In this document: piece by piece, positions 1 through 27,340 of the stretch
How the letters are laid out: each line of letters opens with the position of its first letter
How positions within the stretch are numbered: the stretch's first letter is position 1
From: a virus
Strand: one strand, 5' to 3'
DNA: 27,340 bases
Virus record (IMG/VR): IMGVR_UViG_3300045988_034716
Span: 1-27,340 of that record
Notes under the pieces: model-generated
Told to the model about the DNA's origin: nothing
What the model saw: only the letters and a program-made list of their open reading frames with translations
Databases searched by the model: none
Made by a program: the position numbers and the translations under genes

Positions 1-55
1 AGATAGTGAATCTCCCTGATTGGCGCTGACGCACCGAAGCAGATTGGTGTTCCCT
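1..55. repeat. Terminal direct repeat; exact copy of 27286..27340 (circular-contig overlap or terminal redundancy)
   Basis: Window positions 1-55 (agatagtgaatctccctgattggcgctgacgcaccgaagcagattggtgttccct) are identical to the last 55 nt. The portal reading frame runs without interruption through this junction. Confidence 0.9.
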
Positions 56-728
56 TCTGCGCGTTCGGGTGCTGCGGGTTCAGCGTGAACGAGCGGTAGC
101 GACCGATGAGCAGCCTGTCTACGTTCGGAACCCACCACTCCTGCTCGTTCGTCGCCGCCCAGTCCGGGAACCTCGACCAATCCACGTCTCCCTGGATGTT
201 GCCGTCCTTCGCGACGAACGTCTTGTAGTGGTTCGCGTACGCCTTCGTTCCATCGACCGACACGTACGGCACAAGCTCGACGAGCCGCAGGAGCGTGTAC
301 CTGCTTCCGTAGCGCTCCTGCTTCTCATCAACCACGTAGATGCATGACGTAATCTGCCTGCCGTTGGCACCGAGGATTGCGAAGTCGCCAGCAGACACGA
401 TTGCGCAGTCCATGCCGCTACCGTTCCACGACGGCACCGTGATGCAGTCGCCTGTCATGAACGCCATCGACACGACGTTGACGAAGCTGTCTCTCACGAA
501 GTCTGAGCTTACGGAGTCGAGGAGCCGCGCCCTCTGCGAGCTTCCGACCACAGGCATCGTGAACTGCATCGCCATCAGGTTGGCAAGGCTCTCGCTCACC
601 ATCGCCTCGACAGAGTACTCAGTGCCCTTCTTCCCGGAGTCGCGGTATGCTTGGCTCTGCTCCATGCCCTGTATGCGCCTGTTCAGGCTCCTGGCCAGCC
701 TGTCCAGCACGCTGTTGAACAATCCCAT
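1..728 (-). CDS. Portal protein, N-terminal part. ATG at 726-728; the frame runs off the window start and continues at 27285
   Basis: RBS AAAGGAGAcgat precedes ATG (MGLFNSVLDRLARSLNRRIQGMEQSQAYRDSGKK...). My manual minus-strand translation from 728 to 1 has no stop. After joining to 27285 downward it reads ...IREIHYLTNQMHNEFGL..., which is in frame with track ORF 26616..27275. Total 465 aa. The gene sits directly after TerL. Confidence 0.75.
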   Translation of the reverse strand, partial: MGLFNSVLDRLARSLNRRIQGMEQSQAYRDSGKKGTEYSVEAMVSESLANLMAMQFTMPVVGSSQRARLLDSVSSDFVRDSFVNVVSMAFMTGDCITVPSWNGSGMDCAIVSAGDFAILGANGRQITSCIYVVDEKQERYGSRYTLLRLVELVPYVSVDGTKAYANHYKTFVAKDGNIQGDVDWSRFPDWAATNEQEWWVPNVDRLLIGRYRSFTLNPQHPNAQKGTPICFGASAPIREIHY

Positions 729-763
729 ATCGTCTCCTTTCGCATTGCCAATCACATTTTACG

Positions 764-1981
764 TCATCGCCACCGGAAGCACGACAGCTCCCGCAGCCCG
801 ACCGTCTGCACGAAGTAGCGCATTGCGTCGCAGGCGTGGTCATCCTCCTTGACAACCTCCTCTTGCCTCTTCTTGTCGTTCCAGCGGTACAGCCCGAGTT
901 CCGACAGCAGGCGCTCGCACTTGTGGCTTATCAGCAGGTCTCCCCGCTCCATCGCCGTCATGACGTTGCTGATTCCCTCTATGACGGCGTTGTCCGCCCC
1001 CCTGAAGTCCCAGTCGCCGTGACGGTGCATGCACTCCATGAACGACGACGAGGACGGGTCTATTACGACAAGCTCGACGTACTTCTTCGCCATGAACCTG
1101 CGCAGCGCCTCGTAGTGCTCCTCGTCCGTCCTGCGGTACCCATCTGCCTTCGAGTCGAAGCAGTACTCGTCCACTGCGTAGGCTTTGCCCCCCTTTACGA
1201 CCCAGTCGATTGCCACGAAGGGGTTTGTGATGCCGTAGTCGATTGAGACGTAGTGCGGGGACTTGCGCAGCTCGTCATCCGGAAGCTCGGCGCACATCGT
1301 TGACTCGCGGAAGTTCTGGTAGACAAGACCCTCCGCGAGAACCCAAAGGCCACGGATGAACCGGTCGTAGAACACGCCGGAGTACATCCTCTCGTATCTA
1401 GCTATCGTGTCATCGCTTAGCGTCGGGTTGTCCCTCATCGTGAACTTGAGCACGAGTATCCGCTTCTCCTCGGCCTTGTCGATGAAATCCCTCTTCACGA
1501 AGTGCGTAGGGTACGACGGGTTGCAGTTCCACCAGAACTTCGAGCCGTCCACCGAGCATCGGGCCATCGCCTGGTCTACGAACGAGCGCGGCATCAACGC
1601 CACCTCGTCCAGCAGGCACCCGGCTGCGGTCATGCCCTGGATGACGTCCTGCGACTGCTCAGAGCTTGCACCGAACAGCCAGTACGTGTTGGTGCCGACT
1701 TTTACGTACCCGTCCCCACGGTGGTAGTCATACGCCATGCCCATGGAACGGAGGATCCCGAGCATCGGGAGGACGACGTTCCTCGTGAGCGAGCCTATCG
1801 TCCTCCCAGCCACGATGAAGCTTCGGTGGGAGAACGTCCTCTGCGACCACAGGACGAACCCGACAATCATCGAGTGCGTCTTGCCCGAGCGCACCGAACC
1901 TTGCGCAATCACGCCGTCATACGGACAAGCGCCCGACCACCACGTGGCGAGGCGCTTTTGCTTGTCGCTGAACTCTATCAT
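764..1981 (-). CDS. terL: Terminase large subunit
   Basis: A 405-aa ORF with a Walker A-like motif (GSVRSGKTH) in the N-terminal ATPase region and an acidic nuclease-type C-terminal region. It lies between a TerS-like gene and the portal. Confidence 0.9.
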   Translation of the reverse strand: MIEFSDKQKRLATWWSGACPYDGVIAQGSVRSGKTHSMIVGFVLWSQRTFSHRSFIVAGRTIGSLTRNVVLPMLGILRSMGMAYDYHRGDGYVKVGTNTYWLFGASSEQSQDVIQGMTAAGCLLDEVALMPRSFVDQAMARCSVDGSKFWWNCNPSYPTHFVKRDFIDKAEEKRILVLKFTMRDNPTLSDDTIARYERMYSGVFYDRFIRGLWVLAEGLVYQNFRESTMCAELPDDELRKSPHYVSIDYGITNPFVAIDWVVKGGKAYAVDEYCFDSKADGYRRTDEEHYEALRRFMAKKYVELVVIDPSSSSFMECMHRHGDWDFRGADNAVIEGISNVMTAMERGDLLISHKCERLLSELGLYRWNDKKRQEEVVKEDDHACDAMRYFVQTVGLRELSCFRWR

Positions 1982-2454
1982 TCCGTCTTCCCGAGTCCGA
2001 GCGCGTCAATCCACTCCTTGATGCTCGTGTCCTGCTCCTCGCTGATTGCGACGTCCTGTCTGTCTCGCCACAGCTGCGGCTGACGGTTCTTCAGCCAGAA
2101 GATGCAGGCGGTGACGTCCGGCGCAAGCTCCCTCTCGGTCTCCTCTACCCTCTTCACCTGCGGTTGGCCATCGACAATCTCGATGACCTTCTTCGTCTCC
2201 CGCGACTTGCCGCCCATCGCCCGCTGGTACAGCGTTCGCTCTACGTCCATGTCAGCTATGTCGCGGCTCTCGTTTAGGGCGTTCGAAAACGCCTCGTCCT
2301 CCTTGGCCCACTTGTACAGCGTTGACTTCGCTACCCCGAACTCCCTCGCTATCTCCTCGGCAGTTGCGCCCCTCAGCGCCAGACCCCTCGCCCACGGGAT
2401 GTGGTACTTCGGATCGTACTTAGTCGGCCTTCCCGTCTTTGCCATGCGTATCAC
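1978..2454 (-). CDS. terS: Terminase small subunit. The true start is probably the ATG at 2445 (MAKTGRPTKYD...)
   Basis: N-terminal MAKTGRPTKY followed by an HTH-like segment (ATAEEIAREFGVAKSTLYKWAKE), about 155 aa, immediately upstream of TerL with a 4-nt overlap. Confidence 0.7.
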   Translation of the reverse strand: MIRMAKTGRPTKYDPKYHIPWARGLALRGATAEEIAREFGVAKSTLYKWAKEDEAFSNALNESRDIADMDVERTLYQRAMGGKSRETKKVIEIVDGQPQVKRVEETERELAPDVTACIFWLKNRQPQLWRDRQDVAISEEQDTSIKEWIDALGLGKTE

Positions 2455-2668
2455 CCATCATGTTCTCGAATATCTCCCACGGGCTGCTGATCTCCCCGGA
2501 CTTCATCTTGCGGTCTATGAGCGCCTTCACGCCCCTCGCCGTCGTCTCAGGTATCGCGGCCCTTCCGAACAGCTTCATGGTTGGAGTATACGCCCTGCCG
2601 TCGTACTCCCCGAACTCGCGCAGCGCCGCCCTCGCCATGGGCCGCGCTGCGGCCACGGCGTTCTTCAC
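2420..2668 (-). CDS. Hypothetical protein, 82 aa, non-ATG start. The frame is open up to about 2745
   Basis: Composition is balanced rather than Arg-rich. Its 3-prime end overlaps the TerS start. The exact start is uncertain (GTG at 2668 or ATG at 2641). Confidence 0.4.
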   Translation of the reverse strand: MKNAVAAARPMARAALREFGEYDGRAYTPTMKLFGRAAIPETTARGVKALIDRKMKSGEISSPWEIFENMMGDTHGKDGKAD

Positions 2669-2787
2669 GTCGCCGTGCTTCTTCGTTGCCTGAAGCGCCT
2701 TGACGAACGGCTCGAGCTCCTCCTCAGCAAGGACGGCCCCTTATCACGCTCATGGTCTCCATACCGGCGACGTTGCAGTGCTCTGGC

Positions 2788-3180
2788 CTAACCTCCTCCA
2801 TCGAGACGCCTCCACCCTTCCATCCCAAGAGCCTTCGAGTACTTCGTAGGCTCGTCGAGCAGGATGTACTCCCAGTGGCCTGCCTCTATCGTCGGCATCC
2901 CGTATCTGTAGCACGGCTGCTTGCTCTCGACCCACCTGAAGTGGAGCATGTTCTGGTGCGCGAGACCGTGGCATCCAGACGTGTTCCCTGAGCCGCACAG
3001 CGTTATTGTCGGCTTCTTGAGTTCCACGCCGTTGCGGTACATCTTGCCGGCGCTCCTGCGCACCACGTGATGCTGGTTCAGCGGCCACGTCGCGCCGCAT
3101 ACGGCGCACCTGCACATCTTCACTGACGGCTTCCCCATCATCGGCTGAAGCTCAAGCGCGAGCGTCGTCACCTTAGCCAC
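2788..3180 (-). CDS. HNH endonuclease, packaging-associated
   Basis: Cys/His HNH motif: CAVCG...NQHHVV...CHGLAH. It lies just upstream of terS/terL, as in cos-type siphoviruses. Confidence 0.85.
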   Translation of the reverse strand: MAKVTTLALELQPMMGKPSVKMCRCAVCGATWPLNQHHVVRRSAGKMYRNGVELKKPTITLCGSGNTSGCHGLAHQNMLHFRWVESKQPCYRYGMPTIEAGHWEYILLDEPTKYSKALGMEGWRRLDGGG

Positions 3181-3415
3181 GGCGCATCACGTACACTGTG
3201 GTGCCCTCTCGCTTGACATGAGCCTTGCCCTCGTACTCCTGACCGCCTTGCTCGAGACCGCCCTGCACGCGCTTCGCCTCGTTGACCGTCTCGCACTCCT
3301 TCGAGATGCAGGCGTCGTCCGACTCCACGAACGACTCCACAAGCAGCTCGTACCGCTCGCGCTGCGTGACCGGTGCCGCCGACGCCTTAAACCCCATGTC
3401 ATACTCGTTCATCAT
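3173..3415 (-). CDS. Hypothetical acidic protein, 80 aa
   Basis: Strong RBS AGGAGGtctcagg precedes ATG. The gene is translationally coupled to the HNH gene downstream. Confidence 0.55.
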   Translation of the reverse strand: MMNEYDMGFKASAAPVTQRERYELLVESFVESDDACISKECETVNEAKRVQGGLEQGGQEYEGKAHVKREGTTVYVMRRG

Positions 3416-3663
3416 CCTGAGACCTCCTGTAATCCGTTTTGCGGCCCGTTTGCCTCGCTTCCAGTGTGATTGTTCCTCTGTGCTGCAATCTGCCCTTGAG
3501 CCGCCTTAGAACGGGAACGGCAGCGTGCCGTGCTCCCATCCTCCGACGACGCCGAGCGCCGCGAAGAGCATCGATACCGCGATAATCGCCGCAGCCGTCT
3601 CGTGCTCCTCGGAGAACCGGTCGATTGACCACGACACCCTCCCGAGCCAGCGCAGCAGCGCGT

Positions 3664-3849
3664 CTACAACAGCTCCTGCGGCTTCTTTCGCAGCTCCTCG
3701 CACATCCGCTTGAATATGTCGGTACGAGGCTCCCTGCGCCCGTTGACGATGTTGCTCATCTGCCCGTACGAGCACCCGACCTTCCGCGCCAGCTCGTTCT
3801 GCGACATATCGCGCTCTGCCAGCGCGTCCCTCAGTGCCTGCGTGTTCAT
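3664..3849 (-). CDS. XRE-family HTH transcriptional regulator (Cro/CI-like), 61 aa
   Basis: HTH signature: MSQNELARKVGCSYGQMSNIVNGRREP. RBS AGGAGAAAtga precedes ATG. Confidence 0.8.
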   Translation of the reverse strand: MNTQALRDALAERDMSQNELARKVGCSYGQMSNIVNGRREPRTDIFKRMCEELRKKPQELL

Positions 3850-3895
3850 TCATTTCTCCTTCGTCCTTCCTGCCTTGGTGTTTACTGATGTGAAC

Positions 3896-3924
3896 ATCAT
3901 ATAACATCCGCTCACGTTTGTAAA
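3896..3924 (-). promoter_or_regulatory. Sigma70-like promoter TTTACA-17-TATGAT, upstream of the XRE gene
   Basis: On the minus strand: TTTACAaacgtgagcggatgttaTATGAT. It sits in a locally AT-rich 70-bp island between the DnaC-like gene and the XRE gene. It has the same -10 hexamer as P1-P3. Confidence 0.5.
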
Positions 3925-3926
3925 TA

Positions 3927-4712
3927 TCATTCCAAGCCAAGGTCCCTCCTCATCGCCTCGTACCTCTCCGCCGTCGCACGCTTCCTGCCGGTGTTGAACT
4001 CGACCGGTAGGCACACCTCTAGGATGCGGTTGTACGTCCTCCTCGCCGTTATGTCGGGCGTCTTGTACAGCTCCGTGCGCGTGAGGTTGGTGCTCACCAC
4101 CATCGGCATCCTCTGCCGGTACCTCCCGTCCACGACCGCGTAGACGAACTCCTGCGCATAGCTCGTGCTCCTCTCGGCACCGAGGTCGTCGAGTATCAGC
4201 AGGTCGCACGACAGCAGGCTCCTGAGCTGCTGCTCGTCGTCGAGGTTCCGCGCGATGATGAGCTGGGGAACCGACCTCATCACGACCCGCTTTCCGCCCT
4301 CTATGAGCCTGTTCGCAATGCAGCAGCTCGCGAAGGTCTTTCCCCCGTCCGGTTCCCCGAACATGAGCAGTCCGTAGTCTGCCCCGGCTGCGCACCTCTC
4401 GGCGTACCTGCGGCACACTTCCATCTGATCCTTCCCGTACCTGCCGTCGTCTGCCTCGAACGTGCACTCGCGCATCTCCGCCGACGAGAACGCGGTTCTT
4501 AGCAGCCTCTCGGTGCGAGCCTTGCGCTCGCGCTCCTCCGACTCCCTCTCCTCGCGCTCCCTCGCCTCCTCCTGGCACCTGCAAAGGCACGGCATGAGCT
4601 TTCCCTCTGCCATGACCGCCCTCGGGGTGTGGCAGTCTGGGCACATTGGGATGCCGTTCTCGACCGACAGCCCGTCCCACATGCGGTTCGATATGCTGAA
4701 TCCAAAGTCCAT
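3927..4712 (-). CDS. DnaC/IstB-like AAA+ helicase loader with an N-terminal Cys cluster
   Basis: Walker A GEPDGGKTFASCCIANRL. Walker B LLILDDLGAE. N-terminal CPDCH...CLCRC. RBS GGGGGAtagc precedes ATG. It lies directly downstream of the replisome organizer. Confidence 0.85.
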   Translation of the reverse strand: MDFGFSISNRMWDGLSVENGIPMCPDCHTPRAVMAEGKLMPCLCRCQEEAREREERESEERERKARTERLLRTAFSSAEMRECTFEADDGRYGKDQMEVCRRYAERCAAGADYGLLMFGEPDGGKTFASCCIANRLIEGGKRVVMRSVPQLIIARNLDDEQQLRSLLSCDLLILDDLGAERSTSYAQEFVYAVVDGRYRQRMPMVVSTNLTRTELYKTPDITARRTYNRILEVCLPVEFNTGRKRATAERYEAMRRDLGLE

Positions 4713-4722
4713 GCTATCCCCC

Positions 4723-5433
4723 CTAGAACGGGCAGTCGGCCATGTCTACGACAGGCGACTCGTTCACATACGCCTCGAACTTCGATGCTCGGAACAGCGT
4801 CTCCGGTCTTAGGTACGAACGCATCCTCGGGTCTTTCGACCACTGCGCGACCTTGCAGTCTATGACTGCGATGCAGTCGCTCACCGAGTACCCGTCCCTC
4901 AGCCTCGCCGCAATCGGCTTGCGCGTCGAGTCCTTCCTCGGGTTGAACCTCTTCCCCGTCAGCTCGTTGAGGTGCGCCGTTACCTCGTCCACGCCCTCCT
5001 GGATGCCGTCTTGGGGGGCTTTAGGGGGTTCTATATGGCTAGTCATCTGGTAGTCATCTGGTATAGGTTCGCCATGTGGGGCAATTTGATTTGCCCTCAC
5101 GGGCAAATGGATGTTCCCGTTACGGCAAATGCGCACCCCCTCGTCCGTGAGCGTGTACCACTTCGTCCTGTCGTATGCCGCGTCGTTGTACACACCGGCC
5201 TCGACGAGTCCCGAGTCCTCTAGCCTCTTGAGCGCCGAGCGTATCTGCTTCTCCGTCATGTACGGGAACTGCTCGGAGAAAGCCTTCACGCTGTTGTACG
5301 TCCAGAACCTCCCGTCGCGCTCGTTCTGGCTGTTCGTCGCGTTCTTCTCGACCCAGTACTCTATGTTCTTGAACAGCACCGCCGCGTTGACGCCCACCAG
5401 CTTCGCGACTTCCGAGTCGAATGCGTTAATCAT
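4723..5433 (-). CDS. Phage replisome organizer (DnaD-like N-terminal domain plus conserved phage C-terminal domain). The start is re-assigned to ATG 5431-5433
   Basis: N-terminal MINAFDSEVAKLVGVNAAVLFKNIEYW... C-terminal LNELTGKRFNPRKDSTRKPIAARLRDGYSVSDCIAVIDCKVAQWSKDPRMRSYLRPETLFRASKFEAYVNE, the conserved phage replication-protein C-terminus. RBS GGAGGAGAC precedes ATG. The longer track ORF start at 5526 would read through an upstream terminator hairpin. Confidence 0.85.
   Translation of the reverse strand: MINAFDSEVAKLVGVNAAVLFKNIEYWVEKNATNSQNERDGRFWTYNSVKAFSEQFPYMTEKQIRSALKRLEDSGLVEAGVYNDAAYDRTKWYTLTDEGVRICRNGNIHLPVRANQIAPHGEPIPDDYQMTSHIEPPKAPQDGIQEGVDEVTAHLNELTGKRFNPRKDSTRKPIAARLRDGYSVSDCIAVIDCKVAQWSKDPRMRSYLRPETLFRASKFEAYVNESPVVDMADCPF
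5036..5132 (+). repeat. Ori-like iteron element, copy A, inside the replisome-organizer linker
   Basis: AGTCATCTGGT AGTCATCTGGT ATAGGT...GATTTGCC...GGGCAAATG...CCCGT..GGCAAATG. About 80% identical to the element at 21128..21226. It encodes the inter-domain linker (..IPDDYQMTSHI..). Confidence 0.6.
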
Positions 5434-5440
5434 GTCTCCT

Positions 5441-5492
5441 CCAAAAGAAAGACCCCGCATGGCGGAGGTAACGGCTCCACCCTGCGGGGTTC
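5441..5492 (-). terminator. Rho-independent terminator on the minus strand: ACCCCGCA stem, U-tract TTTCTTTTGG
   Basis: On the minus strand: accccgcagggtggagccgttacctccgccatgcggggtc followed by tttcttttgg. It lies between the nuclease gene and the replisome-organizer RBS. Confidence 0.6.
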
Positions 5493-5543
5493 TTCGTGAC
5501 TCAAGTCTACCAAATGCCGTTACCATCCGATAGTCTCATCCTA

Positions 5544-6413
5544 TCATTTTGCTCCGAAGAGTTCGCGGTAGTGTGCGCAGAACTCGCAGGCCGCGCAGTA
5601 GTCGCGGCACTTCGGGTCGTCTCCCGGTCGGTGCTCGACGTAGAACTTCTCGCCCTCGCTCTCAGCCCTCTCGTTCGCCTCCTCCTCTGAGTCGTAGAGC
5701 TTGACCGCCGACTTGCGGCCCTCCTTCATCACCGCCCACTTGTCTGCCTTGTGCCAGCGCTCCTCCTCGGAGCACATCGGCAGCTCCTCGTCTGGCATCG
5801 ACTCCGCGAGCTTTATCTCCTCGAAGCGACCGCGCAGCCACTCGCCGCACTCCGCTATCTCGCTCTCGCTGAAGTCCCATCCGATGCGGTACACGGGATG
5901 CTGCGGATACGTATGGTCCGCCTTCGCCTTCGTCTTCGAGTGGTCTTTCAGCATTGCCACGATCTCGCCGCGCTTGGCGTCGAATCCTATCTGGCGCAGC
6001 ATCCACACGTAGCATAGCGTCTGGCGCTTCCAGTCGTCGAACTCGCCGAACACGACCTTCCACGCCGTGGCTGTCTTGTAGTCGGTCACGGTGCCCGTCG
6101 AATCGTCGTACAGGTCGAATATGCCGGAAAGCTCGTACCCGTCTCCCATATCGACGCTGAACCAATTCTCCTTGAGCTGGTCTGCCGTCTCCTGCGAGTT
6201 CTCAAGTATGCTGTGGACGGCTGTCCCGAATATCGCCCATACCATGTCAGACGCGTCCTGCTCGATTTCTGAGTCGTGTCGGCGCTGAAGGATGCTCTCG
6301 CGCACCCCCTTCATCACCGCGGTCACGCTGTAGCGCTTTGACGTGTACTTATGGTCGCTCGTCGCCGCGTCTACAAAAGGCGCTGGCAGGTTCATCTCGT
6401 TCGTGATAATCAC
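5544..6413 (-). CDS. PD-(D/E)xK nuclease, Cas4/RecB-like, with a C-terminal Cys cluster. GTG start at 6411-6413
   Basis: Nuclease motifs IFDLYDD, TDYKT (the DYKT hallmark) and a Q-x3-Y motif (QTLCY). C-terminal CRDYCAACEFC. RBS GGAGG 7 nt before GTG. The GTG overlaps the RusA stop codon as GTGA. Confidence 0.7.
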   Translation of the reverse strand: MIITNEMNLPAPFVDAATSDHKYTSKRYSVTAVMKGVRESILQRRHDSEIEQDASDMVWAIFGTAVHSILENSQETADQLKENWFSVDMGDGYELSGIFDLYDDSTGTVTDYKTATAWKVVFGEFDDWKRQTLCYVWMLRQIGFDAKRGEIVAMLKDHSKTKAKADHTYPQHPVYRIGWDFSESEIAECGEWLRGRFEEIKLAESMPDEELPMCSEEERWHKADKWAVMKEGRKSAVKLYDSEEEANERAESEGEKFYVEHRPGDDPKCRDYCAACEFCAHYRELFGAK

Positions 6414-6814
6414 TCGTCTACCTCCACTATCTCGACTGTCATGTACTCCGCTGTCCTCGTCCTCGGGTTCTTTCTGACCACAAGGCAAACGACCTGCGTG
6501 TCATCGTGCCACGCGACACCGTTAAGTGCGTCGAGTACGCTCTTCGCAACGTTGTCTGCGTCCGGCTTGTGCGTGTCAGGCTCGCTCTGGACTCGCTTCG
6601 GCGTGCTCTTCGGAAGCTCTCTGTACGTCTGAACCGTAACCATGAGCGGCCCGTCGTGCGTCTCTCCGCACTGCCTTCGGTACTCGTCAGCTATCAGCCT
6701 CTCGTACCTCTTGCCCTCCGGAGGCTGGTACGCCTGGGCGTGCCCCGCCACGACTCTGAACCTCGGGCGGGGCTTGCCGTGAACCTTGCCGACGACGATC
6801 AACCTACTCCTCAT
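6410..6814 (-). CDS. rusA: RusA Holliday-junction resolvase
   Basis: A 134-aa ORF with GKPRPRF and KPDADNVAKSVLDALNGVAWHDD motifs. Confidence 0.85.
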   Translation of the reverse strand: MRSRLIVVGKVHGKPRPRFRVVAGHAQAYQPPEGKRYERLIADEYRRQCGETHDGPLMVTVQTYRELPKSTPKRVQSEPDTHKPDADNVAKSVLDALNGVAWHDDTQVVCLVVRKNPRTRTAEYMTVEIVEVDE

Positions 6815-7214
6815 CGTCCTGCTCGGACTTCATGAGGCTGTCGATGGCCCTCTTCTTCTCGGACTCGTACACCGAACGAAGCTCTGCTTTGCACAGAAAC
6901 ACGAATTGCTCGTAGCTCATGAAGCTCGGCACCTTCTCAATCCTGCGCTTGAGCCAGTCCTCGAAACTCTCGGCAACGACTGCCCCGCCCTTGCGCTCTA
7001 CCCGCACGTCCTTCCAGTAATCGAGCGAGTCTGCGGCGAGCTTCTCGCGGCCAACCTGTAGGATTCGTGCTTTGATGCCCTCGAACGGGTCTTTCTCGGC
7101 TCTCACTGTGGCCGATTCGACCATGCATGCCCTCATCTTCGCGTTCTCGGCCTTAAGACGTGATATGCGGTCGTAAGCCTCAAGCACGCCCATCACCATG
7201 TCGTTGCGTTCCAT
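6804..7214 (-). CDS. Hypothetical protein, 137 aa, first gene of the P1 unit. Start re-assigned to MERNDMV
   Basis: The track ORF start at 7298 lies inside promoter P1. ATG 7212-7214 is preceded by the conserved leader GAAAGGCAGGAcagg that also precedes the first gene downstream of P2 and P3. Confidence 0.55.
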   Translation of the reverse strand: MERNDMVMGVLEAYDRISRLKAENAKMRACMVESATVRAEKDPFEGIKARILQVGREKLAADSLDYWKDVRVERKGGAVVAESFEDWLKRRIEKVPSFMSYEQFVFLCKAELRSVYESEKKRAIDSLMKSEQDDEE

Positions 7215-7278
7215 CCTGTCCTGCCTTTCCGCCCTTCCGGGCTTCTCGTTTCCGGGGATTCCGTTTCCCCTTGACTTA

Positions 7279-7307
7279 ATCATAGCACAATCGTTCATCG
7301 TTGTGAA
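7279..7307 (-). promoter_or_regulatory. Promoter P1: TTCACA-17-TGcTATGAT (minus strand), conserved module copy 1
   Basis: On the minus strand: TTCACAacgatgaacgattgtgcTATGAT. Near-identical copies occur at 8979..9007 and 25194..25222. Confidence 0.65.
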
Positions 7308-7316
7308 TAGTAATTA

Positions 7317-7345
7317 CGAGAAAACGGCGGGCTTGCAACCCGCCT
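7317..7345 (-). terminator. Rho-independent terminator: GGCGGG ttgcaag CCCGCC then GTTTTCTCG
   Basis: A hairpin followed by a U-tract on the minus strand, directly after the stop of the 7352..7603 gene and directly before P1. Confidence 0.6.
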
Positions 7346-7351
7346 TACGCG

Positions 7352-7603
7352 CTAATCGACAGTCGCAAGAGCCTCGCCGGTCTCGCGGTCTACGAGGCTC
7401 GTTCCGTGAATCTTGCCGATTGCGTCGTCGGGCGGATGCTCGGCCTGCCCACGATGCACGTCGAGCACGACAAGCTCGCCCACCGCCTTCGCAAGCTCTG
7501 GCATCATGCCGATGTCCTCCGGGTCAAGCTCGAACTGCATGACCGTCTTTCCTGTCTTGACGTTCATCGCGACGAAAGCCGACTTCACCGTCATGTCCTG
7601 CAT
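7352..7603 (-). CDS. Hypothetical protein, 83 aa. Start re-assigned to MQDMTVK
   Basis: RBS GAGGAtacgaag precedes ATG, immediately after the SSB stop. The longer track ORF overlaps SSB by 104 nt and has an Arg/Thr-rich N-terminus. Confidence 0.55.
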   Translation of the reverse strand: MQDMTVKSAFVAMNVKTGKTVMQFELDPEDIGMMPELAKAVGELVVLDVHRGQAEHPPDDAIGKIHGTSLVDRETGEALATVD

Positions 7604-7616
7604 CTTCGTATCCTCT

Positions 7617-8018
7617 CTAGAACGGGATGTCCTCGTCGTACATCCCTGCGTCTTCCTGCTGCCCGTCGTATGCGTTCTGCCCGCTTCTCTGGCCTGCGCC
7701 CTGGAAGTGGATGTTGTCAACGACCACTTCCACCTTGCTGCGCTTCTGTCCGTCCTTCTCCCATCGGTTCTGGTGCAAGCGCCCTGTCACTGCGACGTAC
7801 GTGCCCTTCGACAGGTAGCCGCTGACGGACTCCGCACGCTTGCCGAACAGCGTCATGTCGATGTAGTTCGGATAGTCCTCCCACTCACCGTTGCCGTCCT
7901 TCCGGCTCTCGTTGACGGCCACCGACATGCTCAGGACTGCCGTCCCGCCCTGCGTGTAGCGAAGCTCCGGGCCTCTCGTGAGGTTCCCGCCGAGCGTCAC
8001 GCTGTTCAATCCGTTCAT
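7617..8018 (-). CDS. ssb: Single-stranded DNA-binding protein
   Basis: OB-fold N-terminus (NSVTLGGNLTRGPELRYT...), a Gly/Gln-rich tail and an acidic C-terminal tip ...DEDIPF. RBS AAGGAG. Confidence 0.95.
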   Translation of the reverse strand: MNGLNSVTLGGNLTRGPELRYTQGGTAVLSMSVAVNESRKDGNGEWEDYPNYIDMTLFGKRAESVSGYLSKGTYVAVTGRLHQNRWEKDGQKRSKVEVVVDNIHFQGAGQRSGQNAYDGQQEDAGMYDEDIPF

Positions 8019-8027
8019 CTGCTCTCC

Positions 8028-8735
8028 TTAGCTCTTAGCAATCCATCCTGCCAGTATCTCCGATGCGCGTACGGTCTGCGCCTCGTTGTACTCGAGCGCA
8101 CCCTCGGTCACACCGAGCTGCTGCATTCCCTTCGTCTTGTTGAGCGCGGCAATCACCTCGTCTATCTGACGGCCCTTCATCTCTGCGAACTTCGCCAGGT
8201 TCACTAGGAAGTCGTCCCCTGATGCCTGCGTTTGCTTCTGTGGTGCCGTTTTACGGGCAGTTTGCGCCTTCTTTGGTGTAGTTGTTCCTCCTCCGCGACT
8301 CCGCGTCTTAGAATCGCTTACAGAGCCTCGGTTGTCCATGCCGTCCACCTCCTCGCCGGAGTCGATGGCGAACAGGCCGCACATCGCGTACTTTCGCGCG
8401 TACGAGCTTGCGAGACCAGAAATCTGAGCATCGTCCATGCCCTTCTTCTCGTCCTCCTCGCGTGCGTACGCGGTCGATGAGATCTCGCCATCGCACCCGT
8501 TCGCCCAGAATGTAGCGGTCGCCTTCGTGTAGAAGCGCTCCCCGATGAGCATCACCTCGTCGCTCAGGAAGTACCCGCAGTCGTACGTGTCGCACAGCGG
8601 CTTGAGCGCTGCGTTGATGCTCTCAAGGTTGCGGAACGCGTACTTGCCGAAGCTGTTGTACTGGTCTTTCGGTACGTGAAGCTCGTTCTGCACATGCGAT
8701 AGCACAGAGCGAAGCTCCCTTTCCTTCTCAGCCAT
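8028..8735 (-). CDS. erf: ERF-family single-strand annealing protein
   Basis: KYAFRNLESINAALKPL...GERFYTKATATF...AQISGLASSYARKYAMCGLFAI resembles the ERF core. It lies directly upstream of ssb. Confidence 0.7.
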   Translation of the reverse strand: MAEKERELRSVLSHVQNELHVPKDQYNSFGKYAFRNLESINAALKPLCDTYDCGYFLSDEVMLIGERFYTKATATFWANGCDGEISSTAYAREEDEKKGMDDAQISGLASSYARKYAMCGLFAIDSGEEVDGMDNRGSVSDSKTRSRGGGTTTPKKAQTARKTAPQKQTQASGDDFLVNLAKFAEMKGRQIDEVIAALNKTKGMQQLGVTEGALEYNEAQTVRASEILAGWIAKS

Positions 8736-8930
8736 CTAAGACTCCATCCTCATGTTGTGAGACACCTCGAACGCGGCAAGCTCGTAAGCCTCTGACTTGC
8801 AGCGAAGGTACATCTCCTCGGTCGTGTCTCCGTTCTTCTCTGCACGGTAGGCATCGTTCGCGAACTTGTCTGAAAGCCTCGCGAAGTAGTCCGCCATCTC
8901 GTCTACCGTCCTGTATCTGCCGCTCTCCAT
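8736..8930 (-). CDS. Hypothetical protein, 65 aa, first gene of the P2 unit. Start re-assigned to MESGRYR
   Basis: ATG preceded by the conserved leader GAAAGGCAGGAagac. The track ORF start at 9053 lies upstream of P2 and of the lysis terminator. Confidence 0.5.
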   Translation of the reverse strand: MESGRYRTVDEMADYFARLSDKFANDAYRAEKNGDTTEEMYLRCKSEAYELAAFEVSHNMRMES

Positions 8931-8978
8931 GTCTTCCTGCCTTTCTTCTATTGGCGAACCTTTTTCTCCTATAAGCAC

Positions 8979-9007
8979 ATCATAGCATAAGCGTTCATCT
9001 TTGTGAA
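8979..9007 (-). promoter_or_regulatory. Promoter P2: TTCACA-17-TGcTATGAT, conserved module copy 2
   Basis: On the minus strand: TTCACAaagatgaacgcttatgcTATGAT. Confidence 0.65.
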
Positions 9008-9014
9008 TAGTGTA

Positions 9015-9050
9015 CGCAAAAATATGGGGGGGCGCTTTCACACCCCCCCA
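9015..9050 (-). terminator. Rho-independent terminator: G7 / C7 stem then ATATTTTTG
   Basis: On the minus strand: gggggggtgtgaaagcgccccccc followed by atatttttgcg. It is 7 nt downstream of the endolysin stop. Confidence 0.6.
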
Positions 9051-9056
9051 CACTTG

Positions 9057-10223
9057 CTAGTTCGTTGCCTTGAGAACGCCGTCCTCACCGGCTTGCAGCA
9101 CTATGGCACCGGTCAGCGCCGCTCCATCGTCGCCGAGAGCGTACATCTTGCCTCCGACCTGCGCGATGCGGCCACGGACTGCACGCCCTTCCGAGTCTGC
9201 CACGTGCACCTTGCCGTCAGACGCATATGCGGCGTTACGTACGAGCCTGCAAGACGGCGCGTCTGCGAAGCAGTACCGCTCCCCGTCGATGACATGCACG
9301 CCCGTGTAGAGAGAGCCCCATGGGTCTCCGCTCGTCTGCGAAGCGAAGTACTTGTCTCCGGCAGCGTCGGTAATCCAACCGGAGTCGCAAGCCCCGAACC
9401 TGCCGTCGTGCCTGTCGTGGAGCCGGTACCACTTGCCCGCATCGTCGCAGAACCAGCCCCATTGCACCCAACCAGACGCATCGAAGTGGTACCACTCTCC
9501 GTCGATGAGCTCCCAGTCGTTCGTCGTGTACGAGCCATCTGCGTGCCGGTACCACTGCTTGTCTGCGTCGGACTCGTCGTAGACCCAACCGGCAGGGCCG
9601 GACGACGGAGACGCGCCTGCGATTGCGAGCCACCCTTCACGGGTAAGCTGCGCATAGTTTCTGTCAGTAAGCTCGCCGCTAGACGTGTACTGCCACAGAG
9701 TCCACGTAGCCCATGCTCCGGTGCCATATCTGAACGTCGGCATCTCCCAAGAGTTGCGGTTGTCCGGATAACCGGCAATCCACAGCGCACAATCGCTTGC
9801 GCAGCTCGCAGCCTGCCCGACCGCCGAAGCCTGGATGTACACCATGCACCAGATGCCCGTAAGCTCGTGGATGCGGTCAACGAACCTGCGGCACCATGTG
9901 GTGCTTCCCCACGAAGAGTTCTGCGTTCTCTCCCAGTCGAGGCACGGGATTCCCTCGCCGAAATACCCCTTGCAGTTGTTGTAAAAAAAGTTCGCCTCTG
10001 CAACTGGGTCGTTTCCTCCTGCGTAGTGGTAGAAACCCCATAGCTTGCCGTCGCTCTTCGCACGCTGGATTGCCGGGTCGCAGTACTTGTTCACGTACCC
10101 TGTCCCCTGCGTTGCCTTTGCAATCACGAAGTCAGACTCGCCGTATGCTGTCTCGGTGTTCTGCTTGCCGAATCTTCCGTTCGACCACCCGTCATGCGAC
10201 GATACGTCTATTCCCCTAAGCAT
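9057..10223 (-). CDS. Endolysin: GH25 muramidase domain plus C-terminal cell-wall-binding (choline-binding-like) repeats. Start at MLRGIDVSSHDG
   Basis: GIDVSSHDGW...DFVIAKATQGTGYVNKY is typical of GH25. The C-terminal half carries repeated GW/WY-rich modules (GWVYDESDADKQWYRH..., WELIDGEWYHFDASGW..., GKWYRL...). RBS GGAGGctcga precedes ATG. Confidence 0.9.
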   Translation of the reverse strand: MLRGIDVSSHDGWSNGRFGKQNTETAYGESDFVIAKATQGTGYVNKYCDPAIQRAKSDGKLWGFYHYAGGNDPVAEANFFYNNCKGYFGEGIPCLDWERTQNSSWGSTTWCRRFVDRIHELTGIWCMVYIQASAVGQAASCASDCALWIAGYPDNRNSWEMPTFRYGTGAWATWTLWQYTSSGELTDRNYAQLTREGWLAIAGASPSSGPAGWVYDESDADKQWYRHADGSYTTNDWELIDGEWYHFDASGWVQWGWFCDDAGKWYRLHDRHDGRFGACDSGWITDAAGDKYFASQTSGDPWGSLYTGVHVIDGERYCFADAPSCRLVRNAAYASDGKVHVADSEGRAVRGRIAQVGGKMYALGDDGAALTGAIVLQAGEDGVLKATN

Positions 10224-10581
10224 TCGAGCCTCCAATCGAAGCCTTGAGCTGAGACGCTCCAATCGTCACGCCGATTGCCAGCGCGACCACGTTGCACGTC
10301 TCGCTCACCTGCGTTCCGACAGGCCACCCCCAGATGTTCGCAAGCGTCGGATACGCGATTGCGATGAGCGGCATCATCACCAGCGCAATCCACTTGAGCG
10401 CTAGGTACGCGTTCTCTGGGAGCCAGTACTTCGGCAGCTGCGTGATGTCGTCTGCCGACACGTCGCTCGGCGTCTCCTTCACGCCCATCTTCTCGGCAAC
10501 CTTGCTCAGCTCTGACACCACTGCCGCCTCCTCCGCATGCTCGACAGCATCAATAGAATTCTCACTCTTCATCTCCGGCAT
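10216..10581 (-). CDS. Holin-like membrane protein, 121 aa
   Basis: Two hydrophobic helices (LALKWIALVMMPLIAIAY; VVALAIGVTIGAS). Strong RBS GGAGGtttgtc. It sits between the XhlA-like gene and the endolysin. Confidence 0.6.
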   Translation of the reverse strand: MPEMKSENSIDAVEHAEEAAVVSELSKVAEKMGVKETPSDVSADDITQLPKYWLPENAYLALKWIALVMMPLIAIAYPTLANIWGWPVGTQVSETCNVVALAIGVTIGASQLKASIGGSNA

Positions 10582-10591
10582 GACAAACCTC

Positions 10592-10888
10592 CTAGTGACC
10601 TAGCCCAACCTTAGCCAACACCAACGCGGCAATAGCCGCAACGAGCAGTGATATAATCTGAGTCACAAGCGATTCCCATCTTCTCGCTGGCTTCTGCTCT
10701 TGGATGTCCAGCTTCGCATCAATCTTACCTACCGTCTGGTCAATTCTGCTGAGCGTGACGGACATCGTGGCCTCGCGAATCTTCAGATCGTCGATTTCCT
10801 CGCCGTGCTTCGTGATTCTTCGCTCGTGATTGTCAATCCGATTCTTCAGTGCCACCAAATCCGGACACCCGTTCTCGCATTCAGCCAT
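10592..10888 (-). CDS. XhlA-like lysis-associated membrane protein
   Basis: A 98-aa protein with an N-terminal coiled-coil and a single C-terminal TM helix (LVTQIISLLVAAIAALVLAKVGL). RBS AGGAGAtag. Confidence 0.6.
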   Translation of the reverse strand: MAECENGCPDLVALKNRIDNHERRITKHGEEIDDLKIREATMSVTLSRIDQTVGKIDAKLDIQEQKPARRWESLVTQIISLLVAAIAALVLAKVGLGH

Positions 10889-10944
10889 TCTATCTCCTGT
10901 TGACTCACCCGCTCTCGTTCAGACGATTATATTCCTCTGCGAGC

Positions 10945-13383
10945 CTACGCACCAATCGGCCACGACACGATTCCTCCCGTTGCCTGACCACTTCCACTGC
11001 CGAACGAATAGAACCACAACTCTCCTGTGCCGTCTGTCCACATCTGTGCGGTGTTGTTCGACTGCCTCGTCGTCAGCGGAATGTAGACACCGGTATGCAG
11101 CCTGTACCTGTCAGGAAGCGCGAAGTTCGGAACCTTCCATCCTCCCGTGCCAGGAATATCGTACAAACCACTCACGAGAATCCAGACGCACCCAGACCTC
11201 ACGCACCACCAGATGTCTCCGTAGCCGTTGCCGCGGTATACATCCATCCAGCCCTTCGTCTCAATCTGGTCGTACAGCCTGTCTATGCTCTCTGTCCCCT
11301 CTCCCGTGCCGATATACGGAGTTGATATGTACGTCTTGAACCCTGATTTCGACTCGTCGTAAACAACGCCGAGTCCTTGGTCTGAACCACTCGGCCCTAC
11401 GATGAACGCTATCGACCCCTTTTTAGACGTGTTCTCAACAACAATATCAGGGTCTACCGTGTCCGTGCCGTTGGTCATCGTCAATACCGCGTTGCCTTTG
11501 GCATTGACAATAGTCAGGTCGTTTCCCTGCTTTCCTACGACTATCGACTTGGAGCCTAGAATCATCGAGTCGTTGGCATTGAGCGCCAACCCGTCTCCGG
11601 TCGCTATCGCATAAGCCCCAGTGCTTGCGAGCATGGCGCTGTTGTTGCCCTTCACGCCCACCTGGTCTCCAAACAGCGCGAGCATGGAGCCTAGAGCCGA
11701 AGTCACGGCTCCAATCTCCCCGGCACCGGAACACAGATTGATTACGGATTGTGACGAGTTCTTGCCAAGCTCAATCAGCGACGTTGCAAACGACGCAACC
11801 ACGGTCGTACCCTGCCTAATCTTGATGCCATCTCCGGTGAGCAGGATGTTCGCACCAGTTGCAGCGTTCTGCTTGCTCGTCGCTACGTGGGCACCCTCCG
11901 AGTCGGCCCAGAAGTACCATTGCGTTTTCGCGGCGACCTCGTTGGCTGAGTTGATTGCCTTCGCGAGAACCGGCTGCGTGTACGTCGTGCTCCCGTTCGT
12001 CCACGTCACCTTCGAGCGCGTCCAGATGTAGTGGCTCTCTGCCCATGCTGGCTGCGATGTCCCCCACGAGCCTCCTGACTGCGCAGTCGGACTCGTTGAC
12101 AGGTAGTACTCCTCGACGATTGCGGAGACGCCTACGCCGGTTTCCCCCTTGGCTCCGGGGTCTCCTGTGTCTCCCTTCGCACCGGGCGCTCCGACCTTTC
12201 CGCCGACACTATAGCTCGTCGTCGTCGAATTGTCTGTATACGTCGTCACCGTCCTCGTCCACAGGTATTGCGTCGTCGTCGGCGCTAGGACGGAACTCTG
12301 CCACGTTCCTGTCGGAACGGTCGTTCCGCTTGTTGACAGCTGGTACGAGACGGCGGTTGACCTAACGCCCTTGCCGTCGCTGCCGGGGTCTCCCTTGTCC
12401 CCCTTGCTTCCGTCCTTTCCCTGCAACGCGACCGTGTACGACTTCTTGCCATCGCTGTACGATGTCCTCGTCCATACGTACATACCGGCACCGGCAGTCG
12501 GAATCTGCGACAGCCATGCGCCTGTTGGCGGAGTAGTTCCAGATGCCGACACCTGATACTCGATTGCCGAAACAGACACCGACGCGCCATCACTACCGTC
12601 CTTGCCGGGGTCTCCCTTAGCTCCTTGGATGCAAGTAGGCTCCGAATAGCTCTCGGCTCCGGAGCCGTCCACGGACTTCGTTCTCTGCCATATGTACTTC
12701 CCCTGAGTCCACGCTGGCGAGTCTGTAGACCACCCGCTCGTTGGAGCTGTCGTGCTCGTGTCCCCGAGCGCGTACTCGACATCGACCGACGCGACAAGCG
12801 TCTGCGCGAGCGCCTTTGCCTCGTTTGCAGCTTTCTGCGCAGCCTCAACAGCCGCTTCGTCCGCCGCAGCAGTCACGGTGACTCTCACCGAATCCGACGC
12901 CTCGGAGACGTTGTGCCTGTCCGTTCCGTCCTCTGCGCAGGCGTCGTCCTCCGCCGTAGCCCACACGGCGTACGTCTTGCCAACGGTCAGGCGGTTCGAC
13001 GACACCGAACCCTCTGCGTAAAGCTCGCCGAGAACCTGCTCGCCCTCTCCGTCGGTCTTGGCCTTCACAACCAGCTTTGCGAAATCGTCTGGGATTCCGC
13101 CCTCAAGCTCGCCAGACCAGTACGCGACGAGCACCCCAGACGACGATGCCGCCGACACTCCAAGAGGCTTTCCCGGAGGCGTCGTGTCGCCGACGTGCGT
13201 CGCCATGCTCCTGCCGTTCCCGTTCTGCACGCCGAGGATTGAGCGCGTCCCGTCTGCGTTCGGCACAGAGATTGTGCCGCTCTGGCGTGTCGTTGCCTCC
13301 CTCGCGGACTGTGCTGCCGATGCGGCGACGTTCGCCATCTTCTCCATCGGCGACATCATGCCGCCGAGCTTCACGTGTCTCAT
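10945..13383 (-). CDS. Tail fiber / receptor-binding protein with collagen-like Gly-X-Y stretches and tandem domains, 812 aa. Start re-assigned to MRHVKLGG
   Basis: GAKGDPGKDGSDG, GKDGSKGDKGDPGSDGKG and GAPGAKGDTGDPGAKGETG each precede a roughly 55-aa module (...Y.LS.SGTT.PTG.W.S......YLWTRT...). There is a coiled-coil AAADEAAVEAAQKAANEAKALAQ. RBS GGGAGG. The TAATG overlap with the upstream gene's stop fixes the start. The track's extra 121 N-terminal residues are Arg-rich and overlap the upstream gene. Confidence 0.65.
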   Translation of the reverse strand: MRHVKLGGMMSPMEKMANVAASAAQSAREATTRQSGTISVPNADGTRSILGVQNGNGRSMATHVGDTTPPGKPLGVSAASSSGVLVAYWSGELEGGIPDDFAKLVVKAKTDGEGEQVLGELYAEGSVSSNRLTVGKTYAVWATAEDDACAEDGTDRHNVSEASDSVRVTVTAAADEAAVEAAQKAANEAKALAQTLVASVDVEYALGDTSTTAPTSGWSTDSPAWTQGKYIWQRTKSVDGSGAESYSEPTCIQGAKGDPGKDGSDGASVSVSAIEYQVSASGTTPPTGAWLSQIPTAGAGMYVWTRTSYSDGKKSYTVALQGKDGSKGDKGDPGSDGKGVRSTAVSYQLSTSGTTVPTGTWQSSVLAPTTTQYLWTRTVTTYTDNSTTTSYSVGGKVGAPGAKGDTGDPGAKGETGVGVSAIVEEYYLSTSPTAQSGGSWGTSQPAWAESHYIWTRSKVTWTNGSTTYTQPVLAKAINSANEVAAKTQWYFWADSEGAHVATSKQNAATGANILLTGDGIKIRQGTTVVASFATSLIELGKNSSQSVINLCSGAGEIGAVTSALGSMLALFGDQVGVKGNNSAMLASTGAYAIATGDGLALNANDSMILGSKSIVVGKQGNDLTIVNAKGNAVLTMTNGTDTVDPDIVVENTSKKGSIAFIVGPSGSDQGLGVVYDESKSGFKTYISTPYIGTGEGTESIDRLYDQIETKGWMDVYRGNGYGDIWWCVRSGCVWILVSGLYDIPGTGGWKVPNFALPDRYRLHTGVYIPLTTRQSNNTAQMWTDGTGELWFYSFGSGSGQATGGIVSWPIGA

Positions 13384-14564
13384 TACCAAACCTCCCACGG
13401 GTCGAAAATCGGGTCGAACGTGAGCTGAACCTTGTCTGTCATGTCGCCCTTCATCTCCATAAGACGCAGCTTGTACACGCCGTCGGGCAGCGTCGGATAG
13501 CCGTCTATCGCTACATCGACCTCCTGGCCCGGCCACAGGATTCCGGGCGTCACGTTGTTGCCCGCGTCGTTGACGAACGTCCTTCCGGTTATCTGCACGA
13601 GCGGCCTCTTCAACGATTCGAGCACTGCGTTCGAATGCCTTCTCACGAGGTCTTCTGTACCCCAGTCCGAACTTCCTTTCTGAGCCTCGACGAGCGGCCA
13701 CGGGTCGTTCCTCTGGCACAGCGTCATGTCCTGAGCGAGATAGCATAGCGTTCCCTCGTCCTGCCCCGAGCCTGTCCCGTACACGCGCATCGTAGGCGCT
13801 CCGTGGGCGACCTTGATTCCCTCTATCGTGCCTCCGCCCTTGAACCAGGTCAGTGTTGGCACGACACCTGACTGCCCGAGGTACGGATCTGAGTCCGAGC
13901 CAGCCTCGAACGTCCAGCTGACTCTGTTGCCGTCAACATTCGGCCTGAACTGCATGTCGGGGCCGTTCTCAACGTTCGCAATCGCCGTCAGCAGCTTCTT
14001 CGCTGAGTTGTTCCCCACGTTGTAGCCGTAGTACGTCCTCTGCGAGGAACCCCCCTCTCCAAGGTACTTCCAATCTATGGGCAGGTAGCCGCCCTGCTTC
14101 TTTTCCGTTGCCATGACGCCAATCTCGCACGCTATCGCCCTCAGAGACAGGCCGCTGAAGAAAATCGTGTCGCTCGTCGTTGACCCGTATCCCTTCCCGA
14201 ACCTGCCCTCGGTGACGATGAGCCTGTTGTCTAGAAAGTCCATCGGGGACAGCAGGTCGAACGACGTGTCGAGGTACGAGTCTGTTCTGAGGCCGATTAT
14301 ACCGGCAACGACCGGCGCTCCGTCCCAGAGCAGCACGAGTCCCCTACGGTAAGGAGCCAGGAATGCGTTCCTGCCCTCCTGGCTCTCGATTGGAAGCGCC
14401 TCCCACGGTACGGTCAGACCAGATGCGTCACCCTCGCCAGTTCCCTTGTCCCTCGTTGTCGTGAGCGAGCACGAGGATACGGTCAGCGTCCACGACAGGT
14501 TCGGGATGTCGATTGGCGCGTCTATGACGCCTGTCATCGTGTCGAACACGTAGCACTCCCACAT
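13383..14564 (-). CDS. Tail tip / baseplate hub protein (Tal-like, N-terminal Prophage_tail-like domain), 393 aa
   Basis: Position (after the Dit-like gene, before the fiber), size and composition. The family assignment is from memory, not from a search. Confidence 0.45.
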   Translation of the reverse strand: MWECYVFDTMTGVIDAPIDIPNLSWTLTVSSCSLTTTRDKGTGEGDASGLTVPWEALPIESQEGRNAFLAPYRRGLVLLWDGAPVVAGIIGLRTDSYLDTSFDLLSPMDFLDNRLIVTEGRFGKGYGSTTSDTIFFSGLSLRAIACEIGVMATEKKQGGYLPIDWKYLGEGGSSQRTYYGYNVGNNSAKKLLTAIANVENGPDMQFRPNVDGNRVSWTFEAGSDSDPYLGQSGVVPTLTWFKGGGTIEGIKVAHGAPTMRVYGTGSGQDEGTLCYLAQDMTLCQRNDPWPLVEAQKGSSDWGTEDLVRRHSNAVLESLKRPLVQITGRTFVNDAGNNVTPGILWPGQEVDVAIDGYPTLPDGVYKLRLMEMKGDMTDKVQLTFDPIFDPWEVW

Positions 14565-14565
14565 G

Positions 14566-15468
14566 CTACACCACCACTCCGCCGTCAGCGATGATGAGGC
14601 GCTGGCCCGGCCAGCTCTCGCTGCTGTAGTCGGCTACGATGTCTGACACCGGACTTGTGCCAGAACCCCATAGCCGTGCGGTGATTACGTGCGTCCCTGC
14701 CTGCATCGTCACCATGTCCTCGACGCATACCGAAGACGGAGAGTACGGGTTGCACGTGAACCTGAACGACCTCATTACTGTGCCGTCAAGCGTCCACTCT
14801 AGATAACCAGAGCCAATCCAGTCGTACGACGCGGTGTTGGTCGCCCTGACGTTCGCCGTCATCTTCACGCTGACGAGGCGGTCTGTCGGCAGGTTCACAG
14901 TCGCCGAAGCGTAGGTGAACGGCGCTCCACGCTGAATCGTCTGCGTTGCCTTGAACGTCTTGTCGGCGAGCACGCCTAGCGACGCTCCGTATGGTATAGC
15001 GAACAGCCTCGACGCGTTGACGGTCGCGTTCTTCGTCGTGGTCGAACCGCCCGGAAGCAGCATGCGTGCAACCTCCGTTGCGTACGTCGGTATCGTCGGC
15101 GAAGACGGGCTTGCCGCAGCCGTCCCCTTCGTAACGCCAATCGTGACGAGATTGTCCGTGTCTCCCTGGCTCATGTCGTGTGCGGTAATCCAGATGACGT
15201 CTATTCTCGGGTTCGAGCTTGCGTTGGCCTCCACTGTCGGCGTCGCTCCGCCAGACCAGTAAGCCTCTGTGAACCCGTCGGACACCCCTCGGCTGCAAAT
15301 GGCCATGCCAGCCGACACGTTGTACGCCATCGTAGAGCCGCCGGACACCTGCAACCCGCCTACGACGCCCTTGTTGAGCCACTTCTGCGCCAGCATATGC
15401 CTGATGTCGGTGTCGGTCGTGCCAATTCCGTTAGCTGTCTGGCGCACCCCGAATGCAACGTTAGCCAT
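14566..15468 (-). CDS. Putative tail/baseplate structural protein, 300 aa, Ser/Thr/Gly-rich
   Basis: It lies in the tail module between Dit and Tal. No specific motif was recognised. Confidence 0.4.
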   Translation of the reverse strand: MANVAFGVRQTANGIGTTDTDIRHMLAQKWLNKGVVGGLQVSGGSTMAYNVSAGMAICSRGVSDGFTEAYWSGGATPTVEANASSNPRIDVIWITAHDMSQGDTDNLVTIGVTKGTAAASPSSPTIPTYATEVARMLLPGGSTTTKNATVNASRLFAIPYGASLGVLADKTFKATQTIQRGAPFTYASATVNLPTDRLVSVKMTANVRATNTASYDWIGSGYLEWTLDGTVMRSFRFTCNPYSPSSVCVEDMVTMQAGTHVITARLWGSGTSPVSDIVADYSSESWPGQRLIIADGGVVV

Positions 15469-15478
15469 TGTCTACCTC

Positions 15479-16336
15479 CTAGATGTACGTGTCGCGCGAT
15501 GCGACCTCTATTGTACCTATGCCGTCCGCGCTCAGCGAAAGCGTTAGCGAGCCTCCCGCTGGCACGGTCGGGAACCCACGCTGCGTGACGCTCCTCGTCA
15601 CATCCACGCCGTTGACAGACGCCGTTCTCGACCGGCAGTCTATCTCGACCACAGACGAGCCCACTGGCTGCGAGTACACGAGCTGCTCCCCGGTCGCCTG
15701 GTTCGTGATTGCGAACCCATTTGGCATGTCACCCGACGCGTATATGGCCGGGTAAGCCTCCGACGTGCCCTCGTTTGATACAGTGCATACGCTCCTCATC
15801 GCCTCGGCCCCGTCTCCGTATTGGAGCGGGTACCTGAGCACACCCGAATCGTAGACGAGTCCGCCGAATCCCTGCGAGCTGGGGTTCATGAACCCGACCG
15901 ACACGTTGGCCGAGAGCCTCTCCGGACGAGGGCACCTGACCGTCACAGTGACGTCCTCCTCGTTCCTCGTCACCTTCCCGTCCTTTACCTCGACCGTCAC
16001 GAACCCCTCTACGCACGTGTCGGAATCCTCGTCAACGACCCTGAGACTCACGAGTCCGTGCGCCATCCACAGAAGGCTCTCGACCTGCTGCTCGACCTCC
16101 GTACGGTTCCTCCCGTGCGCTACGCACTCTATGGTCACCGTGCGCGACGCGTACAGCACCGAGCGTCCTTCAACGTCATGCGAGCCGTCGCCCGACTCCC
16201 TCGCCGTCATGCTCACCTTCGAGTCTGGCGTAGACCACCAGCCCTTTATCGTTCTCACGTCTATGCCGTTCGACCCGTCTCCGCCAAGCCGCACGGTGAC
16301 GTCTTCCTTCGTAATCTCCGCGAACCACTTCTGCAT
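15479..16336 (-). CDS. Distal tail protein (Dit, siphovirus tail component family)
   Basis: A 285-aa gene immediately after the tape measure gene, with an ATGA overlap. Confidence 0.55.
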   Translation of the reverse strand: MQKWFAEITKEDVTVRLGGDGSNGIDVRTIKGWWSTPDSKVSMTARESGDGSHDVEGRSVLYASRTVTIECVAHGRNRTEVEQQVESLLWMAHGLVSLRVVDEDSDTCVEGFVTVEVKDGKVTRNEEDVTVTVRCPRPERLSANVSVGFMNPSSQGFGGLVYDSGVLRYPLQYGDGAEAMRSVCTVSNEGTSEAYPAIYASGDMPNGFAITNQATGEQLVYSQPVGSSVVEIDCRSRTASVNGVDVTRSVTQRGFPTVPAGGSLTLSLSADGIGTIEVASRDTYI

Positions 16337-18705
16337 CAGAACGCTCCCATCGCCTCTGACAGCGCGTTCCTGTGCAGGATTGCCGCCGCGCTGTACAGGT
16401 CGTCGTCAGACCTGACCACCTTCGTCTCGAAATGCTGCTCGACCTTCGGGGGCTGCTGCCCCTTGTCGCTCACGAACCCGAACACGGCACCCTGCTGCTT
16501 GAAATCCATCTGCACTCCGTCGATTCCGAGCTTGACGTCCTTCCTGAGCGAGCCGAACGGGTCTTCCCTGTCCCATCCGAGGGATACGCCTATTGCAGCG
16601 CCACGGCCCATGTTCACGCCGATGAGGTCGCGCATGAGAGTGGACGGAGAATGGATGCCAAGAAAGTTCTTCACTGAGTCTATTGCGGAGTTCACCCCAC
16701 CCATGATCGCGTTGAGGATTTCGCCTCCGGCGTTGCGGATGCCATTCGCGATTCCCTCCACGATGTTCGAGCCTACGGATACGACCTGTCCGGGGATTGA
16801 CGCCAGGCCGCTTATGAGGTTGCTCGCGAACTCCGACGCTGCGCTGATTGCGTTTGACGCCATCTGCCCGACGAACGACGCGACGTTGCCGATTACAGAG
16901 CCTAGGAACCCTGCGATCCTTCCGGGCACAGACCCTATGAAGCTCACGATGCTGTTCAGGAACCCGGAACCCGCGGATGCGGCACCGCTCACAACGGAGC
17001 CGACGAACGACGCGACGTTCGACACGACCGAACCGAGGAACCCGGCTATGTTGCCCGGAAGCGACGCGAACCACCCAATGAGCGCCTGGATTGCCCCGGG
17101 GACGGTGACCGTGAAGAACTCGACAATCGCGCCCCATACGGCTGCTGCTGCGGACGAGATTGCGTCCCATGCCGCTGTTACGGCGTTCCTGAAGTCCTCG
17201 TTCGTCGCCCATAGGGCGACGAGAGCCGCAACGAGCGCCCCTATCGCGATTACGACAATCATCATCGGGTTCATGCTCATCACGAAGTTTAGAGCGGCCT
17301 GGGCGAGGGACATCGTCTCAGTCGCTCCCGCCGCAACCGTCTGCGCGGTCGTGAACGCCGTTATCGCTGCGCTGATGCCCTGAACCATCCCACTTATCGT
17401 CGTGTACGCCTGCCATGCGGCGAACCCACCCGCCACGGCAGCGAGAACCGGAATCAGGATGCTGCAGTTGTCGGCGCACCACCCGAGCGCGTCAGCCGCT
17501 CCCTGAATCACCGTCGAGACAATCGGCCCGACCATTGACGAAAGCGTCCCGAACGCCGACACAACGCCGCCTATAGCCCCCTGAACCTGCGATGCGTCGA
17601 TTGTCGGTATGTTGATGCCGAGCTGCGCGAACACCGCCGTAGCTGCGTTCCACGCACCTGCAAGAGCCTCGGACAGAACCGGTGCGAGCTTCTCCTGAAT
17701 ACCGGCAAGAGCACCAGGGAGCGCGTTCACGATTCCCTCGCCGATTCGCTGGACGGCGGGTGCCACGTTCGTCGCGACGTCTCCCAGAGCTGTCATGAGG
17801 TTGTCAATCAGCGCCGTCATGTCTGCGTCGGGCGATCCTATGCCTGCGGCAAGGTTCTCCCACGCGGCCTTTACCTCATTGATGGAACCCTCGATTGTCG
17901 TGGCTCCCTCTCGCGCGGTAGTACCGGCGATGCCCTGCTTCTCCTGGACAAGCTCGATTGCCGTAACGATGTCCGAGAACGAGTCGATAGACAAGTCTGC
18001 CGCCTGACCGTTCGCCGCTGCGTACGCGTTGGCGTCGTCGATGAGGCGCTGCATCTCCTCCTTGGTGCCTCCGTAGCCGAGCTTGAGATTGTCGAGCATC
18101 GTGTAGTTCTGCTTGGCGAAGCCCTGGAACGCGTTCTGCACGTCGGTCATGTTGCTTCCGAACGTGTTCACGTTGTCGGACATCGCACGCATCGCAACGT
18201 CGGTCTGCTGCGCGGCCTTGACGGTGTCACCGCCGAGCGAGTTTATGAGCGCCGCGCTGAAGCTCGTCGCCTGCTCCATGTACTGGTTCGCCGACATTCC
18301 TGCCGTCTGCCATGCCTTCGACGCGTTCTCCGACATGAGCGCAATAGCCGGGTTCAGGCTGTTGTACTCGTCCCTGACCTCCGCGACGGCCTTGCCCTGC
18401 TCCTGAGCGTATGCGACAAGCGTCTGCCCGCTGCCGTACAGCTTCGCGACGCCGCCCGACAGCTGCTCGTAGTTCGAGTAGGCGCTGAGCGCCATTCCTC
18501 CGAACGCGAGCGCGGCCGAACCTACCGCAGCGAACGCCGCGGCACCTGCCTTCGCCACGGTCGAGAACACCGACGTCCCTTTGGACTCTACCTCAGAGAA
18601 CGACGAACCGGCCTTCTCGGCTGCGTCCTTGCCCGCCGCGTCTGCCTGCGCCCCAAGCCCGGAGCCGTCAAGCTCCATGCCAATCTTGATTGTTCCGTCT
18701 GCCAT
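16336..18705 (-). CDS. Tape measure protein, about 789 aa. Start at MADGTIKIG
   Basis: Ala/Gly-rich and largely helical, with a central hydrophobic segment. It carries tandem repeats of about 50 aa (..IAGFLGSV..NVASFVG..) encoded at roughly 16770..17064. RBS GAGAGGTGG. Confidence 0.9.
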   Translation of the reverse strand: MADGTIKIGMELDGSGLGAQADAAGKDAAEKAGSSFSEVESKGTSVFSTVAKAGAAAFAAVGSAALAFGGMALSAYSNYEQLSGGVAKLYGSGQTLVAYAQEQGKAVAEVRDEYNSLNPAIALMSENASKAWQTAGMSANQYMEQATSFSAALINSLGGDTVKAAQQTDVAMRAMSDNVNTFGSNMTDVQNAFQGFAKQNYTMLDNLKLGYGGTKEEMQRLIDDANAYAAANGQAADLSIDSFSDIVTAIELVQEKQGIAGTTAREGATTIEGSINEVKAAWENLAAGIGSPDADMTALIDNLMTALGDVATNVAPAVQRIGEGIVNALPGALAGIQEKLAPVLSEALAGAWNAATAVFAQLGINIPTIDASQVQGAIGGVVSAFGTLSSMVGPIVSTVIQGAADALGWCADNCSILIPVLAAVAGGFAAWQAYTTISGMVQGISAAITAFTTAQTVAAGATETMSLAQAALNFVMSMNPMMIVVIAIGALVAALVALWATNEDFRNAVTAAWDAISSAAAAVWGAIVEFFTVTVPGAIQALIGWFASLPGNIAGFLGSVVSNVASFVGSVVSGAASAGSGFLNSIVSFIGSVPGRIAGFLGSVIGNVASFVGQMASNAISAASEFASNLISGLASIPGQVVSVGSNIVEGIANGIRNAGGEILNAIMGGVNSAIDSVKNFLGIHSPSTLMRDLIGVNMGRGAAIGVSLGWDREDPFGSLRKDVKLGIDGVQMDFKQQGAVFGFVSDKGQQPPKVEQHFETKVVRSDDDLYSAAAILHRNALSEAMGAF

Positions 18706-18736
18706 ATCGCCACCTCTCAACGGTGGCGCTCCCTGC

Positions 18737-19288
18737 CTAGGGCTTAACCTTCCCGAACGCCTCTTTCTGCCATGCGATTATACTCTCCGCCTCTGCGGTC
18801 TTCTTCTTCGGAAGAGTCCATGCGTCCCTCGCCTTCGCCATGCGCTGCTCGTACGATTCCTTCGAGCCTTTGCTCCATGTGCGGTACGCCATCGCCTGCG
18901 ACATCACCGTGTCGCTCGGCAGCGAGCGGAACAGCGCGAGGAACCGGTGCCAGTGCATCTCGAGCTCTGGGTCTGTGAGGTCTATGCCATACGCCTGCTG
19001 GAACGCGCCTACGACGTACTCGCCGTCCTCCACGAGGTCGTAAGCCCTCGCAGTCGAGCCGGAGCCTCCGTGCGGCGTGCTGCTCTCGTTCCTAGCGAAC
19101 GCCATGGCGACCGGCACCCACGAGTCTCCTTTCGGCACCTTGCCGTCAAATATGGCCGTCTCGGCCACCTGGCTCACCTCAAGCGACTCAAGCCATGCAA
19201 TCCAAATTCTGAAGTCCGTCCGTATACGGAAAGTCTCCCCGTCAACCTCCAAGGCTGAGGGGAGACCACGGTACCGCAGGTCAATCAT
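18737..19288 (-). CDS. Tail assembly chaperone-like protein (second of a pair), 183 aa
   Basis: It lies between the gpG-like gene and the TMP. Its ATG overlaps the upstream stop (ATGA). The gene is in the -1 frame relative to the upstream gene, but I found no slippery heptamer. Confidence 0.4.
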   Translation of the reverse strand: MIDLRYRGLPSALEVDGETFRIRTDFRIWIAWLESLEVSQVAETAIFDGKVPKGDSWVPVAMAFARNESSTPHGGSGSTARAYDLVEDGEYVVGAFQQAYGIDLTDPELEMHWHRFLALFRSLPSDTVMSQAMAYRTWSKGSKESYEQRMAKARDAWTLPKKKTAEAESIIAWQKEAFGKVKP

Positions 19289-19671
19289 CTCTGCGCCATG
19301 CGGAACACTTGGCGGTTCGGCTTCTTCGTGATGCTTGCGACGCTTGATGCCGCGTCGAGCATGGGCTTCATCTGCTCGATTTGAGCGTTCGCCCCGGACA
19401 TCTGAGCTTCGAGCACGGGCTTTGCGTACGACGTGTTCAGCTCGTTGTACAGGACTGACAGCTCTACGAGGTCAACGTCCTCCATTCGCTTTCCGTCGAG
19501 ACGCGCGTCCACGTACTCCTTCGGCAGAGCCTTCTTAACGAACTCGTACTCGGCCTTGAATCGCTCCGTGCTGCCCTGTGCTGCGGACACCTTGTCCATC
19601 TCCGCACTGAGCTTCAACGTCATCTTCGGAAGCTCGAATGCCTGTCCCTGCGAATCGGTGTACTCGACCAT
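19285..19671 (-). CDS. Tail assembly chaperone (gpG-like), 128 aa. Start at MVEYTDSQG
   Basis: An acidic protein of about 130 aa directly after the major tail protein. RBS GAGAGGCAGG. Confidence 0.5.
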   Translation of the reverse strand: MVEYTDSQGQAFELPKMTLKLSAEMDKVSAAQGSTERFKAEYEFVKKALPKEYVDARLDGKRMEDVDLVELSVLYNELNTSYAKPVLEAQMSGANAQIEQMKPMLDAASSVASITKKPNRQVFRMAQR

Positions 19672-19686
19672 TTCAAACCTGCCTCT

Positions 19687-19736
19687 CAAACGAAAGATTC
19701 CCGCGAGGCTCATGCCCCACGGGAACCATTCTACCA
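19687..19736 (-). promoter_or_regulatory. Stem-loop plus U-tract after the major tail protein gene. An extended -10-like TGgTAGAAT lies just upstream
   Basis: On the minus strand: TGgTAGAAT, then TTCCCG..(16 nt)..CGGGAA, then TCTTTCGTTTG. This is a candidate attenuator or internal promoter within the late operon. Confidence 0.3.
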
Positions 19737-19753
19737 CGCCATGTACCGGGCAA

Positions 19754-20236
19754 CTAGCCTGCCGTGAACGTCACGGTGTCCGTGCCTACTCCTGTGACGG
19801 TGCCGTTGATTGGGTCTCCGTTCAGCGCCAGCTTGAACGAGACGTTGCCGTCCACGGTGTTCAGCGTGTCTCCGGTGACGGTTGCCTCATTCCACACCTG
19901 CGCGACAGTCGGCTTTCCGGTCTCAATGTCGGGTCGGACAATCATGACTGGCGCCTTGCAGTCGGCACCGACAGGATAGCCGTTCAGGAACTTGTCCATG
20001 AACTTGTACAGCGGGTTCGTGTTGTCGAGCACGATTTCCTGCGGAAGCTCGGGCTGGTAGCCGGTGACGACGGTCGTGTCGTTCTTGCTGTTGATGTAGC
20101 TCTTGGTGTCGGTCTGCGGGTTGTAGCTCAACTCGAACTGCGTTGACAGGTCGATGGGCACCCACTTGTACGTTCCCGGCTCGGCACCCTTGGTCGTGTC
20201 GATGAACGGGATGAACAGGTTGCGCGTCAGCTGCAT
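19754..20236 (-). CDS. Major tail protein, 160 aa. Start at MQLTRN
   Basis: Position before the chaperone pair and TMP. Size and Thr/Gly-rich C-terminus. RBS GGAGAG 9 nt upstream. The upstream gene ends ...ESV-TAA immediately before. Confidence 0.6.
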   Translation of the reverse strand: MQLTRNLFIPFIDTTKGAEPGTYKWVPIDLSTQFELSYNPQTDTKSYINSKNDTTVVTGYQPELPQEIVLDNTNPLYKFMDKFLNGYPVGADCKAPVMIVRPDIETGKPTVAQVWNEATVTGDTLNTVDGNVSFKLALNGDPINGTVTGVGTDTVTFTAG

Positions 20237-20237
20237 T

Positions 20238-20681
20238 TTACACACTCTCCTTCTCCCAGTAGGTAATGGCAGCTTGGAACTGGTATCGTGCCAGCTGCAC
20301 GTCCTGATAGGCCGCTGCGAGCGCTGGGACGTTCTGCAACGGCTCTATGGCACGTATTGTACACCCTTCTCCGAAGTCGGGCACGTTGCCCTCGCCGAAC
20401 TGGCGTGCCACCCAGTCAAGCCACTTCTCGCCGAACCCCATTGCCTCGGCGTTCGCCGTGTCGAACCCGTCAGACCAGTCTGCGACCATCACGAGCGCGA
20501 ACGTGTACCTTCGCTCGGCCGTCCCGTCGATGAACTCGCGCATCTTCGCGTCGTTGTACACGACGTTGACCGCCCTCTCGTCTGCCTTCATGTCCACGGC
20601 GTTCAGCTTGATGTACTTCCCGATGCCGTCGTAGGTCTTCAGCCACCTCACGACCGCGTCCGTCTTGCCTGATACCTTCAT
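20238..20681 (-). CDS. Head-tail joining / tail completion protein (minor capsid family), 147 aa
   Basis: Position between the connector genes and the major tail protein. RBS ACGGAGGcagcga. Confidence 0.4.
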   Translation of the reverse strand: MKVSGKTDAVVRWLKTYDGIGKYIKLNAVDMKADERAVNVVYNDAKMREFIDGTAERRYTFALVMVADWSDGFDTANAEAMGFGEKWLDWVARQFGEGNVPDFGEGCTIRAIEPLQNVPALAAAYQDVQLARYQFQAAITYWEKESV

Positions 20682-20768
20682 CGCTGCCTCCGTGAGCCTC
20701 TGTGGTCAATCATACGGGCCAGTTTCCTCCCGATGTGGAAGATCGATTCCATGGCCTTAAATCGCCTC

Positions 20769-21098
20769 CTATCGCTTCAGGTAGTCCGTTGCCGCCTGAG
20801 CAAGCTCGCCGACGTGCGCAGCAGAGTACGCGTCCGCCCAGTGCGCCGTCGCCAGCGCGTGCCTCTCGTGCGAGAACTTCAGGCCGTCCCCGTAGTACAT
20901 CATCCTCGCGTACGGAGTGCTGTAGCTCACCTCGAACGGGGTCGCGGTTGCCGAGGCGTCGAGGAACCCGTTGCGCATCGGGACGTACGGCGACATCCCT
21001 CTCATCGCCTCGGTCGCGAGGAACAGCCCGAGTCCGTCGTTCTTCGGTATCGCGTCGAGCTTGCGATGCACTCCCTCGAACTCAAGCGTCGACTTCAT
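20769..21098 (-). CDS. Head-tail joining / minor capsid family protein, 109 aa
   Basis: Position in the head-completion cluster. RBS AAGGGTGG. Confidence 0.4.
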   Translation of the reverse strand: MKSTLEFEGVHRKLDAIPKNDGLGLFLATEAMRGMSPYVPMRNGFLDASATATPFEVSYSTPYARMMYYGDGLKFSHERHALATAHWADAYSAAHVGELAQAATDYLKR

Positions 21099-21127
21099 GT
21101 CACCACCCTTTTCCCTTTAGCTTTTCT

Positions 21128-21226
21128 ATCTGGATAGTCATCTGGTAGTCATCTGGTATAGGTCGGCCATTGTTGTCAAATCGATTTGCCATCTAGGGCA
21201 AATGAGATTTACCCGTCGGGCAATGG
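21128..21226 (+). repeat. Ori-like iteron element, copy B, intergenic
   Basis: ATCTGG at AGTCATCTGGT AGTCATCTGGT ATAGGT..GCCAT..GATTTGCCatctagGGCAAATG..CCCGTcGGGCAATGG. It is a direct-orientation copy of 5036..5132. Confidence 0.6.
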
Positions 21227-21688
21227 CTATGCGCCTTCCAGATGCAGCACGTTCGCGTACTTGAGCATCCCCGCGCCGCCTTCCACCCCGCCGTTGTTCG
21301 ACAGGTCGCGGAACGCGTGAACCTCGAACCCACGGTGCAGCGTCAGCTCTGCGAGAATCTGCCTCTTCGTAGGCTCTCCGGACAGCGCGGTCTCTCCGAG
21401 CATCACGTAGTCTCCTGTTGATGCCGTGAGCGCGTCGCTCGGCCTCGTCTTGCAGAACTCCGCGTACGGGACGTATCGCATCGTGGATGACGGAACCTGC
21501 ACGACGCAGCTCTTCGCCGTCAACGCGACCCCTTGCGCATCCGTGGTGCGCGAAACCCTCTCGCTCCACATCGCCGGTCTGAGCACGCGCACCGCGTAGA
21601 CGTCGTTGTCCAGCCCTGCGTCCTTGGCGCCGATGCGGTTGAACACGGTCACTGTCTGGTCGAGAACCTTGTCGATGTCGATGTTCAT
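21227..21688 (-). CDS. Head completion / head-closure-like protein, 153 aa
   Basis: Position downstream of the connector gene, with a 1-nt gap. Confidence 0.35.
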   Translation of the reverse strand: MNIDIDKVLDQTVTVFNRIGAKDAGLDNDVYAVRVLRPAMWSERVSRTTDAQGVALTAKSCVVQVPSSTMRYVPYAEFCKTRPSDALTASTGDYVMLGETALSGEPTKRQILAELTLHRGFEVHAFRDLSNNGGVEGGAGMLKYANVLHLEGA

Positions 21689-21689
21689 G

Positions 21690-22097
21690 TCACATCGCCC
21701 CGTTGAACGACACGCATTGCGACGTGAGGTCTACTGGCAGAAGCTCCATTGCCCGCTCCATGCACTCGTACTCCGCCATCGTGACGGTTGACGTTCCGGA
21801 AGACCCTCCGAACCCGAACGAGTTCACGCCGTTGTTGAACGACGTGACAACGGTTCCTGCGGCAAGCGACTTCCTCGCCTCGCGGATTCCGTCTATGCGG
21901 TCTATGACGGCCTTCATGGCAAGCTCAACGGAGCCTTGCAGGCCCTGAGCCTTCAGGTCTGCCGTCACCTGCTCGGAGTGCAGGCGGTTCAGCGTCCAGT
22001 GGTCTAGCAGAATCTCGGCCTCGGACTCGTATCCGGCGTATGCGGACTCCTCCACGGTGCCGCCAATCTCGCGGTACCTCTCGTAGCTTAGATACAT
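21690..22097 (-). CDS. Head-tail connector (gp6/gp15-like adaptor), 135 aa
   Basis: First gene after the major capsid protein. Acidic, about 135 aa. RBS AAGGGGGcgagag. Confidence 0.5.
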   Translation of the reverse strand: MYLSYERYREIGGTVEESAYAGYESEAEILLDHWTLNRLHSEQVTADLKAQGLQGSVELAMKAVIDRIDGIREARKSLAAGTVVTSFNNGVNSFGFGGSSGTSTVTMAEYECMERAMELLPVDLTSQCVSFNGAM

Positions 22098-22117
22098 CTC
22101 TCGCCCCCTTACGAGAC

Positions 22118-22180
22118 GACCCCCAGTCGCAAGGCAGGGAGCGACTGGGGGTCTACGGAATCGGGGGACTTGCCCCGATT
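22118..22180 (-). promoter_or_regulatory. Two stable stem-loops (13-bp and 8-bp perfect stems) between the major capsid and connector genes. No U-tract
   Basis: GACCCCCAGTCGC aaggcaggga GCGACTGGGGGTC, and AATCGGGG gacttg CCCCGATT. Confidence 0.55.
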
Positions 22181-22194
22181 GCGATTATACACGA

Positions 22195-23046
22195 CTAGGC
22201 AGTGAACTTCACCGTCGCGACCGCAACGCACTCGGGGCGCGTGACTGCCGCTCCGTACACGTGGAGACCCTTCACGGCGTCGCTGAAGCGCTTCTCGGGT
22301 CGGTACGCCTCGGTCTTCAGAATCTGCTCTGCGAACGTGCCGCAGATGGGGCTGGATGCCACGACGTTGAAGGCGCCGTTGGCGGGGCTGGGCGCGTTGA
22401 CGGACGTCATGATGTCGAAGCCTGCCGCGCGGTACACGGAACCCTCGGTGAGTCGCTTCTGAGCCTCGTCGGCAGAGACCTGCACGAAGCGCGGGTCAAG
22501 CAGCATGAAGCCCTCGAACTCGGAGGGCATGACGCACACGCGGCCCTGCTTGGGGAGCTTCGCCTTGTCAAGCGCGGTCTTCATGTTGACCAGCGTCTCG
22601 TACGCGTTGTCCTTGGTGATGACGAGAGGCGATGTCTTGCTGCCGAGACCTGCGGTGAGCGTGCCCTTGCTGGCGAGCAGCCCGCCGAGGTACTGGTCTG
22701 CCACGTCGCTGAAGCCGTATCCTGCACGCGCGGTCGCGGTGTCGAGCAGGCTCAGATTGGACTGCGCGGCGTCCACGTCGTCAACGGCGATGTTGAAGTA
22801 CTTCGCCTGGTCGATGGTCAGGGTCTGTACGGCGGGCGCCACCTCGTCCGCTGCGGCGATGTCGGAGGACCTGGTGTAGTCCTTGATGGTCACGTCGCCG
22901 ATTGTGCCAATCTTCACGGTGTCGCCAGCGTCGGTGATTTCGCCCTCGTAGTCGCGGTTGAAGAGCTGCGCGTAGACGAGGGACTTCTCAAGAGCGTCGA
23001 GAATCTTCGCGCTCCAAACGGTGGGGATGAACTTCTCTGTTGCCAT
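22195..23046 (-). CDS. Major capsid protein, 283 aa
   Basis: It immediately follows the scaffold gene. Size and composition are typical. A strong hairpin lies just downstream. Confidence 0.7.
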   Translation of the reverse strand: MATEKFIPTVWSAKILDALEKSLVYAQLFNRDYEGEITDAGDTVKIGTIGDVTIKDYTRSSDIAAADEVAPAVQTLTIDQAKYFNIAVDDVDAAQSNLSLLDTATARAGYGFSDVADQYLGGLLASKGTLTAGLGSKTSPLVITKDNAYETLVNMKTALDKAKLPKQGRVCVMPSEFEGFMLLDPRFVQVSADEAQKRLTEGSVYRAAGFDIMTSVNAPSPANGAFNVVASSPICGTFAEQILKTEAYRPEKRFSDAVKGLHVYGAAVTRPECVAVATVKFTA

Positions 23047-23055
23047 GTCGGCTCC

Positions 23056-23682
23056 TTACTGCTGGTCTTCCAGCAACTTGTTTACCTCGCTCATGTGCTT
23101 TCGGATGTCATCGACGGACATGCCCTTCAGGTCTTCGAGCGACTGGATGGGAGCGTTGCCGCTTCCTCCGCCGTCGTTCGCACCTGGCATCTTCTTCGGG
23201 TCGCGCTGTGGGTTCGCCCAGATGCCGTCCGCGTCCTCCGTCACCGATGCCAGCACGTCGGCCAGCTTCATGTCGGGGTTCGCCTTCGACTTCTCGTAGG
23301 CTGCGGTCTTGATTGCCTTCGCCACGATGTAGTTCGCGAACTTCTTGTCGCCAAGCTCCTTCTGGAACTTCTTCTCGAACTCCGCCTGCGCTGCGGTCTC
23401 CGCGTCCTTCGCCTTGCGCTCCTCGTCGGCATTCTTGTACTCCTGAAGCTGCTCTTGCATCTTCTTGTACTCCTCGGCCTTCTTCGGGTCTGCGCTCTGC
23501 GCCGCCTCAAGAGCCTCGTTGGCCTTCGCGAGCTGCGCTTCGAGGTCTGCCACCTTCTGCGTCTTCGCGTCGGTCTCCGCCTTGGTGCGGTAGTTCTCCA
23601 ACGTCGCCTTCTCGATTGCCTTCAGCTTCTCGTCGTCAAGCTCGACGCCGTTCGCCTTAAGGATGTCCTTGATGTTGTCCAT
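23056..23682 (-). CDS. Scaffolding protein, 208 aa. Start at MDNIKDILK
   Basis: Highly charged, coiled-coil, Lys/Glu/Ala-rich. It lies directly upstream of the capsid gene. RBS GGACGGAGagtgca. Confidence 0.65.
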   Translation of the reverse strand: MDNIKDILKANGVELDDEKLKAIEKATLENYRTKAETDAKTQKVADLEAQLAKANEALEAAQSADPKKAEEYKKMQEQLQEYKNADEERKAKDAETAAQAEFEKKFQKELGDKKFANYIVAKAIKTAAYEKSKANPDMKLADVLASVTEDADGIWANPQRDPKKMPGANDGGGSGNAPIQSLEDLKGMSVDDIRKHMSEVNKLLEDQQ

Positions 23683-23772
23683 TGCACTCTCCGTCCTAGG
23701 ATGTTGTTGAACCGCACTCCATGCGGTGGGGACGGTCGCACTCAAGCGTGCGCCGCTATGAACGATTGTACG

Positions 23773-23801
23773 ACAAAAAGAAGCCCGCGACTAGGCGGGC
23801 T
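23773..23801 (-). terminator. Rho-independent terminator: AGCCCGC ctagtc GCGGGCT then TCTTTTTGTCG
   Basis: On the minus strand, downstream of the 23857..24228 gene. It ends the P3 unit. Confidence 0.6.
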
Positions 23802-23856
23802 GGTTGGTTCCGTTGCTATGCAGTCGGGCCGTACGCTCGATCGTGCTTCCTTGTGG

Positions 23857-24228
23857 CTATGCCCCGTCGATGCCGAGAATCCTCGCGTCAGCCACATCGT
23901 CCTCTACCTGTCCGTACGGCTTCCCTGACATCTTCGCGAGCCTCTCTATGGCTCTCTCGTAGCGGTCGTAGTCCTCGCTCTCGTAGAATCGGTTGGCGAC
24001 CATCAGGCCGCGCTCGTACTTCGACATGCCCTCGCAGTCTCTGTCAACGAGGTCGTAGTCCATAATTTCCGCATCGCTCAGCGGCTCATCGTAGTACACC
24101 CTTCCCCATACGTTCCTGCCGAAATCAGGGTCGAGGAACAGACCGTCGTACATGATGACCTTGCATCCGTCCTTCACCGGGTAGCACCCGATTGACGGCG
24201 GTCTCAGCTTGCATCCGTAGCAGTGCAT
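23857..24228 (-). CDS. Hypothetical protein with an N-terminal Cys cluster (MHCYGCK..C..C), 123 aa
   Basis: RBS AGGAGGcgcagtg precedes ATG. Translationally coupled to the upstream gene by a TGATG overlap. Confidence 0.55.
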   Translation of the reverse strand: MHCYGCKLRPPSIGCYPVKDGCKVIMYDGLFLDPDFGRNVWGRVYYDEPLSDAEIMDYDLVDRDCEGMSKYERGLMVANRFYESEDYDRYERAIERLAKMSGKPYGQVEDDVADARILGIDGA

Positions 24229-24506
24229 CACTGCGCCTCCTTGTACTCGTACTCGAACTCCTCGGTGTCCCCGTTCGAGTAGACCGCCTTTCGTAGCAGG
24301 CTCCCAATCTTGTAGTCATCCTCGAACGTGACCCTGATTCGCTCGCCGTTCACGTACTTCCTGAACACGATTCCAGACGCCTTCTTGCGCATCTGGTTCG
24401 GCGTGTAGAAGCTCCTTACCGGCTTCTCGCCCTTGCCGTTGTGCCAGCAGACGACCCTCTTGCACGCGTCCAGGCCGTCGAGGTCATCGCATCCGTATCC
24501 CATCAT
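24228..24506 (-). CDS. Hypothetical protein, 92 aa. Start at MMGYGCDDLDGLDACKRVVCWHNG
   Basis: ATGATG overlaps the TGA of the upstream 48-codon gene. The track's 144-aa version has an Arg-rich artefactual N-terminus. Confidence 0.5.
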   Translation of the reverse strand: MMGYGCDDLDGLDACKRVVCWHNGKGEKPVRSFYTPNQMRKKASGIVFRKYVNGERIRVTFEDDYKIGSLLRKAVYSNGDTEEFEYEYKEAQ

Positions 24507-24649
24507 CTGTCTTCCTTCCTCACGAACCCGCTTGCCTTCACCTTGCTGCCTTCGAGCACCTGACGCTCTGGCTCCTCCACCTCTTCGAGCGTCCCGTAGC
24601 AGCGGCATATGCACGTCCCGTCCTCGTGCCTCGCGTACCCGTAGCACAT
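24503..24649 (-). CDS. Small Cys-rich protein, 48 aa (MCYGYARHEDGTCICRCYGT...). Not in the ORF track because it is under 60 aa
   Basis: Strong RBS GAGGAGGAGcg precedes ATG. Its stop overlaps the next start. It is paralogous at the N-terminus to the two downstream genes. Confidence 0.5.
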   Translation of the reverse strand: MCYGYARHEDGTCICRCYGTLEEVEEPERQVLEGSKVKASGFVRKEDR

Positions 24650-24658
24650 CGCTCCTCC

Positions 24659-24865
24659 TCACATCATCGTATCGTCGTTGACGGTTGCAGCTTCCCTAAT
24701 CGCGTACGGTTCGTTGCCAGCACAGGCTACAGCCCTGCACAGCTTCCACTGCGTTACACCGCCGTTCATCGCGGTTGACATTGCCTGCATCAGCGCTGCC
24801 GTGTCGTTCACTGCCTGTATCGTCTTTTCGAACTTTCCTTCGACGTAGAACCCGTATCCGCTCAT
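24659..24865 (-). CDS. Hypothetical protein, 68 aa. Start at MSGYGFYVEGK
   Basis: ATG preceded by GGAAAGGCAGGAAGc, a fourth copy of the conserved SD-region sequence. Confidence 0.45.
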   Translation of the reverse strand: MSGYGFYVEGKFEKTIQAVNDTAALMQAMSTAMNGGVTQWKLCRAVACAGNEPYAIREAATVNDDTMM

Positions 24866-24916
24866 GCTTCCTGCCTTTCCTGTCGATTCCGTCAAAGCCG
24901 CTGTGGCTCAACGCTT

Positions 24917-25151
24917 CCTATGCAACGTATGCCACGTACCTTTTGTTCTTGGTGTCCCTCCTGAAGCAAACGGCCGCCTCTCCGCAGTCCGTATCTACCA
25001 CGAGATGCCTTTCGTTCATGACTGACACCTTCATGCCCCTTTCCACCATCTGCCGGTAGAGGACTTCCACAAGCTCGGCGACCCTTGCTCCGCTGCTGGT
25101 GTTCTCTGCGAACTCCTTTGCGAACTCGATTGCGTCGTTCTTGGTTTACAT
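24917..25151 (-). pseudogene. First ORF of the P3 unit. ATG at the conserved position, then an in-frame TAA as codon 2, then 76 open codons (TKNDAIEFAKEF...KRYVAYVA)
   Basis: The leader GAAAGGCAGGAC-ATG aligns the second ATG (25149-25151) with the start codons downstream of P1 and P2. Codon 2 is TAA where those copies have GAA/GAG. The downstream frame is open to TAG at 24917. Confidence 0.4.
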
Positions 25152-25193
25152 CATGTCCTGCCTTTCTTGTGGTTGTTGTTATTTGTTGATGTA

Positions 25194-25222
25194 ATCATAG
25201 CATATGTGTTCACCTGTGTGAA
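25194..25222 (-). promoter_or_regulatory. Promoter P3: TTCACA-17-TGcTATGAT, conserved module copy 3
   Basis: On the minus strand: TTCACAcaggtgaacacatatgcTATGAT. Confidence 0.65.
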
Positions 25223-25231
25223 TGGTTTACT

Positions 25232-25262
25232 CAAGAAAAAGCGGGGATTTTTTCTCCCCGCC
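25232..25262 (-). terminator. Rho-independent terminator: GCGGGGA gaaaaaa TCCCCGC then TTTTTCTTG
   Basis: On the minus strand, downstream of the 25278..25496 gene and immediately upstream of P3. Confidence 0.65.
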
Positions 25263-25277
25263 GTTGCTTGCCACTCT

Positions 25278-25496
25278 CTATATTTCGTACACGACTCGGT
25301 TCCCGTCCTTCACCTTGCCGGCCACGCGGACGCCGTGCTCCGTCTCGTACGACGTGCATTCGTTCAGGCACCTTGCTATGAAAGACGCTCGTCCCATGCC
25401 GTCCGACATCTTGTCCATGTTGGCCTCGGTCTCGCCTGAGTCCAACGTGACCACAACGTTGCCGTCAGAGTCCTTCCCCCTGAAGTGATATGCCAT
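25278..25496 (-). CDS. Hypothetical protein, 72 aa
   Basis: The ORF follows the Mu-F-like gene. No motif was recognised. Confidence 0.45.
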   Translation of the reverse strand: MAYHFRGKDSDGNVVVTLDSGETEANMDKMSDGMGRASFIARCLNECTSYETEHGVRVAGKVKDGNRVVYEI

Positions 25497-25499
25497 CTC

Positions 25500-26615
25500 C
25501 TACCCCTTCCACTCGTACGCCGACATGCGCTCCTCGCGTGTCTCGATGCCAGCATCCTTGCTCTCTGCTCGGTACCTCTTAACCATCTCGTCTATCGTCG
25601 AGTCGATTCCGCCAATGTCGCTGCCAGCCTCGACCAGGACTCTTCTTTCGGCCTTCAGCTTTCGCACGGACGTCTCAATACGCCTCTGGCGCTGCGTGAA
25701 CTCGTATGCCGTCATCTCCGTTCCGTTGACATCGACCTTCCGCGACGACTGCTCGCGGTACTTCCTGAGCTGTTCCTGGGAGTTCGCCTGCTTCGATACG
25801 CCCATCAGGATTGGGAACGTCTGGTGTCGGCAGTTCATCCCCTTGGCTATCGGGCGTTCCAATCCGCCCTGAATCCTAGCGAACTCCGCGTTGGAGAACT
25901 GCCTTCCCTGATACGGCGCATGGTCTTCTGCGCACATGCCGTGCGCCGACACCTCAACGCCATCGGCACCGAACGCCCTGCCGACCTCGTTTCGCGCCTC
26001 CTGCATCGTCATCCGGTAGTTGTCCATGACGTTCATCGATACGGCGCTGTACAGCTCCCTCGTTGCCCCTGACTCGTACACCACCCTGACGCCTCCTGAT
26101 GCCAGACGCCTCACCATGCGGTTGTACTCCTCGCCGTATGCAGACTCCCCCGAGCGGACTGCTCCCACGGCGCGGTTCAGGCAGTCTCTGTATGCCTGCG
26201 CAATCGGCGTCACCTTCCCGTCATGCGACACGACCGCCATGACGGACGTGCGGCACATGCCATCGACGTCCTTGCGAGCCTTCGACCTTCCGGACACGAT
26301 AGACTGCCTTGAGAACGGGTTGCCCATGACGCTCTGGAACGCCCTGCCGGACGCCTCGAACATCGCCTTCGACCACGAGTTGATTGCGTCTGCGCCGGCA
26401 CCGAACAGCGCGTCCGCCCTCTTTCCGAGCATCGCCGACAGCGTTGCCGCTATCGACGATATGTCCGCCATTCCAGCGACCTGCCATTTGGCTGCGTCGT
26501 CGTACCCGGTGTCCGCATCGACTCCACGGAGGCTCCTCGCAATCACGCACAGGATGGCGACCTCTGCCGCGAGCGCCACCATCGATATGTCCAGCTCCTC
26601 GCGACGCTCGTCCAT
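25500..26615 (-). CDS. Head morphogenesis protein (SPP1 gp7 / Mu F-like), 371 aa
   Basis: It lies immediately downstream of the portal with an ATGA-type overlap. Size and position fit. The domain assignment is from memory. Confidence 0.6.
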   Translation of the reverse strand: MDERREELDISMVALAAEVAILCVIARSLRGVDADTGYDDAAKWQVAGMADISSIAATLSAMLGKRADALFGAGADAINSWSKAMFEASGRAFQSVMGNPFSRQSIVSGRSKARKDVDGMCRTSVMAVVSHDGKVTPIAQAYRDCLNRAVGAVRSGESAYGEEYNRMVRRLASGGVRVVYESGATRELYSAVSMNVMDNYRMTMQEARNEVGRAFGADGVEVSAHGMCAEDHAPYQGRQFSNAEFARIQGGLERPIAKGMNCRHQTFPILMGVSKQANSQEQLRKYREQSSRKVDVNGTEMTAYEFTQRQRRIETSVRKLKAERRVLVEAGSDIGGIDSTIDEMVKRYRAESKDAGIETREERMSAYEWKG

Positions 26616-27285
26616 TTACAGCTCCTGGAACACGGGCACGGACGGCTTCGCGGCCGCGATCTCTGCCACCCTCTGACGAGCAACCTCCGGACTCTCGCCC
26701 ATCACCATCATCCGGTAGTCCACGGCGTCTGTGGCACCGATGGCGTTTCCTGCGAGTATCGCGCTCTGCTGGTCTGCGAACGTGTTGATGTACTCGTCGC
26801 TCCACTTGTACTCGACGTCGTACGGGCCGACCGGGACGATTCCGTAATAGCTCGCCAGAACGTCCCACGCGTACACCATGTCGTCTAGGTAGCTCTCGGC
26901 CACGCCTCGCGCCGTCTCGATGAAGCTCTGCGTCTTCACTGTGGCCTTGCGCACGTTGTCCACGTTCTGGTAGCTCGCCTCGTTCAGGTTGCTCAGGATG
27001 CCGGAGCTTACGCCGACCGCCTTCTCGACCTCCTGATACTGCTTCTCCAACGCGTCCACGTACGGCTGCAATTGGATTGTCGGTGCCCATTCCGATATGA
27101 GATTGCCGTTTCCGCGCAAGTCCCCCCGTACGTCCATGAAGAGCCGTTCACGTCCCTTCGGCATCGTGAGCTTGGATGCCACGATGTCCCCGTTCTGGTC
27201 GCGCCTGAACTCCTTCGAGAACATCGACTTGTCGGCAATGATCGCCTTCTCGCTCAGCCCGAACTCGTTGTGCATCTGGTTCGTA
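26616..27285 (-). CDS. Portal protein, C-terminal part. Continuation of 1..728 across the circular junction
   Basis: The frame is continuous with the N-terminal part. The C-terminal region ...ILAGNAIGATDAVDYRMMVMGESPEVARQRVAEIAAAKPSVP is typical of SPP1-type portals. Confidence 0.75.
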
Positions 27286-27340
27286 AGATAGTGAATCTCC
27301 CTGATTGGCGCTGACGCACCGAAGCAGATTGGTGTTCCCT
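27286..27340. repeat. Terminal direct repeat; exact copy of 1..55
   Basis: 55/55 identity with the window start. Confidence 0.9.

Follow-up and report, generated by a model that had tools for sequence, protein, structure and literature searches.

A probable replication-origin module of the SPP1 G38P/lambda O type, present twice in the genome of an uncultured gut siphovirus

The stretch of DNA that we analysed, referred to below as the window, is the full 27,340 nt of IMG/VR record IMGVR_UViG_3300045988_034716: a siphovirus genome from a gut phage, with a G+C content of about 60% and essentially all of its genes on the minus strand. The assembly is circular, with bases 1-55 identical to bases 27286-27340, so that the genome length is 27,285 bp. 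We found no near-identical phage record, matches being limited to short stretches of the tape-measure gene, and a search of GTDB genomes for a related prophage or a host returned only distant homologues of the N-domain of the initiator described below, and no host. At the centre of the present analysis is the gene for a predicted initiator (replisome organizer) of 236 amino acids at 4723..5433 on the minus strand. Directly downstream on the same strand lies a gene for a DnaC/IstB-like AAA+ helicase loader (3927..4712; PF01695; NF005992, E 4e-60), which the DnaC and DnaI models also match, less strongly than NF005992. Upstream of the initiator gene, and likewise on the minus strand, is a recombination toolkit spanning 5544..8735, comprising a PD-(D/E)XK nuclease (5544-6488), a RusA resolvase (6410-6814), a protein that binds single-stranded DNA (SSB; 7617-8018), and an ERF annealing protein (8028-8735). 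A 61-aa XRE-type helix-turn-helix (HTH_3) protein, encoded on the minus strand at 3664..3849 in the same operon as the initiator, is the sole other obvious DNA binder near it; we consider a 144-aa open reading frame at 3506..3940 to be spurious, the real gene there being that of the 61-aa protein.

We place the start of the initiator at the ATG at 5433, the start at 5526 given by the ORF tool being an upstream extension. The protein consists of a winged-helix N-domain, a disordered linker, and a C-domain of the Phg_2220_C family (PF09524), which is matched at residues 153-224 with E 6e-26 and 90.7 bits (cut-off 27); TIGR02220 is matched as well (71 bits, cut-off 66.65). The C-domain is homologous to that of SPP1 G38P (41% identity over 82 aa, BLASTP E 5e-14), and ORF20 of phage 80alpha is 41% identical over 76 aa. 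ORF13 of TP901-1 was also considered as a homologue and was dropped, no homology being detectable. Apart from PF09524, a Pfam scan returned weak matches to PadR and HxlR and nothing else; neither RepA_N nor Phage_rep_O, the lambda O family, is matched in the initiator. The preliminary description had called the protein a DnaD-like organizer, a name that survives in part: the relationship to SPP1 G38P is real, and "DnaD-like" is the RefSeq product name of SPP1 gene 38, but the domain matched in Pfam is Phg_2220_C and not the DnaD domain. In an AlphaFold model built from 53 homologues, residues 1-106 are predicted confidently as a winged helix, residues 107-139 have pLDDT below 50, and residues from about 142 to 224 form a helical C-domain. 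The modelled N-domain bears a weak resemblance in fold to a PadR-operator complex and to the N-domains of RepA_N initiators (pSK41 and pTZ2162 RepA; PDB 4pql, 4pt7, and 5kbj; E 3e-3 to 7e-3, TM 0.53).

Embedded in the initiator gene is the element that we call copy A (5013..5132, minus strand), which occupies codons 101-141 and thus, as the preliminary description had proposed, falls in the linker, overlapping the predicted disordered residues and ending before PF09524. Read in the sense of the gene, it consists of 20-bp palindromes, then GAACCTATACCAGAT, then a series of 11-bp repeats. The palindromes form an array of three units with a period of 22 bp (5067..5130), presumably the binding sites of the initiator: the central unit at 5089-5108 is perfect (ATTTGCCC-TCAC-GGGCAAAT), and it is flanked by degenerate units at 5067-5086 and 5111-5130. 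The three GGCAAAT boxes noticed at the outset, one of them inverted, are present at 5089-5095 (on the minus strand), 5102-5108, and 5124-5130, and prove to be half-sites of these palindromes. The sequence GAACCTATACCAGAT, at 5056-5070 in gene sense, is nearly invariant throughout the family. The repeats of 11-bp period extend over 5029..5072 on the minus strand, where two perfect units (5040-5050 and 5051-5061) stand between degenerate flanking ones; the segment presumably serves for unwinding or helicase loading. The perfect tandem pair of the 11-mer TAGTCATCTGG at 5040-5061 (in gene sense, ACCAGATGACT) corresponds to the two perfect 11-bp direct repeats reported originally, in a register shifted by one base (AGTCATCTGGT, 5041-5062).

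A second copy elsewhere in the genome had also been claimed, and alignment of the two bears this out: 83 of 104 nucleotides are identical between 5029-5132 and 21124-21227 (80%; E 3e-21), on the same strand, with the likeness extending to about position 5013. This copy B (21108..21227, minus strand, oriented like copy A) is non-coding and lies in the co-directional late operon, where it fills a 128-nt gap (21099-21226) between head-tail connector genes. Both neighbouring genes are on the minus strand and meet the gap closely: the TAG stop of the upstream gene (21227..21688; phrog_3366), which adjoins the head-tail adaptor gene, abuts the element, and the ATG of the downstream gene (20769..21098; phrog_556) borders the gap. 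Copy B has its 11-bp repeats at 21124..21156 on the minus strand, where a degenerate unit (21124-21134) is joined by two perfect ones (21135-21145, 21146-21156); its palindromic units lie at 21166..21223 and include ATTTGCCATCTAGGGCAAAT at 21184-21203. Each block holds two to three such palindromic units. A reading of the element as a packaging site was dropped, the terS and HNH endonuclease genes (1978-3180) being distant from both copies.

These motifs are confined to the two blocks. Exact matches to the 11-mer number four in the window, and all belong to the two tandem pairs, which lie at 5040 and 21135; GGCAAAT has five sites in 27 kb, every one of them within the two 100-nt blocks (1.47 expected); and matches to the palindrome ATTTGCCC-N4-GGGCAAAT with up to 3 mismatches are likewise found in the two blocks alone, where 0.02 would be expected. 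Chance as the source of the repeats is excluded. The segments carrying the 11-bp repeats are enriched in A+T (57% in copy A and 63% in copy B, as compared with 40% for the genome), but only relatively so, a long A+T tract like those of SPP1 and lambda being absent. When 50-bp windows of the genome are ranked by duplex instability, these segments come fourth (copy B, z 4.1) and sixth (copy A, z 3.5); the regions near 25150, 8950, and 3880 are as unstable as the repeat segments or more so. Cumulative GC skew decreases monotonically and shows no turn at copy A or copy B; such a course is to be expected of genes that all lie on one strand, so that it is uninformative here.

Within the initiator gene, the element is conserved at the level of DNA beyond what coding would demand, as the preliminary description had suspected, and this is apparent from frozen synonymous sites, from rare codons, and from a motif that is read in three frames. 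Comparing the window with a relative, L003, whose initiator is 65% identical overall, we find that identical amino acids share the same codon in 17 of 19 cases inside the element and in 56 of 128 outside it (Fisher p 1.4e-4), and amino-acid identity is lower inside the element (0.49) than outside (0.69). The genome strongly prefers GAG, GAC, AAC, and CAG (each at least 90%), and the linker reads GAA-CCT-ATA-CCA-GAT, a run of minor codons (GAA 10%, CCT 10%, ATA 27%, CCA 13%, GAT 10%), and additionally uses TTG, AAT, CAA, and ACT. The repeat periods of 11 and 22 nt, not being multiples of 3, are out of frame, and among homologues CATTTG is read in all three frames (16, 11, and 3 cases). In L004 the palindrome spacer is A6 where others have T6, and the encoded FL becomes KK.

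The preliminary description had made its reading depend on the repeats being found in homologous genes of relatives, and there they are, at about 75 loci. A lag of 22 nt outscores lags of 21, 23, and 24 nt in nearly all of these loci, and two or three ACCANWT repeats follow the palindromes at spacings of 11, 12, or 24 nt. Of 36 distinct homologous linkers, taken from genomes that range from 30 to 60% G+C, 30 have an identical GAACCTATACCA. (The ACCAGAT conservation coincides in part with that of a conserved peptide, EPIPD.) Across many phyla, and irrespective of the neighbouring genes, the repeats accompany this initiator N-domain. Many homologues align with residues 1-126 of the initiator only and then carry other C-domains, which indicates that the N-domain and the repeats are inherited as one unit. 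Three phages in culture that share this N-domain, HD29phi, Ld25A, and H6/1, were searched for a second copy, and each has the in-gene copy only; copy B is thus not required by this initiator family and is instead a feature of the clade to which the window belongs.

Relatives in IMG/VR hold both copies at the same places, and the slot syntenic with copy B is occupied in L082, L083, L084, and L086. Where syntenic phages have another initiator N-domain, the repeats in their intergenic slot are different ones too, in keeping with the initiator type of the phage in question. In the lineage of the window and L001, both copies have half-sites of the TTTGCC type and 11-bp repeats ACCAGATGA; in the lineage of L002 and L004, both copies, on one contig, have half-sites of the TTTGAC type and repeats ACCAWATGA, the half-sites having changed in concert. 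For this initiator type the co-variation comprises two lineages, with the L001 and L083 copies on separate contigs of one sample. The initiator N-domain, including helix 61-74, also differs between the window and L002 lineages. Other initiator types extend the pattern. Phages of the L129 type are syntenic, have an HTH_36 initiator N-domain, and have no repeats in the gene; an A+T-rich stretch of about 100 nt accompanies palindromes of the form TTGGTAG/CTACCAA in their slot, and a 6-mer search over roughly 26 kb of these genomes found no second repeat cluster besides the slot. Phages of the L159/L174 type have an unrelated initiator, and on one contig its linker and the slot share repeats of another kind (TGCAAGC type plus a TAGTT array; E 5e-12, direct orientation). 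Altogether, co-variation of the copies with initiator type is seen across four lineages, and four repeat types match three types of initiator N-domain. We are highly confident that the two blocks act in cis, have been selected as DNA, and are matched to the initiator.

As to what these sites do, the element is probably a replication-origin module of the SPP1 G38P/lambda O type that is present twice. The anatomy, the selection on DNA, the co-variation, and the homology to G38P described above are seen in the sequences; initiator binding, unwinding, firing, and the role of copy B are inferred, along the following lines. Dimers of the winged-helix N-domain would bind the 20-bp palindromes, and the 22-bp spacing, equal to two helical turns, would align these dimers on one face of the DNA. 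The resulting nucleoprotein complex could then destabilise the adjoining 11-bp repeats, a segment that is enriched in A+T and belongs to the least stable duplex of the genome, and the PF09524 C-domain would recruit the DnaC-like loader encoded next to it together with the replicative helicase of the host. The position of copy A would make sense in that the gene there encodes a disordered linker, where the protein can presumably tolerate sequence dictated by the DNA. Copy B would be read by the same initiator and may serve either as a second origin or as an initiator-bound block that stalls forks, as has been proposed for SPP1 oriR; in the latter case, ERF, SSB, RusA, and the nuclease might convert theta replication to concatemer-producing sigma replication.

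The same observations can be set against other explanations of the sites. One holds that the initiator does bind them, in a regulatory or blocking capacity: copy A would autoregulate the initiator and the loader, copy B would be a barrier to transcription or replication or a handcuffing partner, and initiation would occur elsewhere. We consider this unlikely, although a gp38-bound barrier to forks is what SPP1 oriR has itself been suggested to be (PMC6316719, PMC3485210), copy B sits inside the co-directional late operon, and other regions of the genome are equally unstable. It fits poorly with the L129-type slot, which holds the only repeat cluster in the approximately 26 kb examined along with a long A+T-rich stretch, as would be the case for a sole origin, and with characterised relatives in which the in-gene repeats of the organizer are the origin. 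For copy B alone, this explanation overlaps with the one that we favour. A regulatory role is also conceivable through a different protein, with the palindromes being operators by which another DNA binder of the phage, such as the 61-aa XRE-type protein, controls transcription. Small HTH_3 proteins do bind palindromes as dimers, and this gene is in the same operon; yet its HTH region is essentially identical in the window and L002 lineages despite their differing half-sites, and it is the N-domain of the initiator that does differ. At the roughly 75 homologous loci, moreover, the repeats always occur with this initiator N-domain, whatever the neighbours, and a search for a sigma-70-type promoter at either copy found none, which leaves an operator function very improbable.

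A function in RNA, by which the inverted repeats would form structured mRNA (an attenuator, a processing site, or a terminator), must account for several features of the sequences: the half-site is reiterated at a fixed period of 22 bp, the 11-bp direct repeats have no complementarity, and the periodicity is kept in genomes of 30-60% G+C, as fits helical phasing on duplex DNA. The sense RNA of copy A does fold significantly better than shuffled sequences (z -3.07), and its central hairpin has one compensatory change between lineages, whereas the z-score for copy B is only -1.35 and a scan of the whole window against Rfam at the gathering score returned 0 matches; we give such an RNA scarcely any credence. 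It is nearly as hard to credit, if slightly less so, that the pattern reflects constraint on the protein or a linker of low complexity whose duplicate arose by chance or recombination, or else a small mobile element inserted twice. Conservation of the EPIPD peptide and the swapping of domains directly after the element (the many homologues that match residues 1-126 only) would suit such an origin of the pattern. Protein-level constraint does not extend to a copy B that is non-coding, nor does it predict out-of-frame periods, motifs read in three frames, rare codons, or frozen synonymous sites; for an inserted element, neither terminal inverted repeats nor target duplications were seen at the copies, and both copies have orthologous placement in relatives, in frame at 65% protein identity.

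The relatives allow a further, more speculative proposal, to which we give somewhat less than an even chance: that, in a whole clade of gut siphoviruses with genomes of 27-33 kb, the slot between the head-tail connector genes is an ancestral and obligatory site for initiator binding, re-tuned at each exchange of the DNA-binding module, with the slot serving as the primary origin or as a programmed switch of replication mode and the in-gene copy simply travelling with the initiator module. The element itself is not surprising, since origins embedded in initiator genes are textbook knowledge (lambda, SPP1, and TP901-1). To our knowledge, the two-site design of oriL and oriR is known only from SPP1. 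Should the proposal about the slot be correct, that design would be a selected and recurrent architecture, and the clade would provide a comparative handle on the function of oriR.

Several consequences are of wider interest. For a group of uncultured gut phages, the analysis pinpoints the likely origin or origins and the pairing of initiator and site. It further shows that a winged-helix N-domain found widely in initiators is always accompanied by a DNA module made up of 22-bp-phased palindromes and ACCAGAT repeats, including GAACCTATACCAGAT, and that an initiator-matched second site in the late operon persists through swaps of the initiator. This persistence lends comparative support to the view that a second site of the SPP1 oriR type is functional rather than accidental. 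In addition, the GCC and GAC half-sites constitute natural specificity variants for binding experiments.

The module can be compared with several in-gene origins, with which it shares different parts. In RepA_N plasmids, the iterons likewise form part of the initiator gene, repA, where they separate the portions that encode its two domains; the N-domain of the initiator described here resembles in fold the DNA-bound N-terminal domain of RepA (weakly, TM 0.53), whereas the protein has no Pfam RepA_N match and the replicon is a phage. The lambda origin lies within the O gene, in the linker segment between a DNA-binding N-domain and a C-domain that recruits the helicase loader, and ori-lambda consists of phased binding sites with dyad symmetry followed by a less stable segment. 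The same arrangement is seen here, with an origin-like element in the initiator linker, phased dyad sites, and a less stable segment adjoining them, but there is no sequence homology to O, and lambda has one origin where this phage has two copies. Judged by sequence comparison, lambda O is thus a mechanistic archetype and not a homologue, and the present phage is analogous to lambda rather than a member of its family. A comparison with lambda O and ori-lambda is also cited in PMC5499656.

In-gene origins have also been described or proposed for the Staphylococcus phage 80alpha and the lactococcal phages TP901-1 and Tuc2009. The organizers of TP901-1 and Tuc2009 bind repeats in their own genes, and those repeats serve as the origin (PMC8965321); in 80alpha, an origin has been inferred inside ORF20 (PMC5499656), and the 80alpha record annotates a putative origin there, in which palindromic repeats precede A+T-rich ones of short period. 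ORF20 shares with the initiator of the window the PF09524 C-domain, the putative in-gene origin, and a DnaC-like loader gene following it. The N-domains and the repeat sequences of 80alpha ORF20, TP901-1 ORF13, and Tuc2009 Rep2009 are different ones, and no second copy of the origin has been reported for 80alpha, TP901-1, or Tuc2009.

A close parallel is the Bacillus phage SPP1, in which oriL is inside gene 38 and oriR occupies a non-coding gap interrupting the late genes, with gp38 binding both (PMC6316719). The preliminary description had invoked oriL as a precedent, and the geometry is indeed almost the same: in the SPP1 record, oriL and oriR point the same way and share 78% identity over 95 nt, to be compared with 80% over 104 nt here, and the in-gene repeats of gene 38 lie just ahead of the C-domain. 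The differences concern the components. The N-terminal DNA-binding domain and the repeat sequences of SPP1 are unrelated to those of the window, the SPP1 repeats being short and direct and accompanied by a long A+T tract, those here being 22-bp-phased palindromes with 11-bp repeats; SPP1 uses the G39P loader, whereas the phage studied here has a DnaC/IstB-type AAA+ protein and no phage helicase; the second copy follows gene 7 in SPP1 and lies between head-tail connector genes here; and the present genome is, unlike that of SPP1, one of 27 kb and 60% G+C. The likenesses concern the plan as a whole: a homologous PF09524 C-domain, a repeat block in the initiator gene right before that C-domain, a second block in direct orientation in a non-coding gap within the late virion-gene cluster, and a shared recombination set (annealing protein, SSB, RusA-type resolvase, and exonuclease). 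In SPP1, oriR has been proposed as a gp38-bound fork barrier, after which replication would resume in rolling-circle mode through the action of gp44, gp34.1, gp35, and gp36 (PMC6316719, PMC3485210), and the recombination genes upstream of the initiator gene in the window make up the functional set that SPP1 uses for this restart after a fork stalls at oriR (PMC6316719).

The repeats that fill the slot between the two head-tail connector genes differ in kind among related phages. In the lineage represented by the related sequences L159 to L161 (L159:9141-9409; L161:9634-9956; L160:1180-1310), this slot is 270-320 nt long and carries seven CTGCAAGCA repeats with an 11-nt period, as well as a microsatellite-like array of approximately ten TAGTT/TAGGT units. 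In the copy located within the initiator gene, the TAGTT/TAGGT array is translated as SLVEVSLGEVSLGEVSRG inside the initiator, a protein that has no Pfam match in this lineage.

Another change affects the central palindrome in the initiator gene linker, where the 6-nt spacer is A6 in the related phage sequence L004 (1292-1467) versus T6 in its close relatives L002, L003, and L005, such that the L004 protein has KK in place of FL. In L004 the loop of a potential cruciform has thus been inverted, which is a footprint of hairpin-mediated template switching.

Immediately 5′ of the initiator ATG, a 110-nt gap contains an inverted repeat (5447-5495) whose 21-nt arms are 81% complementary and enclose a loop of 7 nt; on the minus strand a T-run comes next. 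The element is terminator-like or attenuator-like, and could gate expression of the initiator. Nearby, a 61-aa XRE/HTH_3 protein encoded on the minus strand (3664..3849) is a real gene, 80-93% conserved in relatives; a 144-aa ORF at 3506..3940 was rejected as spurious, because relatives have stop codons in its frame.

The remaining least stable, lowest-G+C stretches of the window are located at 25141-25240 (z 4.8), within an unusual 1.7-kb region of small ORFs in the head module (23746-25499), at 8925-9025 (z 4.3), where the early operon starts, and at 3844-3944 (z 3.9). All three are likely promoter or regulatory regions; should the model of an origin-like element present in both the initiator gene and the intergenic slot fail, they would be alternative candidate sites for an origin. 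The tape-measure gene contains a 66-nt direct repeat (16868-16933 and 17000-17065; 73% identical, 132 nt apart), probably one of the internal repeats that are ordinary in tape-measure proteins.

Because positions 1-55 and 27286-27340 are identical (55 nt at both ends), the contig, which is also present in ENA (ERZ28575241, CHAT13-1 scaffold_1646), represents a complete genome of 27,285 bp that was assembled as a circle. The end junction falls within the portal gene, whose C-terminal part is at 26616-27275. Among the window ORFs scanned, neither an integrase nor a repressor was detected. An HNH endonuclease gene (2788-3180) lies directly upstream of terS (1978-2454) and terL (764-1981), an arrangement typical of cos-type packaging.

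In Lactobacillus phage Ld25A (locus 23795-24973), the homologous initiator N-domain forms a separate short ORF (23795-24136) that lacks the repeat block and stops directly past the WY motif, and a separate ORF annotated as a 'DNA replication protein' follows it. The initiator of Ld25A is either split or decayed.

Follow-up and report, generated by a model that had tools for sequence, protein, structure and literature searches.

The window analysed here is the whole stretch of 27,340 nucleotides of viral DNA. The 55 bp at one end recur exactly at the other and the portal gene reads through the junction, so that the window represents a complete circular assembly of 27,285 bp. The genome is that of a siphovirus with a GC content of 60%, in which all plausible genes lie on the minus strand, as do all of the features described below. 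Along this strand, the genes for the portal, the minor head protein and a 72-aa ORF lead to a terminator-promoter junction (T3-P3), after which come five small ORFs (one DarA_C-like), the scaffold, major capsid and tail genes, and then the tape measure, Dit, fibre, holin and GH25/choline-binding endolysin genes up to a second junction (T2-P2). A 64-aa gene, Erf and SSB extend from there to the third junction (T1-P1), which is followed by a 136-aa gene and by genes for a PD-(D/E)XK exonuclease, a DnaD-like initiator and a DnaC-like loader. A fourth promoter (P4) precedes the gene for a 61-aa XRE protein, small ORFs, an HNH-like gene, a TerS-like gene and TerL, which brings the order back to the portal.

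Among the ORFs scanned, which were all but a few small ones, there was no integrase, sigma factor or RNA polymerase, no CI partner and no divergent transcription, and lysogeny is not evident. A megablast search with 3 kb of the window against 50,697 phage records returned no match, and the best cultured-phage matches of the major capsid protein are only 42-46% identical, so that no close cultured phage is available for comparison. A search of the whole window against Rfam (E<=1) returned nothing relevant, the leaders matching no known RNA family. The host is probably a Firmicute, because of the GH25/choline-binding endolysin, the DnaD/DnaC-like genes, the GGAGG ribosome-binding sites and a TRTG motif in the promoters.

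Promoters, terminators and leaders

The 29-bp core TTCACA-N14-TGN-TATGAT occurs without mismatch at 7279..7307, 8979..9007 and 25194..25222 (P1, P2 and P3), with TGC preceding TATGAT in all three, and a fourth copy with two mismatches (TTTACA...TATGAT) lies at 3896..3924. An earlier, sequence-only reading had placed the core at the first three sites, with identical hexamers, a 17-bp spacer and a TGn element, and had named the fourth as a related promoter ahead of the XRE gene; all of this was found as described. Four copies compare with an expectation of 0.01, and none of 100 shuffles reached this number. An independent, generic sigma-70 scan of the genome returned P1-P4 as its top four sites, each with a score of 10/12 (5/6 matches in the -35 and 5/6 in the -10) and a spacer of 17 bp. 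P1 (7279..7308) has its -35 TTCACA at 7302..7307, TGC at 7285..7287 and the -10 TATGAT at 7279..7284, again with a 17-bp spacer. P2 (TTCACA-17-TGC-TATGAT) occupies 8979..9008 ahead of the 64-aa gene, Erf and SSB, and P3 occupies 25194..25223. The fourth promoter, P4 (TTTACA-17-TATGAT; 3896..3925), has no upstream terminator and lacks the extended -10 TG that is present in P1-P3, reading TTA-TATGAT instead. The sequence TGNTATGAT is confined, window-wide, to the places of P1, P2 and P3.

Each of P1-P3 stands behind a putative intrinsic terminator. T1 (7319..7344) follows the SSB gene and consists of a stem-loop at 7326..7344 (GGCGGGTTGCAAGCCCGCC; -14.3 kcal/mol) and a U-tract. T2 (9016..9052) follows the endolysin gene, with a 13-bp G/C stem at 9023..9052 and a U-tract (-26.1 kcal/mol, z -5.4), and T3 (25232..25262; -15.5 kcal/mol, with a U-tract) follows the 72-aa ORF that itself lies after the minor head gene. 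All three show the sequence features of intrinsic terminators, namely a G+C-rich stem-loop and then a U-tract, downstream of a stop codon. The hairpins that had been reported 7-10 bp before each promoter are therefore all present, and the gap between U-tract and -35 is close to that range at about 10-11 bp. A further hairpin with a U-rich tail (23782..23801; -13.7 kcal/mol, z -3.8) marks the 3' end of the accessory cassette that begins at P3, upstream of the scaffold gene, and no promoter follows it.

The leaders share a motif, AAGGCAGGA, of which the window holds five copies, all on the coding strand, against 0.30 expected. The P1 leader (7215..7278) contains hairpin 1 (7254..7270), hairpin 2 (GCCC-GGAA-GGGC, 7231..7242) and AAGGCAGGA (7219..7227) before the ATG at 7214. 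At the end of the P2 leader (8928..8943), AAGGCAGGA (8935..8943) precedes the ATG at 8930, the start of the 64-aa gene, and at the end of the P3 leader (25146..25164) it lies at 25156..25164, ahead of ATG ATG TAA at 25154..25146. The XRE leader has the motif at 3868..3876, 18 nt before the ATG; this gene has its own GAAGGAG ribosome-binding site, and AAGGCAGGA at P4 does not serve as such. The fifth copy (24869..24877, within 24863..24877) precedes the ATG at 24865 of a 68-aa ORF and has no promoter. Thus the claim that the same leader follows each promoter, in three copies, stands in that AAGGCAGGA lies behind all four promoters, and falls short in that there are five copies, one of them promoterless. 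The distance from the -10 to AAGGCAGGA is 51, 35, 29 and 19 nt (P1 to P4), and that from the -10 to the ATG 64, 48 and 39 nt (P1 to P3), so that a spacing of 50-70 nt between core and leader applies to P1 only. We considered CsrA-type GGA sites in the leaders and rejected them, since relatives do not keep the GGA of the hairpin-2 loop in the corresponding leaders.

Three gene starts are corrected as a consequence of this layout. The proposed moves from 7298 to 7214 and from 9053 to 8930 are borne out by relatives, which conserve the ATG after AAGGCAGGA; the longer ORFs (7298, 9053) begin inside the promoter or upstream of the terminator. The proposed restart of the first gene behind P3 is upheld only as regards its position. 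This gene belongs to a 77-78-aa family beginning M(M)E(T/A)RNDAIEF, whose start corresponds to the ATG at 25154, but in the window it is not simply re-startable because an in-frame TAA follows ATG ATG. Where the relative L108 reads ..AAAGGCAGGAcacgATGGAAACC.., the window reads ..AAAGGCAGGAcATGATGTAAACC.., the GAA of relatives having become TAA, and the frame stays open beyond this codon, to 24918. Just past the start, either a nonsense mutation has turned GAA into TAA or the TAA is a sequencing error. Stop-codon recoding was rejected, since TAA ends six of the 36 predicted genes and relatives have GAA. The first gene behind P3 in L014 and L015 (MLNQSQ...) was also discarded as a homologue of the interrupted ORF (BLASTP E 2.4, no homology).

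The identity of these elements as promoters and terminators is, on the sequence, very probable. As all genes lie on the minus strand and are interrupted by three terminator-promoter junctions, the circle appears to be divided into three transcription units. Host sigma-A (sigma-70 family) RNA polymerase would start transcription at the four near-identical promoters, and each junction would end one transcript and start the next. The unit from P3 to T2 would carry the accessory genes and then the head, tail and lysis genes, that from P2 to T1 the 64-aa gene, Erf and SSB, and that from P1 to T3 the replication genes, XRE, terminase, portal and minor head genes, with P4 acting as an internal booster before XRE inside this last unit. 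The sequence-only reading had described one conserved terminator-promoter-leader module that partitions the genome into operons. That its three junctions delimit operons, in a genome read in one direction, is supported by the comparison with relatives; however, the module resolves into three separable parts, because P4 lacks a terminator, no promoter accompanies the hairpin at 23782..23801 and AAGGCAGGA also occurs without promoters, and the partition is not a constant one, as P3 is not fixed and is absent from the closest relative.

Conservation in relatives and mobility of the cassettes

Relatives were retrieved via Erf, the minor head protein, the exonuclease, XRE and the promoter pattern. 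They include a close group of about 59-61% GC (L001, L002, L026, L107 and L108) and a second group of 49-50% GC with an Erf amino-acid identity of 69% (L003-5, L014 and L015). In both, one and the same cassette stands at the same places: a hairpin and T-tract, promoter, leader, AAGGCAGGA and ATG, with the promoter consensus (A)CTA-TTCACA-N4-T(G/A)AAC-..-T(G/A)TG(C/T)-TAT(G/A)AT. The motif search across related genomes that had been suggested as a check therefore gave a positive outcome, with hexamers, TRTG, palindrome and terminators kept in metagenomic relatives. P4 is kept in L001, L003-5, L026, L107 and L108.

Nucleotide identity between the window and L004 is 71-78% for the cassettes and 64-78% for the flanking genes, the cassettes thus being conserved to the same degree as coding sequence. 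The terminator stems are wholly different between relatives and still pair (T2 stems GGGGGGGTG, GGGGCTGC and GGAGG), with T3 being identical in L108. Pairing is likewise retained in hairpin 1 of the P1 leader, which is formed by GGGGA/TCCCC in the window and by GGAAAAG/CTTTTCC in L003. The 49% GC clade has GCCCGGAAGGGCGGAAAGGCAGGACA exactly as in the window, and in the close group this sequence varies at loop bases alone; hairpin 2 of the P1 leader and AAGGCAGGA are invariant in seven sequences.

A sister clade (L006-L010, L028, L031 and L056; 45-47% GC, Erf 55% identical), several members of which come from human oral metagenomes, has four repeats in syntenic positions, which include those ahead of the Erf unit, behind SSB and behind the HNH-like gene. 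These repeats have in common with those of the window only the hexamers (TTGACA-17-TATAGT), their spacing and their position, and the inverted repeat is a different one (TTGTTGTTGACAACnAGCAACA). That the clades share just these attributes is the strongest argument for the repeats being promoters, and the difference indicates that the extra conserved bases are a separate, lineage-specific signal. A repeated promoter cassette and an XRE homologue are both absent from the more distant clades in which the exonuclease is shared (L038-L051).

The number of cassettes varies among these phages. The closest relative, L016, whose minor head protein is 92% identical, joins the equivalent of ~25463 directly to that of ~23853, and so is without about 1.6 kb containing T3, P3 and the accessory ORFs; the 3' hairpin of the P3 cassette is present in L016 too. 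This is probably a deletion, and the P3 cassette probably ancestral, because L014, L015 and L108 have the cassette with its DarA_C-like gene. The GC content of the P3 cassette is 0.566 as against 0.601 for the genome. After the HNH-like gene, L001, L003-5 and L107 have one or two further cassettes with accessory genes, at a place where nothing but a DUF3310-like gene remnant lies in the window. From these comparisons P1, P2 and P4 are core elements, while P3 and the extra cassettes are variable and the partition into units is not rigid.

An operator-like palindrome and its candidate binder

The extra conserved bases of the promoters form RTTCAY-N4-RTRAAY, a 16-bp palindrome of 6-4-6 arrangement with half-site centres 10 bp apart. 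An imperfect palindrome overlapping the -35 had been noticed before, and this observation proved robust: TTYAY-N4-RTRAA has four matches genome-wide against 0.07 expected, all of them in core promoters. The palindrome covers -36..-21 at P1-P3 and about -6..+10 at P4. Its copies are ATTCACaacgATGAAC at P1 (7293..7308, overlapping the -35), ATTCACaaagATGAAC at P2 (8993..9008) and ATTCACacagGTGAAC at P3 (25208..25223), the last being the best copy. P4 has a weak copy, ATTTACaaacGTGAGC (3910..3925), and a second operator-like palindrome, GTTCACatcaGTAAAC (3880..3895), directly after the -10 and over the expected XRE start site; this is the fourth of just four genome-wide matches. The copy over the P4 start site, which the earlier reading had missed, is kept in L003-5 and L108 and degenerate in L001, L026 and L107.

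The C of TTCACA is unchanged in 22/22 distinct sites of the P1-P3 type and the central N4 varies freely, although the search pattern fixed some positions in this table and its information content is thus partly circular. A G instead of this C would be nearer to the -35 consensus TTGACA, yet would break the palindrome.

The candidate binder is the 61-aa XRE/Cro-type helix-turn-helix protein (3664..3849), a bare HTH_3 domain (8e-11). A search of 5.8 billion proteins gave only nine clusters of its family, with identities of 80% or more, and helix 3 (SYGQMSNIVNG) is kept in 9/9 database XRE clusters of the window type. The syntenic XRE of the sister clade is also of 61 aa, is 31-35% identical and has DRTTVFRLQ(K/N)G as helix 3; homologues intermediate between the two clades were absent from the 5.8 billion proteins. 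The best PDB match in a structure search was 8tac_A 'DBP48' (E 6e-5), with no close solved homologue. Palindrome and XRE helix therefore differ jointly in this comparison of two clades. All proteins of the L007 clade have diverged, and its XRE is without its own promoter.

XRE is the best candidate for binding the palindrome, because its predicted recognition helix is invariant wherever the palindrome occurs and different in the sister clade, which has another palindrome. The sequence-only reading had already pointed to this protein; the joint difference of helix and palindrome across two clades and the extra palindrome at its own promoter strengthen the suggestion, and the degenerate half-sites of L107 (GCTCAC-N4-GCAAAC at P4, ATGAGC at P2), where the helix is unchanged, weaken it. 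An XRE dimer would bind the 16-bp palindrome as an operator, turn down all transcription units and autoregulate its own gene. Repression is the expected direction because the palindrome covers the -35 or the +1 of promoters that are already near consensus, and negative autoregulation because one copy sits in the regulator's own promoter. Equal XRE repression of every promoter would not account for the separation of early and late expression. We lean modestly towards the palindrome being an XRE operator that mediates repression with negative autoregulation, and go no further because the comparison covers two clades and is one of sequences. Promoter activity, termination, XRE binding and its repressive direction are thus what we infer from the DNA and its relatives.

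It is also possible, if unlikely, that the palindrome has no dedicated reader. P1-P4 and the terminators would then be constitutive elements of host type, and the extra bases would persist through copy descent and recombinational homogenization, perhaps promoted by Erf and the exonuclease. Several observations fit this account: the copies in one genome are nearly identical over 33 bp, cassettes and genes are shuffled between positions in relatives, the phage encodes both Erf and a PD-(D/E)XK exonuclease, and half-sites are degenerate in some relatives. Common descent of copies sits poorly, however, with half-sites and a non-consensus C that are fixed around a variable N4 across clades 10% GC apart, with a palindrome that lies elsewhere (at +1) in P4, a promoter that is no duplicate of P1-P3, and with a sister clade that has exchanged the palindrome and retained the hexamers.

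Less probable still is that a host transcription factor, such as a Rex- or CRP/FNR-type dimer, binds the palindrome and ties transcription of the phage to the physiological state of the host. Operators of the Rex and CRP families are built from TTCAC and GTGAA half-sites, and such a factor might account for half-sites that vary in some relatives when XRE is unchanged. In those operators, however, the order is GTGAA-N-TTCAC, the reverse of the TTCAC-N4-GTGAA found here. The palindrome is, moreover, kept in phages of 49% and 60% GC that probably have different hosts, and in the sister clade it changes along with the phage XRE. When 185,579 species were scanned for the promoter together with the palindrome, only two matches appeared, both in unrelated low-GC contigs of metagenome-assembled genomes and at or below chance level; they gave no host assignment and also speak against a host factor. 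Finally, the partly palindromic repeats coincide with mosaic junctions and could be sites acting at the DNA level that resemble promoters, such as replication-origin iterons, packaging signals or recombination sites. We consider this highly improbable, given that they are intergenic and gene-oriented, lie downstream of a terminator with a start codon 39-64 nt further on, and are dispersed over the genome, unlike clustered iterons, and that two clades share only sigma-A hexamers, 17-bp spacing and position. The explanation that we prefer, and regard as likely overall, combines sigma-A promoters placed after terminators, an XRE operator palindrome and a separate start motif.

The start-associated motif and relation to known systems

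The start motif is best understood across genomes. Of 32 distinct copies of AAGGCAGGA counted over the window and its relatives, about 26 stand 0-6 nt (mostly 3-4) ahead of the ATG of a small ORF, and the genes that it precedes in relatives include internal ones without a promoter. Genes beginning MNDKK.., METKNYRT.. and MNAKEII.. are found behind different promoters and leaders, or internally, depending on the genome, with the rearrangement junction at AAGGCAGGA; the first gene behind P2 in the window is a METKNYRT homologue. AAGGCAGGA is probably a separate, portable translation-initiation motif that consists of a Shine-Dalgarno-like GAAAGG and, after it, a conserved CAGGA, with the ATG 3-4 nt further on; it stands before the gene that opens each unit and before many small accessory genes. 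GAAAGG could pair with the CCUUUC 3' end of Firmicute 16S rRNA. The invariant CAGGA is not accounted for by this pairing.

The findings are real, statistically secure and conserved, and they represent ordinary phage regulation without a new kind of mechanism. For this uncultured lineage of ~27-kb siphoviruses from gut and oral sources, they yield a full predicted transcription map that comprises three operons with four promoters and a single candidate regulator. The promoter, operator and terminator set is conserved between phages of 49% and 60% GC, and might serve as a portable expression cassette if active. The points of most interest are the CAGGA part of AAGGCAGGA and the use of one promoter/operator type for early and late genes alike. 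A more ambitious joint reading, which we offer tentatively and think rather doubtful, would be that of a minimal whole-genome switch. In this scheme one palindrome, lying on the -35 of three promoters and on the +1 of the XRE promoter, would let the 61-aa XRE govern every unit, the structural operon and the XRE gene included. A host or phage factor would recognise AAGGCAGGA and give class-specific translation, and the terminator-promoter-operator-start cassette would be the physical unit in which phages from hosts of widely different GC exchange their sets of accessory (anti-defence) genes.

Several elements of our preferred explanation, in which sigma-A promoters, XRE operator and start motif are distinct, have counterparts in known systems. 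The Gram-positive '-16' TRTG element is a feature of sigma-A extended -10 promoters, for example in Bacillus subtilis, and P1-P3 and their relatives resemble these in having T(G/A)TG(C/T) directly upstream of the -10. They differ from them in the fixed non-consensus C of TTCACA and in a conserved ACTA just upstream. In lambdoid phages (lambda, 434, P22), small helix-turn-helix dimers bind short palindromes over core promoters, including the regulator's own. The Cro/CI operators of these phages are matched here by a small HTH_3 protein, a 6-4-6 palindrome on the -35 or +1 and a copy at the regulator's promoter; in contrast, the window has one operator type in every promoter, including that of the structural genes, whereas the lambdoid arrangement is of two divergent early promoters, and it is without tandem triple operators.

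The stoperators of Cluster A mycobacteriophages are many copies of one repressor site across the genome (PMC3203893). The likeness lies in one type of repressor site being repeated over the transcription units of a whole phage genome; stoperators, however, are asymmetric 13-bp sites, mostly in transcribed regions, that block elongation, whereas the window sites are palindromic and lie in core promoters.

For AAGGCAGGA, the closest comparison is with the Start-Associated Sequence (SAS) of Cluster K mycobacteriophages, which has the consensus GGGATAGGAGCCC (Pope et al. 2011, PMC3203893). Both are short, asymmetric motifs that occur in one orientation before an ATG, at 3-7 nt for the SAS and mostly 3-4 nt for AAGGCAGGA, and both stand ahead of non-structural or accessory genes. 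Both also combine a Shine-Dalgarno-like core with conserved bases that are unable to pair with 16S rRNA, and are conserved across subclades before unrelated genes. The host phylum is probably a different one, the window has no 17-bp inverted repeat of the ESAS type, and one window copy (P4) lies 18 nt from its ATG. Because the consensus also differs, AAGGCAGGA is an analogue and not a member of the Cluster K SAS, and it adds a second, phylogenetically remote start-associated sequence beside that of these mycobacteriophages.

The P3 cassette, lastly, recalls the morons of lambdoid phages (HK97/HK022), which are promoter-gene-terminator units inserted in a late operon (reviewed in PMC3594210). 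The cassette is moron-like in its place between the minor head and scaffold genes, its own promoter, its 3' hairpin, its accessory genes and its absence from L016. It departs from morons in being probably ancestral, in having only a slightly lower GC content, in a setting where lysogeny is not evident, and in a promoter that is not foreign and is instead the standard one of the phage.

Genome ends and tail region

An exact 55-bp overlap of the termini (1..55 being identical to 27286..27340), together with a portal ORF that crosses the junction of the ends, shows that the window is assembled as a complete circle of 27,285 bp. Within the tail region, a minus-strand hairpin of 14 pairs with a T-rich tail (19696..19727) is located directly 3' of a 163-aa ORF (19754..20245) and overlaps the GTG start given for the ORF at 19737..19285. 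This hairpin may act as an internal attenuator behind a tail gene. Further along the same strand, the 933-aa fibre-like ORF (10945..13746, also minus strand) has its ATG listed at 13746, which places its first ~360 nt inside a 393-aa ORF (13383..14564). The fibre gene probably begins downstream of this ATG.

Variability of the P3 cassette

The P3 cassette comprises terminator T3, promoter P3 and small accessory ORFs, downstream of the minor head gene and upstream of the scaffold gene. The closest relative, L016, lacks ~1.6 kb of the window, comprising T3, P3, the accessory ORFs and most of a 72-aa ORF. Alignment of L016 780..900 against window ~25463..23853 showed that its minor head gene is followed directly by the hairpin 5' of the scaffold gene. 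A ~110-nt gap on the minus strand (23670..23780), which spans from this hairpin (23782..23801) to the scaffold start and carries two short inverted repeats (GCGCAC..GTGCG and ACCGCA..TGCGGT), is almost the same in L016; a search of Rfam with the gap gave no family match.

Behind P3, the first gene opens with ATG ATG TAA at 25146..25154 (minus strand), beyond which its frame is open for 75 further codons. In relatives (P0010-12 and L108) the third codon is GAA and the product has 77-78 aa. Either a nonsense mutation in this accessory gene or an error of sequencing accounts for the TAA. The final ORF of the cassette (23857..24231, minus strand) encodes a DarA_C ('defence against restriction') domain (Pfam, 4e-10) and is common to the window and the relatives L014, L015 and L108. 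As this ORF is situated between the scaffold and minor head genes, its product may be a packaged anti-restriction protein.

Promoter sequences in the window and sister clade

In the promoter palindrome of P1-P3 and relatives, the right half-site (promoter core positions 10-15) was ATGAAC, GTAAAC or GTGAAC. Absence of ATAAAC from all 28 distinct sites suggests that this half-site would need at least one G. The sister clade (L007, L028, L031 and L056), derived from oral metagenomes, carries a four-copy promoter repeat, TTGTTGTTGACAACnAGCAACA-..-TATAGT (L007 9627, 11140, 15657 and 16904), whose leader hairpins exhibit compensatory changes (GGAGTT/AACTCC versus GGGGTT/AACCCC). The XRE gene of this clade adjoins a DnaC-like gene and has no promoter of its own.

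Additional cassettes in relatives

What is left of a DUF3310-like gene in the window (..VRPEHCNVAGMETMSVIRG; ~2730..2800, minus strand) seems to run on, past a +1 shift near 2737-2741, into an 82-aa ORF (2420..2668). At the same place, L001 and L107 have a whole DUF3310 gene followed by an additional terminator-promoter cassette, which the window lacks. Extra promoter cassettes of relatives (L107 12413..17649; L106 5985..6785) hold genes for a dUTPase and an S-adenosylmethionine-synthetase-like N-domain, together with DAM-like/GNAT-phage-like, DUF488 and ParB_N-like genes. These genes look like a variable accessory region, possibly one involved in counter-defence.

Follow-up and report, generated by a model that had tools for sequence, protein, structure and literature searches.

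In phage lambda, palindromic repeats bound by the initiator and a less stable stretch lie inside the O gene, in the linker between the DNA-binding and the loader-binding domain. RepA_N plasmids carry their iterons in the middle of repA, and we know of no second, distal copy of the origin in these plasmids. In phage SPP1, the replisome organizer G38P binds two sites, oriL and oriR, its affinity for the two being alike, and oriL alone supports reconstituted theta replication (PMC5737612; PMC6316719; PMC3485210). It has been proposed, not shown, that oriR stalls forks and triggers the switch to concatemeric replication, a switch proposed to proceed via exonuclease, annealing protein, SSB and resolvase (PMC5737612; PMC6316719; PMC3485210). 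This role of a second origin, from fork arrest to concatemer synthesis, is so far a proposal made from one phage, and a full-text literature search found no other phage described with a dual-origin layout.

The window, by which the whole analysed stretch of 27,340 nt is meant, was compared with SPP1 as a control analysed by the same script. In SPP1, nt 395-441 of gene 38, within the linker, and nt 4901-4948, in the gap after gene 7, are 87.5% identical over 48 nt, and the oriL and oriR regions are 78% identical over about 100 nt. The window contains a repeat of the same kind, with one copy inside its replisome organizer gene and the other in a gap between head genes.

The genome and its repeated element

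The first 55 nt of the window are identical to its last 55 nt, so that it represents a circularly assembled genome of 27,285 bp. The GC content is 60%, and all recognisable genes, like all features located below, are on the minus strand. The GC skew is negative throughout and the cumulative skew monotonic, which results from the single coding strand and makes the skew uninformative about origins. Along the direction of transcription, the portal gene, which wraps around the window ends, the gene of a minor head protein and a sigma-70-type promoter (25194-25222), the only strong one found upstream of the late genes in a promoter scan, are followed by scaffold, major capsid protein, head-tail adaptor and a 153-aa gene of the head/neck region (21227-21688; phrog_3366), whose orthologues border the same slot in relatives. 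After a gap of 128 bp comes the Minor_capsid_2 gene (PF11114; 20769-21098), then the tail genes, the endolysin, the Erf single-strand annealing protein (8735-8028), SSB (8018-7617) and a PD-(D/E)XK exonuclease of the recombination toolkit (5544-6488). These are followed by the replisome organizer (4723-5433; 236 aa, starting MINAFD at 5433), the DnaC-like helicase loader (3927-4712; 261 aa; phrog_50, E 2.6e-40), small regulators, an HNH nuclease, and terS and terL (2454-764). A 276-aa ORF overlapping the loader, considered as the DnaC-like gene, is in the wrong frame and has no family match. No phage-encoded helicase was found among the window ORFs scanned, nor was an integrase or a partition gene (ATPase, adaptor) seen among them.

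The relatives used here come from human-gut metagenomes. By TerL, the nearest cultured phage is Eggerthella phage PMBT5 (46% identity), and a TerL-alignment scan of genome contigs gave a single distant MAG contig (Ruminococcus sp., 48% identity). The late region has no megablast match among cultured phages, and the element itself gives merely two weak chance matches there in a distant blastn search, both to Vibrio phages. A metagenome scan for further relatives added mostly duplicates of viral contigs.

The two copies of the element, copy A (5029-5131) and copy B (21124-21226), lie at a constant offset of 16,095 nt. Self-comparison aligns 5029-5128 with 21124-21223 on the same strand without a gap, at 77% identity over 100 nt, which agrees with the preliminary description of an ori-like element repeated in the same orientation. 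That description also held that the copies have an identical 28-bp core (AGTCATCTGGTAGTCATCTGGTATAGGT) and conserved spacing of landmarks. The exact core is in fact 29 nt long (5040-5068 equals 21135-21163), and AGTCATCTGGTAGTCATCTGGTATAGGT, GCCAT, GATTTGCC, GGGCAAATG, CCCGT and GGCAA all recur with the 16,095-nt offset. The repeat is genuine and lies far outside what chance would give: when the sequence was shuffled 100 times with dinucleotides preserved, the longest exact repeats had a mean length of 14.9 nt and a maximum of 19 nt, and all exact occurrences in the window of TAGTCATCTGG (4 of 4) and of GGCAAAT (5 of 5) fall inside the two copies, as do all three occurrences of the palindrome ATTTGCCC-N4-GGGCAAAT with up to three mismatches (expected 0.02). 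Nor does the suspicion of an assembly duplication hold, since the flanks differ, the copies have diverged by 23% and both sites recur in independent assemblies. Both copies are fixed and orthologous in every relative for which the region is available, rather than at the variable insertion sites of a MITE or IS, and copy A belongs, in frame, to a gene plan that is widely conserved. On the circle they are separated by arcs of 11,190 and 16,095 nt of 27,285 (a 41:59 split).

Read on the minus strand, the element consists of three 22-bp palindromic boxes of the form CATTTGCCC-N4-GGGCAAATC, then CGAACCTATACC, then 11-bp tandem repeats of CCAGATGACTA; with 22-bp units and 11-bp repeats, the whole element is phased on 11 bp. 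Copy A lies within the organizer gene and encodes linker residues ~102-135. Its P0 box (5110-5131; CATTTGCCG-taa-CGGGAACATC) is an imperfect palindrome, its P1 box (5088-5109; CATTTGCCC-gtga-GGGCAAATC) is perfect, with 8-bp arms, and its P2 box (5066-5087; AAATTGCCC-cacat-GGCGAACC) is again imperfect. The CGAACCTATACC junction (5060-5071) encodes EPIP, and the 11-bp repeats (5029-5061) comprise two exact units (5040-5050 and 5051-5061) and a partial third (5029-5039).

Copy B is a non-coding duplicate. Its P0 box (21205-21226; CCATTGCCCG-a-CGGGTAAATCT) borders directly on the upstream gene's stop codon and is imperfect as in copy A; the P1 box (21183-21204; CATTTGCCC-taga-TGGCAAATC) has one mismatch, and the P2 box (21161-21182; GATTTGACA-acaa-TGGCCGACC) is degenerate. 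The 11-bp repeats (21124-21156) again comprise two exact units (21135-21145 and 21146-21156) and a partial third (21124-21134). What had been taken for an extra ATCTGG unit is present in copy B and belongs to this partial 11-mer, where copy A has ATATGG. The remaining 25 nt of the gap (21099-21123) are the leader and ribosome-binding site of Minor_capsid_2 (AAGCTAAAGGGAAAAGGGTGGTGAC, then ATG), and within this leader GAAAAGCTAAAGGGAAAAG is invariant in all five group-1 genomes, i.e., the window and four relatives. The gap thus runs, as first described, over 128 bp (21099-21226) from the stop of the 153-aa gene to the ATG of Minor_capsid_2; its description as the sole gap of any size within the late operon holds approximately, though ORFs on the minus strand also leave gaps of 87, 56 and 329 nt. 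The GC content of 40-nt windows over the 11-mer region is 37.5-40%, compared with 60% for the genome, which is no true AT-rich tract; both copies nevertheless rank among the lowest-GC 40-mers of the genome, undercut only at the four promoter regions. The 11-bp tandem-repeat region is a candidate for the unwinding or loading region.

The organizer gene as host of copy A

In an AF2 model of the organizer, an N-terminal winged-helix domain (residues 1-105) and a helical C-terminal Phg_2220_C domain are both confident, while residues 107-140, essentially those encoded by the element, have a pLDDT below 50, and the interdomain linker is accordingly predicted to be disordered. That the sequence of this linker is held in place by its DNA can be seen from codon positions. 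Among six organizer genes, the fractions of invariant columns at codon positions 1, 2 and 3 are 0.74, 0.82 and 0.33 in the N-terminal domain and 0.72, 0.75 and 0.37 in the C-terminal part, as compared with 0.61, 0.64 and 0.67 in the element, which shows no codon periodicity. Amino-acid conservation of the organizer has its minimum in the element; together with third positions that are as conserved as first and second ones, this argues for a constraint on DNA, not on codons. The EPIP of the junction is spelled by four minor codons, GAA-CCT-ATA-CCA (joint p ~4e-4 under the codon usage of the genome), and the same DNA string recurs at the corresponding position in some 40 diverse homologues of the organizer with 33-55% identity, low-GC phages included. 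The linkers of these ~40 homologues follow one plan, with 22-bp-phased CAAAT/ATTTG boxes, then CGAACCTATACCA, then 11-12-bp tandem repeats, and the linker of Bacillus phage HD29phi keeps the plan in other words. Across the family the boxes vary most and the tandem-repeat part is more conserved, as would be expected if the boxes were specificity determinants.

The best structural matches to the model of the N-terminal domain are PadR-operator complexes and complexes of the staphylococcal plasmid RepA N-terminal domain with iterons (5kbj, 4pql and 4pt7: Foldseek probability 1.0, E ~2e-3 to 5e-3, at a weak structural score); at the sequence level the domain has no match to RepA. PadR and the RepA N-terminal domain are dimeric winged helices that read inverted repeats. 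Given such a fold and three palindromes spaced two helical turns apart, organizer dimers are proposed to sit on the boxes. The organizer also has a weak PHROG match to 'replication initiation O-like' (E 2e-7).

Conservation and reuse of the head-gene slot

In the five genomes compared, 58% of the columns of the copy B gap are invariant, compared to 30-36% for the third codon positions of the two genes beside it, so that copy B is more conserved than the synonymous sites around it; in one genome, an 11-mer has been lost by slippage. Copy B is best conserved in its 11-mer/CCTATACC part, which is 79-100% identical to that of other copies. The relatives fall into two groups by box type. Group 1a, the window and contigs from samples 3300014203 and 3300049641, has GCCC/GGGC arms and 11-mers of CCAGATGACTA in both copies alike. 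Group 1b comprises contigs 019816 and 018503, each with both copies on one contig, as well as 017155 and 008522_110; it has GACT/AGTC arms and CCAWATGACTA 11-mers, again in both copies alike, and its organizers are 62-65% identical to that of the window. The co-occurrence of the two copies in relatives, for which the preliminary description had suggested a search, is hence found, with both copies switching box type together between the groups. In the P1 palindrome, one pair switches from C-G to A-T (5 vs 6 of 11 sequences) with zero broken pairs, and in the pairing register 87% of cells are paired, as opposed to 18-43% when the partner is slid. Within a genome, the boxes of A and B are only 64-70% identical, every spacer is different and the loops differ too, which indicates that the shared arm type does not stem from recent gene conversion, even if occasional conversion between the copies may take place. 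As judged from these alignments, the A/B duplication is older than the split between 1a and 1b, and box type co-varies in both copies, with few independent lineages behind the co-variation.

At the same head-gene junction, group 2 relatives, with minor capsid proteins 62-67% identical, carry a different cassette, made up of 11-bp-phased GCAAACTGCNN units followed by TAGTTTA-type heptads. This cassette was at first regarded as an unrelated single-copy sequence, a view overturned by its counterpart within a different organizer gene (phrog_8489/5708, DnaD-like). The group 2 organizer has no BLASTP similarity to the organizer of the window or to SPP1 G38P, and its gene is followed by a DnaC-like loader, as in the window. 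Organizer array and slot cassette are 81% identical over 101 nt in contig 046997 (pairwise E 1e-24) and 72% identical over 92 nt in contig 014963_62 (E 2e-10), and the heptad arrays are expanded in the slot copies. By this comparison, the slot also houses an origin copy in a lineage whose organizer is unrelated to that of the window, and the origin copied there is the lineage's own. A variant of the type-2 cassette occupies the slot in P0141, a more distant lineage, and in two other lineages assembly breaks off 50-62 nt upstream of the minor capsid gene, with L201 starting inside the heptad array; the breaks fit assemblers failing at a repeat. In still more distant relatives, PMBT5 and the P0142 lineage, the genes abut at the slot, with no gap. 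In an unrelated prophage (locus L030), similar GCAAACTGCAAGC repeats are located next to an integrase, and this locus proved uninformative.

Two contigs combine a type-2 slot cassette with another initiator. Contig 094940 has an organizer of the window type, with GGCAAAT boxes in the linker, and contig 047184 a third type of initiator, with 22-bp palindromic repeats in the gene; a second copy of the contig's own origin was found neither in 094940 (86% of the contig) nor in 047184 (97% of the contig). In the structural region the two contigs closely resemble the matched genomes, with cassettes 87-95% identical, and both look like recent swaps of the replication module. Such mismatches imply that the slot copy is not essential and is dispensable at least in the short term. 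Absence of the element from one of the two sites in close relatives that show no replication defect had been named beforehand as a finding that would speak against a second origin, and it is approached here to the extent that the cassettes of these two contigs do not match their organizers. A single internal origin-like array each was found in the complete genomes of HD29phi, whose organizer is related, and PMBT5, and about 40 other loci with an organizer yielded no second copy either, which at 4.5-15 kb each (21 kb for L042) is weak evidence.

The role of the second copy and its place among known systems

With a probability of roughly 0.65, copy B is the second cis-acting binding array of the organizer, a full duplicate of the origin that corresponds to SPP1 oriR. 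The preliminary description had likewise seen in it a second, distant initiator-binding origin reminiscent of SPP1 oriL/oriR, and as far as sequence goes this is borne out by the position of copy A in the organizer's linker and the constraint on its DNA, the SPP1 layout, the Phg_2220_C domain, the co-variation and the reuse of the slot, which support a role of copy B in replication through binding of the organizer.

Among the alternatives, the one that survives best, though itself unlikely, is that the organizer binds copy B without replicative consequence, either as a transcriptional roadblock or timer in the late operon or as an initiator sink or handcuffing locus like P1 incA. The position would suit a roadblock, as copy B stands inside the ~16-kb late operon, ~4 kb downstream from the one strong late promoter and at the boundary from head/neck to tail genes, and the whole set of boxes is conserved. 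RepA_N-type winged-helix initiators pair iteron DNAs, and as the nearest folds to the N-domain model they would suit handcuffing. Boxes alone would suffice for any of these functions, yet what is best conserved in copy B (79-100%) is the 11-mer/CCTATACC part and not the part that varies within the family and probably sets specificity. An incA-type locus is an array without the unwinding or loading part, the candidate for which copy B retains, and a copy-number brake is hard to justify in a genome whose scanned ORFs showed neither an integrase nor a partition gene.

It is still less probable that copy B is a non-functional relic, the scar of an origin duplication in a tolerant junction, kept similar by occasional Erf-mediated gene conversion. 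The mismatched genomes, where a cassette is uncoupled from the organizer and nonetheless present, the empty slot of more distant relatives and the 11-mer lost by slippage in one genome would all be explained. Against it, the gap exceeds synonymous sites in invariant columns by 58% to 30-36%, and the duplication predates the 1a/1b split, yet the specificity positions changed in both copies while the spacers diverged. In the lineage whose organizer is unrelated, moreover, the slot is taken by a different type of origin, and direct repeats on a circle carry a deletion cost that makes neutral persistence unlikely.

Very little can be said for a transcription signal or structured RNA, that is, a cassette of terminator and promoter or a hairpin-rich regulatory RNA. 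As inverted repeats, the boxes are able to form hairpins (single-strand folding z-scores of -2.1 and -2.6), the arms of the P1 box change in a compensatory manner and B-P0 is flagged as weakly terminator-like; terminator-like matches, however, are not above shuffles, a sigma-70-type promoter is absent from both copies while four clear ones (10/12 matches) stand elsewhere in the window, and Rfam gives zero matches at gathering thresholds across the whole window. Copies A and B are predicted to fold differently, the sequence of A is read as the codons of a protein linker, and a single arm sequence is common to the three boxes, which change together, as protein recognition requires and RNA hairpins do not. 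A packaging (pac/cos) or centromere-like partition site, the alternative raised in the preliminary description, is just as improbable and finds no support: repeat arrays are typical of terminase small-subunit and ParB/ParR sites, and the type-2 cassette has its heptad arrays, but what the element copies is part of the organizer gene throughout a wide protein family, the distance to terS and terL is ~2.6 kb for copy A and ~8 kb for copy B, two pac sites per genome would be counter-productive, and neither ATPase nor adaptor for partition was seen among the window ORFs scanned.

If copy B is a second origin-like array of the organizer, the following course of events can be envisaged. Dimers of the N-terminal winged-helix domain would bind the three 22-bp-phased boxes at each of the two sites, all along the same face of the DNA, as suggested by the fold and the symmetry of the sites. 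By analogy with SPP1, lambda and RepA_N initiators, Phg_2220_C and the adjacent DnaC-like loader would bring the host helicase to the lower-GC stretch of CGAACCTATACC and 11-mers, and loading of the helicase would start theta replication at copy A. Copy B, in which every module is present with order and orientation unchanged and the 11-mer region is best conserved, may initiate too, at a distance from copy A of ~11 kb one way and 16 kb the other around the 27.3-kb circle. The better conservation of the part outside the boxes and the heptad expansion of type-2 slot copies make us lean towards an initiation-competent copy B. Following the SPP1 proposal, the same complex at copy B could instead stall forks coming from copy A and trigger the concatemeric switch via exonuclease, Erf and SSB; a fork trap and a firing origin are equally compatible with the sequence.

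A more general idea, put forward tentatively and held to be possible rather than probable, is that the head-gene slot is a selected 'origin echo', at which, whatever module of organizer and origin these siphoviruses carry, a copy of that origin is acquired or kept at the neck-gene junction. If it holds, SPP1 oriR would be one instance of a recurrent device that couples occupancy by the initiator to a late event, be it a second firing, a fork trap at the transition from theta to concatemer replication or a gate to tail-gene transcription, and the mismatched genomes would be fresh recombinants before re-matching.

Taken together, the SPP1 layout is now met in uncultured human-gut phages, with two unrelated types of organizer and origin in one slot. 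The coordinated change of the copies, the reuse of the slot and the mismatched recombinants are evolutionary evidence, read from genomes, of selection on the second copy, and comparative evidence of this kind (co-variation, a slot reused by an unrelated origin, orphan cassettes) seems to be new. With it, the function of the second copy becomes easier to test, as natural variants are at hand for specificity swaps, with GCCC versus GACT boxes and matched versus orphan cassettes. A rule for annotation follows as well: in this family of organizers the origin can be read from the linker codons, and a second copy should be sought elsewhere in the genome.

With regard to known systems, the model of the N-terminal domain resembles the winged-helix domain of RepA_N initiators (pSK41/pTZ2162 RepA) solved with iteron DNA; those systems serve plasmid copy control, unlike the phage genome considered here. 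The lambda-type origin shares with the window the placement of the repeats within the interdomain linker of the initiator gene, but lambda has one origin with four 19-bp repeats, its site sequences show no relationship to those of the window and the link at the protein level is weak. Should the SPP1 model hold, copy B would also be comparable to Tus-Ter and RTP-Ter, in which a protein-bound array far from the origin arrests forks, with the difference that the initiator would itself serve as barrier protein, at a site that is a full copy of the origin.

SPP1 is closest in layout. Both genomes have the origin in the linker codons of their own organizer and a ~100-nt copy in the same orientation in a non-coding gap between late head genes, the divergence of the copies is alike (78% identity in SPP1, 77% in the window), each phage encodes an exonuclease, a single-strand annealing protein and SSB, and all genes are on one strand. 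The organizers have the C-terminal Phg_2220_C domain in common (41% identity, E 6e-14) and both match phrog_428, whereas their N-terminal DNA-binding domains do not align. The sites differ in make-up, with 22-bp palindromic boxes and 11-bp repeats at 37-40% GC in the window and direct AB boxes with a truly AT-rich tract in SPP1. The loader of the window is a DnaC/IstB-type ATPase, SPP1 encodes G39P and the DnaB-type G40P, and the late copy stands between neck genes in the window and after gene 7 in SPP1. The window belongs to a human-gut phage of 60% GC whose host and lineage are unrelated to those of SPP1, and the comparison supports the view that it carries an SPP1-type dual-origin arrangement in an unrelated lineage of gut phages.

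Genome ends, operons and reading frames

The first 55 nt of the window (1-55) are identical to its last 55 nt (27286-27340); the window is thus a complete genome, assembled as a circle of 27,285 bp. These ends fall within the portal gene, and 27275..26616 encodes its C-terminal part only. The genome is organized into a few operons, bounded by four strong, near-identical minus-strand promoters of the TTCACA/TTTACA-N17-TATGAT type (9007-8979, 7307-7279, 3924-3896 and 25222-25194), three of which carry an upstream TG. A terminator scan placed hairpins ahead of the promoters at 7307 and 25222, and a GC-rich inverted repeat was seen, by eye only, ahead of that at 9007. Three of the four promoters also constitute a 69-nt repeat family (7279-7347, 8979-9047 and 25194-25262).

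Long wrong-frame ORFs are frequent in this genome of 60% GC. The longest ORF at the loader locus (276 aa, 3850-4680, minus) matched no family and was rejected; the DnaC-like loader is encoded by the overlapping 261-aa frame (3927-4712, minus). The tape-measure-like gene (794 aa) contains an internal 66-nt direct repeat (16868-16933 and 17000-17065) with 73% identity and 132-nt spacing.

Gene order and the head-gene junction in relatives

In group-2 relatives (L040-L044, L059-L061, L067) the TerL homologues are interrupted, and the part coding for residues 382-404 lies some 0.4-1 kb further downstream than the main body, a displacement that suggests an intron, an intein or an inserted nuclease gene. 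Contig 3300045988_094940 (L042) has a gene order unlike that of the window, with lysis genes followed by terS-terL and then the early/replication module, so that terS-terL lie apart from the portal and capsid genes. An ORF resembling a Holliday junction resolvase, as judged by eye from its sequence, lies immediately upstream of the organizer in this contig.

The type-2 slot, the gap upstream of the minor capsid gene that holds a different repeat cassette in group-2 relatives, is longer (~250-290 nt; L013-L019). In its upstream part, ~150-290 nt from that gene, TGCAAGC/GCTTGCA palindromes form an additional cluster, accompanied by a possible hydrophobic mini-ORF of 36 aa (in contig 047184, VRSASGLQAFADVLLAICMLAYFGFRIWRKARRN). 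Tandem repeats of GCAAACTGCAAGC and AGTATAAGAACA occur in an unrelated prophage (L030, 11230-11330), where they are intergenic and adjoin integrase and repressor genes; their likeness to the type-2 boxes is probably due to chance.

Repeats within initiator genes

The 15-mer GNCGAACCTATACCA, coding for the EPIP motif, was found in the linker of ~40 diverse replisome organizer genes (L069-L185) from many environments and of many GC contents, in each case between phased CAAAT/ATTTG boxes on its upstream side and tandem repeats of 11-12 bp on its downstream side. The genes so marked form a broad and easily recognised family with a predicted origin inside the organizer gene. A further such design within the same phage group is predicted for a third type of initiator (HTH_36, 288 aa; L041), whose own gene contains three 22-23-bp palindromic repeats (ACTGGTGATAAAACATCACCAGT) at 15622-15711. 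In Eggerthella phage PMBT5, gp39 (28192-28950), a hypothetical protein in the annotation whose gene lies upstream of the one for the DnaC-like loader, has an HTH_36 N-terminus, and its gene contains a 24-nt inverted repeat and AGAAGACAAGAATAGA direct repeats, which together make it likely that gp39 is an organizer not annotated as such, with an internal origin.

Follow-up and report, generated by a model that had tools for sequence, protein, structure and literature searches.

At the head of the third promoter unit (P3) of the viral stretch analysed here (the window, 27,340 nt), the start codon of the first gene is followed directly by a stop codon, and it has to be asked whether this ATG-TAA pair is a genuine nonsense allele, an error of sequencing or assembly, or a deliberate start-stop element that limits translation of the operon. 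These three options had been raised in an earlier note made from the letters of the window alone. Our analysis indicates that the gene, designated g77 (77–78 aa), is very probably present as a genuine, heritable ochre null, that is, as an ordinary knockout of a dispensable accessory gene.

The phage genome and the P3 locus

The window is a circular assembly with an exact 55-nt terminal direct repeat (bases 1–55 are identical to 27286–27340), so that the unique genome comprises ~27,285 bp; the junction falls within the portal gene. The GC content lies at 56–63%, and a greedy tiling of minus-strand ORFs yielded 41 genes, with this strand alone accounting for the genome. The head genes encode TerL, portal, minor capsid protein 2, scaffold and the major head protein, the last of which is 46% identical to its phage D6E counterpart. 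The window also encodes a tape measure protein, a GH25 lysin with cell-wall/choline-binding repeats, and ERF, SSB, PD-(D/E)XK nuclease, DnaD-like, DnaC-like and RusA proteins; by its predicted content, the gene set is typically siphovirus-like. The best explanation of these features is a complete circular genome of ~27.3 kb, probably belonging to a siphovirus-like phage that infects a Gram-positive bacterium of the human gut. That the otherwise intact genome is complete and was recovered in several assemblies points to a viable phage.

A DNA search against deposited phages, near and distant, recovered no relative of the locus, the sole matches being short tape-measure stretches, and scans of IMG/VR, JGI metagenomes and GTDB genomes using a protein pattern and a conserved 21-mer did not find the g77 locus. 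No prophage copy was found in the genome collection searched, and no host was obtained.

Stop codon usage across the 41 tiled minus-strand ORFs was TAG 20, TGA 14 and TAA 7, a ranking that seemed unusual to us when taken by itself. The genome further contains a 100-nt repeat in two copies that are 77% identical (window 5029–5128 and 21124–21223), one of which falls within the DnaD-like (Phg_2220_C) gene; the second is flanked by g153 and the Minor_capsid_2 gene. The repeat comprises a tandem TAGTCATCTGG (two units) and the inverted motifs GGGCAAAT/ATTTGCCC, and it may represent an origin or a regulator-binding array.

Read along the minus strand, the P3 locus presents, in this order, a terminator, a sigma-70-type promoter, the ribosome-binding site (RBS) GAAAGGCAGGA, two successive ATG codons (25154 and 25151) and TAA (25148–25146), as detailed in Table 1. 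The sequence at the start reads ...AGAAAGGCAGGAC ATG ATG TAA ACC AAG AAC GAC..., and the translation of the locus is MM*TKNDAIEFAKEF...RYVAYVA*. The terminator hairpin is kept in relatives, is a member of repeat family D1, and closes the upstream unit of terminase, portal, minor capsid protein 2 and g72. The AAAGGCAGGAC core of the Shine-Dalgarno (SD) region is unchanged in 10 of 10 aligned loci, and RNA folding of the leader and start region gave no notable structure (z = -1.8).

Table 1. Sequence features of the P3 locus, in window coordinates.
Feature	Position	Strand	Remarks
Intrinsic-terminator-like hairpin GGCGGGGAG..CCCCGC with T-run	25240..25262	-	8-pair stem with 6 GC pairs; T-tail
P3 promoter, TTCACA-17 nt-TATGAT	25194..25222	-	10/12 matches; TG at -15/-14 (extended -10)
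Shine-Dalgarno region GAAAGGCAGGA	25156..25166	-	Common to the P1 and P2 leaders and to the RBS of the next gene
Upstream in-frame ATG	25152..25154	-	Only in the 'MM' sub-lineage; ACG in other relatives
Ancestral g77 start ATG	25149..25151	-	Spaced N4 from the RBS, like the P1 and P2 starts
TAA ochre codon	25146..25148	-	G>T at 25148 of GAA (Glu2); same in L008
Rest of the disabled g77 frame	24918..25145	-	75 sense codons, TAG at 24920-24918; 90% identical to intact homologs
GTG, first in-frame start-type codon after TAA	25068..25070	-	Source-annotated 50-aa ORF (P0005); no good RBS
ATG of MKVSV, preceded by GGTGGAAAGGGGC	25032..25034	-	38-aa ORF of other pipelines (P0006)
g68, next gene, with its own RBS GGAAAGGCAGGAAGC-ATG	24659..24865	-	52 nt past the g77 stop

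The terminator-promoter-leader cassette occurs in three copies on the minus strand (7279–7347, 8979–9047 and 25194–25262). P1 and P2 have the spacing AGGCAGGA-N4-ATG-GAA/GAG, and in P3 it is the second ATG that stands at N4 spacing, followed by TAA. The cassette alignment thereby confirmed the description in the earlier note of a conserved leader that is followed by ATG GAA or ATG GAG behind P1 and P2 and by ATG TAA behind P3, and its placing of the P3 start at 25149–25151 agrees with both the minus-strand read and the translation. The open frame that it described is likewise present, but the 76 codons that it counted include the final stop and the sense codons number 75. Two of its distances need correction: the lower bound of 24917 lies one base too far, the frame ending at 24918, and the next RBS, which it put 51 nt away, begins ~36 nt past the TAG, with the ATG at 24865 being the element found at 52 nt.

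The three cassettes share the promoter consensus TTCACA-N17-TGnTATGAT and the leader RBS GAAAGGCAGGA-N4-ATG-GA(A/G). Their -35 hexamer sits within a short palindrome, TTCAC-N4/5-(G/A)TGAA, which could double as an operator. Promoters of this type head the recombination/replication unit as well as a unit inside the head-morphogenesis module. At P1, the longest-ORF start of ORF 6804–7298 (position 7298) lies upstream of the -10 element; the RBS-aligned ATG, placed by eye at ~7205, opens a product that reads MERNDMVM... and is similar to the M-E-T-R-N-D beginning of g77. The first codons of the gene may therefore belong to the duplicated cassette.

Homologs of g77 and the origin of the TAA codon

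An open frame of 75 codons alone is unremarkable in DNA of 58–60% GC, and it is the homologs that validate it. As a query against a search space of 5.8 billion protein clusters, the 75-aa frame matched four full-length homolog clusters and the truncated 50-aa call of the source annotation. Once the clusters had been listed, ~25 distinct homologs of 77/78 aa were counted in five protein clusters, with an identity of 76–91%. Homolog N-termini read M(M)ET(R/K)NDAIEFAK, with M(M)E(T/A/I)(R/K)ND as the form that holds across homologs. In the related gut-phage contigs these genes are found at the corresponding position, preceded by the same terminator and promoter, within a shared neighbourhood that runs minor capsid protein 2, g72, terminator/promoter, g77, g68, g48, g92, a DarA_C-domain gene, scaffold and capsid.

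At the DNA level, all intact homologous loci carry ATG GAA at the aligned codon, where the window has ATG TAA. Since every intact homolog has GAA at this codon, the change in the window is, by comparison with these relatives, a single G>T nonsense substitution of GAA. A G-to-T change from GAA was what the earlier note had guessed, and the check that it proposed, a comparison with homologous phages, has now been run, with GAA found at the codon and the downstream frame conserved in ~25 proteins.

Pairwise dN/dS among intact g77 alleles was 0.25–0.55, with dS up to 0.45, and intact g77 is thus kept under moderate purifying selection. The copy in the window carries the private changes W33R, Y49H and T60A and one synonymous change, the count being four private non-synonymous changes versus one synonymous. 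Relaxed constraint after the knockout was considered and dropped: intact genes are equally skewed (11:1 in the portal C-terminus and 11:2 in g68), and the comparison is underpowered. The signs of decay in the g77 of the window are weak, and the age of the lesion is therefore not set by them. A mutational signature was also considered, given that all four of the four nonsense changes recorded in this gene cluster are G:C>T:A, yet the private spectrum of the window is broad; the idea was rejected because stops commonly arise from GAA, TCA, GGA and TGC through G>T or C>A. In one related contig (L007, 688–1035), g77 had been called from upstream through the terminator and promoter, with no stop between; the resulting 115-aa product (P0004) is an annotation artefact.

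Pfam and PHROGs returned no significant family for g77, g72, g68, g48 or g92, and a tblastn search of g77 against deposited phages gave no match. The AlphaFold model (pLDDT 85) predicts an alpha-alpha-beta4 fold, in which helices 5–17 and 25–38 are packed on a four-stranded sheet (42–77). An exhaustive HMMER search of 1.84 billion representative proteins recovered one credible distant relative, P0027 (78 aa, 40% identical), whose gene is surrounded by ThyX, RNase H and AAA genes in a 47-kb phage. This is a different genomic module, and the family therefore reads as a mobile accessory gene and not as a head-assembly component. In BFVD, one convincing structural twin without known function was found (Siphoviridae sp. 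ctUi914, TM 0.76/0.88). An 882-aa protein made of ~10 tandem repeats of ~70 aa (P0026, 30% identical) was set aside as a probably spurious or low-complexity match, and weak KA1/AMPK-like alpha+beta similarities in the PDB were rejected as uninformative (E of at least 0.02, TM about 0.5). The DarA_C domain in the neighbouring gene scored 39.8 bits against a cut-off of 27, and from this neighbour a role of g77 in host interaction or counter-defence would be a reasonable guess.

Reality of the allele and its consequences

If the true base were G, g77 would be intact in the real phage and the TAA would reflect an error of sequencing or assembly. The difference amounts to a single base, and G>T is a known class of oxidative-damage artefact in Illumina libraries. 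However, the contig L008 (ENA, human gut, ERR321649, k127_128939; 27,410 bp), which was assembled separately from the window and stems from a different archive, carries the identical ATGATGTAA at the TAA site and the same start region, ATGATGTAAACC. The two sequences show 1 mismatch in 14,384 nt, at window 5074; this sole SNP falls in the first copy of the 100-nt repeat. They also differ in their terminal overlaps (55 nt in the window; 127 nt in L008, as taken from the k127 in its name) and in their break points, the L008 contig ending at the equivalent of window 20651 and the window breaking inside the portal gene. As the same base appears with a differing overlap and break point, an assembler artefact is therefore excluded. 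The 38-aa product (P0006, MKVSV...) is on record on four contigs of 20–50 kb from three archives (NCBI, Logan and ENA), and gene callers emit this call only when the upstream frame is interrupted. Consensus errors are, moreover, rare at assembled depth, and disabling alleles at other codons were each found in two samples (L009/L010; L015/L016). The window and L008 may share an individual or a library, in which case a systematic read artefact is formally possible but unlikely. An error of either kind, one of the options of the earlier note, is thus very improbable, and the TAA allele appears to be heritable and reproducible beyond one assembly.

A real TAA could still be decoded, whether by reassignment, a suppressor tRNA or programmed readthrough, and yield the full-length protein. 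The downstream g77 frame is still intact, and recoded stop codons (TAG, TGA) are known in some gut phages. Against this, TAA ends 7 of the 41 genes of the window, including scaffold and portal, with the next gene directly after, and reassignment is therefore excluded. The genome contains no tRNA gene, no other in-frame TAA was seen in the genes compared with relatives, and UAA is the least leaky stop codon. We consider decoding of the TAA extremely improbable, and the remark of the earlier note that the allele might be suppressor-dependent found no support. Other routes of rescue were equally missing from the sequence: there is no g77 paralog in the genome, and no ATG, GTG or TTG occurs in any frame for 76 nt past the TAA. 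The first in-frame start candidates are GTG 25070 (78 nt downstream of the TAA, with a weak SD), ATG 25049 and ATG 25034. Judged by the AlphaFold model, little or nothing of the helical layer would remain in a product of 50 or 38 aa, and one starting at MKVSV would have neither helix. On the model and on the lack of a rescue route, the TAA allele is presumably null and makes no full-length protein.

The same elements could be seen as a translational gate of the P3 operon, in which ATG-TAA was selected and reinitiation at MKVSV gives a short functional protein. A strong RBS is kept directly before the pair (GAAAGGCAGGA-C-ATG-ATG-TAA), the SD-like GGTGGAAAGGGG precedes the internal ATG 25034, which is a possible reinitiation site, and start-stops are documented in E. 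coli genes and eukaryotic 5' UTRs. While the juxtaposed ATG-TAA does stand behind an RBS, it is not conserved among relatives, being found in only one of ~30 alleles (the window/L008 lineage), whereas the intact others encode Glu. Nor is the main ORF left intact, the TAA lying in frame at codon 2 of g77, and not in a leader or out of frame, so that the product is removed. The lesions of the relatives, which affect codon 43, the start codon or the reading frame, would not make a start-stop; the downstream genes have their own RBSs; and the 38-aa product would, according to the model, be beta-sheet only. A deliberate start-stop with reinitiation at MKVSV, as the earlier note had envisaged, would thus be limited to one lineage and destroy the main frame in frame, and we consider it very unlikely.

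As an ordinary knockout, the locus would work as follows. The strong RBS would continue to recruit ribosomes, which would synthesise fMet or fMet-Met and stop at UAA-A, leaving no full-length g77 protein and hence a null allele. The phage would tolerate this loss if g77 is, as we infer, a dispensable accessory gene, and g68, g48, g92, the DarA_C-domain gene, scaffold and major capsid would each be initiated from their own RBS. The genes downstream of g77 do each have their own SD sequence; g68 starts behind GGAAAGGCAGGAAGC-ATG, so translational coupling to g77 is not required. The 280 nt left untranslated are G-rich (C/G = 0.62, with no interval in which C exceeds G), and the stretch is therefore a poor Rho-utilisation substrate and not rut-like. 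Polarity on the downstream genes would not be expected.

Recurrent loss and comparison with known systems

Further g77 lesions were found by fetching the contigs of the fragments in the cluster of the truncated call. In addition to GAA>TAA at codon 2 in two separately built assemblies (the window and L008), the relatives carry TCA>TAA at codon 43 in two samples, with one complete 27,496-bp genome (L009/L010); a start codon change, ATG>AGG, plus an in-frame 9-nt duplication in two samples (L015/L016); and, in one sample (L017), the loss of 1 nt near codon 50 together with a 14-nt deletion that takes away the stop. By these alleles, g77 has evidently been broken independently at least four times among relatives. 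The outcome common to the lesion lineages is loss of the protein, not creation of an ATG-stop unit. The genuine nonsense allele or pseudogene proposed as one option in the earlier note is supported here, as L008 repeats the allele and three other lineages inactivate g77.

The adjacent g72 (72 aa, 219 nt) is represented by 48 member sequences in five clusters, and all 22 of the 22 listed are full length. Recurrent independent inactivation of a non-essential gene is thus seen in g77, with four lesions versus none in g72. In the 17 loci compared, the genes for minor capsid protein 2, scaffold and MCP as well as g135 and g153 showed no lesion; the TerL rows of L004 and L009 were flagged by the script and looked like replaced/non-homologous or poorly aligned regions. 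The small gene g48 (48 aa, Cys/Tyr-rich, window 24503–24649) is intact in the window, and two independent nonsense alleles of it were found in relatives, GGA>TGA at codon 4 (L006) and TGC>TGA at codon 13 (L015/L016). Set against the intact controls, the g77 and g48 lesions therefore indicate that loss-of-function alleles concentrate in a few small accessory genes at the operon head, in a survey of truncated alleles that is partly ascertained by the splitting of broken genes by gene callers. A separate change was noted in L009 (5850–6500, corresponding to window 24506–23857), where a 1-nt insertion near the end of g92 leads to a fusion with the DarA_C gene (216 aa).

The recurrence could reflect adaptive loss, in which g77, and perhaps g48, was knocked out repeatedly since its loss is advantageous in some hosts, the TAA then being an escape mutation and not neutral decay. 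The g77 product might, for example, be sensed as the trigger of abortive infection or of another kind of defence, or impose a cost. The four knockouts are independent, mostly single-lesion and located at tips, while the intact members show an omega of 0.25–0.55; apart from the disabling change, neither L009 nor L015 has a private g77 substitution (L015 also carrying its 9-nt duplication). The equally small neighbour g72 is without knockouts, and the DarA_C-domain gene in the cluster suggests a counter-defence or accessory neighbourhood. A precedent is given by laboratory escaper phages, in which mutation typically affects the gene that the defence system senses (bioRxiv 10.1101/2022.08.27.505566). 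The same pattern is, however, expected from neutral or mildly deleterious nulls at mutation-selection balance. The numbers are small, at 4 of ~30 alleles versus 0 of 22–48 (one-sided exact probability ~0.02–0.1, calculated by hand), ascertainment is uneven, and no host, defence system or function is known for g77. On this balance adaptive loss seems unlikely. It is quite unlikely, too, that g77, and to a smaller extent g48, are contingency-type genes repeatedly lost by single point mutations under host-specific selection, with the TAA as a natural gut escape mutant. Here, the alpha-alpha-beta4 protein would be sensed by a host abortive-infection system, for instance, and the kept RBS and start-stop would maintain ribosome loading on the first cistron with the protein removed.

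With the allele read as an ordinary knockout, the appropriate label for the locus is a disrupted 77-aa gene and not a regulatory start-stop, and the 50-aa GTG ORF of the source annotation and the 38-aa ATG ORF of other pipelines would be artefacts of the interruption. Both g77 and g48 would stand out as accessory genes that are dispensable and frequently lost in a gut-phage group not described before. If their recurrent loss is selected, they become candidate determinants of phage-host conflict, and null-allele frequencies across metagenomes could test this pair of genes without a prior functional hypothesis. The kind of event is itself well known, and the recurrent loss is its only mildly interesting aspect.

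Among known systems, the E. coli start-stops comprise 14 cases inside genes, out of frame, that mildly attenuate the host ORF; in yecJ, inactivation of the start-stop start codon raised expression of the host-ORF reporter by ~16% (bioRxiv 10.1101/520783). The g77 locus resembles these bacterial intragenic start-stops, described by Meydan et al. with Ribo-RET (bioRxiv 10.1101/520783), in that ribosomes would start and stop there with no elongation, or with a single step if they began at the upstream AUG. Whereas the E. coli elements are out of frame and leave the host ORF intact, in g77 the stop follows the native start codon in frame and would abolish the product, and unlike in selected start-stop elements, the ATG-TAA arrangement is not kept in relatives. 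Start-stops have also been described in eukaryotic 5' UTRs (PMC13338717). The likeness to g77 lies in a minimal AUG-stop upstream of coding genes on the same mRNA (PMC13338717; bioRxiv 10.1101/2021.07.26.453809). The eukaryotic elements act on the scanning 40S subunit, whereas bacterial downstream genes initiate independently via their own SD, and the g77 ATG-TAA stems from mutation of a gene start and does not belong to a leader.

With the defence-escape mutants of Stokar-Avihail et al. (bioRxiv 10.1101/2022.08.27.505566), the g77 alleles share recurrent inactivating mutations in a non-essential gene with the rest of the genome intact. Those mutants arose under laboratory selection against a defence system that was known, whereas the parallel with g77 is hypothetical.

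The g77 allele is like the natural nonsense alleles and young pseudogenes of phage accessory genes, with a one-nucleotide sense-to-stop change at a conserved codon and the rest of the frame intact. As with such accessory-gene alleles, the gene concerned is small, narrowly distributed and without known function, and other lesions of it occur in relatives. The sole unusual detail, as compared with ordinary nonsense alleles, is that the stop comes right after the start, mimicking a start-stop.
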